Assembly: GCA_004764695.1 (NCBI GenBank)
Contig: SMSO01000035.1
Location: 1,674,001-1,738,000 of the forward strand
Origin: Schizochytrium sp. TIO01
Taxonomy: Eukaryota; Protista; Bigyra: Labyrinthulomycetes
Length of the DNA: 64,000 nucleotides
Direction: 5' to 3'
How positions within the stretch are numbered: the stretch's first letter is position 1; the number at the start of each line of letters is the position of its first letter. The position numbers were made by a program, and so were the translations under genes. The notes beneath the pieces are model-generated. The model was not told the DNA's origin, did not search any database, and was given only the letters and a program-made list of their open reading frames with translations. Shown in pieces: positions 1-64,000 of the stretch.

Positions 1-472
1 GATGAAGGCTTTAGGTTTGATGAAGAAGGTTGATTCAAGAGTTAGCGAACTGCTCTCCTGGAGAATGAATTCCAGGACAGATGGATTTATTTAGTAATTA
101 GGGAGATTAAGACATTTTTGAAAGTGGTTAGAGATAATCGATGGGGTTAGGTTAATCCAACTTCTCCAAGCATCGATTCAAATTACACCATGCTTGGATG
201 TAGGTAATGTGTATTCACACTTTTAGTTATTGGCTCCGGCAGCCGCATGAGTCTGGCTGCCCATTCTTGCTCTATTGTAAAACTTATGTCTACTGGGGTT
301 CCATGAAGGGTCACCAAGAACCCTAGCAATGTTTTGTCCGCTAGTTCCTTCGATTGGAGATCTCAGCATGACCCTTCAATTGGCAATCTTAAAAACATCA
401 CTTTCTAATTGAGAAAATCAATTTGTACGATACTCTGCTTAAGCATGCTCTTCAAGTGAAGATAGTTGTTGC

Positions 473-1429
473 TTACTCCTTCTCAGAGTTATTTGAGGTA
501 TTGAAGTTTGAACTTGCTGCGGTCACGCGACTAGCGTTCTTTTTAGGTAGCCACGCCGCTGATGTGATCGCTAGTGTTCCAATCATATTGACCAAAGCAT
601 CAATTGGCTGCCCAATCCAAGTTGCCATACGCACGGCCCCTTCGCGTTGCTGAGGAGTGTATGAAACCATAGCCATAAAAATAAATGTTGACATAATTGT
701 GGTCGATGACCAGAGCAAATTTTTGCGAGCAGTAGCTCGCATTCTCTTCGATTGTACTGACATGATAGATGAAGCCTGGGCTGCCTTCATCTGCTGCCAA
801 ACAGGCTCTATAAACAAATATAAAAAGGCCAACGAAAGGCTAGAATCAATTGTTGTAAACATCATAGCGAGCCACCACGGGTGATCTTGATAGCAAACAT
901 CGGTGTAGATGATTTTGCCATTAATCAACAACCACATTATGATAATAAATCCTGGAATGTTATAAGTACCAAAGATACAAAAGTACCATAAATAACTCCC
1001 AAGCTTGCTTCGGTTGGAGATTGTTATCGATGCACTTGCACGCTTAAGAAAAATTGCGTAACTGAGTCCATTTCCTGCTACGTACGTTGTAGACGGCAAG
1101 GTACCAAGGATATTACAAATTCTCCATGCTGATTCAGGTGTTGGAATCAAAGTTAGACAAAGAGCAGTCAAAGAATTTAATGTCATGAAACATACGTGCA
1201 ATATAACCATTGTACAAATTTGTTTTTGGCCTTTTGTTCGCATTTTGTTTGATATAGTGAAATACGCGAGCATAATCAGTGCACATATTCCAAACACAGT
1301 AGTGATTCCATTACAGGCACCTTGAACCTTCAGAAGTGAATCAATCTGGTCTGTGTGAGTAAGGTTGCCATATTCTTCAGAGATGGTTGCCTCCTTTGTA
1401 CGAGCGATGTACTCATCAAAAAAACTCAT
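473..1429 (-). CDS. Orphan seven-transmembrane (GPCR-like) protein, paralog A
   Basis: Intronless 318-aa ORF with 7 hydrophobic segments, Cys at the top of TM3 (WRICN) and in ECL2 (DVCYQ), a basic third intracellular loop and an S/T/N-rich C-tail. Colinear motif sharing with 3351..4367. Confidence 0.8.
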   Translation of the reverse strand: MSFFDEYIARTKEATISEEYGNLTHTDQIDSLLKVQGACNGITTVFGICALIMLAYFTISNKMRTKGQKQICTMVILHVCFMTLNSLTALCLTLIPTPESAWRICNILGTLPSTTYVAGNGLSYAIFLKRASASITISNRSKLGSYLWYFCIFGTYNIPGFIIIMWLLINGKIIYTDVCYQDHPWWLAMMFTTIDSSLSLAFLYLFIEPVWQQMKAAQASSIMSVQSKRMRATARKNLLWSSTTIMSTFIFMAMVSYTPQQREGAVRMATWIGQPIDALVNMIGTLAITSAAWLPKKNASRVTAASSNFNTSNNSEKE

Positions 1430-3350
1430 TCTGCTTTGAATCCTTCTTTAGTACTCCAGATATAAGATGACCAAGGCTTAATAATTAAGTTTTGCTTTTG
1501 GGAATTGTTTGGCTTCTACTCTTTGTTGTAAACTGGACCTTGCAACGAGTATTTTTCATTATTTGAAAGACAATGAAAGTTGACCTGGTTTGTTCGATCA
1601 GAATATCAAGCTGTTCCGTTGTAGCTGAAGTGAGAAGTGAGGTTGAGGGGGATAGATCGCCAATGAAGTTCATATGACTTAACGATAAACTATCTATTTA
1701 GTTCAGATTAATGCAAGGTTTTGACGACCAGGACTAGGTTGAGAATCCTTCCAGTGTGGGGGAGGCTGTCAACTTCCTCCAACGAATGATTAAAAAAAAT
1801 ATTAAAAAACATTTTTGTCAACTTGACCGAAAGAATTTGGCACTCTCCCATTGACATAACTTGACCCCAAATTTAACTCTAGGACAGGGAACACCTAACA
1901 TACTAGAGTTACTTTAAGGTTGATAACTCTTTGTATCCGTCTTCAATCTTCTGAGCGTTGAGTCCAGAGCTGTTACAAAAACAAGAATTCGTTTGTACAC
2001 CTTTTTTTTTTCACTTTTAGTGATTGTGTGTACACTTGAAAATTCGCTAATGGTTACAGCTTCGTAATATTCGACCCCTTATACCTTATTCCTGGATAAA
2101 CTCTGAGGAGTCATAGACACGAGAGAATTATATTTGGGTGCATTTTCTTAAATAGATGTTGTTTGTAAATGGTATGTTTCTGAAATATTTATGACTACTT
2201 GCCTCTTTTGACTTAATAGTACATGTAAAACTCTTGTCAGAGACGTTGCACAACAACCAGGCTCTTTTCCAGTCAGATCAAACAGTTGTCTGGTTCCTCA
2301 ATCTCTCGGTCCAACTTTCTATCTTATTCTCTAGCTACATCATTGTCTTTCTCTACATTTAGTCAAGTCAATCCAAGTTCAGAGAGACAGAGAGACGAAG
2401 ACATACTCATCGTCTACTAGAAAGTGAAGCTTCATAGCATCTGGGAAAGGAGGCCAACCGCGAGAGTCTTACGTACTTCTGAGAGACTAGAGGAAGGGAA
2501 AATAGTAAAGCGCTGTGCTGACTCTAGCCTTGATTTTCAAAGATCGCCATTCTTTCAGTTTTAAATGCTAAGAACGTCTGAATTTAGTCCTGGCTTCTCA
2601 CTGCAGAATAGCTTGTGCAGTAAAGCGTGCAGAGGTAGTCTGGCAAGAATTTTAAACTCAGGAGAAAGGGAAAGAGGATGATATTTGAGTTATTGGGGTT
2701 TTGAGTCTATGGGGAATGTATGGACAGGAGAGCTAGGTTAGGTTAGGTTTGGCACTTGGCTGTATATTACTTCAATACTTCTGGATTTCCCAACGGTTGA
2801 ATCTTCATACAATATCCTTGACTATCAGTTCTAGTTACAGCTAGTGGCAATCTGTAGAACCCTTTTGCAATTGTATAAACTCTCATTTTATGTCCTTTTA
2901 AGCATTACTTGCGTCGATTTGAGTTTTACAATGGCTTTGCCAGGAACGCTTGCTGTGTTATATCTCATTTTTCTATAAGGGTCGATCTTAGTGTCTTCAT
3001 AAAAATAAGCAAGTTAGTCTTCTATGTAGTTTTGTAAAGTGAAAACCCAGAGCAACAGTGACTAACTTATGTAATATTGATGCATGAAATATTGCCATTG
3101 CTTGTGTACACTATTCTTCTCAATAGGCGAGGCTCCTCCTGCTCCATAGGATTTCATCGAAGCAGTGCATCAAGTACTTTGCGCATGGAGGAGTAAAGTG
3201 GTGTCTAAGATGATCCATATGAAAATTTGAAAGAAGAATAGGCATCTGTAAACAAAATTATATTTTGGTTCTATCGCTTTCCAGAAAAATTTAGAACCAA
3301 TTCGAGACTTTAGCTGGGGCATATGAGAAATATATTCTACGTAAGTGAAT

Positions 3351-4367
3351 CTATCCTTCTGATAATTCAGTTCCAGTGAGCTTAGTTGAGGCTTCAAGAT
3401 TTCCTGCACCAGTAGAGTACACTTTGCTCGCCGCTCCTGAAGCTCTTGAAAATCCATCAGGCGCCCACACGCCGCTTGTTATAGCCATGGAGGAAATCAT
3501 ATTAATGAGAGACACGATACATAATGCACCCCAAAACAGAAATCGCACATGGCAATTCTCTGGAGTAGGATCCTTTGTCGGAATAATTGTTACCATAAGC
3601 ATATACGCAGATGTTGAGCAAATAGAAATTGAAGAGCAAAGAAAGTTTTTCTTTGTAGTGTGCTTCATTTTTTGAGTATTACGAGAATTTGCAGAGCTTG
3701 TGGTATGCATGGTTTTAATTTGATTCAAAACAGGCTCGAGAAATACGTAAAGGAATGATGATGCAAGTGAGAGATCTGTAATATAGAAAATTAATGCAAG
3801 CTCCCATTGATGAAATTGTTGGCAAACTCCTTGATAGTACATCTTTCCATGAATTGTGAGCCAAACTATAACCAAAAAGCCTCCTACGCCGTAGGTACCC
3901 AAAACACAAAGTTGGTAGAGAGTGCTTGCTAGCTTACTTCTCCGTGAGAATGATGCACTGGCAGCTGCACGCTTAAGATAAATACCATACGTGAAACCAT
4001 TTGCACAAACATAAGTAAATACGGGAACGCTTCCTAACATAGAGCATGACAACCATGACGATTCATCGAATCTAGCCACAGCTCCAATCAGCACTGCGAT
4101 CGACAAACACATCATGAAAAAAATGTGCCCAATCAACAGGCGTAGTAAACTACGCTGGCGTGGTCCATTCTGTGGCTTGCGGTAGCCAACGAGGGAAACG
4201 TAGAGGAGTGAAATAAATGAGCAAACAAGAAGGAGGACACTTGTAATAGTCTGTAAACTTAAGAATCTCTCAGCATCTTCTGTCAATTCCCATAATTCGT
4301 CAGAGTATAGAGTGTTATTCTTGTTTCGAGCGACCGAGGTATCGACAAATGTTTGAAAACCTCCCAT
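3351..4367 (-). CDS. Orphan seven-transmembrane (GPCR-like) protein, paralog B
   Basis: First ATG at 4367 (MGGFQTF; the track starts at an upstream GTG). Seven TM segments. Shares NGxxYxIxLKRA, RSKL, GTY, GKxxYxxVCxQxHxWxLA, FLYxFxEPV and NMIxxxAITSxxWxP with paralog A. Confidence 0.8.
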   Translation of the reverse strand: MGGFQTFVDTSVARNKNNTLYSDELWELTEDAERFLSLQTITSVLLLVCSFISLLYVSLVGYRKPQNGPRQRSLLRLLIGHIFFMMCLSIAVLIGAVARFDESSWLSCSMLGSVPVFTYVCANGFTYGIYLKRAAASASFSRRSKLASTLYQLCVLGTYGVGGFLVIVWLTIHGKMYYQGVCQQFHQWELALIFYITDLSLASSFLYVFLEPVLNQIKTMHTTSSANSRNTQKMKHTTKKNFLCSSISICSTSAYMLMVTIIPTKDPTPENCHVRFLFWGALCIVSLINMISSMAITSGVWAPDGFSRASGAASKVYSTGAGNLEASTKLTGTELSEG

Positions 4368-7082
4368 GGTCAAAGTATTGTACACGAACTTGATTGACCT
4401 CTTCAGCGAGCCTCGAACTTGATTTCTTCAACCCCGGCTGATTTCTCAATTTCCAGATTTGCCATTTATTTTCCGACATAGAATTGGATTAGCATTTCGG
4501 AAAGTCAAGTAATTATTTTGTTCGGGCTACTTCGTAAGAAACACAAACAGATGTGATAGAATATAACCGTTTACTCGTGGACTCCTTAATATGCGGGATG
4601 CAAAACACATCCGCTAGACTCTTGTGCGTTTCCTGTAGATTTAGTGACTTTCCATTAGGAAATGTCCCAAGCTATTGAGGAACTAAATTGTACCATATTT
4701 TGGTGGTGTTGTGTCCTTCCTTCAGAGGAATGTACTTTCCCCCAAACTTCCAAGTCATGAAAACTGTCCGTTGAGACTCTTTCACGAACAGGTACGTAGT
4801 AGGCTATATTTATGTAATATTACATTCAGACTCACCTCCGTATAATGCAACCATGAAGTGACATTGGTACCTATTTGCAAAAGGAAGCGAGGCAATAAAG
4901 ATTCTTCTATTTCGCTGGTTTGTCGAGTGCGGTCACGCAACAGAACAGTCTCTTTCGGGTTGTGCTTAGATTGCCCATATCGCTTGATTGTTAAAAAGAC
5001 GGAGCTATCCTTTACAACGGACCGAATTATATTGCAACCTAACGGTTTGAAGATTAAGAGTGTTAACTTTTGAGGTTTTATTGATCCAGTTAGTAACCTT
5101 CTTATGTATCTGTGCCTAGTGATGAAAGAGCTTGAAGTTCACATTTTTGTCTGAGGCCTTGGTTTAAATGCCGGAGCCAACTATTTGTGACAAGACAGTA
5201 AAACTATTTCCGGCAGCTGGGTAGAATGCTATACGTGGCGAAACAAAATTCAATGCCAGCAATTGTTTATGTTTTTGTGCATTCCCCATCACCGGCCACT
5301 GCTCATGGAAAAACCAGGCTTTAATTTGTTAGAGGTGCCGTCCGGGTCATGGGATAATAACGACTATTACTACCTCAACCATGTAAGATCTCACTTTGAG
5401 ACCGTTGCTATTCACCTTTGCTATTTACTTCAATTCATGAACGGTTCTTCGTTGCTTACCCCGTCATTGTCTCTTACTCATTTGTCATTACCTTATATAG
5501 TCCCAAACGCATCTTCCTTTTCAAATTTAAATTTAAAAATTTAAAATTTTAACGATTCTAATCTCAGGGTCAGCAATTCGGTTGGTGGAGTTGAATGATA
5601 GGGTGATTGACTAATCTGCGTTTTTATAGTACTCTAAGTTCCGGGTCGTAAAGAGCCATAACAATTTTCTTTCCATCTCCAAAAACGCGTCGAACAAAAG
5701 TGCCAGACTCAGATCCTCCAGGGCCTCCTTTTCCCAATCCCAACGTATTTATAAACAGAAACTGAAGAGAAAAAAAAAAGAACCACAACTTGTATTGTAT
5801 ACTATAGATGTGCTTGGCTATTCGAGATGACTACGGTGTAAGATTGATGGGGAAATATTTGTAGATGGTTCTTTATGGGTCTGTTGTGTTTTCCATGTTT
5901 CTGTGGTTCACTCTCAAGCGTCCATAAGAACTTATATGGCATACAGCTCTAGGAAAGCCGAAATTGGTACATAGAACAAGCCTTGCAATGCAAAAACTCC
6001 ACACTTTCATGTTTCCACCAAACGCCAGAATAGCAACCTGAGAGCTGCACCTCATCCTCCACGCATCTTATCTTTCCGAATCAGCGGCCCTCTCTTTGTT
6101 GGATTTGATTGATCCGCTGCAGCTACTCTCCAGGTTATGAAATTTGTTCTAGGCTCATTTAGAAGGAAAGCTCTCTAGCAGTGAATGTTCGATTTTGAAA
6201 TTGGCCTAAGCAATCTCTCAAAGATAATAGGTTGCCAAGTAGCGCGTAGAAATTGCAAGAAACAAAGTCTTAATGTAAAATTGTGATTTTAAGTCTATAA
6301 CAATCTCAATATGAAGCTCGCATCGCAGAGATAGACAAAAAGATACTACATTAAAATTGCCCTTCAGTTTTGAGGTGCTACTTTTTATATTTTATTTTTT
6401 ATTTTTTATTACAAATAATTAAACAGTAGGCAGTAACAGTAACCAACTTACTACCTGCTTAGTAGACACTACCCAAATACCTTTAGATTCATGGAAAGGC
6501 TCTCTAGAGGCCTACTGAAGTTCTACGCATTACTAAAGAGCCCATACTATTTGCCTAAATTCCGGAAGGCCGGAGAACCAGACATGCGTTCAGCTCTTCA
6601 TCCTCTCTCTTGCGACACAGTGTATTTTGTCCATATAAATAGCTATTCTAGTCTGTGTCTGCTATGAATTTCTGGTTTCCCTGAGTCCAGCTCTTTTGCC
6701 CTTGCTTCTTTTAGTATCTCCATCTTCCTTGTTGCTTTCTATTTTAATCATTATAATTAAACTCTGTCAACTTGCATGAGTGTTTGTTTTGAGCTACTAC
6801 TCCTTTGAAGATATTGCTTTGGAATAACTTTTAACTAAGAAAGAAAGGAGCTTCACGATTGACGCAGTGTCCAGCTCCGCCGCCGCTCTTAGAAATAGAG
6901 AATACGGGTTGTGGTCTTCGAAATCGTAGACAATGGTCCTGCTGCCGGGGATAAATAGTCATGAGCCAGAACAACTCCAGTCGGAGTGCCATGGTTTGTT
7001 TGACTTTCGTGCTCTCAGCATCTGCCTGGCAAGAAGGACGGCCCTGTCTGTAGAAACCATATGAGCGCCCAAAAATGACAAC

Positions 7083-7131
7083 GCTGATGCTGACGCGGAT
7101 GCTAATGCTGATGCTAATGCTGATGCTGATG
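7083..7131. repeat. Imperfect hexamer repeat (GCTRAT)n
   Basis: gctgatgctgacgcggatgctaatgctgatgctaatgctgatgctgat. Confidence 0.75.
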
Positions 7132-8323
7132 ACAGACAGCCTCAATCAACGGTAGAAGACACCTGAGTTTAATCTGAGCTTGGAATTGATTGGCATTGCG
7201 ATCCTCCCGTGCCTGACAAACAGCACGTGCCTGTGGAAACATCACAATCTACATTGACAAGGCTATAAGTAAATAAAAGTGTCCAAAGTCAACATGCTCG
7301 CTCTTCGTCGTGATCCGCATCATCTTCGTCGCTAATGTCTGTATATCTGATCGAGTGGTCGGCTTGTTTGCTGCCCGCTTGGCTCTTGGGGCCTTCGTTG
7401 GCTCTTTGCGGCGATCCTAACTCGAGCTGCTCTCTTGGTTTAGAGAATCAGGCACCAAGAAAGAGTTGATGACGACTTTTGTAGTTGAGTTACTATTTGT
7501 TTTGATAATAATTGTACTATGGAAATACTTATTATTCCATACTATGATGAAGTTTTCAATGTAGAATTACCATCCAGGTAGAGATGAAGCCTGCCTTTGT
7601 AAATGGGGGCCTCTGCAATGATGAGAGGCGAAGTGAGCCGCGAAATGTGACTCAAACCTCTATAGGCGGTGGGTGGATTCAAGCGTACGCGCAGTCTCAA
7701 GGATTACGATCAACTTGAGACTTGGAGACATGACCCTTTCCTTTCAAGCTCTCATGAATTGAAAAGGAGCTATCTTTTTATTTATTTTTTTTCCTTCTCT
7801 TTTTTGATCAAGCTTATTGAGTGCTACTGGTATCTGGTATAAAACAGTGGTTGAAGAAACTTACAAATTTTAGCAAATCTGCACGAGCGAGCGATCATGC
7901 ATGCGAGTTTGAGCAACATGCAGGACCTCGACAAGGCTCTCGAACAAACCAATTCCGAATTAACAATTGTCGCTGCCCACACTCGCGCTACGCGCTTGCA
8001 CCTGCCTGTGTCTTGCGCTTCGCAAAGCAAAGTTCAAACTTGAAGTCGTGCACGTGCCGAGTGGCTCAACATTCGACATTCGACTTCGGGGGACCTAGAG
8101 TAGCTTGAGGACAGATCGCAAAACATCAATATCGATCAGCGAGGTATTCTGAGCAATCTTGTGCTGACTCGAGCAGCTTGGGTGGAGATTCTTCAGAAAA
8201 GGAGTTACTTCGGACGAACCAGTAATTGATCGAGAGAGACCAATTAAATCATTGTTTTAAGAGAGCCCAGAATCTATACATTATCCTGCAGTTTTCATTA
8301 CGCGTCGAACAAAGCAGCAAGAA

Positions 8324-9094
8324 ATGCGGTATTCTTCTTCGCGGAGCACCTATATGGCACCAGTTTATTATGACTTCTCCGCACCATCTCCAGATGCTGT
8401 GTCGAAAGCAATCTCCGACGGGACTTCAGCACCACTCTCACGAAGAGCCCGTCAACACCTAATTCGAGTTTACACAACACTAGCTGTAGGCGGGCTCATT
8501 GCTGCTCTCGGTGTGTATGTATTCTCACGCTCTCAAATCGCAACATTCTTACCCATGATTGGTAGCGTTCTCTGCGTGGTTGCCATGCCACAATTCGAGG
8601 ACGAGGTAGCTAGACTCGGCATTTTTGGCCTTTTGGCATTTTTACAAGGTCTCACAATTGGAGGTCTCGTGGAATTTGCGCTTGACGTAGATCCAGTTCT
8701 CCCCTTAGTTGCTCTATTCTTGACTGCGATTGTCTTTGGAGCCTTTTCAGTAGCGGCACTTTACTCTGAGAAGAGGGACATGTTGTACCTCGGAGGTACC
8801 TTGTACTCTCTACTTGGTATGCTCACAATTGTGGGATTCCTAAATATCTTTCTGAGATCGCCGTTGCTATCCATGTTTCGCCTCTATGGCGGCTTTATGG
8901 TCTTCTGTGGCTACGTGTGCTTCGATACGCAACTCATCCTTATCAAATATGATCTGGGGGACCGGGACTATATTTACCACGCCATGGCGCTCTTTGTAGA
9001 TATGGTTGGCCTCTTCGTGCGGCTAGTCACGATTCTTCTCCAGAATCACGAAGACAACGTACGGCGCCGCAGCAGATCGCGCAGCAGGTATTGA
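8324..9094 (+). CDS. BI-1: Bax inhibitor-1 / TMBIM6 family membrane protein
   Basis: HLIRVYTTL, RDMLYLGGTL, GYVCFDTQLI and GDRDYIYHAMALFVDMVGLFVRLVTIL match BI-1 hallmarks; basic C-tail. Confidence 0.93.
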   Translation: MRYSSSRSTYMAPVYYDFSAPSPDAVSKAISDGTSAPLSRRARQHLIRVYTTLAVGGLIAALGVYVFSRSQIATFLPMIGSVLCVVAMPQFEDEVARLGIFGLLAFLQGLTIGGLVEFALDVDPVLPLVALFLTAIVFGAFSVAALYSEKRDMLYLGGTLYSLLGMLTIVGFLNIFLRSPLLSMFRLYGGFMVFCGYVCFDTQLILIKYDLGDRDYIYHAMALFVDMVGLFVRLVTILLQNHEDNVRRRSRSRSRY

Positions 9095-11280
9095 GAAAAC
9101 TCACGTTAATGGTGCCCTAGTCTGGCAGTAATGCAGAACAACTGACGCAACGCAAGACCAGATTTAGATAACGACGAGTATCGTCTTTTCGCTTGGGATG
9201 CTGACAACGAGGGTCAGCTCCTAGCAATGTACTACAACCTCTCTCCCCGAAATGTCTTAGGTAAGTAGACATTTTCTTAGAATCATGCAAATGCGCATGG
9301 GTTCTACTTCGTAATTACTCACGGCGTAAATCCTTAATGCTTAGAGTAAACGAATGAGAACCTTCGAAGCTGAACTACTACCATCCATCATTTCACCCTT
9401 CTTGCTGAAAACAAAAGTAACTACGACTTTTGTCGAACACTTTAATAATGACTAGAAATCATAACTTTGCTAGAGTATTTTCTGTCAATTTTCCACTTTG
9501 CCGAACAAGATTTAAGAATCTCGGAAATACATTTGCAGCACCAGTACGATTCGCCTTTCGTAATTATCACTTTCAACATGCTCTATCTGACTTGTAACTT
9601 TAAGTTATCTGGTTGCGATCAGAAGAGACCGACTACCGGCTCAGAAACAGAATAGTCAGACTATGCTCCTTTGATCTTTGCGTGTTATGACAGTCTCGAG
9701 TCCTATGCAGTAAGCGATATTGTTGAATCAAGTAGGTGAAGGGGCAAAATCCCAAAGTACTATATCCATGTATATTAATTGTAGTCTAAAGTATTTGAGT
9801 TAAGGGCAAGAACTTAGCCTTGTAAATACACACGAGTTTGTGTGTCGAACGCATTCTTGATCAATTCTTTCAGTCTTGAAATTTCGAAATCTTGCGCTTG
9901 TGCTTGGCTTCATTTTTTCGTATTTTTATCTTGTTCGCATAGTCAAAGTCAAGTAAACCAGCTCCGACCATGACCGTCTTACAAGACCGTGCAGTTCATA
10001 CTGGCATTTGGTCAGTTCAGCTTAAACATAGCCAGTCACCCAGTCACCCAGTCAGTCAACCAGCTAGCCAGCTAGCCAGCCAGGCAGCCAGTCAGCCCAC
10101 TATCCCGTTCGCCTGGACGTCTACTCCGCCTAATATGTTGGCATAGAGCTGGTTTCTTCTGATTCTAAGCCTGCCAGATGTCAAAAGAGCCAACTAGGGT
10201 ATTTTGGTCCCTACCAGTCAATCATGAAGTCCGCCTGCGCACTTTACCAGACAAAAGGAGAATTGTCCACGGAGCCACGAGAATGTTCAGGACGTATCAA
10301 TGCAAAGCTCCGACAGTTTTAGTAGGGATTGATTGATCTTGCTGGAGGTCGAGCTGGATTTTCACTATCGAGCTAGAGAGTTTATCAAAATTCAGCAGCA
10401 GTTCTTTGGTGTCGCACGCTGTAAGCCACAATTGAGTCCAAGCCTGACCGAAGTCGAAGCTTCCATAATCACTAGAGTAGAATGGTGACTTGAGTGATAA
10501 CCGATCTAAGATTCCTTACTTTTGCATCCCTTCGCGTCATTAATGTCAAAGAGAAGTTCTTGTAGGAGCTTTGTGACTCAGATTCCTCGCGCATCTATAT
10601 ATTCTTCAGTACTTCTCTAGAGAGCTGTGATACTCTAGCTCTAGATAGTATTTGTTACCAGGTGCCTAGCAGTGTCTACCTACCTACTGTACTGTATAGA
10701 TAATTCTGGTTACTTTTCACCTACCCTACACACCTTGCAATCGAGAGTGGTCTAGTGCTCGGCCAATTCCCTGCCTTTGTTTGTTTTGCTTCTGATTCTG
10801 TTGGGTCATCGGTATGTTTCCTCTGCACATAGCTCGAGCATGGGCGGCGCATGCGCAGAAGGGATCATGCCCTGGGTTTCCTCCTCGATTGCTTCTCGAT
10901 TGGAAAGGGTGAATTCTTGCCCAATCCAAGAAATGTGAACCTCTCTAATTCAGCTCACCCCTCATGTCCCGAGTTCGAGTTCTTGGCGATCGAGTCGCGA
11001 CTCAATCCAAACAAAACCTCGCGCCCTTACGCGCTGCGCGAGCTGCCTGCAATCACCCCGGCTGCTCGAAACGCGACTCGGGAGGCCAGCGGTGCCCTGG
11101 CTGCTCGCCAAACGTCTGTTCGAAGAACTCCTCAAACGCAAGCTCGCGCCTTTGAAAGCGTTTTCTGTGTCTCGCGAATTCTTCATTTCACAAATGTGCT
11201 GGTACTGATCAGGCTGCGCCTCCGCGTTGGCGTTGGGCAGAGCTGCTCTTGGAGTACGAGCGGAGCGGAGACGAGCACGA

Positions 11281-11312
11281 ATTCGAAATCGAAATCGAAA
11301 TCGAAATCGATT
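11281..11312. repeat. (TCGAAA)n hexamer repeat
   Basis: ttcgaaatcgaaatcgaaatcgaaatcgatt. Confidence 0.85.
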
Positions 11313-11417
11313 GACCTTTCTCGAGGCAAGATCTGCTGCGCGTTTGGGGTGTTGACCTCGATTGTGGCGGACTGGAGGACCTGGAAACTGCTCGGACAGC
11401 CGGCGGCCGCTCGATCT

Positions 11418-11465
11418 GGCTTCGATTCCAATCGGCTTCGATTCCAATCGGCCTCGATTCCAATC
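11418..11465. repeat. 3 x 16-bp tandem repeat GGCYTCGATTCCAATC
   Basis: Three adjacent copies with a single mismatch. Confidence 0.9.
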
Positions 11466-14108
11466 GCTGACCGGCCCGTTCGCAGAGCGGTAGCCGCAAG
11501 CGGCGCCTGGGAATACGAATATGCGGATTTATTTGCGTCAACTTGTCCATCAACAGCGCCCTCGAACGGCAGCTAGCTAGCTAGCTCAGAGTGACTTGGA
11601 ACCACGAATTCGAAACTTGGGACTCCCAGTGATGAGCCAAGGCTCGTTCCGGCCCTCAAGCAGCCTCGCAGCATAGGAGGAAGGAGCCCAAGGGCGACAG
11701 ATTGATTTCATGCGGCGATTCGAATAACTGGATGCGGGGAAATGCAAAATGTCATGGCGAATGTACGTGTGTGCGCGAGTGAGTGAGTGAGTGAGTGTGT
11801 GTTTGTGCGGGTACTTGGAGGGAGGAAAGAAGTACTTGGAAAGGAACCGAATGACAGATGGAGGATAGAGGACATGGAGGAAAACAGTCCCGAGGGAAAC
11901 TGATCGTGGACGCTGGAGAGAACGATCGACCAATTCATGAGGGGACTTTGCATGTGCAGCCAGAGTTCATCAACGCAGGTCCTGAAGGTGGTACAAGGCA
12001 GCCGAGGAGAGAGTAGATAGCTAGATAGCTAGCTAGCTAGCTAGCTAAGCAGCTCAAGCACATTATTTTCATAAAAACTGGTCACTGCGGTGGTCGGTTA
12101 GTCGGTTGGCGGACCGATCGGCCATAAAGCGCAAGGCCAAAGAGGAATTGCGTGTCTCGGAGAGTCCTTCGAGGTACCTTGAGATTGATGAAAAGATGAA
12201 AAGGAATGCAGCAGTACTGAGTTCCCCATACGCTGTAGATTAATTAAATGATACTGTATACTAAACAACTGCAGAGTATAGGCCTACCCAGGCTAGGGGC
12301 AAAGGACTCAGAGTTTATTTTTCATCGAACGGTTCAACTTCGATTTGTAAAGTGTAGAACGCGTAGGTACTACCCAGGAATTGGACCTTGTCTGCGCCCA
12401 AAGCATGGTCGCAACGCATGCTTTGTTCTTGAATTTCTTTTTAAGCTCAAGGACAAGGGTACTCTACTTGGCTGGCTGAAGTAAACATATGGCTCAGGAG
12501 CTAGCTCTCCAAAGAGTTTCTACGTTTACGTCTGTTGGTTATTATTGTGCTCGTTCACAATCTCGAGATGGAGCGCTTCAATTTGCTCATGCGTTTTAGA
12601 TTAATTGGAAAAAAAAGGAGAAAACAAATTCGATCAGATACTTACTCCTCATACCTCCTCATACTGTGTAGTGCATTGTTTTTTATTAATGAAGAAAAGC
12701 AGCCATCATCACGGTTAAACGATGCTACTTCGATCGATCGCTCGTTCGATATGCTTTAAAGCTCAACGCAGGCAGCACTCTGATAGACCTCCTACTTGGA
12801 GATTATGCAAGGCATATCATACATAGATACACAAATCGTGTTCTTGCAGTCTCAAGCACGAGCACATCCGAACTCCGCTCTGCCGATTCTGCGATCAATT
12901 GAGCGAATGATCAATCGCACTTAACTCGTATCCTAGTAGCTAGTATCTACTGCTAGTATCTACTGCGTAGCTATTCATATCTCTAGAGCTCAGGTACTGA
13001 CAGACTAGCGAGAGGACTTAGGTAATCCTAAGGCGAGGGTGAGTGACTCAAATCGTTGGTCGATTTTAATCCAAAGTCGTTCTATTTGCGAGTTTTTTAA
13101 TTCGCAATCGCAGTGTCAATGGCGCTCACGACAACAGTGATTCGGGGCGGCCAAGAACGCCGGAAACTCGATCCCGACGAGAGACTCGGTGATGGAGATG
13201 ACGGCGTCGAGTTCGACGCGCAAACCTATGCTGCGCAAAGCCTCCATATGTAAATTTGTGCAACATCTTGCCTCAAAGTTTGGAGCTGTTCAACGCGTAC
13301 TAGTCGCGATACTCAGGCAACTTGACTGCGCGAAGGGTCTGCGTATCTGTCTTTGAGGACACATACTCCCATTGTTATTCAAGTATGGTTATTTCTCTTT
13401 TATCTTTATCTATTTCTTTTTTGATTATTTAATTAATCAAAAGAGCTCTTCAAAGTTTCTAAAACAACTAATAAGAAAAACTTTAATCTTCTTTAATTTT
13501 CTTTAATCAATTCATAATTTTAAAATAATGATAACAATAATAAGTGGCAGTAGGTTCCAAAAAAAAATATGACAAAAGATCGATCATCGGAACAAACCGT
13601 AGGACCTCCCTAGCTCCTATTCTAGTGCTTTGAGTTCTGTTGTTTTGGACCTCGTGTTTTAAAAGAGGGCGTGGGATCCGCGACTTGCTTACCTCGCGCG
13701 CTTTGTGATCTTCAGGACCCGCAACAGATCGCAAACTCCAACTCTTCTTGGGATCGATCAGCTGATCGGTTGGCCTTCCCTCCTGCCTGCCTGGTAGAAG
13801 CAAGCGATACTACCTAATCTTCTACCTACTCAGCTCATATAATTCATTGAGCGAGCGCACACTGGCTGGAGTGAGGCAAGTTGGATCTGAGTGGACAAGA
13901 GCGACGACTTCAGGTTGGTCTTCGAGTTGAACGAGCACTTGATCCCGGAGACTCGTAAGCTGGAAATCGCATCTAAGACAGCCAGGATTGCAAGCTGAGT
14001 CTGGGGTCTGAAGGAAGACTCGGGAGCGAATTTGAGGTAGCTACCGATTGCCTCGTGCTTGCTGACGCCACTGCAGATTTAGGTGCGATTGTCCATTGTC
14101 GATTTCAG

Positions 14109-14155
14109 CTGCTCCTGCTGCTGCTGCTCCTGCTGCTGCTGCTGCTCCTGCTGCT
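14109..14155. repeat. Interrupted (CTG)n trinucleotide repeat
   Basis: CTG runs punctuated by CTC. Confidence 0.85.
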
Positions 14156-16855
14156 TCTCGTCTCGTGTAGACGCCATTAGCGCCCTGATCTGACGAATTT
14201 AGCTACTCCTCAAGAGCAGTTCGGTGGACCACGAGGCAGCAATTCTTGCAGGTACCCAGGTGGCACCAACTGCTTGTGCAAGCAAGCAAACAACCTTGCA
14301 AAAGTCGCGTGGACACTCGTGAATTTGATATCTTCGATCGCCTCCCTAAAATCGCCGCCGTTCTTCATCTTGCGGATCCTGGCGAAGGTCGTGGGTACTG
14401 AGCGAGCGAACGAGAGAGCGAGAGAGCGAGAGAGAGAGAGCAGGCGGACGAACCAAGTCCATTCCACTACACCGCAACGAGGCTGCATTCGTCACTTAAG
14501 TCAGCCTGTCAGTCTCTGCGTTTGGAGACATTCGCCCCAAAGACCGAAACGACTGCACTCTCAAACAAGAACTCAGAGTCAGGCAGTCGCACAAACCAAA
14601 AGTCTCTCTGCTCATTGTCAATTCACCATCTATCAGCTGCCCAGAATTATCCTTTGTGTATTCGAGGAGCACGGACGACCTGCGAAGCTGGCCAGAGCAA
14701 TACCTCCTTGCGAGAGAGCGGCGAGTTGACTTCTTCTTCTTCTTCTTCTTCTTCACCATCGATAAGAGAAGAGCCATCGATTAGAGCCATCGCCATCACC
14801 TGGATTGGAGATCTGACTTAGCGCGCTCGGCACTTCAGAGCGAGCGAATTAACCCGCGCAGGGCCAGCAAGAGTAACAGAAACCGCCCATTCAGCTGCGA
14901 TCCCTTTGGTCTGAAACCGAATTCCGAATTCTGAATCCCAAATTCTGGTCGAAGAGCAGTTTAGTTCGGAGCACCCCGTGTGACTCATAAACCGCTCCGG
15001 TTCAGGATTTACAACAGAACTTCGAGCCGCTCGCCCGCTCGAATCCGCCCACAGGCCGGAGCCCGCTTACCTGACTGACGCCAACCGCCTGCACCTCTGT
15101 GGCCGTGCATGCACCATCAGGCATCGAGATAGCTCAAACCTGTAGTATTTGCGTATTTGCTTTTGCTAATCCGGTGTGTGCGCAGGAGGTCGTGCATACA
15201 TACTATCGATCGAATTTGGGAGCCTATAGGCAGTACTAGAGGCTCTCTCTAGGGTGGCCCCTTTCTTTCTGTCTGCCGGTCTGTGTGCATAGAGTGTGTA
15301 CCGTGCATTTCCTTGCATAGAAATCTGGGGAAAGGAAGGGCCTCGGCTGGTATCTTCTATCTTTTCCTTGCTTCGGCCTGTTTTTGGTCCTTGATTCTGG
15401 AGGAGGAGGGGACGCTACGGCTGCCAGTTGGCAGGCCTGAAGAGATCCGGGAGTGCTGGCAGACTAGCTCTACATTTGGGGCAAGGAGAGGGCCCTGTGC
15501 TGGAAAAGGAGCAACAGTTAGTTGTCAGGATACCAACAAATAGACAAACAAACACACTAACTAAGAGCTTGGAGGACACACGTTTGGCCCTGCAGGACTT
15601 GCGATAAGAGCTTTGCTTAATTTTATTGTCTTGTGAGGGAGACATTCCTGCATAGCATTATAGCTGGCGTGATAAATAGTGCTGGCTGAAGGCTGCGAAC
15701 GAGCGAATTTAGCTGAGTCAAGACCTAAATTTGGTTGGCTTTCACTTACCTTTTGGTGGAAAGTTGTTTGGGATTTTGGGTATTATTTGCTCATTCTTTC
15801 ATTCTTTCGTTCTTTCATTTGTTCACGGCCTTTTCTTTCCTTTTCGATTTCTTACAATTTTGTAAAAGAGAAGTAAAAAGGACGAGAAAACACTTTGCTC
15901 GCAGTTTGGCTAAAGTTACTTCTAACGCTGAGCCATTCGCGTGCGTGGAAGCAGGAGCCGGCAGGGTCCTTGAATAGGACGTGCGCTCGAACGCAGAGTC
16001 CTCCGAGCTTCGATCTCTTCAAGTTCATTTGGGCCATCTTTCTGCTTTTTTTTGCGGACTTTCTTCTTCCTGTCTGTTCAATCGTGAGGTACATTTCTAA
16101 AAAAAGAGAAAGAAAAAAAGAAAGAAAAAAGGAAACCACGACGGTGGCACCATCACCCTTGCCTGCTAACGTTTAGCCTAAGGGGCTCCTCTAGGTGTTC
16201 TGTTCATCATACACAGCATACATAGTACTCTCGGAGGCAGCTAGCTAGGTGAAAGAACGCTCTCTTGATTGCGCCAAGGCTTGAGGAAACCTGCACTTCC
16301 GACTCGGGAGGCAGATCAATCCATTGATCGATCGACTCAACCAACAAACCAACCCACCCGCCCGTCAATCAGTCGGCTTTGAGCACGGCCTGGGTGCGAC
16401 TCGTCCGTGAGACAGCAGCCATATTTGCCAACTCCGATTCTTCGAGCAGCAAAGAAAGCAAGTCCTGCCTTGCAGTTAGCTGACCATACTACCTACCTAC
16501 TATTGGAAGGTAGTCAGTGAGAGGTCGGCCAGCTAACTAACTGTCTTCTCATTCGTTCATTCTTTCATTCGTTGGCTCACTCTTTCTATCACTAGCACTC
16601 GACTATCCGCCCGCTAGCAGGTGGTAGGCCGTGGAAACGTGGAGAGCGCACGTTTTGGCTTTCTTTAAGAATTTGTTTGAAAGTTGGCCTTTTCGTTTGA
16701 AAAGGACTCAGACTTCGTTCTTTCTTTCCTGGTGTTCGTTCTTTGGGTAGGAGTAGGTAGCAGACAGTAGGGCTGCAGCCGTTCCGAGGGAAGAAGGGAG
16801 GAAGAAAGAGAGAGGAAAAGAAAGGAAAGAAAGCCGAAGGGCCATAAATAAAATT

Positions 16856-16910
16856 AAAAAAAAGAAAAAAAGAAAAAGAAAGAAAGAAAGAAAGAAAGAA
16901 AGAAAAAAAG
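16856..16910. repeat. A-rich (AAAG)n microsatellite
   Basis: Directly visible. Confidence 0.9.
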
Positions 16911-17361
16911 ACGGAAATTAGAAGAAAGAAGTCTCACTTCAGTTCATCTCATTCTTCTCCCCTTCGCTCGCTCATTCATTCATCCATTCATTCATTCACC
17001 CACCGACCCACCCAGCTGAACAGCACAGAGCTGCAGCAGCAGTGGACTTCAGACAGTGCGACTCCGAAGCGGCTGTCCCTCCGGAAAAGCTCTGACGCTT
17101 GGCGGATTTGGACGTCGCTTTCTCTGATTGCTTCTGCGCCGCCATCTTCCATAAAGTACTACCCAAGTACTCCTTTGCTTTGGCTTCTTTGGTTTCTTTG
17201 GGTTGTTTGTTTGTTTGTTTGTTTGTTTGTTTTTTCTTCTCTCGAGCTGTGTCGTTGAGGGAGACCACCACCCCTAAGTAGGAGTCGACTAGACGCGGGG
17301 TAGGACTCGGAGAGCACAGAACGGCACAGCCCAGCGTGGAGTACATCAGAAGGGAAAGCAA

Positions 17362-18510
17362 ATGCTAATAATGCGGAAGTCTGAGCTGGACTTGGAGAAT
17401 CGACAAGGCACTGTGGACGCGAACCAGGAGACGACGGAATCCAGGGAGAGGACGGGTAAGAAAAGCTCTCGCGCAAGCCAGTCTGGGGCTTCTGCAGGCG
17501 GTGCAGGGGACTCGCCGCAAGGTGCTATGGAGGGTTATTCTGCGTATGACATTGAGAGAGGCGACTCGAGGGCTTCGTCCACAGAGCATCCTCATGGGGT
17601 GTTGCCGTACAGGGTGAACAGGCCCTTAGGTATTGTGCTTTACTATGGCCTGGACTGGTTGGCAACTATTGCGATTGGTATTACGTGCTACTTCTCGCAG
17701 CTTGGAACTCACACCGAGCGGTTCTACCTCGAAACAGACTACTCGTTTATGTACCCGTACCATGAAGATACCATCTCGGTGGCATTGCTGGCAGTCTTGG
17801 GATGCGTAGTTCCTATCATCATTGTCATCTTTGTGGAAGCCTTCTTCTTCTGGCGCATGCGCGCTTGGCCCGTGGTGCTTGATATGCATCACTTCGCTCT
17901 GAGCTTTTTCCAGGCCCATACCCTGGTGCAGCTCATTACAATTGTACTCAAGCGCTATGTGGGTCGCCTTCGCCCAAGTGCTTTTGCTCGACAGACAGAC
18001 AGCATTGGGGGTTGGAACGAGGCATATCCCAGTGGCCACACATCAATGATTTTCACAGGCATGATATTCCTTGCCTTGTTCCTCAGTGGTAAATTTGGTG
18101 TATTTAGCAGTCATGGTATTCTGTCTAGCATCGGCCCCATCCGCCAAGCAGACCCTTTCCGTGGTTCCTATATTCTTGGCCTCCTCTTTGTGGTTGCGCC
18201 CGTTTCTTTGGCACTCTATGTGGCAACCTCGAGGCTTGTTGACTATGCGCATGATTTTAGCGACGTTAATGCAGGAGCAGTTCTCGGAGCCTTTGGTGCA
18301 TGGTTCGCTTATAATCTCAGCTACCCGTCCATCTCGGATCCTCGTAGTGCTTTGCCGCGCCCTCTTGCTCACCTTCACCGTTTTGAGAAGGATTGGATCC
18401 AGTACTATCTTTGCAAGGTCGGCACTGCAGAAAATAACATGCCGTTGCAGTCTGCTCCCCGGCGCACGTCTGAGGCAGAGATGGCAGGCCTCGATCGTGA
18501 ACGCAGCTAA
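17362..18510 (+). CDS. PAP2-family lipid phosphate phosphatase (phosphatidate phosphatase type 2)
   Basis: All three catalytic motifs are present: KRYVGRLRP (KxxxxxxRP), YPSGH and SRLVDYAHDFSD (SRxxxxxHxxxD). Six TM segments. Start could be a downstream ATG. Confidence 0.93.
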   Translation: MLIMRKSELDLENRQGTVDANQETTESRERTGKKSSRASQSGASAGGAGDSPQGAMEGYSAYDIERGDSRASSTEHPHGVLPYRVNRPLGIVLYYGLDWLATIAIGITCYFSQLGTHTERFYLETDYSFMYPYHEDTISVALLAVLGCVVPIIIVIFVEAFFFWRMRAWPVVLDMHHFALSFFQAHTLVQLITIVLKRYVGRLRPSAFARQTDSIGGWNEAYPSGHTSMIFTGMIFLALFLSGKFGVFSSHGILSSIGPIRQADPFRGSYILGLLFVVAPVSLALYVATSRLVDYAHDFSDVNAGAVLGAFGAWFAYNLSYPSISDPRSALPRPLAHLHRFEKDWIQYYLCKVGTAENNMPLQSAPRRTSEAEMAGLDRERS

Positions 18511-19395
18511 ATTTCACTTTGAAATTCCATTTCTGTCAACCTAGATTTGGTAGCTACTTTAATCTTTGTCTTCCGTGAGGTCACTTTCTTGGGGCTAGCG
18601 TACGAAACCCGCGAGCCCCCCACCCACCCACAAATCTCTGGTGGCATGTTTTTTTCTTACTTCGAGTTGCTTCTTTTGTTTATGCCATGCTGTCCAATAC
18701 TGGTGAACCAGTAATGATTATTATTACGTTTTTGTGATAGGCCAACCTGATTTTCTGTGTGCGCACTCGATCCGTCCCATTTTCTTTTCCTAATTCCATA
18801 TATTTTGTCTTCAGACTGTTACCGGTCATTGACAATCGACAGTAAGAGGTCTTACTAATATAAAAAAATTCAGTGTTTTTCTTTCAAACATTAAGCCATC
18901 GGAATGCTTTATTCATTGATAGTCGTCAGGCAATATGTCAAAACATAAGATGGATAAGTTGGAGCCCAAAACTTACCATATTATAGTCATTTACAGTAGG
19001 GGCATATGCGCCGTTTGCTTCAACTTTGGTTAGTCAATGGCATTTTCCTTATTCTAGGTTTATGAGTGAAAGCTGCCTGATGCCGGGCTGTATTTGAAGT
19101 TCGAGGAGAAGACAGGCATAAACAGATTCAACAAGTCATATTAAAAATCATTCGCAAGAGGGACCACTTCGTTTCAAAGAGTACAAGTTTTCTTAAAATC
19201 TAGCTACTCCTTTTGGTAGATGTGCAAATAAGCGTCATCAGACATCATCAGTTTTATTCTACTAAAACTAACAAAGAAAAAAACAAAAAATGGTCATGAA
19301 TACAGTATTAAAATGGAAAACAACAGGGAGGAAATGATCAGTGAGTAATGTATCTGGGACAAATTTGCAAGAGATGTCTTTTCAACAAACTACCA

Positions 19396-20607
19396 TTACT
19401 TCTTCTTGCCACCCTTCTTGCCCTTTTTCATATTCTGAACCAGAAGACGGCCTTGGTAGCCACGGAAAAGCTTTTGAATTGAAGCAGCGCCATAATCGCG
19501 TGCACGATCATCAGCAGTTTGCTCGTAAACAAATTTCGCCCATTCTTCTTCTTCTTTTGCAATGCGCGCGTTTTCAGTATCGACCCTGTCAAAGTGATCT
19601 TCTAACTGATTAACACGTTTGATTTCTGCATCATAAAGTTCTCGAAGCCGGTCAAGCTGGTCCTTTTTCGCACCAAGCTCTACATCATATTTATCAATTT
19701 CTGCATTAGCCTCAGTCTCTGCTTTACCCTTTTTCTTCGCCAACCCTGTTTCCTTTTCTTCCATGTCAAGGGTTAACTTGTCGAGTTCCTCAGTCAGCTT
19801 TGCCTCTTCGGTGCGTAACTCAGTACAGACCTTATTGTGCTCATCATCGAGCTCCTTCCGTTGGTTTCGAATCTCATTTGCAAGATTGGTCTCTTCTTGT
19901 TCTGCAATTTGTTTGATATCGCGAAGTTCAGCTTCAAGCTTGCGAATATGAGCGTCCATCTCACTTAAAGTACGATTCCGCCCCCGTCTTGCGATTGCAA
20001 GCTCTGACTGTAACGTGGCTCGGTCCTCCTCCGCGTCATGCTCACGAGTAGCAACGTTTTGCAACAGCTCCTTCTCGGCATGCTCCTCTTCTACGGTAGT
20101 CGTAAGAGCACGGAAAACAACATTTCGCAATCCTGCAAGGCAATCAGCTAGCGCTTCACTTGTGACTTCACGTACAAACATTTTATCATGATCACTTCCA
20201 CTTAAATCAGCCTTCGATTCACTCATGTGAGAGATTCGATACTCAGGAGCACCATCATCTGCTAGTTTTGCCTCCTCTCGTGCAACAATATCCTCGAGAA
20301 CCTCGTTTGCGTTGTGGTCATCACGGAGTAGGCGGCAAAGCGTTCGTGTGTTACCCCGAAGCTTTTTCTCGATCTGTGCAAGAACATCTGTACTCCGGCG
20401 TCGCTCTTGTGCTACAACTAGAGCCTCTTCGAGTTGGTATTGTGACTCAAGACTATTTAGTACTTGTGTGCAATTTTTCGTCTCAAGCGCTTGAAAGATT
20501 GTGGCGCTTGCCAGCTCTGGCACCCTTGCAAGACAAGCAAATTGCTCCAGAGCATCGCCGAGCACACTAATTACCCTCTGTGCCTCCACATGTGACAATT
20601 TCTCCAT
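19396..20607 (-). CDS. DRC10: Dynein regulatory complex subunit 10 (IQ domain-containing protein D)
   Basis: First ATG at 20607 (MEKLSHVEAQRV), long E/K/R coiled coil with IDKYD, C-terminal IQ motif (AASIQKLFRGYQGR) and KKGKKGGKKK tail typical of IQCD/DRC10. Confidence 0.85.
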   Translation of the reverse strand: MEKLSHVEAQRVISVLGDALEQFACLARVPELASATIFQALETKNCTQVLNSLESQYQLEEALVVAQERRRSTDVLAQIEKKLRGNTRTLCRLLRDDHNANEVLEDIVAREEAKLADDGAPEYRISHMSESKADLSGSDHDKMFVREVTSEALADCLAGLRNVVFRALTTTVEEEHAEKELLQNVATREHDAEEDRATLQSELAIARRGRNRTLSEMDAHIRKLEAELRDIKQIAEQEETNLANEIRNQRKELDDEHNKVCTELRTEEAKLTEELDKLTLDMEEKETGLAKKKGKAETEANAEIDKYDVELGAKKDQLDRLRELYDAEIKRVNQLEDHFDRVDTENARIAKEEEEWAKFVYEQTADDRARDYGAASIQKLFRGYQGRLLVQNMKKGKKGGKKK

Positions 20608-21329
20608 TTTGCTATCAAGTTCTGTCTGACTTCTCAACTTGGCTCTAATTCTAGTCAAATGTTGGTCTTTATCGCTTCAAATAGCCTCGTGATGCAATCA
20701 GTTGGCTGCCCTTGTCAGCATGCCCTCACCTGCTGCTACAACGGGATGACCTCCGTAATTGTAAAACTGCTGCACCCCGAAGTTTCTTCCCAGCTCGCCT
20801 CTGTTGACGAGCCACGTCTACTACCCTGTAAGTCTTCGCCGGTATCTCACCTCTTCTTTAAAGACTATTTCAGCCTGTACGAATACTGTTGCAAAAGCCT
20901 ATTCAGTGCCAGAATAGCAATGTATGAAGCAGCTCCAACATAAGCAACAGCATTAGAAACAGGAGGAGAAGTAGAAGCAGAACTTTTCCTTCGCTCTACT
21001 TCTCCTACAATTCCTAAACACCTCTCGTCGCACACTCTCAAAGTCAGGGCACGTGCCCGCGGGATGAACGGACAAATACAGGCGCTGGTTTGCGCCGAAG
21101 TTCTGCAATCCCTAGTCTTTGGGGCACTATTGGAAGGTGTAGCAACGTTTAACCACCCAATCGAGGGCGCAGAAGAGACAAGGCGAGAGCAGGGGGGTAG
21201 GATCCGAAGGCGCGGAAGGAAGGGGATGGGGGGCATAGGAGAATAAGGCGCAGGCGACAGAAGTGGCCAGACAGACCGCAGACGGAGACTTGTTGACGCC
21301 GTAGCAGCCGACGCACGCAGCTAGCCACC

Positions 21330-22170
21330 ATGCAGAACGACGCCGGTGATAACGTGGACCTCTACATCCCGCGCAAGTGGTACGTGCCCTCGCCCTGACA
21401 CCTTTTCACTTTGGATCTGCCGCATGCGGCCCATGTGGATGCATCATGAGGACCATCGCCCGCCCAGCCAGCCACAGACGGCCCCTGCTTTTTAATACGC
21501 AGAGGTACTTCTTCATAGAATTGAGACGTTTGAGCTAGAAGGGCGAAAGATTTCTTGAGGTGACTTTAGACGGAGGCGCAGATGATTCGCGAGGAGAGTT
21601 TTGCAAGGCTAGGCGGTGGTTGGCACCAGCCCGGTCGCAACGTTTAACTTGCTCAACTCTTACGGCGTGAAAATACTGGCCCAAAGAAATCTTTTCGATG
21701 TGGATGATGGTCCAGAATGAATGACTCCCGTGGAGAAGAAATAAAGATGAATTATGCGGAAGGTGAATAAAGTTTTGACTCTCAAGAATGGGAATTGGAA
21801 ACACTAACGAATGACTGCTTTGTTTATATACTCGCTTACTTTGATCTATTGGCGCTGCATCGATTGTGTCCTATGGATTAACTTTCCTTTGCTCTGCTTC
21901 ATTGTGTACCAAATATTATGATTTGGTTTGAATCAATTGTGTACTTTGTATGTGGAACAATCTGGTGAGAACACTCATAGCTCGTGGACCAAGAGGCTGA
22001 TCACCTCCCAGGACAAGGGCTCCGTTCAGATCAACGTTGGCCACGTGGACCCAGAGACCGGCCTCTACACCGGCAAGTTCACCCCCGTTGCTCTCAGCGG
22101 CTTCATTCGCTCCAAGGGCGAGGGCGACTTGGCCCTCACCACCCTTGCATCCAAGATCCAGGAGGAATAA
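21330..22170 (+). CDS. RPS21: 40S ribosomal protein S21 (eS21); exons 21330-21379 and 21981-22170
   Basis: Exon 1 encodes MQNDAGDNVDLYIPRK plus TG; splicing at GT..AG restores the Cys codon and continues SWTKRLITSQDKGSVQINVGHVD, the canonical eS21 sequence. Strong C-ending codon bias. Confidence 0.97.
21380..21980 (+). other. Spliceosomal intron of RPS21 (601 nt, phase 2)
   Basis: Donor TG|GTACGT and acceptor CTCATAG|C; removal gives an uninterrupted eS21 frame. Confidence 0.93.
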
Positions 22171-23442
22171 ATAGATTATTGCTCTGAGTATTTTGACGCT
22201 GCTGTCCTATTAATCATGCCGTAGGCAAACATTCTCTCGAGTAGCTTCATTCCATTCTTGGTAACGCGCAACTGTCCATCCTCCCTTCCTTATCTTGCTC
22301 GTTGTGCCTGTTTTGTCGCGTCCCTTGATGACTTTGTAATGGCAATGCTATGAAAGATATTCATTCTTGCAGAAACTTCGTGACAGACTTGAGACTTTTT
22401 ATTTGGCAACCACTTTTACACTTGAACTTTATCCTGTGCACTGTTTCATGCATGAAAGGTACTCCTTATTGGTGAAACAGTGTCTGATTAATTGTAATGA
22501 CACTGCCTTGGCTTACTGACGAGCGTCTGAAGGCTTTAGGCTACCTTGTACGAAGATCGTCATCACAGAAGGAATAAAACCTTCCTTGTTAGGTTGAACC
22601 TCCCATCAACAGAGCGACGCCTTTGCAGTCTATGGGTTTCTTTCTTCTTTGTATATTCAATGCGTGTGCTCCGACCTCAGAAGGATTTTTGAACTAAATT
22701 CTGTGTTAGCAGGTAATGTCACAGAAGTTTGAAAGCTAGTCAAAATGATTTTCACTTTATCGTCCTTAGATCTAGCTATCATGTCAAGATAGCTTCATAT
22801 GATCATCGCAACTGAAAGCGAAATCCAAAGAATGAATACGAACTTTTATGGTGTGAAAATTCTCTCGTACGTAAAATTTTGAATGTAGTAGGGTAGAAAA
22901 TAAAGTCAATCGCAAATATCAGGCGCAAAAAATATGAAAGGTCTGAAATGGATGTGTTTTACAAAATTTACTACGTGGTCAACCGGATTTAAGATTCATG
23001 AACCCTAAGCAACGAAATTATAGCATTGCCAAGCTTGAATGATTTTGCTGAGACAAATATAATTTCAAGATGGACATGGAGAGACGACGTTGCCAGCATC
23101 CGCTGAAAATAAAACACAAAGTGATAATCTTAACCAAAAGAGAGGGGAGCGCACTACTCTCACTCAGTTGGGTATCACCTTGCCGTCAACTGAGCACAAC
23201 CTAATGCGTTGTGCTAGAATAAGCCTATTATAAGTCCTGAATGCACATGTCTCAAAAGAGCGCGTCAAGCAGGGCAAAATTGATGTGCCAAGGAGGCCAG
23301 GTGGGCCTAATCGCTGGAAGTCATGGTCTTTCAAATGAAGAAAGTAGATGGATAAGAAAGTGGGGGCGATGTATGAGGAACTAGGTCTCGTCTGGAAAAT
23401 GATGTTGAAGCGAATACCCTTGCCAAGATAGTGCGTAAATTT

Positions 23443-23472
23443 GAGCAAGCAAGCAAGCAAGCAAGCAAGCAA
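23443..23472. repeat. (AGCA)n microsatellite
   Basis: Directly visible. Confidence 0.9.
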
Positions 23473-23688
23473 AGTACAGTATCATCTTGCACATAATCAC
23501 TACGAGGCATTGCTGCATTTGCAGAGATCGAAAATAACCATTTGCAAACTACAACCCAATTATCTGAGCAAGCCAATAAACACAATCGAGCTTTAACGAC
23601 TCAGTTATATGCACCCCAAAACCATGCTTCCCTAAACACATACTCTTGCTCTCCTCCGGGCAAATGTCATCTTCGAGAAAAGGCTTGT

Positions 23689-24210
23689 CTAAAACGATGC
23701 GGCAAATGCGAAGTACGCCCATGCCGCCACACCTACAAGCGGAATAGCTGCCTTGGCACCCATTGACACTGGGGAGGTAACCTTAACCTTGCGAGCCTGC
23801 TTGCGGAGGTCGCGCTCAGCCTGGTTCTTGGGCGTCTGGTTGAGCTTGGAGCGATAGAAGTGCTGGTTCTCGCGAATCATATAGTTCGAACTACGATTGA
23901 GCCCACCCGCCTCGGGCGAAGACCCCATGTGCGCGCCCCATGAGCTAGTATCAGCAGCTGCATTGGCAGCCCCCTTGGGCCCAGCGCTGGCACCAAGACC
24001 GTGCTCGCGGTCATACCGCGAGCGCTGTTGTTGGTCGCCTAGGACCTCCCAGGCCTCTAGCACACGAACAAAGTCCTTGGCGGAGTCCGACCGTTGGGAG
24101 ACATCAGGGTGGGTGTCGCGGGCCAGCTGCTTGTAGGCTTTCTTCACTTCCTCCGCGCTGGCATGTGCTTCCACACCCAAAACATCGTAGTGCGACCTGC
24201 CATCCCGCAT
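23689..24210 (-). CDS. J-domain (DnaJ type C) protein with C-terminal membrane anchor
   Basis: HYDVLGV...VKKAYKQLARDTHPD...AWEVLGD...RSRYD J-domain with the HPD motif, and a hydrophobic C-terminus. A 5' exon carrying a targeting peptide may be missing. Confidence 0.88.
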   Translation of the reverse strand: MRDGRSHYDVLGVEAHASAEEVKKAYKQLARDTHPDVSQRSDSAKDFVRVLEAWEVLGDQQQRSRYDREHGLGASAGPKGAANAAADTSSWGAHMGSSPEAGGLNRSSNYMIRENQHFYRSKLNQTPKNQAERDLRKQARKVKVTSPVSMGAKAAIPLVGVAAWAYFAFAASF

Positions 24211-24570
24211 GGAGGAGTGAGGAAGAAAAGTTGGGGGAAAGGAACGAGGAAGAAAACCGAGAACAAGCCAGGAGCAAGCAGGAAAGGAGCGAAGAGAGTA
24301 GCGGCTGTCGAAAGTTCGTACGCACGTGAACCTCCGACAAGGGAGGTTGAGTTATTCAATTGACTGTATGTGATAAAATATAAATTACTCGATAGGAGGC
24401 TGAGCACTGTTGCTAACCCTACCGTGGTTAGAAACACAAAATTATGTAGCAAGGGAAACCACAAGCCAGATAACAGGCGAAGGACATGGTGCGATAGCAG
24501 ATATGTTAAAAGACGCCAACGAAGCTTGCTCAATTTCGACTGTGTAATCAATGAGAGTCCTTGCCAATTG

Positions 24571-24658
24571 CATTACCCTACATTACCCTACATTACCTTA
24601 CATTACCTTACATTACATTGCATTGAATTGCACTGCAATGCATTGCATTAATTGCATT
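24571..24658. repeat. Compound (CATTA/CATTG)-type pentamer repeat
   Basis: cattaccctacattaccctacattaccttacattaccttacattacattgcattg... Confidence 0.85.
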
Positions 24659-25126
24659 GTGAGGAACTTGTCTACGGTCGGTAAAAAGAAGTCCTTTCTG
24701 AGGTAATCGAAACATACCGACGAAATGAAGTAGTGGTTTAGAGAAGACTTGAACGAGTTGTTTGCCATGTAGAGATGTACTGGGAGTGAATAACTCCGAT
24801 CGGAGAAGAGCGTAGGGTCCCCACACTGATGCAATGAAGAATATCTGGAACAAGCAGAACCCATTATACTAGGCCTGTAAATAGTAGTAATATATATAAT
24901 ACCTCAAGTTGGTTATGTAGAACCTACGTTGGTAGTAGGAGATTGAAGAAGAATCAACTGTGCAGATTACGACAATACGAAGAACGCGAAGAGCGAGGCC
25001 CTAAAGACCTGGGCAACGCAACAAAAGAATTCTGCTGGAATCTGACTCGAGACCTAGAAAAGCACGGAGACTCCTCGAAACAAAGAATAACAGGCGTTGA
25101 AATACGTAAAGACCGATCAAACAGCA

Positions 25127-25618
25127 ATGGAGATCGCCTCGAGACTACTTCGGGAGGCAGGACCGCGACTGCGAGAGCTGGAGGCTGCGGAAGACGCATT
25201 GCTCAAGTCAGAGTATGTATGCACCAGTAACGATCTAGATGAGGCACGAAAACGAAAAGTGCAGGCTGAAGAAAGTGTAATGGCGCTTGCATTAGCTTTG
25301 GATGCGGTGGTTGGACCGGGAATGATGGACAAAGCACTCACTCTGTGCAAAAACCCGGCGCAGGACCGCAATGGACCTCAAGGTGTTCGAAAATTTGTTT
25401 CGCAAGGGTCGAAAAGGGTTTGCTACCATGTTACAGGAGTGCAGGCCGTATATCTTTGCGTAGAAGGGTTTTGTAGCTGCAGAGATTTTGTTTCCAAGGT
25501 CGAGTCCTCTGAAATTCCGTTATGCAAACACCTCATTGCAGCAACGCTGGCGGACTCACTAGGGGTCGCGGAAGAGGTCTCTGTGTTGGATGATGAATTT
25601 CACACCAAGCTTTGCTAG
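25127..25618 (+). CDS. ZSWIM7: SWIM zinc-finger protein, ZSWIM7/SWS1-like (Shu complex)
   Basis: First ATG at 25127. KALTL...YHVTG...YLC...FCSCRDF...LCKHLIA gives the CxC-xn-CxH SWIM motif in a small protein, the ZSWIM7/Sws1 layout. Confidence 0.8.
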   Translation: MEIASRLLREAGPRLRELEAAEDALLKSEYVCTSNDLDEARKRKVQAEESVMALALALDAVVGPGMMDKALTLCKNPAQDRNGPQGVRKFVSQGSKRVCYHVTGVQAVYLCVEGFCSCRDFVSKVESSEIPLCKHLIAATLADSLGVAEEVSVLDDEFHTKLC

Positions 25619-26178
25619 ATGTCTAGAGAATAAGTCGTTTGTACAATAAATGGAACACCAAATCCTGGTTTCTGTTCATCCGCGGAACCGTTGTCTGGAG
25701 ACTCAGGGAGAGGCCCTCTTTTTCAAAGTATTTATTTCTCAAAGATCTTGTATTCTTTTGAGGAGGACAGGCGCAAGAAAAAGAAAGATAAAAAAGAGAT
25801 AGAGTACGAGAACATTCTTACGAGGAACCGTTATATCATTGAGCATCTATCTCTATCCCGTACATTTACATTTTAATCTTCTAGCCGCGTGCACATCTAA
25901 AAATTAGCAGTATTATTAAAGATCCACTGTCATTCTCGTCAAATAAATTTACAAACTTTGACACTTCTTCTTGAAGACATGATTGTTTCTCAGTTCATAG
26001 CCGCAGGATCCTTCGAAGACGGTTTGGATTATTTTGTAGCTTTTGGAATTCTAAAAACGAGTTGTAAGCACTTGACTGAGAATCATATTGTGATATATTG
26101 GTGACCTCGTTTACTTCTAATTTGATTGTGTCAAAATATTGGAGACATTGCCTGTTCACTAAAACATCGCTTCTTAAA

Positions 26179-26226
26179 GTAGAAGTAGAAGTAGAAGTAG
26201 AAGTAGAAGTAGAAGTAGAAGTAGAA
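26179..26226. repeat. (GTAGAA)8 hexamer microsatellite
   Basis: Eight perfect units. Confidence 0.95.
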
Positions 26227-28197
26227 ATTTTAAAACTCCACTCCTATTCAAGAGAGAAAATAATATGCGAAACAACAAAACGCTCTTCACAGAATACAGC
26301 TGGTCAAATGTATTGAAGCTTTGAGGACTGCAAAGCCCAACGTGTATGAGGAATTGGTTGCAAATTTAAAGAGGCCCGGTAGACTAATCGCATAGTACTA
26401 CAATTTTAATTTAATATCAGAATGACGCATGTCTCACATCAATCACACACATTTCTCTACCATACTTCCTTACGCAAAAATCTACCTATGCGAGAAATAA
26501 ATTGAAACGTACTTTTTAAAATTATAGTCTATAATCACTAATAGTGCTGATTGCCGTGCAACCAAGCTTTCTACCTACCAGCAGTGACATCTAAAAGAAA
26601 AGGAACAGGAATCACTGTACCTTTTAGAGATTTGAGTAGCGCACCAGGCTCTTAATCATAACTCCCATCAGATACAGTTCAAAAGGTGCTTTGATTGTGG
26701 GAATGTCGCGATCTTTATCGACTCAAGATGAAAAGCAATCATACTTATGTTGAAACATACACGATAAAGCAAAGAAATTGAAAATCCCGAGACTATTCTG
26801 CATTTGCGCGCTTATTCGTGGATGCTTATCCCACCCACCAAAAAACCACCAGTAGTAGGATCTATGTGCTCTTTGAAAACAAAGATCAGGCTCCTAGGCG
26901 TAGCATAGAATTGTTGATGGTCGCGACTCGGTACCTTCTTCATAAACCTATCCTGAAATATGATACACTGAATTCTGAAAAAGCGCCCCTGAAGGAGCCT
27001 GGTTTGAGCACTACCCTACCGAATTGGCCAGCAATTCAAGCGCTTCATGAATCGATCCCTCCCCCCTAACTCCCCAAAAGGAAAGATTTCAAGCCCTGTC
27101 GAGCAGAGACCTGCTTGAGCTCAAGCTTACAATATAGCACAGGTTTCTATCTCACAAGCTTCCCCAAATATCGAAGCCTCAGGTTTACTGGTTTCCTAAA
27201 ATTCTTCAAGGGTGTGTGCATCCTTGAAAGTTTCGCTATTAATTCCCAATGGGGTGTGCATAAAGTGCATCATCCCCCTCAAGTCGGAGCATGGTCCTTC
27301 TCGTGTTCCAGATAGACAGACCTTCTCCTCAAGTGATGTGATAATCAAGAGCAAGAAAGCAAGCAAGACTGACCTCTGGAAATCCAACCAAGTCATGATC
27401 AGGTACCTCGCTACCCACAGAATCGTTTTTTCAAGAAAGGAGGAACTCGAAAGGAGTAAGCCAAGATGGCGGACTCGACCAATTTTTAATTCTGCGTCAA
27501 CGAGACGTGACCATCACGGCAGACTTTTGTGCATCAGAAATGCACACAACAACTTGTTGAACATATATTTGCGTTGCAACTAAACGCAAAGTGAGACGCG
27601 AACCGTCGCTTGGACCCCTGAGAGGCTTGGAGTGGAACTGGAGCTTGGGCAATCATTGAGAAAGTAAAGCAAGTAGGTACATATATAAGCCAGATTAAGT
27701 AAGTAGGTAGGTCAGAAGAGCTACCTAGATAGCACCAGTTCAGTTCCAAATATGTAGCTACTACATAGGTAGCTAGCTGGGTAGGCCTTGATAGTAGCCA
27801 GCTAGTCAGGCAGGCTCAGGCGGTAGAATCATGCTGATTCCTTGGAATTCGACGATGCACTTACTTTCTGGGAAGTTACTTAATTAGCTGATTAGTTAGT
27901 CATGAGGTTGTGTAGTACATTTCCGATGCTTTATGCTTTTGGTGCGGAAAGGCGCAAGTCTCCAGGCTCCTTAGGAAGGGATTCGCTCAGTATAAACTTG
28001 AAGATGCTTGGTAAAATAACGTCACTGGGTATACACGTGAAACCTAGACAATCCTACTGTTGAGGGAGTACTAGCACTTACCTACCCACGTAGTGAGCCT
28101 GACTTCTATTTGAAATGTATGTTGTAGTAGCAAATCCAGAACAGCAGCCCTGCATAGATCAGAGCTGTGCAGTATTGAAGCAGATTGGGCAATTATC

Positions 28198-29691
28198 ATG
28201 AAGTGCACAAATGCACTAGCGCTAGTTGCACTTCTCGTGCAAACAAGTTTCTTTTTTGAGCCTGTACAGAGTGTAACCACAGATACTGATATTTATCTCT
28301 CATTATTGATTGTAGATGAGTCTACTGCTCAAACAAGGCTAACAACCGAGGGTTGCAATGCAACATCTTTGGTGGAGACCACCCTCGGATTAACGAGCAA
28401 TGCGCTTCAGCTCAAGGTTGCAAAGCTTGTCACAACATTGTCGACGCTCGGAATTGAGGCCTCAGACATCGAACTTAATGTTACAAACAGCGTGCTTGAT
28501 ACTACAAACTTGACCTCTTTGGGAACATTACGCTGGTGCATGTTCACACGAGCCTTGACAACCATTAGTAATCTTAACAGCGCTTCAGTTACGGGCACTG
28601 ACACGGCAAGCTTTGACACAAATCTTTTCAGCTTCTTAACTTCCGATGAGAAGAGCTCTTTCGCGGCCTTTAATCCTATCAACATTAGTTATGTCATTGG
28701 TGAAGTGCAGGGTGGACCTCCTACATCTGCTCCGACATCAGCACCAACTAAATCACCTACAGCAAATGCACCTTCGGGAACCCCAAGCCCTACGCACGCA
28801 CCGACTACAAAAGCTACTACAACTCCACCCCCCTCATTTTCTTGGGTTGGCTCCGCGGTTCCTCAAAAAGTGGAGAACCAAGGTCAATGTGGTGGTTGCT
28901 GGGCCTTTTCTGCTGCAGAAATGATTGGTGCCATGGCGTATATTCAGAATGATGATAAATCTTTCACATTGTCCCCGCAGCAATTGGTATCCTGTGATAC
29001 AGACTCTAATGTAAACTCTGGATGCAACGGTGGTAATTACGAGTATGTTTGGGGCGGCTCGAGTGCCTATTCAAGTGATACCGCCCTTGCACTCGCTTCT
29101 AGTTATCCCTTTACAGATGCAACTACTGGAAGTACTTCCTCATGCAAATCAACCCTCGCAAGTGATGGTGTGACATATGCTAGTGGCAACAAGCGCATGG
29201 CAGATGTCATTACGACGAGCGGTATGTATGCAACAAGCACATTACTTCATGACACCCTGCTATCGCACCCCCTCTCGGTTGCAATTTATGTAACAGATTG
29301 CTTTTATAGCTACAGCAGCGGAGTCCTCATGGCAAGCCAATGCTCAGAGGCTATGCAAGCTTCTTCATGTAGTCTGAACCACGCAGTTCTCTTAGTAGGG
29401 TATGGAGGCATGGACACAGATACGCCATATTTTATCATCAAGAACTCTTGGGGAACATCTTGGGGTGAAAACGGGTATGCTCGTCTTGAGATGATTGACG
29501 ACAGCAATCTGAAAGACTCAAAGTGCCGCGGTATGCTTGGAGTTTCGATGATGGCTGCGTACCCTTCTCAAACCTCATTCGAGCAAATACCACCCACCAA
29601 TGCACCAGCGCCGTCAAATGCTATGTCAAACCCAGCATCACTTTTTCTCGCTTTGGCCTCAAGCTTTATAGCACTAGGCTGCTTTGCTTAA
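28198..29691 (+). CDS. Papain-family (C1A) cysteine protease, secreted, probably GPI-anchored; paralog 1
   Basis: Signal peptide, degenerate I29 prodomain (RWCMFTRALTTISNLN...NLFSFLTSDE), QGQCGGCWAFS, LSPQQLVSCD, GCNGG, NHAVLLVGYG, KNSWGTSWGENGY and a hydrophobic C-terminus. Confidence 0.95.
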   Translation: MKCTNALALVALLVQTSFFFEPVQSVTTDTDIYLSLLIVDESTAQTRLTTEGCNATSLVETTLGLTSNALQLKVAKLVTTLSTLGIEASDIELNVTNSVLDTTNLTSLGTLRWCMFTRALTTISNLNSASVTGTDTASFDTNLFSFLTSDEKSSFAAFNPINISYVIGEVQGGPPTSAPTSAPTKSPTANAPSGTPSPTHAPTTKATTTPPPSFSWVGSAVPQKVENQGQCGGCWAFSAAEMIGAMAYIQNDDKSFTLSPQQLVSCDTDSNVNSGCNGGNYEYVWGGSSAYSSDTALALASSYPFTDATTGSTSSCKSTLASDGVTYASGNKRMADVITTSGMYATSTLLHDTLLSHPLSVAIYVTDCFYSYSSGVLMASQCSEAMQASSCSLNHAVLLVGYGGMDTDTPYFIIKNSWGTSWGENGYARLEMIDDSNLKDSKCRGMLGVSMMAAYPSQTSFEQIPPTNAPAPSNAMSNPASLFLALASSFIALGCFA

Positions 29692-30783
29692 ACTAAACTT
29701 TAGCTCTTATTGTGATTTGCGTTATAATATTGCGGGGAAATCTAAAAGTTTCTCGCGTGTTGCTCATCTTATGCAGCTTATTTATTGGTTTATTGTTTTA
29801 TTGTTTAAACCAAGCTGCCAACTTCGTCTTCACGTCTTGTCCCCCTGGCTGGCTTTTCTATTGTGAAAAACCCTTTCCATCTTCTGGTTCCAATAGGCAG
29901 TCAAATTCTAAGCAACGCAATTCAAAACAGATTTGACTACATTGATGAATATTCTTTACTACATCCTGCACCTACTGTCATGCCAATATTATTAGAACTA
30001 CTCTCTAAAACCATCTTAAGTTGGTTATTTCGTATTCACTACCACTTGGTATGGCTAAAGCGTACAAGGTTGAGTTCATCTATTCATCAAATTTAAGCTA
30101 CACTTTTTTTGTATGTTTTGTTGTTATTACCTAATTAGAAGATTTGGGTTTTCTATCAAGGTTATGTAACATTTCTAATTTTAAAAACCCGCTCGTTTGG
30201 AATTAACTTTTGGAGCTTCAGACACTCCAACTCTGGACCATAACAAGCCTTCAACATGAAGGTGGTCAATTTAGTGGTCATTTTTGACCAAGGTTTAGTT
30301 CAATACCTGATGTAGCTCTTCAAGAGCCGCTGCAGTCCACTAGTGTTGATTGTCCCATTACTATGGAAATTTCTGCTGACTTTCAACTTTTTGTTGCGTG
30401 AGAATTGAGGATTAACGTTTAGCGGTGAAAGCCAGCTGTAAGGTTCTGTGTATCAGATGTTGGAGGGTTTGACCTTTTGGATCCCCCCCCCATGGAAACA
30501 GTACCCGAGACCCTTACAGAGCATTTCCACCTCTACATACCTAGCCCCATTTGATTACAAGTGCATCTGAAGTTACTCTATAAATCCAGGCTTCCTCCCC
30601 GGTACCCCTCACTTGCAGTCATGCAGGGACATATGAGAAAATGAGTGTTCTAGGCATGGGCCAGGATGTGAAAGCATGTATAGAACAGTGTAATAGTAGC
30701 CCTCTTATAATATAAACTGAATGAAGACAGAAAGCAAACCAGAAATCTGCGAGACGAATACTTTGCTTGGCCGCCCTTAAAAC

Positions 30784-32805
30784 ATGTTTCACGCAAGTTT
30801 GATAAGAACAGTGATTGCAATTCTTACTTTAATTGCTGGGCATACATACGCAGTCAAGCCTCAGATACAGAACCAATTTTCTATTTTAAGGAGCTCCTCA
30901 GAGTCTTCCCGGCCAGATCGTCTTGATTCACGTAAATTGGGTGTTGATTCGAGCTTATATTTAGCAATTTTACTTATTGGTGAGGATGAAGCTACTGAAC
31001 TTCTTACAAGCGAAGGCTGTGACAGCTTGCTCGACTTAGTTGGCGGATTACTTGGGGGATTACTCAGTACAATTGATGGGACTCTTGCGCTTCTCATAGA
31101 GACACTCATTTCCCTTGGAGTTGACCCTATTGATTTGGGTTTCGAACTAATCGAAGGCACACTCAACCTAAGTATTATCACCTCTGTGACGAATCTTCGC
31201 TATTGTATGTTTGACCGGTCTCTTGATATTTTAAGTGCATTAGAAGACCTCCCCGCCAGTGGAACCGACACTGCACTATTCGGTCCAAATTTTTTCAGCT
31301 TTCTCACCGACGACGAGAAAGATAGCTTTACGGGCTTGGATTCTTTAGCATCTGATCCAAATGGAACTGAATATATCTCAACTTTTGATAACGCAACACG
31401 CCGGCAGCTTGCAGACCCACCTTCAGAGTTCTCTTGGGTGGGAACTGCTGTAGACACTAATATTCAGAACCAAGGTAAGTGCAGCAGCTGCTGGGCATTT
31501 GCTGCTATTGAAACTATATCAGCTCTTGCATATGTTCAAAATGAAAAAGTCACGTATAGTCTTTCTGCACAACAGCTTCTTTCTTGCGAGACAGAATCGT
31601 CAGTGAACAATGGATGCAAAGGTGGAAGCTATGAGTATGTATGGGGTGGCCCCAATCCCTACACAAGTGAGACTTCCCTTGCTTCCAAATCTACATACCC
31701 TTATGTTGACGGTTCTACGGGAACAACGTCCGTTTGTGACGAGACTCTAGAAAACAAAGGTGTTACGTTTGCTACAACCAATGTACGATTGGCAGACAAG
31801 ACTACAGGAAGTGGTCGATATGCTACGACGAGCCTTTTGAAGGAAGTTTTACTCGAACATCCTGTTGCAGTGGCTATATATGCAACAAACTGTTTGTTCT
31901 TGTATAAAAGTGGAGTTCTAAAAGCATCACAGTGCACCGAAGCAATGGACGGTTCAGCATGCCCGTTAAATCATGCCGTTCTTTTAGCTGGGTATGGAGG
32001 TCTTGACACTGACTCGCCATACTTTCTTCTGAAAAATGCATGGGGTATAGATTGGGGAGATGATGGATTTGTTCGGGTAGAAATGATTGCAGACGAAAGA
32101 TTGGAAGATTCATCATGCATAGGTATGCTCGGGATGTCTACCATGCCTGCATTTCCTTCATTTGCAACATTCACCCGTCCCACCTTATCTCCCACAAAGA
32201 GCCCGACAACAACAAAAACACCTACTCTTGCTTCGAGTCCTGTTAGCTCCCCAAGTACGGCCCCTACCTTTGGAACAAAATCTCCTAGTGCAGAAAGTCT
32301 GCCTGTGATAAACTTGCCTATATCTACTTCGCCATCACCTACACTACTACCATCAATCAGTTCAAATACTCATTCCCCATTGGTTTCTCCTTCCACTGAT
32401 GACGAAACCTCGAATATCCCTTCAGCAACATCAACCGGGGTACCTTCTGGTGACTCAGATGCCTCACCAAGTGTAGCTCCAACAAAACTCAAAGGAACAA
32501 GTTTCCCAACAACATCATTAATTTCGCCAAGTTCTGATTATCCATCAAGGCAGCCAACACGGATCCCAACTCCGCAAGCAGACTCAAGCGAAGCTCGCCC
32601 TGTTGGCACATCTCAACCATCAACAAATGTACCATCCTCAAATCAGTCTTCAAGCCCAACATTAAAACCCTCTTCGAATGCAATCATTGCGCCACCTTCC
32701 ACGCCTTCCTCCGCTTCCCGTAACCCGACGCAGATTAACATGTTATCTATGATCATCATTTACATTTTCTCACTGCGAGCTGGCAAATTTGATCACCAAC
32801 ATTGA
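30784..32805 (+). CDS. Papain-family (C1A) cysteine protease with long S/T/P mucin-like tail; paralog 2
   Basis: Signal peptide, QGKCSSCWAFA, LSAQQLLSCE, GCKGG, NHAVLLAGYG and KNAWGIDWGDDGF. About 180 aa of S/T/P stalk precede a hydrophobic segment near the C-terminus. Colinear with paralog 1. Confidence 0.95.
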   Translation: MFHASLIRTVIAILTLIAGHTYAVKPQIQNQFSILRSSSESSRPDRLDSRKLGVDSSLYLAILLIGEDEATELLTSEGCDSLLDLVGGLLGGLLSTIDGTLALLIETLISLGVDPIDLGFELIEGTLNLSIITSVTNLRYCMFDRSLDILSALEDLPASGTDTALFGPNFFSFLTDDEKDSFTGLDSLASDPNGTEYISTFDNATRRQLADPPSEFSWVGTAVDTNIQNQGKCSSCWAFAAIETISALAYVQNEKVTYSLSAQQLLSCETESSVNNGCKGGSYEYVWGGPNPYTSETSLASKSTYPYVDGSTGTTSVCDETLENKGVTFATTNVRLADKTTGSGRYATTSLLKEVLLEHPVAVAIYATNCLFLYKSGVLKASQCTEAMDGSACPLNHAVLLAGYGGLDTDSPYFLLKNAWGIDWGDDGFVRVEMIADERLEDSSCIGMLGMSTMPAFPSFATFTRPTLSPTKSPTTTKTPTLASSPVSSPSTAPTFGTKSPSAESLPVINLPISTSPSPTLLPSISSNTHSPLVSPSTDDETSNIPSATSTGVPSGDSDASPSVAPTKLKGTSFPTTSLISPSSDYPSRQPTRIPTPQADSSEARPVGTSQPSTNVPSSNQSSSPTLKPSSNAIIAPPSTPSSASRNPTQINMLSMIIIYIFSLRAGKFDHQH

Positions 32806-33480
32806 GGCAGCTAGGGAAATTGCTATTTCTAAAACAAAATGTTCTTGATATTTTCTCTTCATGAAGAGTTATTTCTTTCGTAAAACCTAACATAAAAGCG
32901 AACAAAAATAAATACATTCTCTCTGATTATCAATTTCGCATTTCCCAAAATTCAATTTGCTCAACTTTGTCCTAGTAAAGTACCATTTTGAAGCTACTGC
33001 CGAACTATTATTTTTTAAATTAAATATACAGGGAGTCCCAGTAGTTCTTGTTAGACCTAGATACATAGACTATCGAAAAAACTCTTTTTATTTTTATTAT
33101 TTTCGTAATTTAACATTTAATACAAGTTTTGAAACACTGTTAACGGATTTCCGTTCTGTAAGGGCACTCTGCTTATTGTTTTCGTCTCAGTTTCTGAGAC
33201 CTTGCTATCCCACTTTGACCTAGCTTTCAAGAGCAGGATTCTCAAGCGCTCTAGGCAGTCCAAGGTCGTCTCTTTATGGGCCATGATGGATTCTGATGAG
33301 CGAGCGAACAACTTTGAAGCCTTTGCAGGGAGAAACTGTTCTGCATGGCTTAATCGTGAAGAGCAACGCTGGGACCCACAATGTTCAGGACAGCGAGGTC
33401 AAACTGATCAGGAAACCAACAATCGAAAAGCGTCATGGCCAAGGACTGCGAACACCACCCGTCGATTATATTGGAGACCA

Positions 33481-36400
33481 ATGTCTGCACATTCTAATTT
33501 CTGGGTTGCTCTTTTTTATTTTATTCATATGGCTTGTATTTTTCGGACAGTGACCAGCACTACACCAAGCATGAATAGCGCGACTTTAGATCTCAGCACA
33601 GCGAATTTGATAATATATGTTGCAAATATTGAAAGCGTTCATAATGCAACCTTGGTGAGTTTTATTCGTCAAGATACAAGTGCAAAGTATTCACATTAAA
33701 TGATATGAAGGATATGTCTGTGGATACATCAGGCAGCACCGTTTCTGCAACGATGACAGCACAACAACAGTACCTAATATATCAAGCCAGCAACACCGAT
33801 TCAACTAGCATCAATGTAGCTGCAGAGGCTGCTGCATTCTATGGAGTAGGAGATGAACCAAACGAACAAAACCAACTCACAGCAACAATAAATTCAGACA
33901 CCACTGGGCCTTCACAATTAAATCAAGCTACTCTCAATCTCAACACAGGGATCTTAATGCTCCAGTTTCAAGAGTACGTTGATGCATCAACATGGAATGG
34001 TACTCTCGTACAGATATCAGGAGATACTATAACCGCAAACCTTTCCACATCAGATACAGAAGGAGATTCGACGGTGGATGAATATTTAATCATAACATTG
34101 ACTGAAGGTCAGCGCAGCAGCCTCTCCGCATATGCTGCTCAAAATGGCATACTAGCTGTGACAGTCTTTCCTGCTGCCATCAAAGATCTCGCAGGAAACA
34201 GCAACGCCCAAATCGAATCTTATATGATTAATCTCACCCAAGATAGCACCGCCGCCACCGCGAGTAGTGCAGCACTGGATCTGAATGACGGAATATTGAC
34301 CATTACATTCAGTGAGTATGTGGATGCGAGCTCTTGGGATTCATCGTTGGCGACAATCACCAATTCTGATAGCTCCTATTCTGAGACGCTTGACGGAGCG
34401 ACGCTCGATGACTCTACCACGGATGCTATCTTGACAATCCAGCTCTCAGAAGATCAAAGGTCAGCATTGAGTGCTGAAGATGCAGCAAATGAGACCTTGA
34501 CGCTCACCATCACGAGTGGCTTTGTCAAAGACTATGGTGCTGTGAGTTGCGCTGGTGGCTCCGCAAGCATGACGGTGACAAGTGATAGCACCGCCGCCAC
34601 CACGGGTAGTGCAACACTGGATCTGAATGACGGAATATTGACCATTACATTCAGTGAGTATGTGGATGCGAGCTCTTGGGATTCAACCTTGGCGACAATC
34701 ACCAATTCTGATAGCTCCTATTCTGCGACGCTTGACGGAGCGACGCTCGATGACTCTACCACGGATGCTATCTTGACAATCCAGCTCTCAGAAGATCAAA
34801 GGTCAGCATTGAGTGCTGAAGATGCAGCAAATGAGATCTTGACACTCACCATCACGAGTGGCTTTGTCAAAGACTATGGTGCTGTGAGTTGCGCTGGTGG
34901 CTCCGCAAGCATGACGGTCACAAGTGATAGCACCACCGCCACCGCGAGTAGTGCAGCACTGGATCTGAATGACGGTACATTGACCATTACATTCAGTGAG
35001 TACGTGGATGCGACCTCGTGGAATTCAACCTTGGCGACAATCACCAATTCTAATAGCTCTTATTCTGCGACGCTTGTCGGAGCGACGCTCGATGACTCTA
35101 CCACGGATGCTATCTTGACAATACAGCTCTCAGAAGATCAAAGGTCAGCATTGAGTGCTGAAGATGCAGCAAATGAGATCTTGACACTCACCATCACGAG
35201 TGGCTTTGTCAAAGACTATGGTGCTGTGAGTTGCGCTGGTGGCTCAGTAACCATGGCGGTCACAAGTGATAGCACCACCGCCACCGCGAGTAGTGCAGCA
35301 CTGGATCTGAATGACGGAACATTGACCATTACATTCAGTGAGTACGTAGATGCGACCTCGTGGAATTCAACCTTGGCGACAATCACCAATTCTAATAGCT
35401 CTTATTCTGCGACGCTTGTCGGAGCGACGCTCGATGACTCTACCACGGATGCTATCTTGACAATCCAGCTCTCAGAAGATCAAAGGTCAGCATTGAGTGC
35501 TGAAGATGCAGCAAATGAGATCTTGACACTCACCATCACGAGTGGCTTCGTCAAAGACTATGGTGCTGTGAGTTGCGCTGGTGGCTCAGTAACCATGGCG
35601 GTCACAAGTGATAGCACCGCCGCCACCGCGAGTAGTGCAGCACTGGATCTGAATGACGGAACATTGACCATTACATTCAGTGAGTACGTGGATGCGACCT
35701 CGTGGAATTCAACCTTGGCGACAATCACCAATTCTAATAGCTCCTATTCTGCGACGCTTGACGGAGCGACGCTCGATGACTCTACCACGGATGCTATATT
35801 GACAATCCAGCTCTCAGAAGATCAAAGGTCAGCATTGAGTGCTGAAGATGCAGCAAGTGAGACCTTGACACTCACCATCACGAGTGGCTTTGTCAAAGAC
35901 TATGGTGCTGTGAGTTGCGCTGGTGGCTCAGTAACAATGACGGTCACAAGTGATACGACAAACCCAGAAGTGACGTTTGCTAAGTTGGATCTGAATGTTG
36001 GTTTACTAGAACTTAGTTTCGACGAATATGTTAATTTTAGTTCTTGGAATAGTGCTGGACTAACATTCTCGACTGGGAGTTATTCAGGTAGTTTGTCATA
36101 TGGCAAATTGAGTAACGTTAGTGAGGGCGATACTATGGGAATTGTTTTGTCTGAATCTCAACGGGTAGTTCTTGCTACAGAAAAGAACCAATCTAGAAGT
36201 GTTTCTGTCGTTATATCCAATACGTTTGTTGCAGATTTTGGTAGAAATTTTAATATCGCGAGCAATGTTGTTGCTTCGACTTTGGCAGACAGTACATCAC
36301 CACGGCTGAGAAATGCTAGCCTCGACCTTAACGATGGGATGTTGATCCTTGTATTTAATGAGACCATCGATACATCTGCGTGGGACCGTTCAAAAGTAAC

Positions 36401-39400
36401 GGTGTATAGCGGCGAATACTCTTCAGAGATTTTACTCGGTACGACCTTGGCTAGCAGTTCCTCTGAGAAGACTGTAATTTTGAATTTGGTAGAATCACAG
36501 CGATCAGCGTTGTCCAGTCAGGTAGCCAATGGGGAAGAGGTGGGAATTTCTCTTTTGAAAGGATTTTGTAGCGATGTGGTTGGGAATCTCAACACCGTGG
36601 CTAATCTTACGATTATCTCGACACCTGACAGTTCAAGCTCGCAACTAGTATCGGGGGAGCTTGATCTCAACAATGGCACTTTAACTCTTACTTTTAATGA
36701 ATTTGTTAATGCTTCACTCTGGCAGGCCGCAGAAGCAACAATTTCTAGTGATAGTTATTCTGGTACATTAGAGAATTCTATTTTAGATGATCAGACCGTG
36801 GACTATTCAGTAGTTATAGTCATTCCTGAAGCACAGAGAGCGGAATTATCAGCTGTTGCGGCCGAAGGAAGTGCGATCAATATTTCAATCTCAGCTTATT
36901 TTATCCAGGATTATGGTTTGGTGTTTAATGACGCTGGGACTATAAGTCTGTCCCTTACAATGGACACAACAATTCCTGTGATTTCTTCAGTATACGTGGA
37001 TTTGAATGATGGACTGGTTAATATTTCATTTTCTGAATATATAAATGTTTCAACATGGAACGGCACTCAGGCGTTGATGGTTTCGAGCGATTATGCTGGG
37101 GATCTTAGTAATGCAAGTATATCTTTAGCAGAAACAGTCGACGATCATCTTCTTCTTGTTCTGAGTGAGCTGCAAAGGTCAAAACTATCTGCAACAGCCG
37201 CAGCCTCATTTGAAGTTGTTGCTAGATTTCAGAATGGTTTTATAAGCGACTATGGGCACAACTTAAATGAAGGTACCAATATAACAGCAGGGATGAATCT
37301 TGATACGACTCCACCAACAAGCTTATCAGTTATTCTGGACCTGAATTACGGCATCTTGGAAATTCTTTTCAGCGAATTTGTTGACCTCACAACTTGGCAT
37401 GGCGCATTAGTTTCGCTTCAAAGCTCAGGTTTGAATAAATCCTTAGAAGGGACCTCAACTATTGTGCAGTCATCTCAGGAACTTGTGGCTGTTGTTCTAC
37501 AAGAGGCAGATAGATCAGTGTTAGCTTCTGTAGTTGCTTCTAGCCAGTCTATATCGCTTCATGTATCAGTAGGTGCTATTAAAGACTTTGGAGGAATCAA
37601 CTCTACTTTATCTTCTCTAGAAGTAAATTCTACTGCAGACACTAAGCCCCCGACGATTCAAAACTCCACGTTGAATTTAAATGATGGTCGTTTGGTTATA
37701 CAGTTTGACGAGTATATCATTATGGAGACCTGTAATTTGTCACAGGCTACAATAGCGTCTGATAACTACTCATCATCTCTTGATAGTGCTACATTTGATG
37801 AAACTTCTTCAAATGGTACTGTTGAGATCGACCTATCTGAAGAGCAAAGGTCGGTATTAGCTGAGAAAATGGTGAGCGGTTTTTCTATCTCTGTCACACT
37901 TTCAGCAATCTTTGCAACAGATTACGGCGAAAACTATAATACAGCTGGAACCATAACTGTAGCCGCGATCCCAGACACAAGAGCACCTGTATTCTCTAGT
38001 GCTGAGCTTAATTTGAATACTGGTGTTCTTCAGTTAGAGTTCAGCGAGTTTGTAGATCCAATCAGTTGGAATGGAACTCAGGTAAATATCTCTACAATTG
38101 AATTTGCTGGAAACTTGGAAGACGCAACGATGAATAGTTACTCCACTGGCTACTCCATTACACTTACTTTATCAGAATCTGAGCGATCAAGCTTGTCTGC
38201 AGAAGTTGTAGCAAACAATTCAATTGAGTTAACATTGCTTTCTGGATTTATTCTTGATTCAGGAAATAATCCAAACATGATTGGAAGCATGAATGTGTCA
38301 ACCCTAGCAGATACAACAAAACCAAACCCCTTATCTGCAGCCATAGATCTGAACAATGGAGAACTTACAATATCTTTTGATGAGTTTATGGATGCAGCAA
38401 CATGGAACGGATCTCTCATTGTTCTTTCGTGCAGCAATTTTTCTTCGTCTTTGATCGAGAGCAGCCTAGATGACACAGCTACTGATGAAATACTGAAAAT
38501 CAAATTAAGTGAGTCGCTTCGTTCCGTTTTTGCAGAATACAACGCTGCTGGGGAGACAATAAATCTGGACATTTCCCCAAGTTTCGCTCGGGATTATGGT
38601 AATAATCCGTGTACAGGGTTGACTTCGATTGCAGTATCTGCTACAGCCGATACCACGCCTCCTGGAGCAACGCTTGGGGAAATGAACCTCAATGATGGTA
38701 CCATCGTTGTTACATTTGATGAATTCGTTGAATATTCTACTTGGAATGGAACAGAGGTAAATCTTATCGATGGGAACTATAAAATGGCGCTAACAACAGC
38801 AACTTTGGAGACTAGCATCCAAGGCTATGAGATTCGTCTGCTCCTCTTAGAAGATAGCCGGTCGGAGCTTGCAGGCTTAGATAAGAACGGAGGAGTCTTC
38901 TCAATGCAACTCTCAAATATTGTTATTACTGACTCAGCTGGAAATTATAATAGTGCTAAAATCATACCGATGAACATATCACATGATTCTACCTCTCCAG
39001 CGTTAAGCTCAGGTATGCTTACTTTAAATACAGGACTCCTGTATCTTACGTTCTCCGAGTATATTCCTACCAAATACTACTGATTTCAATAACCTAGAGC
39101 TTATCAGCGGAAACTATTCTACAGCAGGGAATGTGCCTGTACTTGTAAGCAACGCAACGAATTTCACAGTGGGATTTCGTCTTCAAGAAGCAGAAAGATC
39201 TTTAATTGCCAGGGCAACTCTGGCTGACCCAACCGTGTTCATCAATATTTCTTCAGCATTTGTTCAAGATTCTGCTTCGAATGGCAACTTGGCTAATTCA
39301 TCAGAGATGCAGCTTGCACTCGATGATCTGCCGCCATATATCATGCAGAGTCACCTTAATTTGGAATCTCGAACGCTTACTCTGGTGTTTTCTGAGTATC

Positions 39401-42400
39401 TGTATCCTGGGTCTGGGAACATTTCGCGTGTGGAGCTGCAAACAGTGGACTCTGCATTCATCATTGGGCTTGATTATATCCTAGAAAGTAGTGCTCAGTC
39501 AGACATGGGTGAAAGTTTCATCTGGTTGGTAACACTTTCCCCTGAACAGCAGGTGGAATTGATATCTCACTCAGTTAATGCCGCCGAGAATATTACAATT
39601 ACTATGTACTACGAAGCTGCAATCGACTATGCGGCCAATCCTGTAGACGAAACGACTTTGGTTCTTAATGTGACTGCTGATTCAACAAACCCAATTGTGT
39701 ATAGTACAACTCTGAACCTTGCAACAATGGAATTAATTGTGAACGTTTCTGAGTTCGCTAATGTAGTTGACCTTTCACTCGCTACTGTACAATCAACATC
39801 TCTCGAAAAGATTGGAGTAGTTTCGACTAAACTCTACTCCGGTTTGACGAAAGTTCAGCTTTTTTCAAATACCTTAAAAGACGAAGTAACGTATGCATAC
39901 CTGGATGGAAGTTCTTTAACTTACTCTTTAGATGGTGGAGCTTTCGAAGATACCGCTGGGAATCAGCTAACTGCAACAGGGTCCCAAGCCTTCAGTATTG
40001 TGTATCCTGATGAACTTTATCCTACGATCACTTATGTGGAAGTTGATCTCGGTTTCAAGACCGTCACTATTGTTACAAATGAGACTGTGAAAAATGTTAG
40101 CTGGGGTGATTTTGCGCTACAAAACTCTGACACTTCTCAATCAGTTGTTTTAGACACGATTCAGGATCATACAGCGAATGTCACCCATACATACACTATG
40201 TCAGAAGCTGTACACCTAGCGGCATGCTTAATTACACCTGCAATTCAGAGCATTGCCGTTCAACAGAATGCACTCTATGATCTTTCTTCCAATCCTGTTG
40301 AAGCAGTTAGTGCACAGTTAGTAGACCGTATCATCTTGGACACTGTTGCCCCTGTAGTCCAAGCAGATTCAATTGTCCTTAATCTTGCCACCGGGCGCCT
40401 TATTTTCAACGTCTCGGAGCATATTGTAGTAGAGTCTGTTAGCCTTGAATATTTCACCATTGTTGCTATCGATGATGCCTCCACATTTGTATTAGACCCG
40501 TCATATAGCAATGTTGTAACATCAGATGAATACTCAACCCAGCTAGTTGTTGATATTGAGGTTGCAAGCCGAGTCTGGTCAGTCATTGCTGATAAACGAG
40601 GCAGCGATCTTTCTATTCAATTTCTAGAAGCAGCGTTTTCCGACGTCTCTGGAAATGCAAATGTTCCACAAACAGTATCGATTACGCAAGTATTCCCCGA
40701 TGATGTTAATCCAACAATTACATCCGTTGATCTCAATCTGAATACAGAGATCCTCATTATCGAATTTTCTGAACCTGTTAATGTGACCCGCCTTAATACA
40801 TTCGCAACATTGACTAGTTCCTTGGAGGTACAAACTGCTCTAGGCAATGCAATTCCATTTGAAATGGCCGGAGCGGCGTATGGTAGCCCTGCAGAGTTTT
40901 CATCTAAAGTTTATTTCCCAATTGCGGAAGTTTCCTCTAGACGTTCGATGAATATAGCAGCCTTATCAACATCTACGTTTTCTCTTTCTTACACTGCTAA
41001 TACATCCCTTTTTCTAGATGCTGCCGACAACATCGTGGAAGAACAATCTGAAAGTTATAATGTGAGTACACTCACCCTCGATTCAACATCACCTATTATT
41101 GAGAGTATCAACATTGAGATAAAGAATGGTCGCGTTATTTTCTACGGAGACGAGACTCTGGATCCCGCGCAATTGGATCCGTCCAAAGTTCTTGTGGAAA
41201 ATTTGCTACATCTTGATTCCGCAGAGTGCGCTATCCAGAATGTTGATACGCTCTCTTTGAATAACACGTTTGTAATGTCCGATCCACAAATTGCGTTATA
41301 TCTTCCTTACATGGATAATGCGAGTGACGTTCAAATTTACATTCTTCCAGGAGCTGTCGCAGATGTAATGGGAAATAAGAACTCAGAAACATTTGAGTTT
41401 GTGGTACCTCCAGATCCTACCTACTTTGAGACACGGATTATATCTGTAAACTTTGAGCAAATCGTCAGGGGCGCAAGCAAGTCAATTGAATTTGTTGGAA
41501 CGGGATTAATTGCTGGCCAAACTGCAAAATGGGTCCAGGGAAGTAGCTGCTCAGACACTGGTGTCTCAGTCAACACAGATTCTGAATCGATTACAGTCGA
41601 TACTGAAACATACAATGTAGGCCCATACAAAACCATTGCACAAGTCATTAGTTTCGATGTCGAGTCTGATCCAACACCTTTCGTGCTTTGTTATCAGTCT
41701 GAGCTAGTGTCTGACTGGATCATGACAGTATTTGCAGTTCAGGTAATGACGCAAAATAGTGGAGCAAGTGATCATATTGTTGTTGGTGTACCAAAGACTC
41801 AAACCTTTTCTGGTGTTGGAGTAAGCACTGGGGATCGAGTTAAATGGGTTGAATCGGAAGACGACTGTGATGAGACACTAACACCTTTGAACCAGATCCC
41901 ATCCATCGCTGCAACATTGACAGCATCTTTGCGAGCTGTAAGTGTTCAAATTGGGCCCCGTGTTGATGGTCAGTTGGTGCCGAGAAATCTAACACTTTGT
42001 TACAAGTTTAATTCCGAGCTATTCTTCTACTTTTCGGAGTTCACTTTGACTGTTCATCAAATCACAGAAATGAGTAACTCTGATCGTTTAGTGGTTGCTC
42101 AAAACAAAACACTAAGTTTTGAAGGAATTAATGTAGAGCCTAGCCTTGATCGAATCGTCTGGGTTGAGGCACTACAGTCAACATCTGATGATCATTGCAA
42201 CACAAATAGCACCCGATTAGGGATTTCGCCCACAGCTGAACTTAAAGGATATCTCAACGTTTCTGTCTCGATCGATGCAGCACCACTCCCTGAACGAGAA
42301 TATTCACTATGTTATGGTTTTCAAGATGAACCTCTGCGCCTATATTCAGGGATTACGTTGACAGCTTGCGAGGTTGTAACTTATAATGTTTCGCAGGGAA

Positions 42401-45400
42401 GTGTTCATGTAGCCGTCCGCGACGTCCCCAAGACCTTCTACTTTCATGGTAGTGGATTCGATAGCGACCTTGACCGGATCACTTGGACTACTGATGCGCA
42501 AGATTCATCATCATGTGAAAAGTTCGCAGGGACTATAGCTAGTGCAAATATAGGATCACAGTATTCAACTGGTTACGGGCCTTTAACATTTGATGCAACT
42601 GCAAACATGGTGTATCTTTGCTACGGATTTGGTAGCTCTGAGCCTTGGCAGATCTATCCAAACGTTTATCTTCAGGTGCGCGCTGTTGATAGTGCAAGCC
42701 CGAATCGCACAATTGCTCTATTATCTCCACCTGAGGTAATCACTTTCTATGGTCTAGGACTAATGGCAACTGACCGGGCGAAATATGTACCTCAATTGAA
42801 TTCTCTCAGCGGTACGGAGTTATGCCTACTGGACACAAGTCATGGGACCACTATCACAGCAACTCTCGGTCCAGTGAGTGTAGGTGCAATGATTGCAGTT
42901 CAATTCCCACAAATTACTAGTAATCTTCCATACGTTTTATGCTATGCGCACGAAACTGAACCATATGCAATCTATGAAACTATCGTCATGGAAGCTGACG
43001 GCTTAATAAGTATGTCGCCTACAGAGTTCGTTGAGGGCTTGCCATATGAAGTTAGTTTCGATACTGTTGGTCTTGAGGTTTACGACGTTATTCGATTTAT
43101 GTACTTGAAAAATGGAGAGGATGCAAGCACATTCACGGATGCAATGTGCGAAACAGCAGATATTGCGTATGAAGTTGTGGTTCAAGATGTTGTCTCTGAC
43201 ACGTTGACATTTCCACAAAGAACACCATCTGATACAGAAGAACACCCAGTATGCATCTTATTTAAACGCAACATGATGGCCCAACGACAAAAGGCATACT
43301 CCTTAGGTGTGCGCGCTCTTGGAATAGAAAGTGTCAATCTCGATCACGCTGTTGTCGGTAATAATTCTACATTTACCTTTACAGGAACTGGTATCCAGGA
43401 AGGTGATCTCGTTAAATGGGTATCCGCTGATGAAGTAAGCACCTATGAAGATTGTGAAAGCGCGACAAGCTTGTCAGAATCCAATTATGGTGAAGAGATG
43501 GGTGCTGACCGCACATTGGATATTTCTTTTCTTGAGGGAACATCTAGCGCGGTACTCTGCTATCGATTCAAAAACCATCCATGGTATAGGCTTTATAGCA
43601 ATATTGAGCTTGTTGTCAATCATGTACGAGATGTCTCGCTGCATCACGCAATTTCAAATTCGCCACAAACTTTCGTCTTGGATGTAGCTTTTGTTCAAGC
43701 TGGAGATCGGGTTCGCTTTATTCCTTCAAACAGCTCATGTGAAAGTGAGTTTGACAAACAGACATACGCGATTACTATTGTGACGTGTGAACAGAGAGGA
43801 AGCATCTTAGCGGGATTGCTTTCCCCATTTACCAATGAATGTGCTCAGATCAGAGCAACATTCACACAGATTCCTGCAATAAGTTCCAGTCTAGTTTTGT
43901 GCTATAAGTTTGCTGCAGAGACTACCTATACTAAGTTTCCTGCTCTAACTGTGCATGTGGTAGCCCCTACGATCAGTGCACAAGATTCTTCTTTCTTCGT
44001 CTCAGGAGTGGCGAAGACGTTACAGCTTACAGGTTCATTTGGCCTCACAACCGGGGACGCATATAAATTTGTTGCATATGACACAACCTGTTCAAATGAT
44101 ACGGCCACACTTTCCTCTGTATCCACGAGCTTAATCGGTTCTGACTCAGGTCTGGTAAGTGGCTCGGCAAGTGTTATCGTCAGTATCAACGTAGGGGAGG
44201 TAGATGATGCAGACCTCTTGAAGTTCCGGCCATACAGGTTATGCTACCGCTTCGGTTCACAAGGCCCACTCCTTATGTACAAAGAACGTAGCCTCTCTGC
44301 GATGAAATTGACAAAAGTGCTGCTAGCAACACGTCCAGATAGTGTTGTGGCTGGCTCCAATGTCGTATTCGAGTTTCATGGCCTTGGAGTAGCAGACAAT
44401 GACCAGGCAAAATGGGTAGCTCACGGTAACTTATGTAGTGCTGATGGAGTTGCAGGATCCGAAGCCGCCACGGTGTCTGAACAGCGCGCCACATTTCGGT
44501 TTTCAAGTGCTGCTTCAAATATGTTGCTCTGCTACAAGTTTAATGATGAACCGTACACGTCCTATCCTTCGTTAACCATTGGGCAAGTTGAATATAGTGA
44601 AATGGTTGTTGACACTTCAAGTGACTTGTCAACTTCTGGATCCTCGTCCACAGTAGATACAGCTCTTAGTGCTGCAGAGGAAGTGTCGAGCAAACTTGTC
44701 GATGAGCAATCTACAATCGATTCAAAGCTTCAGAAGGAAGCACACATTCAGATTTCATTAGATCTCAGCTACGAGACAGTCCCACCGGGTTCGGTTGCAG
44801 AAACAAACTTTATTGCAAACTTTACAGGCGCAATGGGGAATGCTCTTGGAATAGCCGCCGATCGAGTAAGGGTAATGGACCTTTACAGTGGGTCTATTAT
44901 AGTGTACTTCATTATTCTCCCACCTTCCTCCGAAGACGATACGCTTCCAGCAGAGGCCGCGGCGGCAATTCTTTTAGAAAAGGTGATGGAAACAACTAGT
45001 ACAATCTTTTCAGCACCGAGTGTGTTGAACTTTGTAAAGCAGGATGTTGCGATTGAAGTTGTGTTAATTGAGAATAAAGATGCTCTTGCAAATGCAAACA
45101 ACACTGCATCAGCACAACTATCTCAGCAACAAACAGAATTGTCTATCTCGTCATACCTTCAAAGTGGACTTGTCTTGTTCCAGGATGCAGTTAAAGTTGT
45201 TGTTGAGAAGTTTGACTCATATGTTGATCTGTATGTCATCAGAGAACACGGGACATACGGAACCGTACCTGTTGAGTTTAGTACCCGTGATGGTACAGCA
45301 ACAGCCTCAATCCATTATACCAAAACCTCTGGGCTCCTCAGATTTATGGACGGCGAGCAAAACAAAACAATTCGTGTTCCAATTTTGCGAGACGAAGCTG

Positions 45401-46923
45401 CAGGGCCACCTTTCCGATGGTTTGTAGTAGACTTGACCCTTGGATTTACACAGTATGCTGCAAAGCTAGGAACTCGAAAGACGGCTTTGGTAAAAATCTT
45501 CGACTATGGCGATGGCGAAAGCATTGCCAGTGACTCATTCGCGATCGATTCTGGAACGAGTCAAGAGACGAATGGATGGACTGTCTCTGGAAATCAAATC
45601 GATCAACAAAGCGCATGGGTGGACACATACGGGTTATTCAGTGTTGACCAGCTATATGCTAGTAATGAGTACAATGACCGCTGTGATTTCGCAAGCACGA
45701 TTGGACCCTGTACTTATTCCTGTACCTATGGCGGAAGCTATACATTGACTTCAGGATATGATGATGGCGTTCTTGAGCTCTCGAATTCAGATGATTCGTA
45801 TGTTGCGTCAAAGGATGTTTGGGACATGTCCTTGAGTTCTGGGTTCACAATATCCTTTTGGTTGAAAGTTAACGTCAACGAAGAAACCATGACAGGTCGA
45901 GAAACTATTGCTTCGTATCAGATCACCGGTCAAAGTGGTTTATGCGAAATTGCTTTAGTGAACCCCCGCGATCTGACGCTTGTTGTTCATGGACGTTTAA
46001 ATAGCAACATTGAATTTGGTGAGAATTCTGGATTAGATTTGACAGATGGGAAATGGCATTTCGTTGCAGTGACGTGGCGGTCAGCAGGCGGCGAGGTCAA
46101 TTTCTTTGACAATGGAGTTCTTGTCTGGGAAGGGGGTCCCCTGCAAGCAGATTACTCAGTTCAATCTGGCGGATCCTGGGTCATAGGTCAAGCCCAAGGA
46201 GCCGAGCCTTGCTTTGCTGGGACGAGCTGCTCATTTGTTGCCGGAAGAACTTTCGCAGGAAGTTTACAAAACTTCCGTGTCTGGAATGAAGCTCGATCCC
46301 AAGTTCAAATTGAAGGAGGTATGCGGTGGCCTTTTACCCTTTATCAAGGTTCGTTACGTCTGTATTGGCGTTTCCGTGTTGGAGATGCTCTTAATCATGT
46401 GGTGAGCAACAGTGCCTTGGCTGGGGCAGACCATGACGGTTTACTTGGCTCGCAAGCGAGTATCGAGGATGGTAGTCCGAGTGCTTCTCGTAATTACCCA
46501 TGTGGACAGGTGAATTTCAACACAATGTATTTTGAGGCGCCCGAAAGATATCTTGGAGACTTGAGCGAGGTTTATAATGGGCGTTTGCAGTTCGAGCTAT
46601 TTTCTCCAAGTCAACATGGCTCGGCACGAGACACACGTGGTGCAGTGATTTTAGAAGGCAATGGACTCAGGATTTCAAACTCACTGGTGGGCTTTCCAAT
46701 GACAGTACAAGGTGGTGGCTGGCGGGGCTTCTCTGTTGTTTTGCAGGAAGATCATGGCTGGCATCTTGAGCCAGAAGGTACATCCGCCAGTTTTTCGGCC
46801 TTTTGGAGCGTCCTCCGCAATGTAACTCGCATTGGAATTCGGGGAGATCTTATGGTGTACTCCCGTCAGGGCTCTGGACAAGAAACGACATATCTGAATA
46901 ACGTCGCCTTAGTGAAGGCTTAA
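33481..46923 (+). CDS. Giant secreted multi-repeat adhesin/matrix-like protein (~4480 aa), interrupted in this sequence by two frame changes (~33690 and ~39066)
   Basis: ATG 33481 starts a signal peptide (MSAHSNFWVALFYFIHMACIFRTVTS). The repeat consensus DxTxP..LDLNxGxLxxxFxExV..DxxGN continues in register across both ORF breaks. C-terminal SEA-like, Calx-beta, pentraxin/LamG and laminin-IV domains. Confidence 0.8.
34242..35951 (+). repeat. Intragenic tandem repeat, 5 x 342 bp (114 aa), near-identical
   Basis: Units start GATAGCACC at 34242, 34584, 34926, 35268 and 35610; similarity breaks down just after 35952. Confidence 0.97.
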
Positions 46924-47648
46924 AATTTTATCACAACTTGACCTGAAAAACATGAAAACAATCATATCACAGTCAGTCTTCTGGGTCCCAAACCTTGGTG
47001 GCTTTTCGCAAAGACCCTCAGACTAATCATACAGCATTTGGGATCGAAATACTTTTTCTCAACTTTTAAAACTTAATCTAACTTTGTATTTTTATTTCTG
47101 CGTAGGTCGATAAACCCAGTACAGCTGTGAGTATCACACTGTCCTGTCAAAGAGGTACCGAAATTTACTAAAGTGATGCAAATTCTAATAATTTTCTTGG
47201 TTTAATATTGATGTAATGTGGTAAGAGACATACGCTGGCGAAAAGTTGAAGTGAGGTTTCAGAAGCAATCTCAAGAGAAGGAGTAAAGAGGAGAAGAAAC
47301 AAGATTAAAATTATTTCTTCTTTGAGTGGTTCAACAACGAGGGTATACAACTGTAGTTTGACTCTCTATGTTATTATATATGATAAGGTCAATTATTTTG
47401 ATGTGCATCATTACCAAGTAAGGCAGGGAGTGGTGGTTATTTCCAATTTTCGCCAAAAAGTTGGCACATCAGCTATCGTGAAAAAGCGTGTTTGATCGAG
47501 CAGCGCACCTTTGTGTGGGCATATGCGCGGATATGAAGTCTTAGACAGGTCGGGGACGTGGGAAGCGGTATCGGATGAAGTAAGCATTGTGGAGGGTCTT
47601 AATGGGTTCTGCTTCTCTTAGTAGCAGAGTTTGTTGAAAGCAGAAGGT

Positions 47649-48257
47649 TTACTTCTCGCCAACCTTTGGTGGGGTGAGAATTGCTAGTCCTGTCTCCTTA
47701 AATTTGACAAAGCGTTCTGCTTTGCGCTTTAAATACCCTGTCGGATGCTGGTAAACGTTAAGTTTGGTATCACGTAACATGGCCTGGTAATCTGTGCCGT
47801 ACTTCTCCACGAGAGGACCAATGAAGAGGCAATCCTCCTCGCTCATCCAATGAGGTGGACGGCGACGTTCGTTAAGGCCGTGATGCGTGAGAGCAGTTTC
47901 CTGATCCACATCCTTATCTGTAATGGATTTCTCAAGAATTTCTGAGACCTTGGGGCCTTCTACATTGAAGGCTTCTTTTCTCGACTTTTTCACGGCCTTG
48001 GGCTCGGCTGTTGTGTCTTTGCGCGACCGCTTCGTGGAGGGAGCACCATCTTTGTCAAATACCGTGGGCTCAATGCCGGACACCACAGCATTGGGGTCTG
48101 TGGTGAGGCCAAAACTTTGGTAATTTTCATTCAGAGTACCGCGTTTCCATGCCTGGCGGACCACCTCGTTGCCTTTGATACGTGTGACACGCTTATCCTT
48201 AGGCTTGCGGGAGACCTTAGTGCCCCTTCGCTTCAAGTTCTTGCCATAGCCAGGCAT
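47649..48257 (-). CDS. NOP16: Nucleolar ribosome biogenesis protein NOP16
   Basis: Basic N-terminus, W..GTLNENYQSFGLTTDPN and LVEKYGTDYQAMLRDTKLNVYQ match the Nop16 motifs; first ATG at 48257. Confidence 0.9.
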   Translation of the reverse strand: MPGYGKNLKRRGTKVSRKPKDKRVTRIKGNEVVRQAWKRGTLNENYQSFGLTTDPNAVVSGIEPTVFDKDGAPSTKRSRKDTTAEPKAVKKSRKEAFNVEGPKVSEILEKSITDKDVDQETALTHHGLNERRRPPHWMSEEDCLFIGPLVEKYGTDYQAMLRDTKLNVYQHPTGYLKRKAERFVKFKETGLAILTPPKVGEK

Positions 48258-49621
48258 CTTGCACAACTAGAAACCTCTGAGACTAAAATAAAAGCTCCAG
48301 ACTCTCCCAGACAGATTCAGGTTTGTCTTGCCTAAGCAATCAATGACGTCCTCTCTCAATCACGTTTGGCCTTTTCACGAGCGCGCTTTCGTGTCAAGGT
48401 TTGACTGCAGACAAGAACTCGTAGTCTCGTGGCCACTCCTCTGCCACCACCAAGCCATTGTTAACTCTATTGTACACATCATCTCCTTCAATTCACCCTT
48501 CGTAGGTTACCTAGTACAAACATTACTGATTAGAAAGAAATAAAACTATGCTAGGCTATTGCCATTATTTCCTCTATGACCCCCATTCAACCGGCCATCT
48601 AACTGTTATCCAAACATGATTGGGGTTATAGAGGGTGTTTCGGTAGAAAGCATATTATGGGTTTCTGCGCTGTTTTAGTTTTAGAGAACTAAAAATTGGA
48701 TTGAGAAGGCCATCAATGTCGAAGCCAGGACCTTCACAATCGCCAACACACAAAATCAGTCAGACTGAATTTTTGTTTACAAGTGCATAGCTCTAGGAGG
48801 CAGTCTAGACGGAGAAATATGTGGCTCTCCTACCATAGCGTCTTTAAAGAACAGAGTATAGGTAGCACAGAAGAACTTGCGTTGTTTGAGAGCGGCGGTC
48901 ACTGTGCACTTGTGTAGTCTTTTTTGGGAGGTAATCCAAGCTTCATGTTCGAAACGGCAGCTCTCAACAATTGCGTGCACTGAAGGGTTGGAGTGGATTA
49001 CAGCTAACAATCTTACATTTTTCTGTGTGATCCTGCGGTACTTGGTACTGTGTTCATATGCACCTGAGCATTACAAGCCTTCACGGCGAATTATGGGTCC
49101 CAATCTGCTCCTCTAAGGCCAAGCAAGCCTCGTCTAAAACAAATTGCCGCGAAGCAAGCAAAACCCAAATCACATCTGTCGCCCACGTAGTATAAACTAG
49201 CCACAAGCTATCAGTGAAAACATCGCAGCAGCACTGTGTCTTGATCTGCGTTGCTTTGCCACCTAACCCTGGTGCTCAGCGTGCTTGCGGCTTCGTAAGT
49301 TTGAGCTTGAAGGATTCTGCTTTGCTTTGCTGATCTTTATCCCAATCTCGAGACCATCGTCCTATTAGATAGCTATTAGTGGGCACTCCTACCTAATCAG
49401 GTAGGTAGGTAGGTACCTACTACGCGCTAGCTAGTTCCAGGCTAACTACCGGGTCCCAGCAAGTCGCCTTTCCTGCCTTTGCAAGTAGAGTATACCTTCT
49501 CACAGTGAGTTATAGGATTTGGGGAAAGTAGACCAATTGTTTTATACAAGAGCCTGAGGAGAGTAAATACGGATATACGCGGTTTATCTGGAGCAAGCAA
49601 GGGAAATTGCAAATACAAAAG

Positions 49622-50836
49622 ATGTCCTCTTTGACAAACGCGCGTGGGCTTTGCGAGGGTTCGAAGGACTTTGGGTATTCCGCGATGAGCTCAAAGCGTG
49701 AGTATCCGGATTCGGAGGCCTTCACCATGGAGGACCCCATTAAGTCTGGTGACGAAGCTCCTTGTGGAGAGGTCCAAGAAGTGGCAGATCCCAAACGCCG
49801 GAAGACTGTTCCTGACGATGCAGCTGGCCCAGCGCACCCTATCTCGGGGAATGATGCTGCTGATACGTTGGTTGCGTCACGCTCGTCATCTCTTCTGACC
49901 TCAACACAGTCAGAAACGGCGGAGGAAAGCGTTGTTAAGGATTTAAAGGGTGAAAATGAACTGCCGCAAGATTTCGAAAACGTCGAGGAGGAGGATGGCG
50001 AAGCAGAGATTTCGCAGCGCGAGCCTTGGAATTTGGTGAAGATGGCTTTGCCAAGCAGCGAAGTCACAGACGTAACCTCTGAACAGACCGCGTTTGACTA
50101 TTGTACGGTAACTGAACTGAAGCTTGGAGCTGACGTGGAGGTAAAGTGGGATATTGTGGATGATGATGGGACCTCGATCCCTACGTGGTTTTCTGCTAAA
50201 CTTGGCGAGCCTATTGATGAAGTTCTCATTGTAGATGATGACGAGGATGAGCCTCGTGATGCTGCCAAGATTCGTGTGTATATGCTTCACTACAACGCTG
50301 CTGAGGAATTCCCGGCAGATAGCCGTAAAGTATGTTTTTTAAGTGATCACCAGTTGGCGGATATTGAGCATAAAGAACACCTTGTGTGGCGTCTGATGGG
50401 CAGTACCTTCGAGGGAGAACCGAGCATGAATGACGAGGAAGAGGAAGAATGCATCGATACCAGCGAATCTGCTAGTAAAATTGTACTCATGGAACTAGCG
50501 ATAGGAAAAATTGCAGAGGAAGGAAAGAAAGCCCGGGAAACAACTGATGAGGTCCAGCGCGCGGAGATTGTGAACAGGATTCAAACTCTTACGGAGGAGC
50601 TTATGAACAGCAACGTGGAGATGGTTCTAGAGCGCATTCGCATATGGCGCGGCTTTGATCTAAATCATATGCCCGCGGATCGTCGCAATTATATTGCTGA
50701 TCGGATCGCCGCTGCTCGAAGCGTGATGGTAGAAGGATTTGTTCGGCATGTTTTGGATGGTAAATCTGTAAATCAAAACACCATCCTTGAGCTATTGAAT
50801 AGCTCTGTGCAGCCGTTCACCCCGCCTCAGGAATAA
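49622..50836 (+). CDS. Hypothetical acidic protein with a central Tudor/SH3-like beta-barrel candidate
   Basis: About 404-aa ORF from the first ATG with protein-like composition, NLS-like PKRRK, and VEVKW...TWFSAKL...VYMLHYN...LVWR. Start may be at 49685. Confidence 0.7.
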   Translation: MSSLTNARGLCEGSKDFGYSAMSSKREYPDSEAFTMEDPIKSGDEAPCGEVQEVADPKRRKTVPDDAAGPAHPISGNDAADTLVASRSSSLLTSTQSETAEESVVKDLKGENELPQDFENVEEEDGEAEISQREPWNLVKMALPSSEVTDVTSEQTAFDYCTVTELKLGADVEVKWDIVDDDGTSIPTWFSAKLGEPIDEVLIVDDDEDEPRDAAKIRVYMLHYNAAEEFPADSRKVCFLSDHQLADIEHKEHLVWRLMGSTFEGEPSMNDEEEEECIDTSESASKIVLMELAIGKIAEEGKKARETTDEVQRAEIVNRIQTLTEELMNSNVEMVLERIRIWRGFDLNHMPADRRNYIADRIAAARSVMVEGFVRHVLDGKSVNQNTILELLNSSVQPFTPPQE

Positions 50837-51856
50837 AGTGCAGAGGCTCCTGTATTTCCATCAAAATAAAAGAAGAGGCAGACGAGGAGCAGTGTATAGG
50901 ATTCCGCTCTCTCTAAAGTAAACAAGTGTATTCACTAGATAAAAGGATATTGATATTCTTATAACCTTTCTACAAATGATAAACTAACATGATCAATGAG
51001 GTTGACTCACTTTTCATAATTTACGAATTTCAAACAATACACATGTAATTTTGCTGAGATCGATGGCAAGCGACGCTTTGTGGTAAACGCGTATATACAA
51101 GGTCTATGGTGGAAATGTTTGGGAATGCAAAAACCAGCAGCTCAATTGATATGTGCTGTGGGCCATTCCTTGTTCCACCACAGACCTGCACAATAAGCAA
51201 GTCCTCTGTGCACACTTTTAAATGTGACACATAAAGATCTTGACTATACAGTATCACGAGGATATATACTAACGAGTGCTTCAATTCATGAGCCAAAACT
51301 ATATTCGAGGCTCTGAAATGGAGAGTAGGTAGAGGGTAGAACATGGGAGTTGGGTTTAAAATAAAGCCGCTTGCCATGCTCTGATTTTACACATTCAGGA
51401 ACAACGTTTCTAGTGCATAATGGTTGCAGAAGATATTGTCGTTGTTGCTTTGAGTAGATAAATGTAGGAAATCGAAAGGCTGCTGGTGAAGTCACAGCTT
51501 TGATCTGTTGTTTGGCCTTGGTTCGGAAAGGCTAATAGAATATTGTGTTGCATTAGTAAAACGAGGCAGATGCAAACGACGCTAGGTAGACAGAACCATG
51601 GTGGATAAGAAGGACTGCACAAGACCGTCTTAGCGGAGACAACCGGAAAGGAATAGGGGAAGAGGAAAGGATGATAGGTGGGGAAATGAACCTCTGCAAT
51701 GTTCATACCAGAAGAATCCAGTATTACACCTTGTGTTCAGTAGTTCTGTTTCGCAGATGGTCAACATAGATGGGCTAGTTGCTGGCGGAAACATAATAAA
51801 AAAGACCAAGGTTCATTACCACCTCAGCTAGTTTGGTGGTTATCTTGCGCCAACGG

Positions 51857-52702
51857 TTAAATGTCTTCTCCAAAGAAATGGTCGTAGATTTCACGCCAAA
51901 GGTGCACACCAAAAACAAGGGAACCATTTGCTGGAAAGGCGCGAAGGACTGCCGGTGTCCAACCCCGGTAAAGCCCACTAATGCCGTCCTTTCTGATGAC
52001 CTTTTGCATGGTTTGGACCATCGTGTCGCGGCCTCCATACACCTGTTGGCGCGTTTTTGCAACGTCAAAGGGAAACACAACAGCCCACGCCAAAGACCCT
52101 CCGAAGCCTCCGCCAACAGCGGACCAAAACAAGGTGTAGTCACTTTCAGCAGGTGCAATCTTATCCCAGAACGTCTCCATTGCACCAAAGAAAAGAAAGT
52201 AAAAAGGGACGTCACGCATGAGTAATGGTCCAAGACCGCGAAAAAGTCCACGGGGTCCACTCTCATGAATGACTTCACGGGCAACATTCCAGGGTGTTGC
52301 TCGAGTGGTCCTAGTTTGCAACCTCACCTTGAGGACTTCTGCAGGGCAGATTGCCACTGCCGAGAAACATCCCGTGAGTGCTCCGAGAACTGCTTGTTCA
52401 TAATTTGCAATTTCGAAGTCCTCGTCGTCAGCATTTTCATGCATCATATCCCTCAAGAAGGAGTTGACGGACCAAACAACGACATTTTCTGTAACAGAGC
52501 TGGCTAACGCCGGTGTAAATCCCTTGAATAGCGCCCTCAGTCCTTCTTTTTGCACAGTTTGAGCCGCACACGCGAAGGGCCCTATCCCGCGACCGGTATG
52601 ATTCGAAGATTGCAGTCGCGCTTTAACAACGTCAAAGGGCTGCCCCGTCGAAATGCAGCAAAACGCTCCAAAGACTCCCGCAGACGTCTCTCTTAGGTCC
52701 AT
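51857..52702 (-). CDS. Mitochondrial carrier (SLC25), ornithine/basic amino acid carrier-like
   Basis: Three PX[DE]XX[KR] signatures (PFDVVKAR, PAEVLKVR, PFDVAKTR). TENVV, RDVPFYFLFF and RAFPANG resemble the SLC25A15/ORT1 class. First ATG at 52702. Confidence 0.9.
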   Translation of the reverse strand: MDLRETSAGVFGAFCCISTGQPFDVVKARLQSSNHTGRGIGPFACAAQTVQKEGLRALFKGFTPALASSVTENVVVWSVNSFLRDMMHENADDEDFEIANYEQAVLGALTGCFSAVAICPAEVLKVRLQTRTTRATPWNVAREVIHESGPRGLFRGLGPLLMRDVPFYFLFFGAMETFWDKIAPAESDYTLFWSAVGGGFGGSLAWAVVFPFDVAKTRQQVYGGRDTMVQTMQKVIRKDGISGLYRGWTPAVLRAFPANGSLVFGVHLWREIYDHFFGEDI

Positions 52703-53214
52703 TCTACACCTGCCCAAGTCTCCTCTCCCACCTTAAACAGCGCTGTCCGCGCCAAGCAACAGACTTGCCCTCCAATTGGGCTTTGATTCTTTCCTATTCT
52801 TCAAAACACGGAATCATCATCATCATATTAGATCATCCCTATCAACCTCCTCACACATATCATAATTACATCTCTATCATCCTTCTTTCTCTTTCTTTCT
52901 CTAACTCTTTTAAGCTATCTGGATATATATATGTATGTACCTATCTACTCGTTCGCCTACCAGTCCTCCTCTTTTTCCTCCTTCTTTTTCCTCTGCTTCT
53001 TTTTCAAGTTCTTCCTCTGCATCTTTTTCTTCCTTTCTTAGGTAGTACGTAGGACTCATCATGCTGGGCCCATTAGGCCACTCTTAATAGCACATAGACA
53101 CGCTCTCTTGCACAACCCGCTCTTTTTCTTTCTGCTCTCTCTCTCTGAGTCTATCTCTTTCAAGCAAGAAACAAAACAAAAACATGCTATAAAACTACAG
53201 CAAATTGTCCGTAC

Positions 53215-53262
53215 TTTGCTTTGCTTTGCTTTGCTTTGCTTTTGCTTTGCTTTGCTTTGCTT
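53215..53262. repeat. (TTTGC)n pentamer microsatellite
   Basis: Directly visible. Confidence 0.9.
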
Positions 53263-55192
53263 TCCCAAGAAGGCCTGCTAAGCTAAGCGAAGCAACCAAC
53301 GTGGAGTCAAAAAGGCTTCTGCCGAAGAGAGCACATGGGAGCAGTTCGCAGAGTTCGAGACTTTTGGCTGTCGTAATAGCTTCCCTCCCACTCTTACGAA
53401 GCAAGTCTCTCTATGACCCTTTCTCAATCGAGCTGTCCCTTTTGCTGTGATTCTGTTCTTCATTCAATTGTAGCTACTGCTCCGGGTAGTAGTTACCTAT
53501 GTACTTGCAAATCCAGAGTTTTGCACACCGTTTCAACGACCTCGACTCAGTTTCATTCTGAATGTACAGCCAGCGATGAGCACATCACGAGTCAGAGCTC
53601 ATCTTAAGGCACAGCGGCCTTACATAAAGTCAAACAAAAGTTAGCAAACAAGGCCATAGCAGAGCAGCAGACCCAGCTTCAACCTGAGGGCTCTCGCGGC
53701 GTCCACGATCCCGGCCTTTGGTCACCAGTAAGCTGGGTTCTCCGCGTTTTGCAAGTTCAATAGGTTATGTTATACAATTGGAATGATGTTCATTTTCAAT
53801 TTCCTTTTTTTAATTGGAAATTAAAAGAACTGGCCCCTTAAGTTCCAAGAGTAATGCGCTCTAGTGAACAATAGGCCTAGGGTTGCGGGTATCAAGCGGA
53901 GACTAGGACTGCTAGACGGACATTCGATCAGAGGACATGGGTCTTACAGGGAAGAAACAAGAAGGCACTACATATAGGTAGGTGGTACCTATCTACATAT
54001 ACCAAGTAGAGTTAGTTTGCACCTGCACCTGCACTGCGTTGCGCAGCTTTTACTTGAGCCGAGAGAGCGCAACTCGCTGAGGAGACACCTGCGTAGTCAA
54101 GACGGGTTGCTGTCAAGTTGTCGACGTGCCGCTCTATTTTGGCTCGGCTTGGGTTGCGGTCGAGGAGCGACTGTTTTTCCCAACAACGGCGCCTGGACCG
54201 CACAGCATCACACGGACTTTTCACTTAACTCCATCCAGTCAAGGCCAATGGGGAGACCATACTTTGAGGAAGGAAGCTCTAGAGAAGTCTAGACAGAAAA
54301 ACGATTTCAAGGAGGGACTCTATGGCGAATAAGATTCCACCATGGAGGTAAGGCCTAGAAAGGCAGTTGACAACTGAAAAAACTCGCAATGCGACATCAT
54401 ATTTAACATGGCAATGAGATGCTATCGTTCTGACTGTACACAACGACTCCAAAGCATTCGCACCTTGGTATATATTTCAGGAGGCGTCGACTATGACCCA
54501 GGCCCTCGAAACAAACAAGATACCACCGAAATTAGCCGAAGAAAAGAATTCACATATCAACATCGATCTCGCTTCAGAGATTGCACAGCAGAACTAAGGA
54601 GATGTTCGTTTTATCCATAAACGAAATCTTATTGAGCGCATTCGGATGTAAAGATAAAACATAAGCTAGGGATACAACAATGTAAAGCTAGAGGAAAATA
54701 AAAAGAAGAAATTGAAGAGTGTCGTTTTGAAAATCACAGTTTTGCAGGGGGTTATCACATATCTAGCTAGAGTAAACATTGAGGGGCCAGCGCCATGGTG
54801 GGTGCTTGTGCCCTGTCCGCGGTGAAACGAGGCTATTGAAATGATGCACTCACCAGGTATGTGAGGAATGGGACAGATTGGTTGTCAGGTTTTCGTAGTT
54901 AATGCAGTGGTATTTGTCGAAAGAAGTGTGTGACTGTTACACGCACGCACACTTGGCCGCAGAATCGTGATTTTGATTCGTGGAGAGACCGCTGTGTAGG
55001 TATGATGCGGCAACAGCGAGAACTTTGGCCTTGCTACGAGAGAGAGCGAACGATTCAACTAAAACACTAACTCGCTCGCGAGCTCCCTCCTCGCCAGGCC
55101 AGCCGAACTCCCGGTGGTGTCTAGAACCAAGCCGAGAAGAACACTCGTAGCTGTTCTACAACTGAAGGAGCTGCGGGTGTCTCCATTGGCAT

Positions 55193-56644
55193 TCAGGCGC
55201 TGACGTTGAAGAGACCGGGCTTGCCGTCCTTGCCAGAGACGATGCGGGAGGAGATAACACCGTCGAGCTTGGAGATCTCGTCCTGGAGCTTGGCAAGGTC
55301 CTCAGGAGTGTGGGAGTCAGCAATGTCAACAACGTTGTAGGCGATGTTGTCGCGGGAGACGTTGATCTGCTGCATAATGTTGATGTTGGCGCGGCCGAGG
55401 GTGCTGGTGATGAGACCGAGCATACCGGGGACGTTACGGTTGACGATGCAGATGCGGCGGTGCTCAGCAGGGAGACTGTCGAGCTTGGCGGTGGGGAAGT
55501 TGACGGAGTTCTGGATGGTGCCGGTCTCAATGAAGTCAATGATCTCAAGGGCGGCCATGGAGGCGGCGTTCTCCTCAGCCTCAGCGGTAGAGGCACCAAG
55601 GTGGGGCATGGTGATGACCTTGGGGTGGCCGAAGAGGCTCTCGTCAACAAAGTCGGTCACGTAGCGGCCAGTGCGGGCGCCAGACTCGAGGAGGTCGCGC
55701 ATGGCGGCAGAGTCAACGAGCTCACCACGGGCAAAGTTGATGATGGCGGCGTTGGGCTTCATCTGCTTGAGAATGTCAGCGCTGATGAGGTGGTGGGTGG
55801 CATCCTTAATGTAGGGAACGTGGAGGGAGATGTAGTCGCTCTCAGCGGCGAGCTGCTCGAGGGAAGAAGCACGCTTGAGAACGTCACCAGGAAGGCGCCA
55901 AGCGCTCTCGAGCGAGATTGCGGGGTCGTAGCCGGTAACCTTCATGCCGAGGGCAATGGCAGTCTGGGCGACGGAGGCACCAATGTGGCCAAGGCCGACA
56001 ACACCGAGGGTCTTGCCGGTGAGCTCACGGCCGACAAACATCTTCTTGTCAGACTCGACGCGCTTCTTGCACTTGGCAAAGTCAGCGCCGTCCTCCTTCA
56101 CGATGGTGTGGGTGTGGGAGATACCCTCAACGATGCCACGGCTGGCAAGGAGAAGGCCGCAGATGGAGAGCTCCTTGACGGCGTTGGCGTTGGCGCCAGG
56201 GGTGTTGAACACGGGGATACCGCGCTCAGTCATGGCAGCAACGTCAATGTTGTTGGTGCCACTACCGCAGCGGGCGACGGCGCGAACAGACTCGGGCACC
56301 TGGTCGCTGCTGAGCTTGTGGGAGCGGAGGAGCACGGCGTGGATCTCCTCGTCAGACTTCTCAGCCATAGGCACGATGTCGTACTTGCGGCCAGGGAAGG
56401 TGTTGAGACCGGCAGAGGAGATGGCGTTGAAGGTGCCGATGTTGAACTTGGGGCCGGCAGTGGCGGCCTCAGCGGCCTCAGCCTTGCTGGCCTCAGCGGC
56501 CTCGCCGGCGGCGCGGCCCTTGGCCTCCTGAAGGAGCTTCTCGAGCATCTTGATCTCGTCAGTGACAGCGGAGGAGAGGCTGCGCACGCCAAAGGCGCTG
56601 GCGGGCTGAGCCACGCGGGTGGCGAGGGTCTTGGAGGCAAGCAT
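55193..56644 (-). CDS. serA: D-3-phosphoglycerate dehydrogenase with C-terminal ACT domain and N-terminal mitochondrial-type presequence
   Basis: VFNTPGANANAVKE, GKTLGVVGLGHIG, SLHVP, INFARGELVD, PHLGASTAEAE, NSVNFP and an ACT domain (NRNVPGMLG). First ATG at 56644; extreme C/G-ending codon bias. Confidence 0.96.
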   Translation of the reverse strand: MLASKTLATRVAQPASAFGVRSLSSAVTDEIKMLEKLLQEAKGRAAGEAAEASKAEAAEAATAGPKFNIGTFNAISSAGLNTFPGRKYDIVPMAEKSDEEIHAVLLRSHKLSSDQVPESVRAVARCGSGTNNIDVAAMTERGIPVFNTPGANANAVKELSICGLLLASRGIVEGISHTHTIVKEDGADFAKCKKRVESDKKMFVGRELTGKTLGVVGLGHIGASVAQTAIALGMKVTGYDPAISLESAWRLPGDVLKRASSLEQLAAESDYISLHVPYIKDATHHLISADILKQMKPNAAIINFARGELVDSAAMRDLLESGARTGRYVTDFVDESLFGHPKVITMPHLGASTAEAEENAASMAALEIIDFIETGTIQNSVNFPTAKLDSLPAEHRRICIVNRNVPGMLGLITSTLGRANINIMQQINVSRDNIAYNVVDIADSHTPEDLAKLQDEISKLDGVISSRIVSGKDGKPGLFNVSA

Positions 56645-57932
56645 GGTGTTTGAGAAGGTTGGAATTGACAAAGTCAACTTGAGGGAGATACGGGTTTGCT
56701 GACCTGCTCTGATTTGCTCTGGCCTGCTCTGTTATTCTGCTGGAATTGATTGCTCTGTTATGATTGCTTTAGATCTGGCATTACATTTTTTACATTCTTT
56801 TCCTTTTCAACTAAAATTAAATTTCTTTTAAGATTATCTTAATCTCAAATCTTAAATTAATAATTAACAAATAAATAAAAACATCAACAAAATGGTGGTT
56901 GATAAAAGATGACGAAATTCTTTGGGAAAGGGTTTCTGGGGTGGTAGGTGTTTAGTTCCTCTTATGTTCCTCCATCTCTTTCGTAAAGCTATGATTTATG
57001 AACAAGTAAAAATAAAAATAAAAATAAATCTATTATATCGAAAAGAACATAAAAAGGTGAAAACTAAACAATCTTTCTCCTCCGAGGCCCATTCACTACA
57101 GCTGTTTCCACCCACCCATTCTATTTTTTGCCAAAGATCTTTCATTCTTCACCCTCCTTTGAGGATCTATCTACGCACTCATCAAAAGTTATTTCTATTC
57201 AAGTTCTTTCTTTCTTTCTTTCTTTCTCAATTACTTAGTTAATTAAAAAACAAATCTTCAATCGAAAACCTCAAATGCAAAATACCAATAACAACAGAAG
57301 AAGTAAGTCGTTAATAGGTTAGTAGGTAGATAGATACATCTATATCCATATCTATTGTCTCTTTTTCCAGGTTCTTCTCTTCTTCTCTGTCCTCTCTTTT
57401 CGCAACATATGAACCCTCATCAGAAATCGCAATGGGCCATCCATCCTCCAAAATACCCAGCTACTGCGAACTTTGGACGCGCTCGATCGCTCTCCCCCCT
57501 CTCTCTGAGCCCTTTCCCGCGAACAGCCCATCGTCGTACCTCTCAGTCTCAATCCATCTCTCATCTGCCTCAGACTTCGCAATAATAACGATAATCGCAG
57601 ACCGCCAACGAAGAAAGAATCCGACGAGCCTTCAACAGCAACTCAGTTAGTCAGTTCAATTAGTTAGTTAGTTAGTTAGACAATTTAATTATTTCATTTT
57701 CCCAAGAAAAGAGAAAGAACTTGAAGGGAAAGAGAAAGAGCGGAGCTCATCCGTATTTACATTTTTATCTCTCACTCCGCAATAATAATAATAAGAATAA
57801 AAACAACCTAATGAAGTTCATAATCTTTCATGCTGCTGTATGTGCTGATCTATCAACCAGCTTGAGCGCGCCTGATGACGACAGCCCTCTTTGCTGCCTT
57901 CCTGCCCCTCCTCTCTCCGTGTCATTCTCTCA

Positions 57933-58025
57933 CATTCATTCATTCATTCATTCATTCATTCGTTCATTCATTCTTTCATTCTTTCATTCTTTCATTCTCT
58001 CTTTCTTTCATTCTCTCTTTCTTTC
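57933..58025. repeat. Compound (CATT)n/(CTTT)n microsatellite
   Basis: Directly visible. Confidence 0.85.
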
Positions 58026-58217
58026 AAGCAGCTGCCAGCCTGTATTTATTTCCTCTGCCTTCACTTACTTTCACATAGACGACCAGAGGAAACGCCTCCT
58101 GACCAGCATCCTACTGCTCCGGGTAGCGCCGCTTAGGCCCTCCCTCTTCGTTGCCAATGGTAAGAGACGAAGCGGATTTCATCGGTCCGTTTGCTTCGAG
58201 GGAAGAGCAGCGATGCC

Positions 58218-58272
58218 GATAGATAGATAGATAGATGGATAGATGGATGGATGGATGGATGGACGGATGGAC
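58218..58272. repeat. Compound (GATA)n/(GATG)n/(GACG)n microsatellite
   Basis: Directly visible. Confidence 0.9.
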
Positions 58273-60220
58273 GGGCACCTCTTTCGAATCTGCAGCGTGC
58301 GCAGACAAAAGGGCAATGGCGGCGCTGCCAGCGGCCGCAAAACTCCGAACGTGGCGCTCCGCTGCCTCCCTCTGAAGCGGCAGAGGCGCCGGTAAGTAAG
58401 TAAATCAACGATCGGGCCTGCAATGCCTTCGCTTTGAAGGCCTCTTTCTTAACACGAGAAAGCTGTTTCCTTTCTCTGTGTGTTTTGCACACTCACTCAC
58501 TCACTCACTATGCCTCCTTAGTGAAAAAAAACAAAAACTTTTAACTTAAACAAACAACCAATTTCGAGAGAGAACCATCGATGAATCCAGCGCACCGCAA
58601 CGCCAGTTCTGGAGGGCGTAGAGAAAGGCCGCAGGAGCTGCGACACGGCACTCAAGAGCCAATCTTTCGTGAACGCCCCTTCCTCGGAGGGCACCTATCA
58701 AGATAGGTTTCTTCGCCTGCTTGAAAGGTCATCCATCCTCCCTCTATCCATCGCTGCTTTCGCATTTTTATTATTCCATTATTCTTTTTTTAGTAACTTC
58801 TTATATTTAAATAAAAACAATATTAATTTTTAAAATTAATTTAGAGAAAAGAAAAAAAGAAAGGAAGTGAAAAAGCGAAATACTAAATAAATAGTGGAAG
58901 GGTAAAGAGGGGACAAAGAAGGCTGCCCTGGGACGCAGGGGCCATGTCCCATGAGGGAGGAATGTAATGCGCTGTCACCGCAGGCGCCCTAGTTCTCGCA
59001 GGCGCCTGAAGCTGCAGGCAGAGGTCCTCGGCGTCTCTGCAAGCGGTCTCTGATGCCGCGGGCCTGCTTTGCAGGGCTATTTTGTTGCATTCAAGCACGC
59101 CCGCCAGGAAGCAAGCCAGCGAGGAGAACAGGCGGGCAACTAACTCGCATCTGCGCTGTGCTCGAAAGGAGCTTTCTTTCTTCCATGATATCATGTGATG
59201 TGATGTTATGTTTTACAGTAACTAACAGAAGCTCTTTCGATCGATGATGCATATTTTCTCTCATCAGTCGCTTTCCTCCCTTTCTCTCCTTCTTAAACTT
59301 CAAAATGAATGAATGAATGAATGAAGGAATGGCCAACTTGAGCGAATTAATTCTCTCGCTTCCCAGCTCTGCTGTAGATAGATAGACAGGTCCGAGTAAT
59401 AATCTGTGTATCTATCTCTGTATCTATCTGTGTGTCTCTCTCTCTCTCTGTCGATCTGATGTGCACGAGGACCTCCTTCCATCTCGCCGATTCGCTTCGT
59501 CGCGGTGAGCTGTCTATTTCCTGCTTTCCCGTAGTAAAGAACCGCGCGGTCCATGTCCTATCGAAGGGCTTGGAGGGAGGTGGCAGCGCCGCTACCAGAA
59601 TCGCTACCATCGCCTACCAATATTACGGTGACGGTGATGCGATCATTCGTGATTCATATGCTTAGCACGGGCACCATAGATCTATGAGAGATGTGCAATG
59701 CAATGCAATGCAATGCTGTCCAAGTGGATTGATTGATTGATTGATTCATGGATGGGCCTATTGACTGCTTTGAAAGGACTGTGGCGGCCCATGGAAAACC
59801 AGGGTCAGCACGCTTGCACACGCGCAGCTGCGGCGGGAAAGAGCCGCGAATGAGGCGCCGGCGGCTCGGAATTGCAGCGCTCTGTGATCGTAAGTGCAGA
59901 TGTGCGGGCGGTAATGAAGAAGTGCTTGGCTCTCTAATAATAAGGAGGCGGCTTGGATGACGATTTATGTTTTTACAGATGAATGATAGATAATTTTTGT
60001 TCACCTTCTTCCTTTTCAGTTTCTCAATTATGTTTTATGTTTCTGTTTCTGTTTATTTTATTTATAAAATAAATAAATAATGTTTTTGGCTCTTCTTAAT
60101 TCTATAATTATAAAAATAAACATTTTTTAAGTTCAATTTAATACTTAAAAGTTAGAAAAAGGATGAAATTTAATTGTGCTGCTTATTGGAAGCACGTATG
60201 TACAAAGTAACTCTTTCGTT

Positions 60221-60294
<74 letters not shown>
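60221..60294. repeat. (CTTA)n microsatellite, ~18 units
   Basis: Perfect array. Confidence 0.95.
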
Positions 60295-63200
60295 AGTATA
60301 TGATTAGTAAAAGATTGATAATTGTGTATTAATTAAAAGTCCTTTCTTTCTTTCATCGTTGGGGCAGAACGAATAGATTTCGCGCGTTGGGGGTAAAAAG
60401 GCAGTCAAAGCCAGGGCAGGCTGATCTCAAGACCACCTAGTGTTTGCGAAATAGAGACATCGCTGTCAAGTGCATTAATACGAGGCCCATCTCCTCCCTC
60501 GGAAATCGAATGAGTGCTTTTTACTGGGTTCCGATCTCTGATGTCTTGCCTCGAAGAAAAACGTTAAGCAGCCTAGCTAGTTAACGTTAATGACTACTGG
60601 CTGCGCTCGATGTAGCCAGAGCGAAGAGAACCGCGGCAAACCATGGACACTGGCCAGCCTGAGGCTGCCAAAGATGTCGTTGCAGCCGGCATCGGCGCGG
60701 GAATGTTGCAAAAGAGACGGTCTTGAAGACTTGGTGAGCCAGCATCCCAGAATGCGCGTGCTTCCATCGCCAGAGGCGGGAGAGTCCTTAGGCCGCAGAA
60801 GCCATATCTTTAAAGATAAAATGACAAGGCCGTTTCTATGCGAGGGTTGTTTGCTCAGAGTTCATGACGACATCTCGTTTGCGTGGACTTGCCTATTGGA
60901 CAACAGATTTGTTGAAACATGCCGAGTTGAAGGGTTGCCGATGATACAGTCAAGGTTGCTCACAACGTATTTAAGCACGTGGTTTTCGAATTACCGCAAA
61001 GCGATCCTCACAAGATAATCTGAAGCCAAAATTCCTTTATATAAACATAATGAACCTCGAAAAACACAAAAGGGTGGAGATGCTGTCGGAAAAGGCAGCA
61101 CCAGAAAATACTTCAATCTTGTTTTAAAAATTGTGCGACCGAAATTTTGCAATTTCCACACCCTTTTTGACCCTGAGGCCTTTCGTGCAAACAAAAGTTA
61201 AAGAGATCGTTCGCAAACTCTTAATGCGTCATTATTGTGTCATATTGCCTCTTTCAGATCAAATAACCTCAAATGGAATTGTTCGCTACTCACTAAGGTT
61301 TAGAACGATCCAATTCCTCACCACACTCAAGCGAACGTAAGCAAGCATAGGTAATCAGTCGTAGATAACTTTCTCTAATAATAAGTAGAACTGAGCCTGG
61401 TTGTGCATACATTATAATGCCACTCAATGTTGCGGTTGAGAAGTCGAACAACATCCATGCATCCATGCATCTATCTGGACTGTTTTAATTGATTTTCACA
61501 ATGTGTTTCTTGAATCAAACCACTTTAGCAGTCATCATTCACCCATTTACAAAGCAATCTATTTCACTGAGCAACCAGAAAGATGCACTGGCCAGTATGA
61601 GAACACCATGACGCGCTATGGGGCCTGATTTGAGATTTAAAAACAAGTTTAATTAAAATGACTTTAAAGGAAATCATGGCGCCTAAAGAATTTGAGAGCG
61701 CTCATACAGGTCTAGCAATACTTAAGGGGAACACTCAATCTTCAAGATCGTCATTGCGAATATAAAATTAATTTTCAAAATATTGCTTTTAAAATAATAA
61801 AATGCATATTGAAGGAACTATGTATAAAATCCACCGAGGATCGCGCGAACACAAGGTGGAGGCTGGGAACATGTGAACGTGAACTCCATCTAGTCTACCT
61901 AGTACTATCATGCGTGCGAATTCATCCGGCCTGCTGAAGAATCCACTGACTCTCACAAAACCACTTACTACCTGTTGTCTCACTTCAGTAATGTAACTTG
62001 AGGCAAAACCTAACTCGTAGCACCCTTAAATGGTGCTGACGTCGCGGACGAAGAACTGAGTCCTGAACCTCGTTTCAAGTATTCACTGGCGCAGACTGCA
62101 AGTCCATCGGCCTAAGCGTGTGTATAAACATAGCTGGCAAATAAAAGGGCTAACTAGCAGAGCATGGACGTTTATAGCTTGCTTGCTCGCTTGCTTGCTG
62201 AGGGAGGACCGACCAGGGTTTGTCGCATCAGGATTTTATAATTATTTAAATAAATCATCAAGCTAGCTAAGTACTTCAACAGTGGGTTTATAAAATGCGA
62301 TCCATGTTTTTAACATAGTAAACTTTGGATCTTACAAAACCTACCTTTTTTTAATTAAGTTCATGGAAGTTTTTTCTCATTGGTCTATCTGACTCAATGG
62401 CAGTGAGAAAATTTAGACATAAGCAGTGAAGGAAAGAAGCTTCGACACAGTAGGTTCGTGATGGTTGTGACGGTGCTAGTTATGCAGTGGCTTTGGTGGT
62501 GACTCCAATGACGCACGAACTAATTGAGCCTCTCGCCACGATACTGCTCGGGTTGTTGCAGGTGATTTTGCACGTGTAAGACATTTATCGCGAGTCAGAA
62601 ATAGCGCGCCGTGGATAGTTTGAGCAACCTCAGACCCCGCTTTTAAGCGAATTGCATGGTTGTGGTGTCTTAAAGGACTGCGCAGAAGCTTTCTGCAGGC
62701 AAATCACATAGCAATAGCAAGACCCTCTGTGATCTGTTTTCCCTAGTGAGAAGATCCTTGAGGAAAGTTACAGGGCCCTTTCTCACCAGATTCACTCTTA
62801 GCAACGGCATTCAAAGTTCACACCAGTTTTCCCAATCCCGCATCTCTTGCTCTAGTTTTCGATTTTATAAAATGGTATCTAATCTGTGACTTTAAAAATA
62901 GGCATCACTCAAAGAAAGAAGTCATCTATTTATCCTGTGAGTAGAGAGCATCGGAAAAGCAGAAGAAGGTATCAAGGATGAAAAGAGGAGTCCGGAACTA
63001 CGCTCGCTCAAAGCCTGAGCCTCTAAACTTTGGCGAAGAGCAGCATCGAAAACAAAAGAACTAGGCAGGCAGGCAGCAGGTGTCTAAGATTATACCCAGC
63101 TGTAAAAGAGGGGGCCGAACGACTTATACAGAAGAGTTGAAAAATAAAAACCACAAAACCGCAGAAGTTATTCATTCATACATACATACTCCCTCCATAC

Positions 63201-63300
63201 GCGACAGTGTGCGCTTGTGCCCAGGCCTGCGAGACCACGCCAGTCAATGTTTCCCTTCTTCGGCCCCAATGACGTGTGCGCATGAGCGCTGGGTAAGAGA

Positions 63301-63301
<1 letters not shown>

Positions 63302-63345
<44 letters not shown>
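63302..63345. repeat. (AGCA)n microsatellite
   Basis: Perfect array of ~11 units. Confidence 0.95.
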
Positions 63346-63346
<1 letters not shown>

Positions 63347-63710
63347 TGAGCTAGCTAGCTCCACGACGACCCACTCGCCGCGTACGTACTGGCCCGACCA
63401 GAGCACAGGAGAGGGCGCTTTCCCGCAAACGTCACCAAGCTCACACCAGCATCATCGAGACAGCTAGAGTCCTACTGCGCCCTACGCCGTCCACCGGAAC
63501 AACGTCGACGCTCACTCTCACTCACTCACTCACTCACTCACTCACTCACTGTCATGCATGCTACGAGGATGCTTTCGGTAGCGCTAGGCGCGGGTTAGCG
63601 CGAAGGGTAGGAGTCCACATGATAGGACATCGCGGCTTTCCATTGGTTTGTTTGACAGGTGGCGAGAAGGGCGATCAATTGATCAATCGATGAAATAATT
63701 AATCGATCAG

Positions 63711-63764
<54 letters not shown>
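63711..63764. repeat. (TCAA)n microsatellite
   Basis: Perfect array of ~13 units. Confidence 0.95.
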
Positions 63765-63765
<1 letters not shown>

Positions 63766-63950
63766 GAACAAACAGAGACTCAGTGGCGCTCCCGCTCCGT
63801 ATGCGGTGTGGCGGCCCGCTCGCGAGATAGGCGGCCTGTGTAGAGAGAGTGTTGCTTTGGATGGAGGCAATAAATCTGGGAAAGCTTAGCATTGGCGAAG
63901 AGAACTAACTAACTTGTTTGCGGATATACTGATTTTTTGCTGTTGTGGAC

Positions 63951-63993
63951 CATTTCATTTCATTTCATTTCATTTTATTTCATTTCATTTCAT
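63951..63993. repeat. (CATTT)n pentamer microsatellite
   Basis: Directly visible. Confidence 0.85.
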
Positions 63994-64000
63994 TGATGGT

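What the first reader, a model, noticed from the sequence alone, without database searches (positions are those of the whole stretch)
33481..46923. Hidden ~4480-aa secreted rod-like protein with an animal-ECM-like head (Ig-like x~23, Cys-repeat x10, SEA-like, Calx-beta, pentraxin/LamG, laminin IV)
Seen: the three track ORFs (33202.., 33705.., 39133..) share one repeat register, and ATG 33481 to stop 46923 spans 13443 nt, exactly 4481 codons. Order: signal peptide; ~23 repeats of ~110-120 aa (to ~41400); 10 Cys repeats (~41440-44580); Ser-rich linker; SEA-like domain; Calx-beta; pentraxin/LamG; laminin-IV. There is no TM or GPI anchor at the C-terminus. Established: Calx-beta, LamG/pentraxin, SEA and laminin-IV are extracellular adhesion, lectin or matrix modules. 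Inference: a long acidic, N-glycosylated stalk presenting a Ca-dependent adhesion/lectin head, possibly a component of an ectoplasmic net, wall or zoospore adhesive. I do not recognise this architecture as a named protein.
Basis: partly seen in the sequence, partly recalled or inferred. Interest (0 to 1): 0.85.

Follow-up and report, generated by a model that had tools for sequence, protein, structure and literature searches.

The report
Giant secreted stalk-and-head surface protein
A marine protist (thraustochytrid) gene encodes a real 4,461-residue secreted protein: a long rod of 33 Ig-like domains ending in a head of modules otherwise best known from animal matrix proteins. It belongs to an undescribed protein family shared with oomycetes, and a mucin-type self-cleavage motif may join rod and head.

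Summary
The three ORFs are one gene. Exon 1 (33481-33654) carries a signal peptide. A 56-nt GT-AG intron (33655-33710) restores the frame; this rests on sequence only. The second frame break is one spurious base at 39066, which all four sequencing runs laid on the stretch leave out. The protein has 4,461 residues, not 4,480 (about 474 kDa, pI 4.1, no transmembrane segment).

It has 23 Big_5-type Ig-like repeats, 10 two-cysteine repeats with a weak IPT/TIG-like fold, and a Ser/Thr linker. Next come an SEA-type domain, Calx-beta, a pentraxin-type domain and a laminin-IV domain. Pfam and fold comparison support the last three strongly.

New here:
- The cysteine array plus head is the conserved C-terminal core of a family found in other thraustochytrids, oomycetes and marine eukaryote data. 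I found no paper on it.
- The SEA-type domain carries a conserved G-S-[IV]-[IV]-V motif at the position where animal mucins and dystroglycan cleave themselves.

The function is inferred: an unanchored surface or matrix fibril that binds through its conserved lectin-like head. The scan noted this same stretch twice before (s1-837822, s1-837847).

The parts
33481..33654 (+). Exon 1: start codon, signal peptide (aa 1 to about 28, window 33481-33564, h-region FWVALFYFIHMACIF) and the start of the diverged first Ig-like repeat
   Evidence: Sequence and translation. Complete family members also start with signal peptides. No SignalP tool was available.
33655..33710 (+). Predicted 56-nt intron, G|GTGAGT...GAAG|G
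   Evidence: It is the only GT-AG pair that joins the frame of ATG 33481 to the 33705 ORF. The unspliced frame stops at 33697-33699. Repeat 1 aligns across the junction. No reads were laid here.
33711..46923 (+). Exon 2, ending in stop TAA at 46921-46923. It is one open frame once the spurious base at 39066 is ignored.
   Evidence: No joints were seen in 36000-41999 in any of the four runs.
39066..39066 (+). Spurious extra base in the window's assembly, which causes the apparent frame break between the ORFs ending at 39083 and starting at 39133
   Evidence: 'Left out 1' at 39066 in all four runs, from four studies, including the DNA run that may be this assembly's own source
33565..41421 (+). 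23 Ig-like repeats of Big_5 type, period about 114 aa, aa 29-2628. Motifs: LDLNxGxLxLxFSExV, LSExQRS, DxxGN. Eight repeats carry a WN-x-[ST] sequon.
   Evidence: Iterated HMM and alignment. Pfam Big_5 scores 69 bits for the whole piece, and 5 of 18 single repeats match. Distant relatives carry PF13205. The fold itself was not predicted.
34242..35955 (+). Recent tandem expansion: 5.0 copies of a 342-bp unit (one repeat each) at 97% identity
   Evidence: Tandem Repeats Finder
41443..44601 (+). 10 Cys repeats of about 100-116 aa, aa 2636-3688. Motifs: xKTxxFxGxGxxxGDxxKWV, a variable-position Cys, and an invariant LCY.
44602..44718 (+). Ser/Thr-rich acidic linker
   Evidence: Composition of aa 3689-3735: 36% S+T and 19% D+E
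44719..45129 (+). SEA-type alpha/beta domain (beta-alpha-beta-beta-alpha-beta)
   Evidence: AF2 secondary-structure order, with pLDDT mostly 74-88. The domain is conserved across the family. There is a weak Atlas lead to an SEA cluster at 0.83. No Pfam or PDB sequence hit.
44890..44895 (+). Gly3785-Ser3786 of the motif SG-SIIVYF, at the beta2/beta3 turn: candidate SEA-type autoproteolysis site
   Evidence: G-S-[IV]-[IV]-V is conserved in 13 of 15 family members that cover this region. Its position in the model is between strands 53-59 and 62-69. Cleavage itself is inferred.
45154..45513 (+). Calx-beta domain
45514..45756 (+). Conserved interdomain segment with a three-Cys motif (C-D-x-A-x4-P-C-x2-S-C-x-Y-G-G). 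It is partly low-confidence, and its first strands may belong to the laminin-IV sandwich.
   Evidence: Family consensus. pLDDT below 50 at head residues 318-349. Matches to the perlecan laminin IV-like region (9i5a) and laminin L4b (4yep) span model ranges that begin upstream of the pentraxin domain, at residues 77 and 268. 55% identical to the thraustochytrid ortholog.
45757..46488 (+). Pentraxin-type jelly-roll (LamG-superfamily) domain
46519..46920 (+). Laminin IV (Laminin_B / L4) domain at the extreme C-terminus

Best explanation
Shown: 33481-46923 is one single-copy, two-exon gene of a thraustochytrid. It encodes a 4,461-aa secreted protein (about 474 kDa, pI 4.1) enriched in N-glycosylation sequons and lacking any membrane anchor. 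From N to C it has a signal peptide, 23 Big_5-type Ig-like domains, 10 two-cysteine domains with a weak IPT/TIG-like fold match, and a Ser/Thr linker. Then come an SEA-type domain, Calx-beta, a pentraxin-type domain and a laminin-IV domain. The Cys array plus everything downstream is the conserved C-terminal core of a stramenopile family (thraustochytrids, oomycetes, marine eukaryote transcripts). The N-terminal stalk differs between lineages. Inferred: the protein is an extracellular fibril on the order of 130-150 nm long, assuming about 4 nm per Ig-like domain. Its only conserved globular binding unit is the C-terminal lectin-like head. Having no anchor, it is held at the cell surface or wall, or binds substrate, through that head, probably by carbohydrate recognition that does not use the canonical pentraxin or CBD1 calcium sites. 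The SEA-type domain between stalk and head carries the G-S-[IV]-[IV]-V motif at the beta2/beta3 turn. It therefore probably self-cleaves as in MUC1 and dystroglycan, leaving stalk and head as two non-covalently joined subunits that can part under force. In that reading it is a mucin-like design in which a lectin head replaces the membrane anchor.
Against: The 56-nt intron, and so the link to the signal peptide, has no read support. Expression in this species is not shown: the runs guessed to be RNA are contigs, and X15 looks like DNA. SEA has no Pfam or PDB sequence match, and the domain was not fold-searched on its own. Autoproteolysis and ligand binding are untested. The canonical Ca2+ ligands of both Calx-beta and the pentraxin domain are largely missing, so the head's chemistry is unknown. 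Strain differences in the stalk give pN/pS of about 0.7 from only 36 sites, which points to weak constraint there. Whether the head is the anchor or the distal tip cannot be decided from sequence.
Confidence: 0.6

Rival explanations
1. Tip-out adhesin. The N-terminal hydrophobic segment is an uncleaved signal anchor (type II orientation). The rod then projects the C-terminal head about 130 nm from the plasma membrane, or from the ectoplasmic net, to bind prey, detritus or substrate. This resembles bacterial giant adhesins built from Ig-like repeats, with extender repeats and distal C-terminal ligand-binding modules.
For: The head is the most conserved part. There is no other anchor. The extender-plus-C-terminal-ligand-module layout parallels giant bacterial adhesins (own knowledge). 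Many top sequence hits are giant bacterial Calx-beta repeat proteins.
Against: The hydrophobic run is only 15 residues, followed by Arg, and does not reach the hydropathy threshold for a TM segment. Oomycete and short family members have ordinary cleavable-looking signal peptides.
Confidence: 0.15
2. Structural wall, scale or coat protein. It is a bulk acidic glycoprotein of the thraustochytrid scale wall, or of the zoospore/cyst coat, with no specific adhesive role. The head serves only for self-assembly or cross-linking to wall polysaccharide.
For: It is very acidic, Ser/Thr-rich and sequon-enriched. The stalk repeats are weakly constrained and recently expanded. The family is shared by groups that make encysting zoospores (the biology is own knowledge). 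Thraustochytrid walls are protein-rich (own knowledge).
Against: It is single copy. No expression level is known. No self-association evidence was sought. Oomycete and thraustochytrid walls differ chemically, yet the head is conserved.
Confidence: 0.2
3. The locus is a decaying or mis-assembled gene: three separate ORFs, a pseudogene, or collapsed or expanded repeats, not one functional protein.
For: Two frame breaks in the window. A 97%-identical 5 x 342-bp array that short-read contigs do not cross: the X15 contig starts just after it. pN/pS is about 0.7 in the stalk.
Against: The frame break at 39066 is absent from all four runs. The other break is a canonical GT-AG intron. There are no stops or indels among strains over 6 kb. 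The ortholog is collinear over 2,452 aa and is a transcript. The head is well conserved.
Confidence: 0.05

Closest known systems
Uncharacterised oomycete proteins auto-named 'Laminin IV type A domain-containing protein' or 'Concanavalin A-like lectin/glucanase, subgroup' (Plasmopara halstedii XP_024575440.1, Phytophthora aleatoria KAG6964868.1, Pythium oligandrum TMW60184.1, Globisporangium ultimum K3WAF2)
   Same: True homologs. They have a signal peptide, an array of the same Cys repeats (1-12 copies; 1 in the short K3WAF2 entry), the SEA-type domain with the GS[IV][IV]V motif, Calx-beta, the pentraxin-type domain and laminin IV at the extreme C-terminus. They align in one stretch over the 737-aa query.
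   Different: Identity is 23-40%. Their N-terminal stalks are unrelated to the 23 Big_5-type repeats here. None has a described function in the papers I could search.
Membrane mucins (MUC1 type) and dystroglycan: SEA-domain autoproteolysis at G|S
   Same: A long glycosylated extracellular rod, then a Ser/Thr linker, then an SEA-type beta-alpha-beta-beta-alpha-beta domain. G-S-[IV]-[IV]-V sits at the beta2/beta3 turn, where MUC1 (G|SVVV) and dystroglycan (G|S) cleave themselves (motif and topology; the animal facts are own knowledge).
   Different: No transmembrane anchor follows the SEA domain; a Calx-beta/pentraxin/laminin-IV head does. The rod is made of folded Ig-like domains, not PTS repeats. 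There is no Pfam SEA match. Cleavage is untested.
Adhesion GPCR ectodomains: ADGRV1/VLGR1 (Calx-beta repeats plus a pentraxin/LamG domain) and ADGRG6/GPR126 and ADGRG4 (pentraxin, with SEA in GPR126)
   Different: No GAIN or 7TM part, a single Calx-beta domain, and an added laminin-IV domain. These are domain-level resemblances, not orthology.
Laminin and perlecan L4 (laminin IV) domains
   Different: In animals L4 is inserted in a laminin-EGF (LE) module (own knowledge). Here there are no LE or EGF matches and the domain is C-terminal.
Giant bacterial adhesins built from Ig-like repeats, for example RTX/BIg-type adhesins with extender repeats and C-terminal ligand-binding modules
   Same: Tens of Big-type Ig-like repeats act as an acidic extender, with a lectin-like module cluster at the C-terminal end. 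Big_5 is a bacterial Ig-like family.
   Different: This is a eukaryotic secretory protein with an intron and N-glycosylation sequons. It has no RTX or type 1 secretion signal and no outer-membrane retention domain. The resemblance is one of design (own knowledge), not shown descent.

Membership tests
Unnamed stramenopile family: Cys-repeat array + SEA-type + Calx-beta + pentraxin-type + laminin IV as the C-terminal module | Collinear, end-to-end match of the SEA-plus-head module at the extreme C-terminus | tested here: met
   About 14 cluster representatives align to query residues of about 4-736 in a single stretch ending within a few residues of their C-terminus. Their Pfam domain order is the same.
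Unnamed stramenopile family: Cys-repeat array + SEA-type + Calx-beta + pentraxin-type + laminin IV as the C-terminal module | Array of the two-Cys repeat directly upstream of the head | tested here: met
   The HMM built from the window's repeats finds 1-12 copies (2-12 in all but one short entry) upstream of the head in 15 family members, including the oomycete ones.
Unnamed stramenopile family: Cys-repeat array + SEA-type + Calx-beta + pentraxin-type + laminin IV as the C-terminal module | Secreted: N-terminal signal peptide and no TM segment | tested here: inconclusive
   There is a hydrophobic N-terminus and no other hydrophobic stretch. Complete relatives have signal-peptide-like N-termini. 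No signal-peptide predictor was available, and the link to exon 1 depends on an unverified intron.
SEA domain (Pfam PF01390) | Match to the family HMM | tested here: not met
   No Pfam hit at E up to 10 for the piece or for three relatives. No PDB sequence hit. Only an Atlas feature lead at 0.83.
SEA domain (Pfam PF01390) | Beta-alpha-beta-beta-alpha-beta sandwich of about 120 aa | tested here: inconclusive
   The AF2 model gives exactly this order (E9-20, H29-46, E53-59, E62-69, H81-93, E116-121) at pLDDT mostly 74-88.
SEA domain (Pfam PF01390) | G|S-[VI]-[VI]-V autoproteolysis motif at the beta2/beta3 turn | tested here: met
   The window has SG-SIIVYF. GS[IV][IV]V is present in 13 of 15 aligned family members and lies between strands 53-59 and 62-69.
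SEA domain (Pfam PF01390) | Actual self-cleavage | not testable with these tools
   Needs expression of the domain and analysis by SDS-PAGE or mass spectrometry.
Pentraxin (PF00354) | HMM above the gathering score, and the pentraxin jelly-roll fold | tested here: met
Pentraxin (PF00354) | Signature H-x-C-x-[ST]-W-x-[ST] and the calcium-site loop (GQEQD in the aligned neuronal pentraxin) | tested here: not met
   Aligned to WHHICITWTT the window has WHFVAVTWRS (Cys replaced by Ala). Aligned to GQEQD it has GQAQG, so both acidic ligands are lost.
Pentraxin (PF00354) | Cyclic oligomer | not testable with these tools
   Not examined.
Calx-beta (PF03160) | HMM above the gathering score, and the fold | tested here: met
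Calx-beta (PF03160) | Acidic Ca2+ ligands of NCX1 CBD1 (residue identities are from own knowledge of CBD1) | tested here: not met
   The alignment shows GSDY replaced by SIHY and IIDDD by ILRDE. The following EEDE stretch lies beyond the aligned part and reads AAGPPFRW in the window.
Laminin IV / Laminin_B (PF00052) | HMM above the gathering score, and the L4 fold | tested here: met
Laminin IV / Laminin_B (PF00052) | Embedded in laminin-type EGF (LE) modules, as in laminins and perlecan | tested here: not met
   No Laminin_EGF or EGF match in either piece of the protein.
Big_5 bacterial Ig-like domain (PF13205), for the 23 stalk repeats | HMM match of the repeats | tested here: inconclusive
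   69.4 bits for the 1,790-aa piece, but no single stretch passes on its own. 5 of 18 single repeats hit, best E 1.8e-4. Several distant relatives carry PF13205. No PDB profile hit. The fold was not predicted.
IPT/TIG domain (PF01833), for the 10 Cys repeats | HMM match or a clear fold match | tested here: inconclusive

The most novel reading that the evidence does not exclude
A stramenopile-wide family of giant secreted proteins uses a true SEA-type self-cleaving joint, so far regarded as an animal cell-surface device (mucins, dystroglycan). The joint links a lineage-specific rod to a conserved pentraxin/laminin-IV lectin head that takes the place of a membrane anchor. That would make it a force-releasable tether for attaching thraustochytrid cells or oomycete cysts to surfaces. 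It would also mean that SEA autoproteolysis and the pentraxin, laminin-IV and Calx-beta 'animal matrix' modules were already combined outside animals.
Probability: 0.3. Interest if true: 0.75.

Novelty: new variant of a known kind. Interest (0 to 1): 0.55.

Why it matters
Thraustochytrids and oomycetes attach to detritus, prey or hosts, and few of the surface molecules involved are known. This gene gives a concrete, single-copy candidate in a genetically tractable protist. It also defines a conserved C-terminal module shared with plant-pathogenic oomycetes, whose function could be tested once and then transferred across the group. The module combines domains usually discussed as animal extracellular-matrix inventions: pentraxin, laminin IV, Calx-beta and an SEA-type joint with the self-cleavage motif. 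It therefore bears on how old and how widespread these building blocks are. On the practical side, the finding shows that the public assembly carries a one-base error that splits the gene.

Tried and rejected
1. An intron at the second frame break. GT at 39013 with an AG at 39097 or 39124 would fit the frame, but it would delete the conserved core of a repeat. It was rejected once all four runs showed a one-base deletion at 39066 and no joint.

2. The alternative acceptor at 33732 (a 78-nt intron) leaves the wrong frame, with early stops.

3. A composite fold job (Ig repeat plus two Cys repeats) was dropped. MAFFT mixed the two repeat types and tiled the overlapping pairs. Only a single Cys repeat was folded.

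4. A profile of the Ig repeats against PDB sequences gave no hit.

5. The SEA piece gave nothing against Pfam or PDB sequences.

6. Foldseek on the Cys-repeat model found nothing at E <= 0.001.

7. A search for paralogs in the window's own genome found none outside this gene.

8. Literature searches found no description of the family. Terms covered Calx-beta, laminin, pentraxin or SEA combined with oomycete, Phytophthora or stramenopile, plus the accession numbers. The Aurantiochytrium zoospore/vegetative proteome paper PMC12221091 and its supplements mention none of these domains.

As a result no genomic context of homologs and no extra repeat sequences for deeper alignments could be fetched.

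11. The joined (spliced and base-corrected) protein was built only inside local scripts, for coordinates, repeat HMMs and composition. Every search and fold tool received unaltered pieces by reference.

12. No complex prediction was run, because no binding claim between two proteins is made.
Full report
**Setting**

Earlier notes of this scan describe the genome as a thraustochytrid, Aurantiochytrium-like. The window is contig C34:1674001-1738000 of a 64-Mb, 37-contig assembly. Long ORFs (at least 150 aa) are sparse across the window and there are no tRNA genes, which fits a eukaryote.

**Observation and gene model**

ATG 33481 is in frame with 39133-46923, while 33705-39083 is shifted.

- *First break.* The exon-1 frame stops at 33697-33699. 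A canonical donor G|GTGAGT at 33655 and the acceptor AG at 33709-33710 remove 56 nt. That places 33711 in the frame of the 33705 ORF. The next acceptor, at 33732, gives the wrong frame. The first, diverged repeat aligns across the junction, NATL|DMSVDTSGS against GATLD--DSTTDA. This intron rests on sequence logic only.
- *Second break.* The two frames read ...LTFSEYI and LPNTTDFNNLE..., which together form one normal repeat. I laid contigs of four public runs from four studies on 36000-41999. All four leave out one base at 39066 and show no joint anywhere in the 6 kb. They include DNA run X5, which may be the source of this assembly. So the break is an assembly error, not a frameshift mutation or an intron.
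- *Result.* The corrected CDS is 13,386 nt, giving 4,461 aa plus a stop, with no internal stop.
- *3' end.* The stop TAA at 46921 is followed by AT-rich sequence. Relatives end at the same position, so the C-terminus is complete.

**Expression**

- The runs guessed to be RNA are contigs. X15 has a 16.8-kb contig that starts just after the tandem array. By arithmetic it would reach about 5.8 kb past the gene's stop, which suggests DNA. X17 and X18 cover the gene in short pieces at depth 3-6, which would fit low expression but does not prove it.
- Expression of the ortholog is shown by an MMETSP transcript, P0001, which is 40% identical over 2,452 aa.

**Anatomy**

- *N-terminus.* The protein starts MSAHSN-FWVALFYFIHMACIF-RTVTS, which looks like a signal peptide. 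No other hydrophobic stretch exists and the C-terminus is polar. The mature chain is about 474 kDa with pI 4.1.
- *Stalk.* An iterated HMM finds 23 repeats of about 114 aa at aa 29-2628.
  - Five of them form a 5.0 x 342-bp array at 97% identity.
  - Pfam Big_5 scores 69 bits over the stalk piece, but only as many weak stretches. Five of 18 single repeats hit on their own.
  - Distant relatives of the stalk (22-26% identity) are large unnamed proteins, several with PF13205 and one from the stramenopile Triparma.
- *Genome-wide.* Both repeat types and the head occur only in this gene in the genome. The repeat counts are lower bounds by the tool's own caveat.
- *Glycosylation sequons.* N-x-S/T sequons are enriched, 73 against 53.8 +/- 6.2 in shuffles. 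Eight stalk repeats carry a WN-x-[ST] sequon, which in the repeat alignment sits at one conserved position.

**Head**

I aligned the last 737 aa with 22 relatives and predicted the structure. Mean pLDDT is 80.9.

- *Pfam.* It agrees, above the curated cut-offs for all three.
- *L4 extent.* The laminin-IV matches span model ranges that begin before the pentraxin domain. The sandwich may therefore borrow strands from 45514-45756, with the pentraxin domain inserted. I could not check this without coordinates.

The calcium reading is not supported.

- Aligned to CBD1, the window has SIHY for GSDY and ILRDE for IIDDD, and it lacks the EEDE stretch (ligand identities are from my knowledge of CBD1).
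- Aligned to neuronal pentraxins, the calcium loop GQEQD reads GQAQG, and the signature Cys is Ala.

**SEA-type joint**

- Head residues 4-140 are predicted as beta-alpha-beta-beta-alpha-beta at pLDDT mostly 74-88.
- At the beta2/beta3 turn the window reads SG-SIIVYF.
- Across the family the motif G-S-[IV]-[IV]-V-x-F is present in 13 of 15 members that cover the region.
- To my knowledge this is the motif and the position at which MUC1-type SEA domains (G|SVVV) and dystroglycan (G|S) cleave themselves during folding.
- There is no Pfam or PDB sequence match. An Atlas feature hit to an SEA cluster at 0.83 is only a lead.
- I therefore treat the SEA fold as likely and self-cleavage as plausible but unproven.

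**Family**

A search of 1.84 billion representatives found about 14 proteins that match the whole 737-aa query in one stretch, always at their C-terminus.

- All carry 1-12 copies of the same Cys repeat upstream, and none except the thraustochytrid ortholog carries the Ig stalk.
- Named members are oomycete proteins with automatic names: Plasmopara halstedii XP_024575440.1, Phytophthora aleatoria KAG6964868.1, Pythium oligandrum TMW60184.1 and Globisporangium ultimum K3WAF2.
- Others come from MMETSP, EukProt and marine eukaryote catalogues.
- One member has a kringle domain in its N-terminal part, and one short member is just a signal peptide, three Cys repeats and the head.

Conservation rises towards the C-terminus:

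| Region | Identity to thraustochytrid ortholog |
|---|---|
| Ig stalk | about 30% |
| Cys array | 40% |
| SEA | 46% |
| Head | 48-55% |

Against oomycetes the best-kept parts are laminin IV (about 40%), the SEA core (about 38%) and the three-Cys segment (34-38%).

Strain differences in the stalk are 25 non-synonymous and 11 synonymous sites, giving pN/pS of about 0.7, with no stops or indels.

**Interpretation**

- *Shown:* one real, single-copy gene for a giant secreted modular protein that belongs to a conserved, undescribed stramenopile family.
- *Inferred:* the conserved C-terminal module is the working, binding end. With no membrane anchor, the protein must be held in place, or must hold on to things, through it. 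The stalk is a lineage-specific, fast-evolving spacer. The SEA-type joint may make the stalk-head link non-covalent and force-sensitive.
- *My preference:* a mucin-like reading in which the lectin head replaces the anchor.
- *Rivals:* a tip-out adhesin on an N-terminal signal anchor, and a bulk wall or coat protein. Sequence cannot separate these.

**Known work**

I found no paper on this family. A proteome study of Aurantiochytrium settlement does not mention these domains.

**Limits**

- The Ig repeat and the SEA domain were not folded alone.
- The joined protein was used only in local scripts; the tools received pieces by reference.

Noticed in passing
window 39066: The assembly carries one extra base here, in a TATATTCCTACC context. 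It splits the giant gene into two ORFs. All four public runs laid on the stretch lack it.
   Followed up: yes
window 34242-35955: A 5.0-copy, 342-bp tandem array at 97% identity, one Ig-like repeat per unit. It is GC-richer than its surroundings. The X15 contig starts just after it, so the copy number may differ between strains or be uncertain in the assembly.
   Followed up: partly
window 28198-29691 and 30784-32805 (+): Two papain-family (Peptidase_C1) genes of 497 and 673 aa lie directly upstream on the same strand as the giant gene.
   Followed up: partly
window 47649-48266 (-): A Nop16 ribosome-biogenesis gene lies on the opposite strand about 700 nt downstream of the stop codon. This bounds the 3' end of the locus.
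   Followed up: yes
window 45514-45756: A conserved segment between Calx-beta and the pentraxin domain carries a three-Cys motif (C-D-x-A-x4-P-C-x2-S-C-x-Y-G-G). It is among the best-conserved parts of the family but is modelled with pLDDT below 50. Its first strands may complete the laminin-IV sandwich, which would make the pentraxin domain an insertion.
   Followed up: partly
window 36000-41999 (strain variants): Thirty-six single-base differences among four runs: 25 change the amino acid and 11 do not (pN/pS about 0.7). There are no stops or indels other than 39066. The stalk evolves under weak constraint.
   Followed up: yes
run X15 on window 36000-41999: The run is guessed to be RNA but holds a 16.8-kb contig at depth 150. 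By arithmetic it extends about 5.8 kb beyond the gene's stop, across the neighbouring gene on the other strand, so it is probably DNA.
   Followed up: partly
family member P0054 (residues 742-809): One relative of the family carries a kringle domain in its otherwise unrelated N-terminal part. The N-terminal parts of the family are a mosaic of different modules.
   Followed up: no
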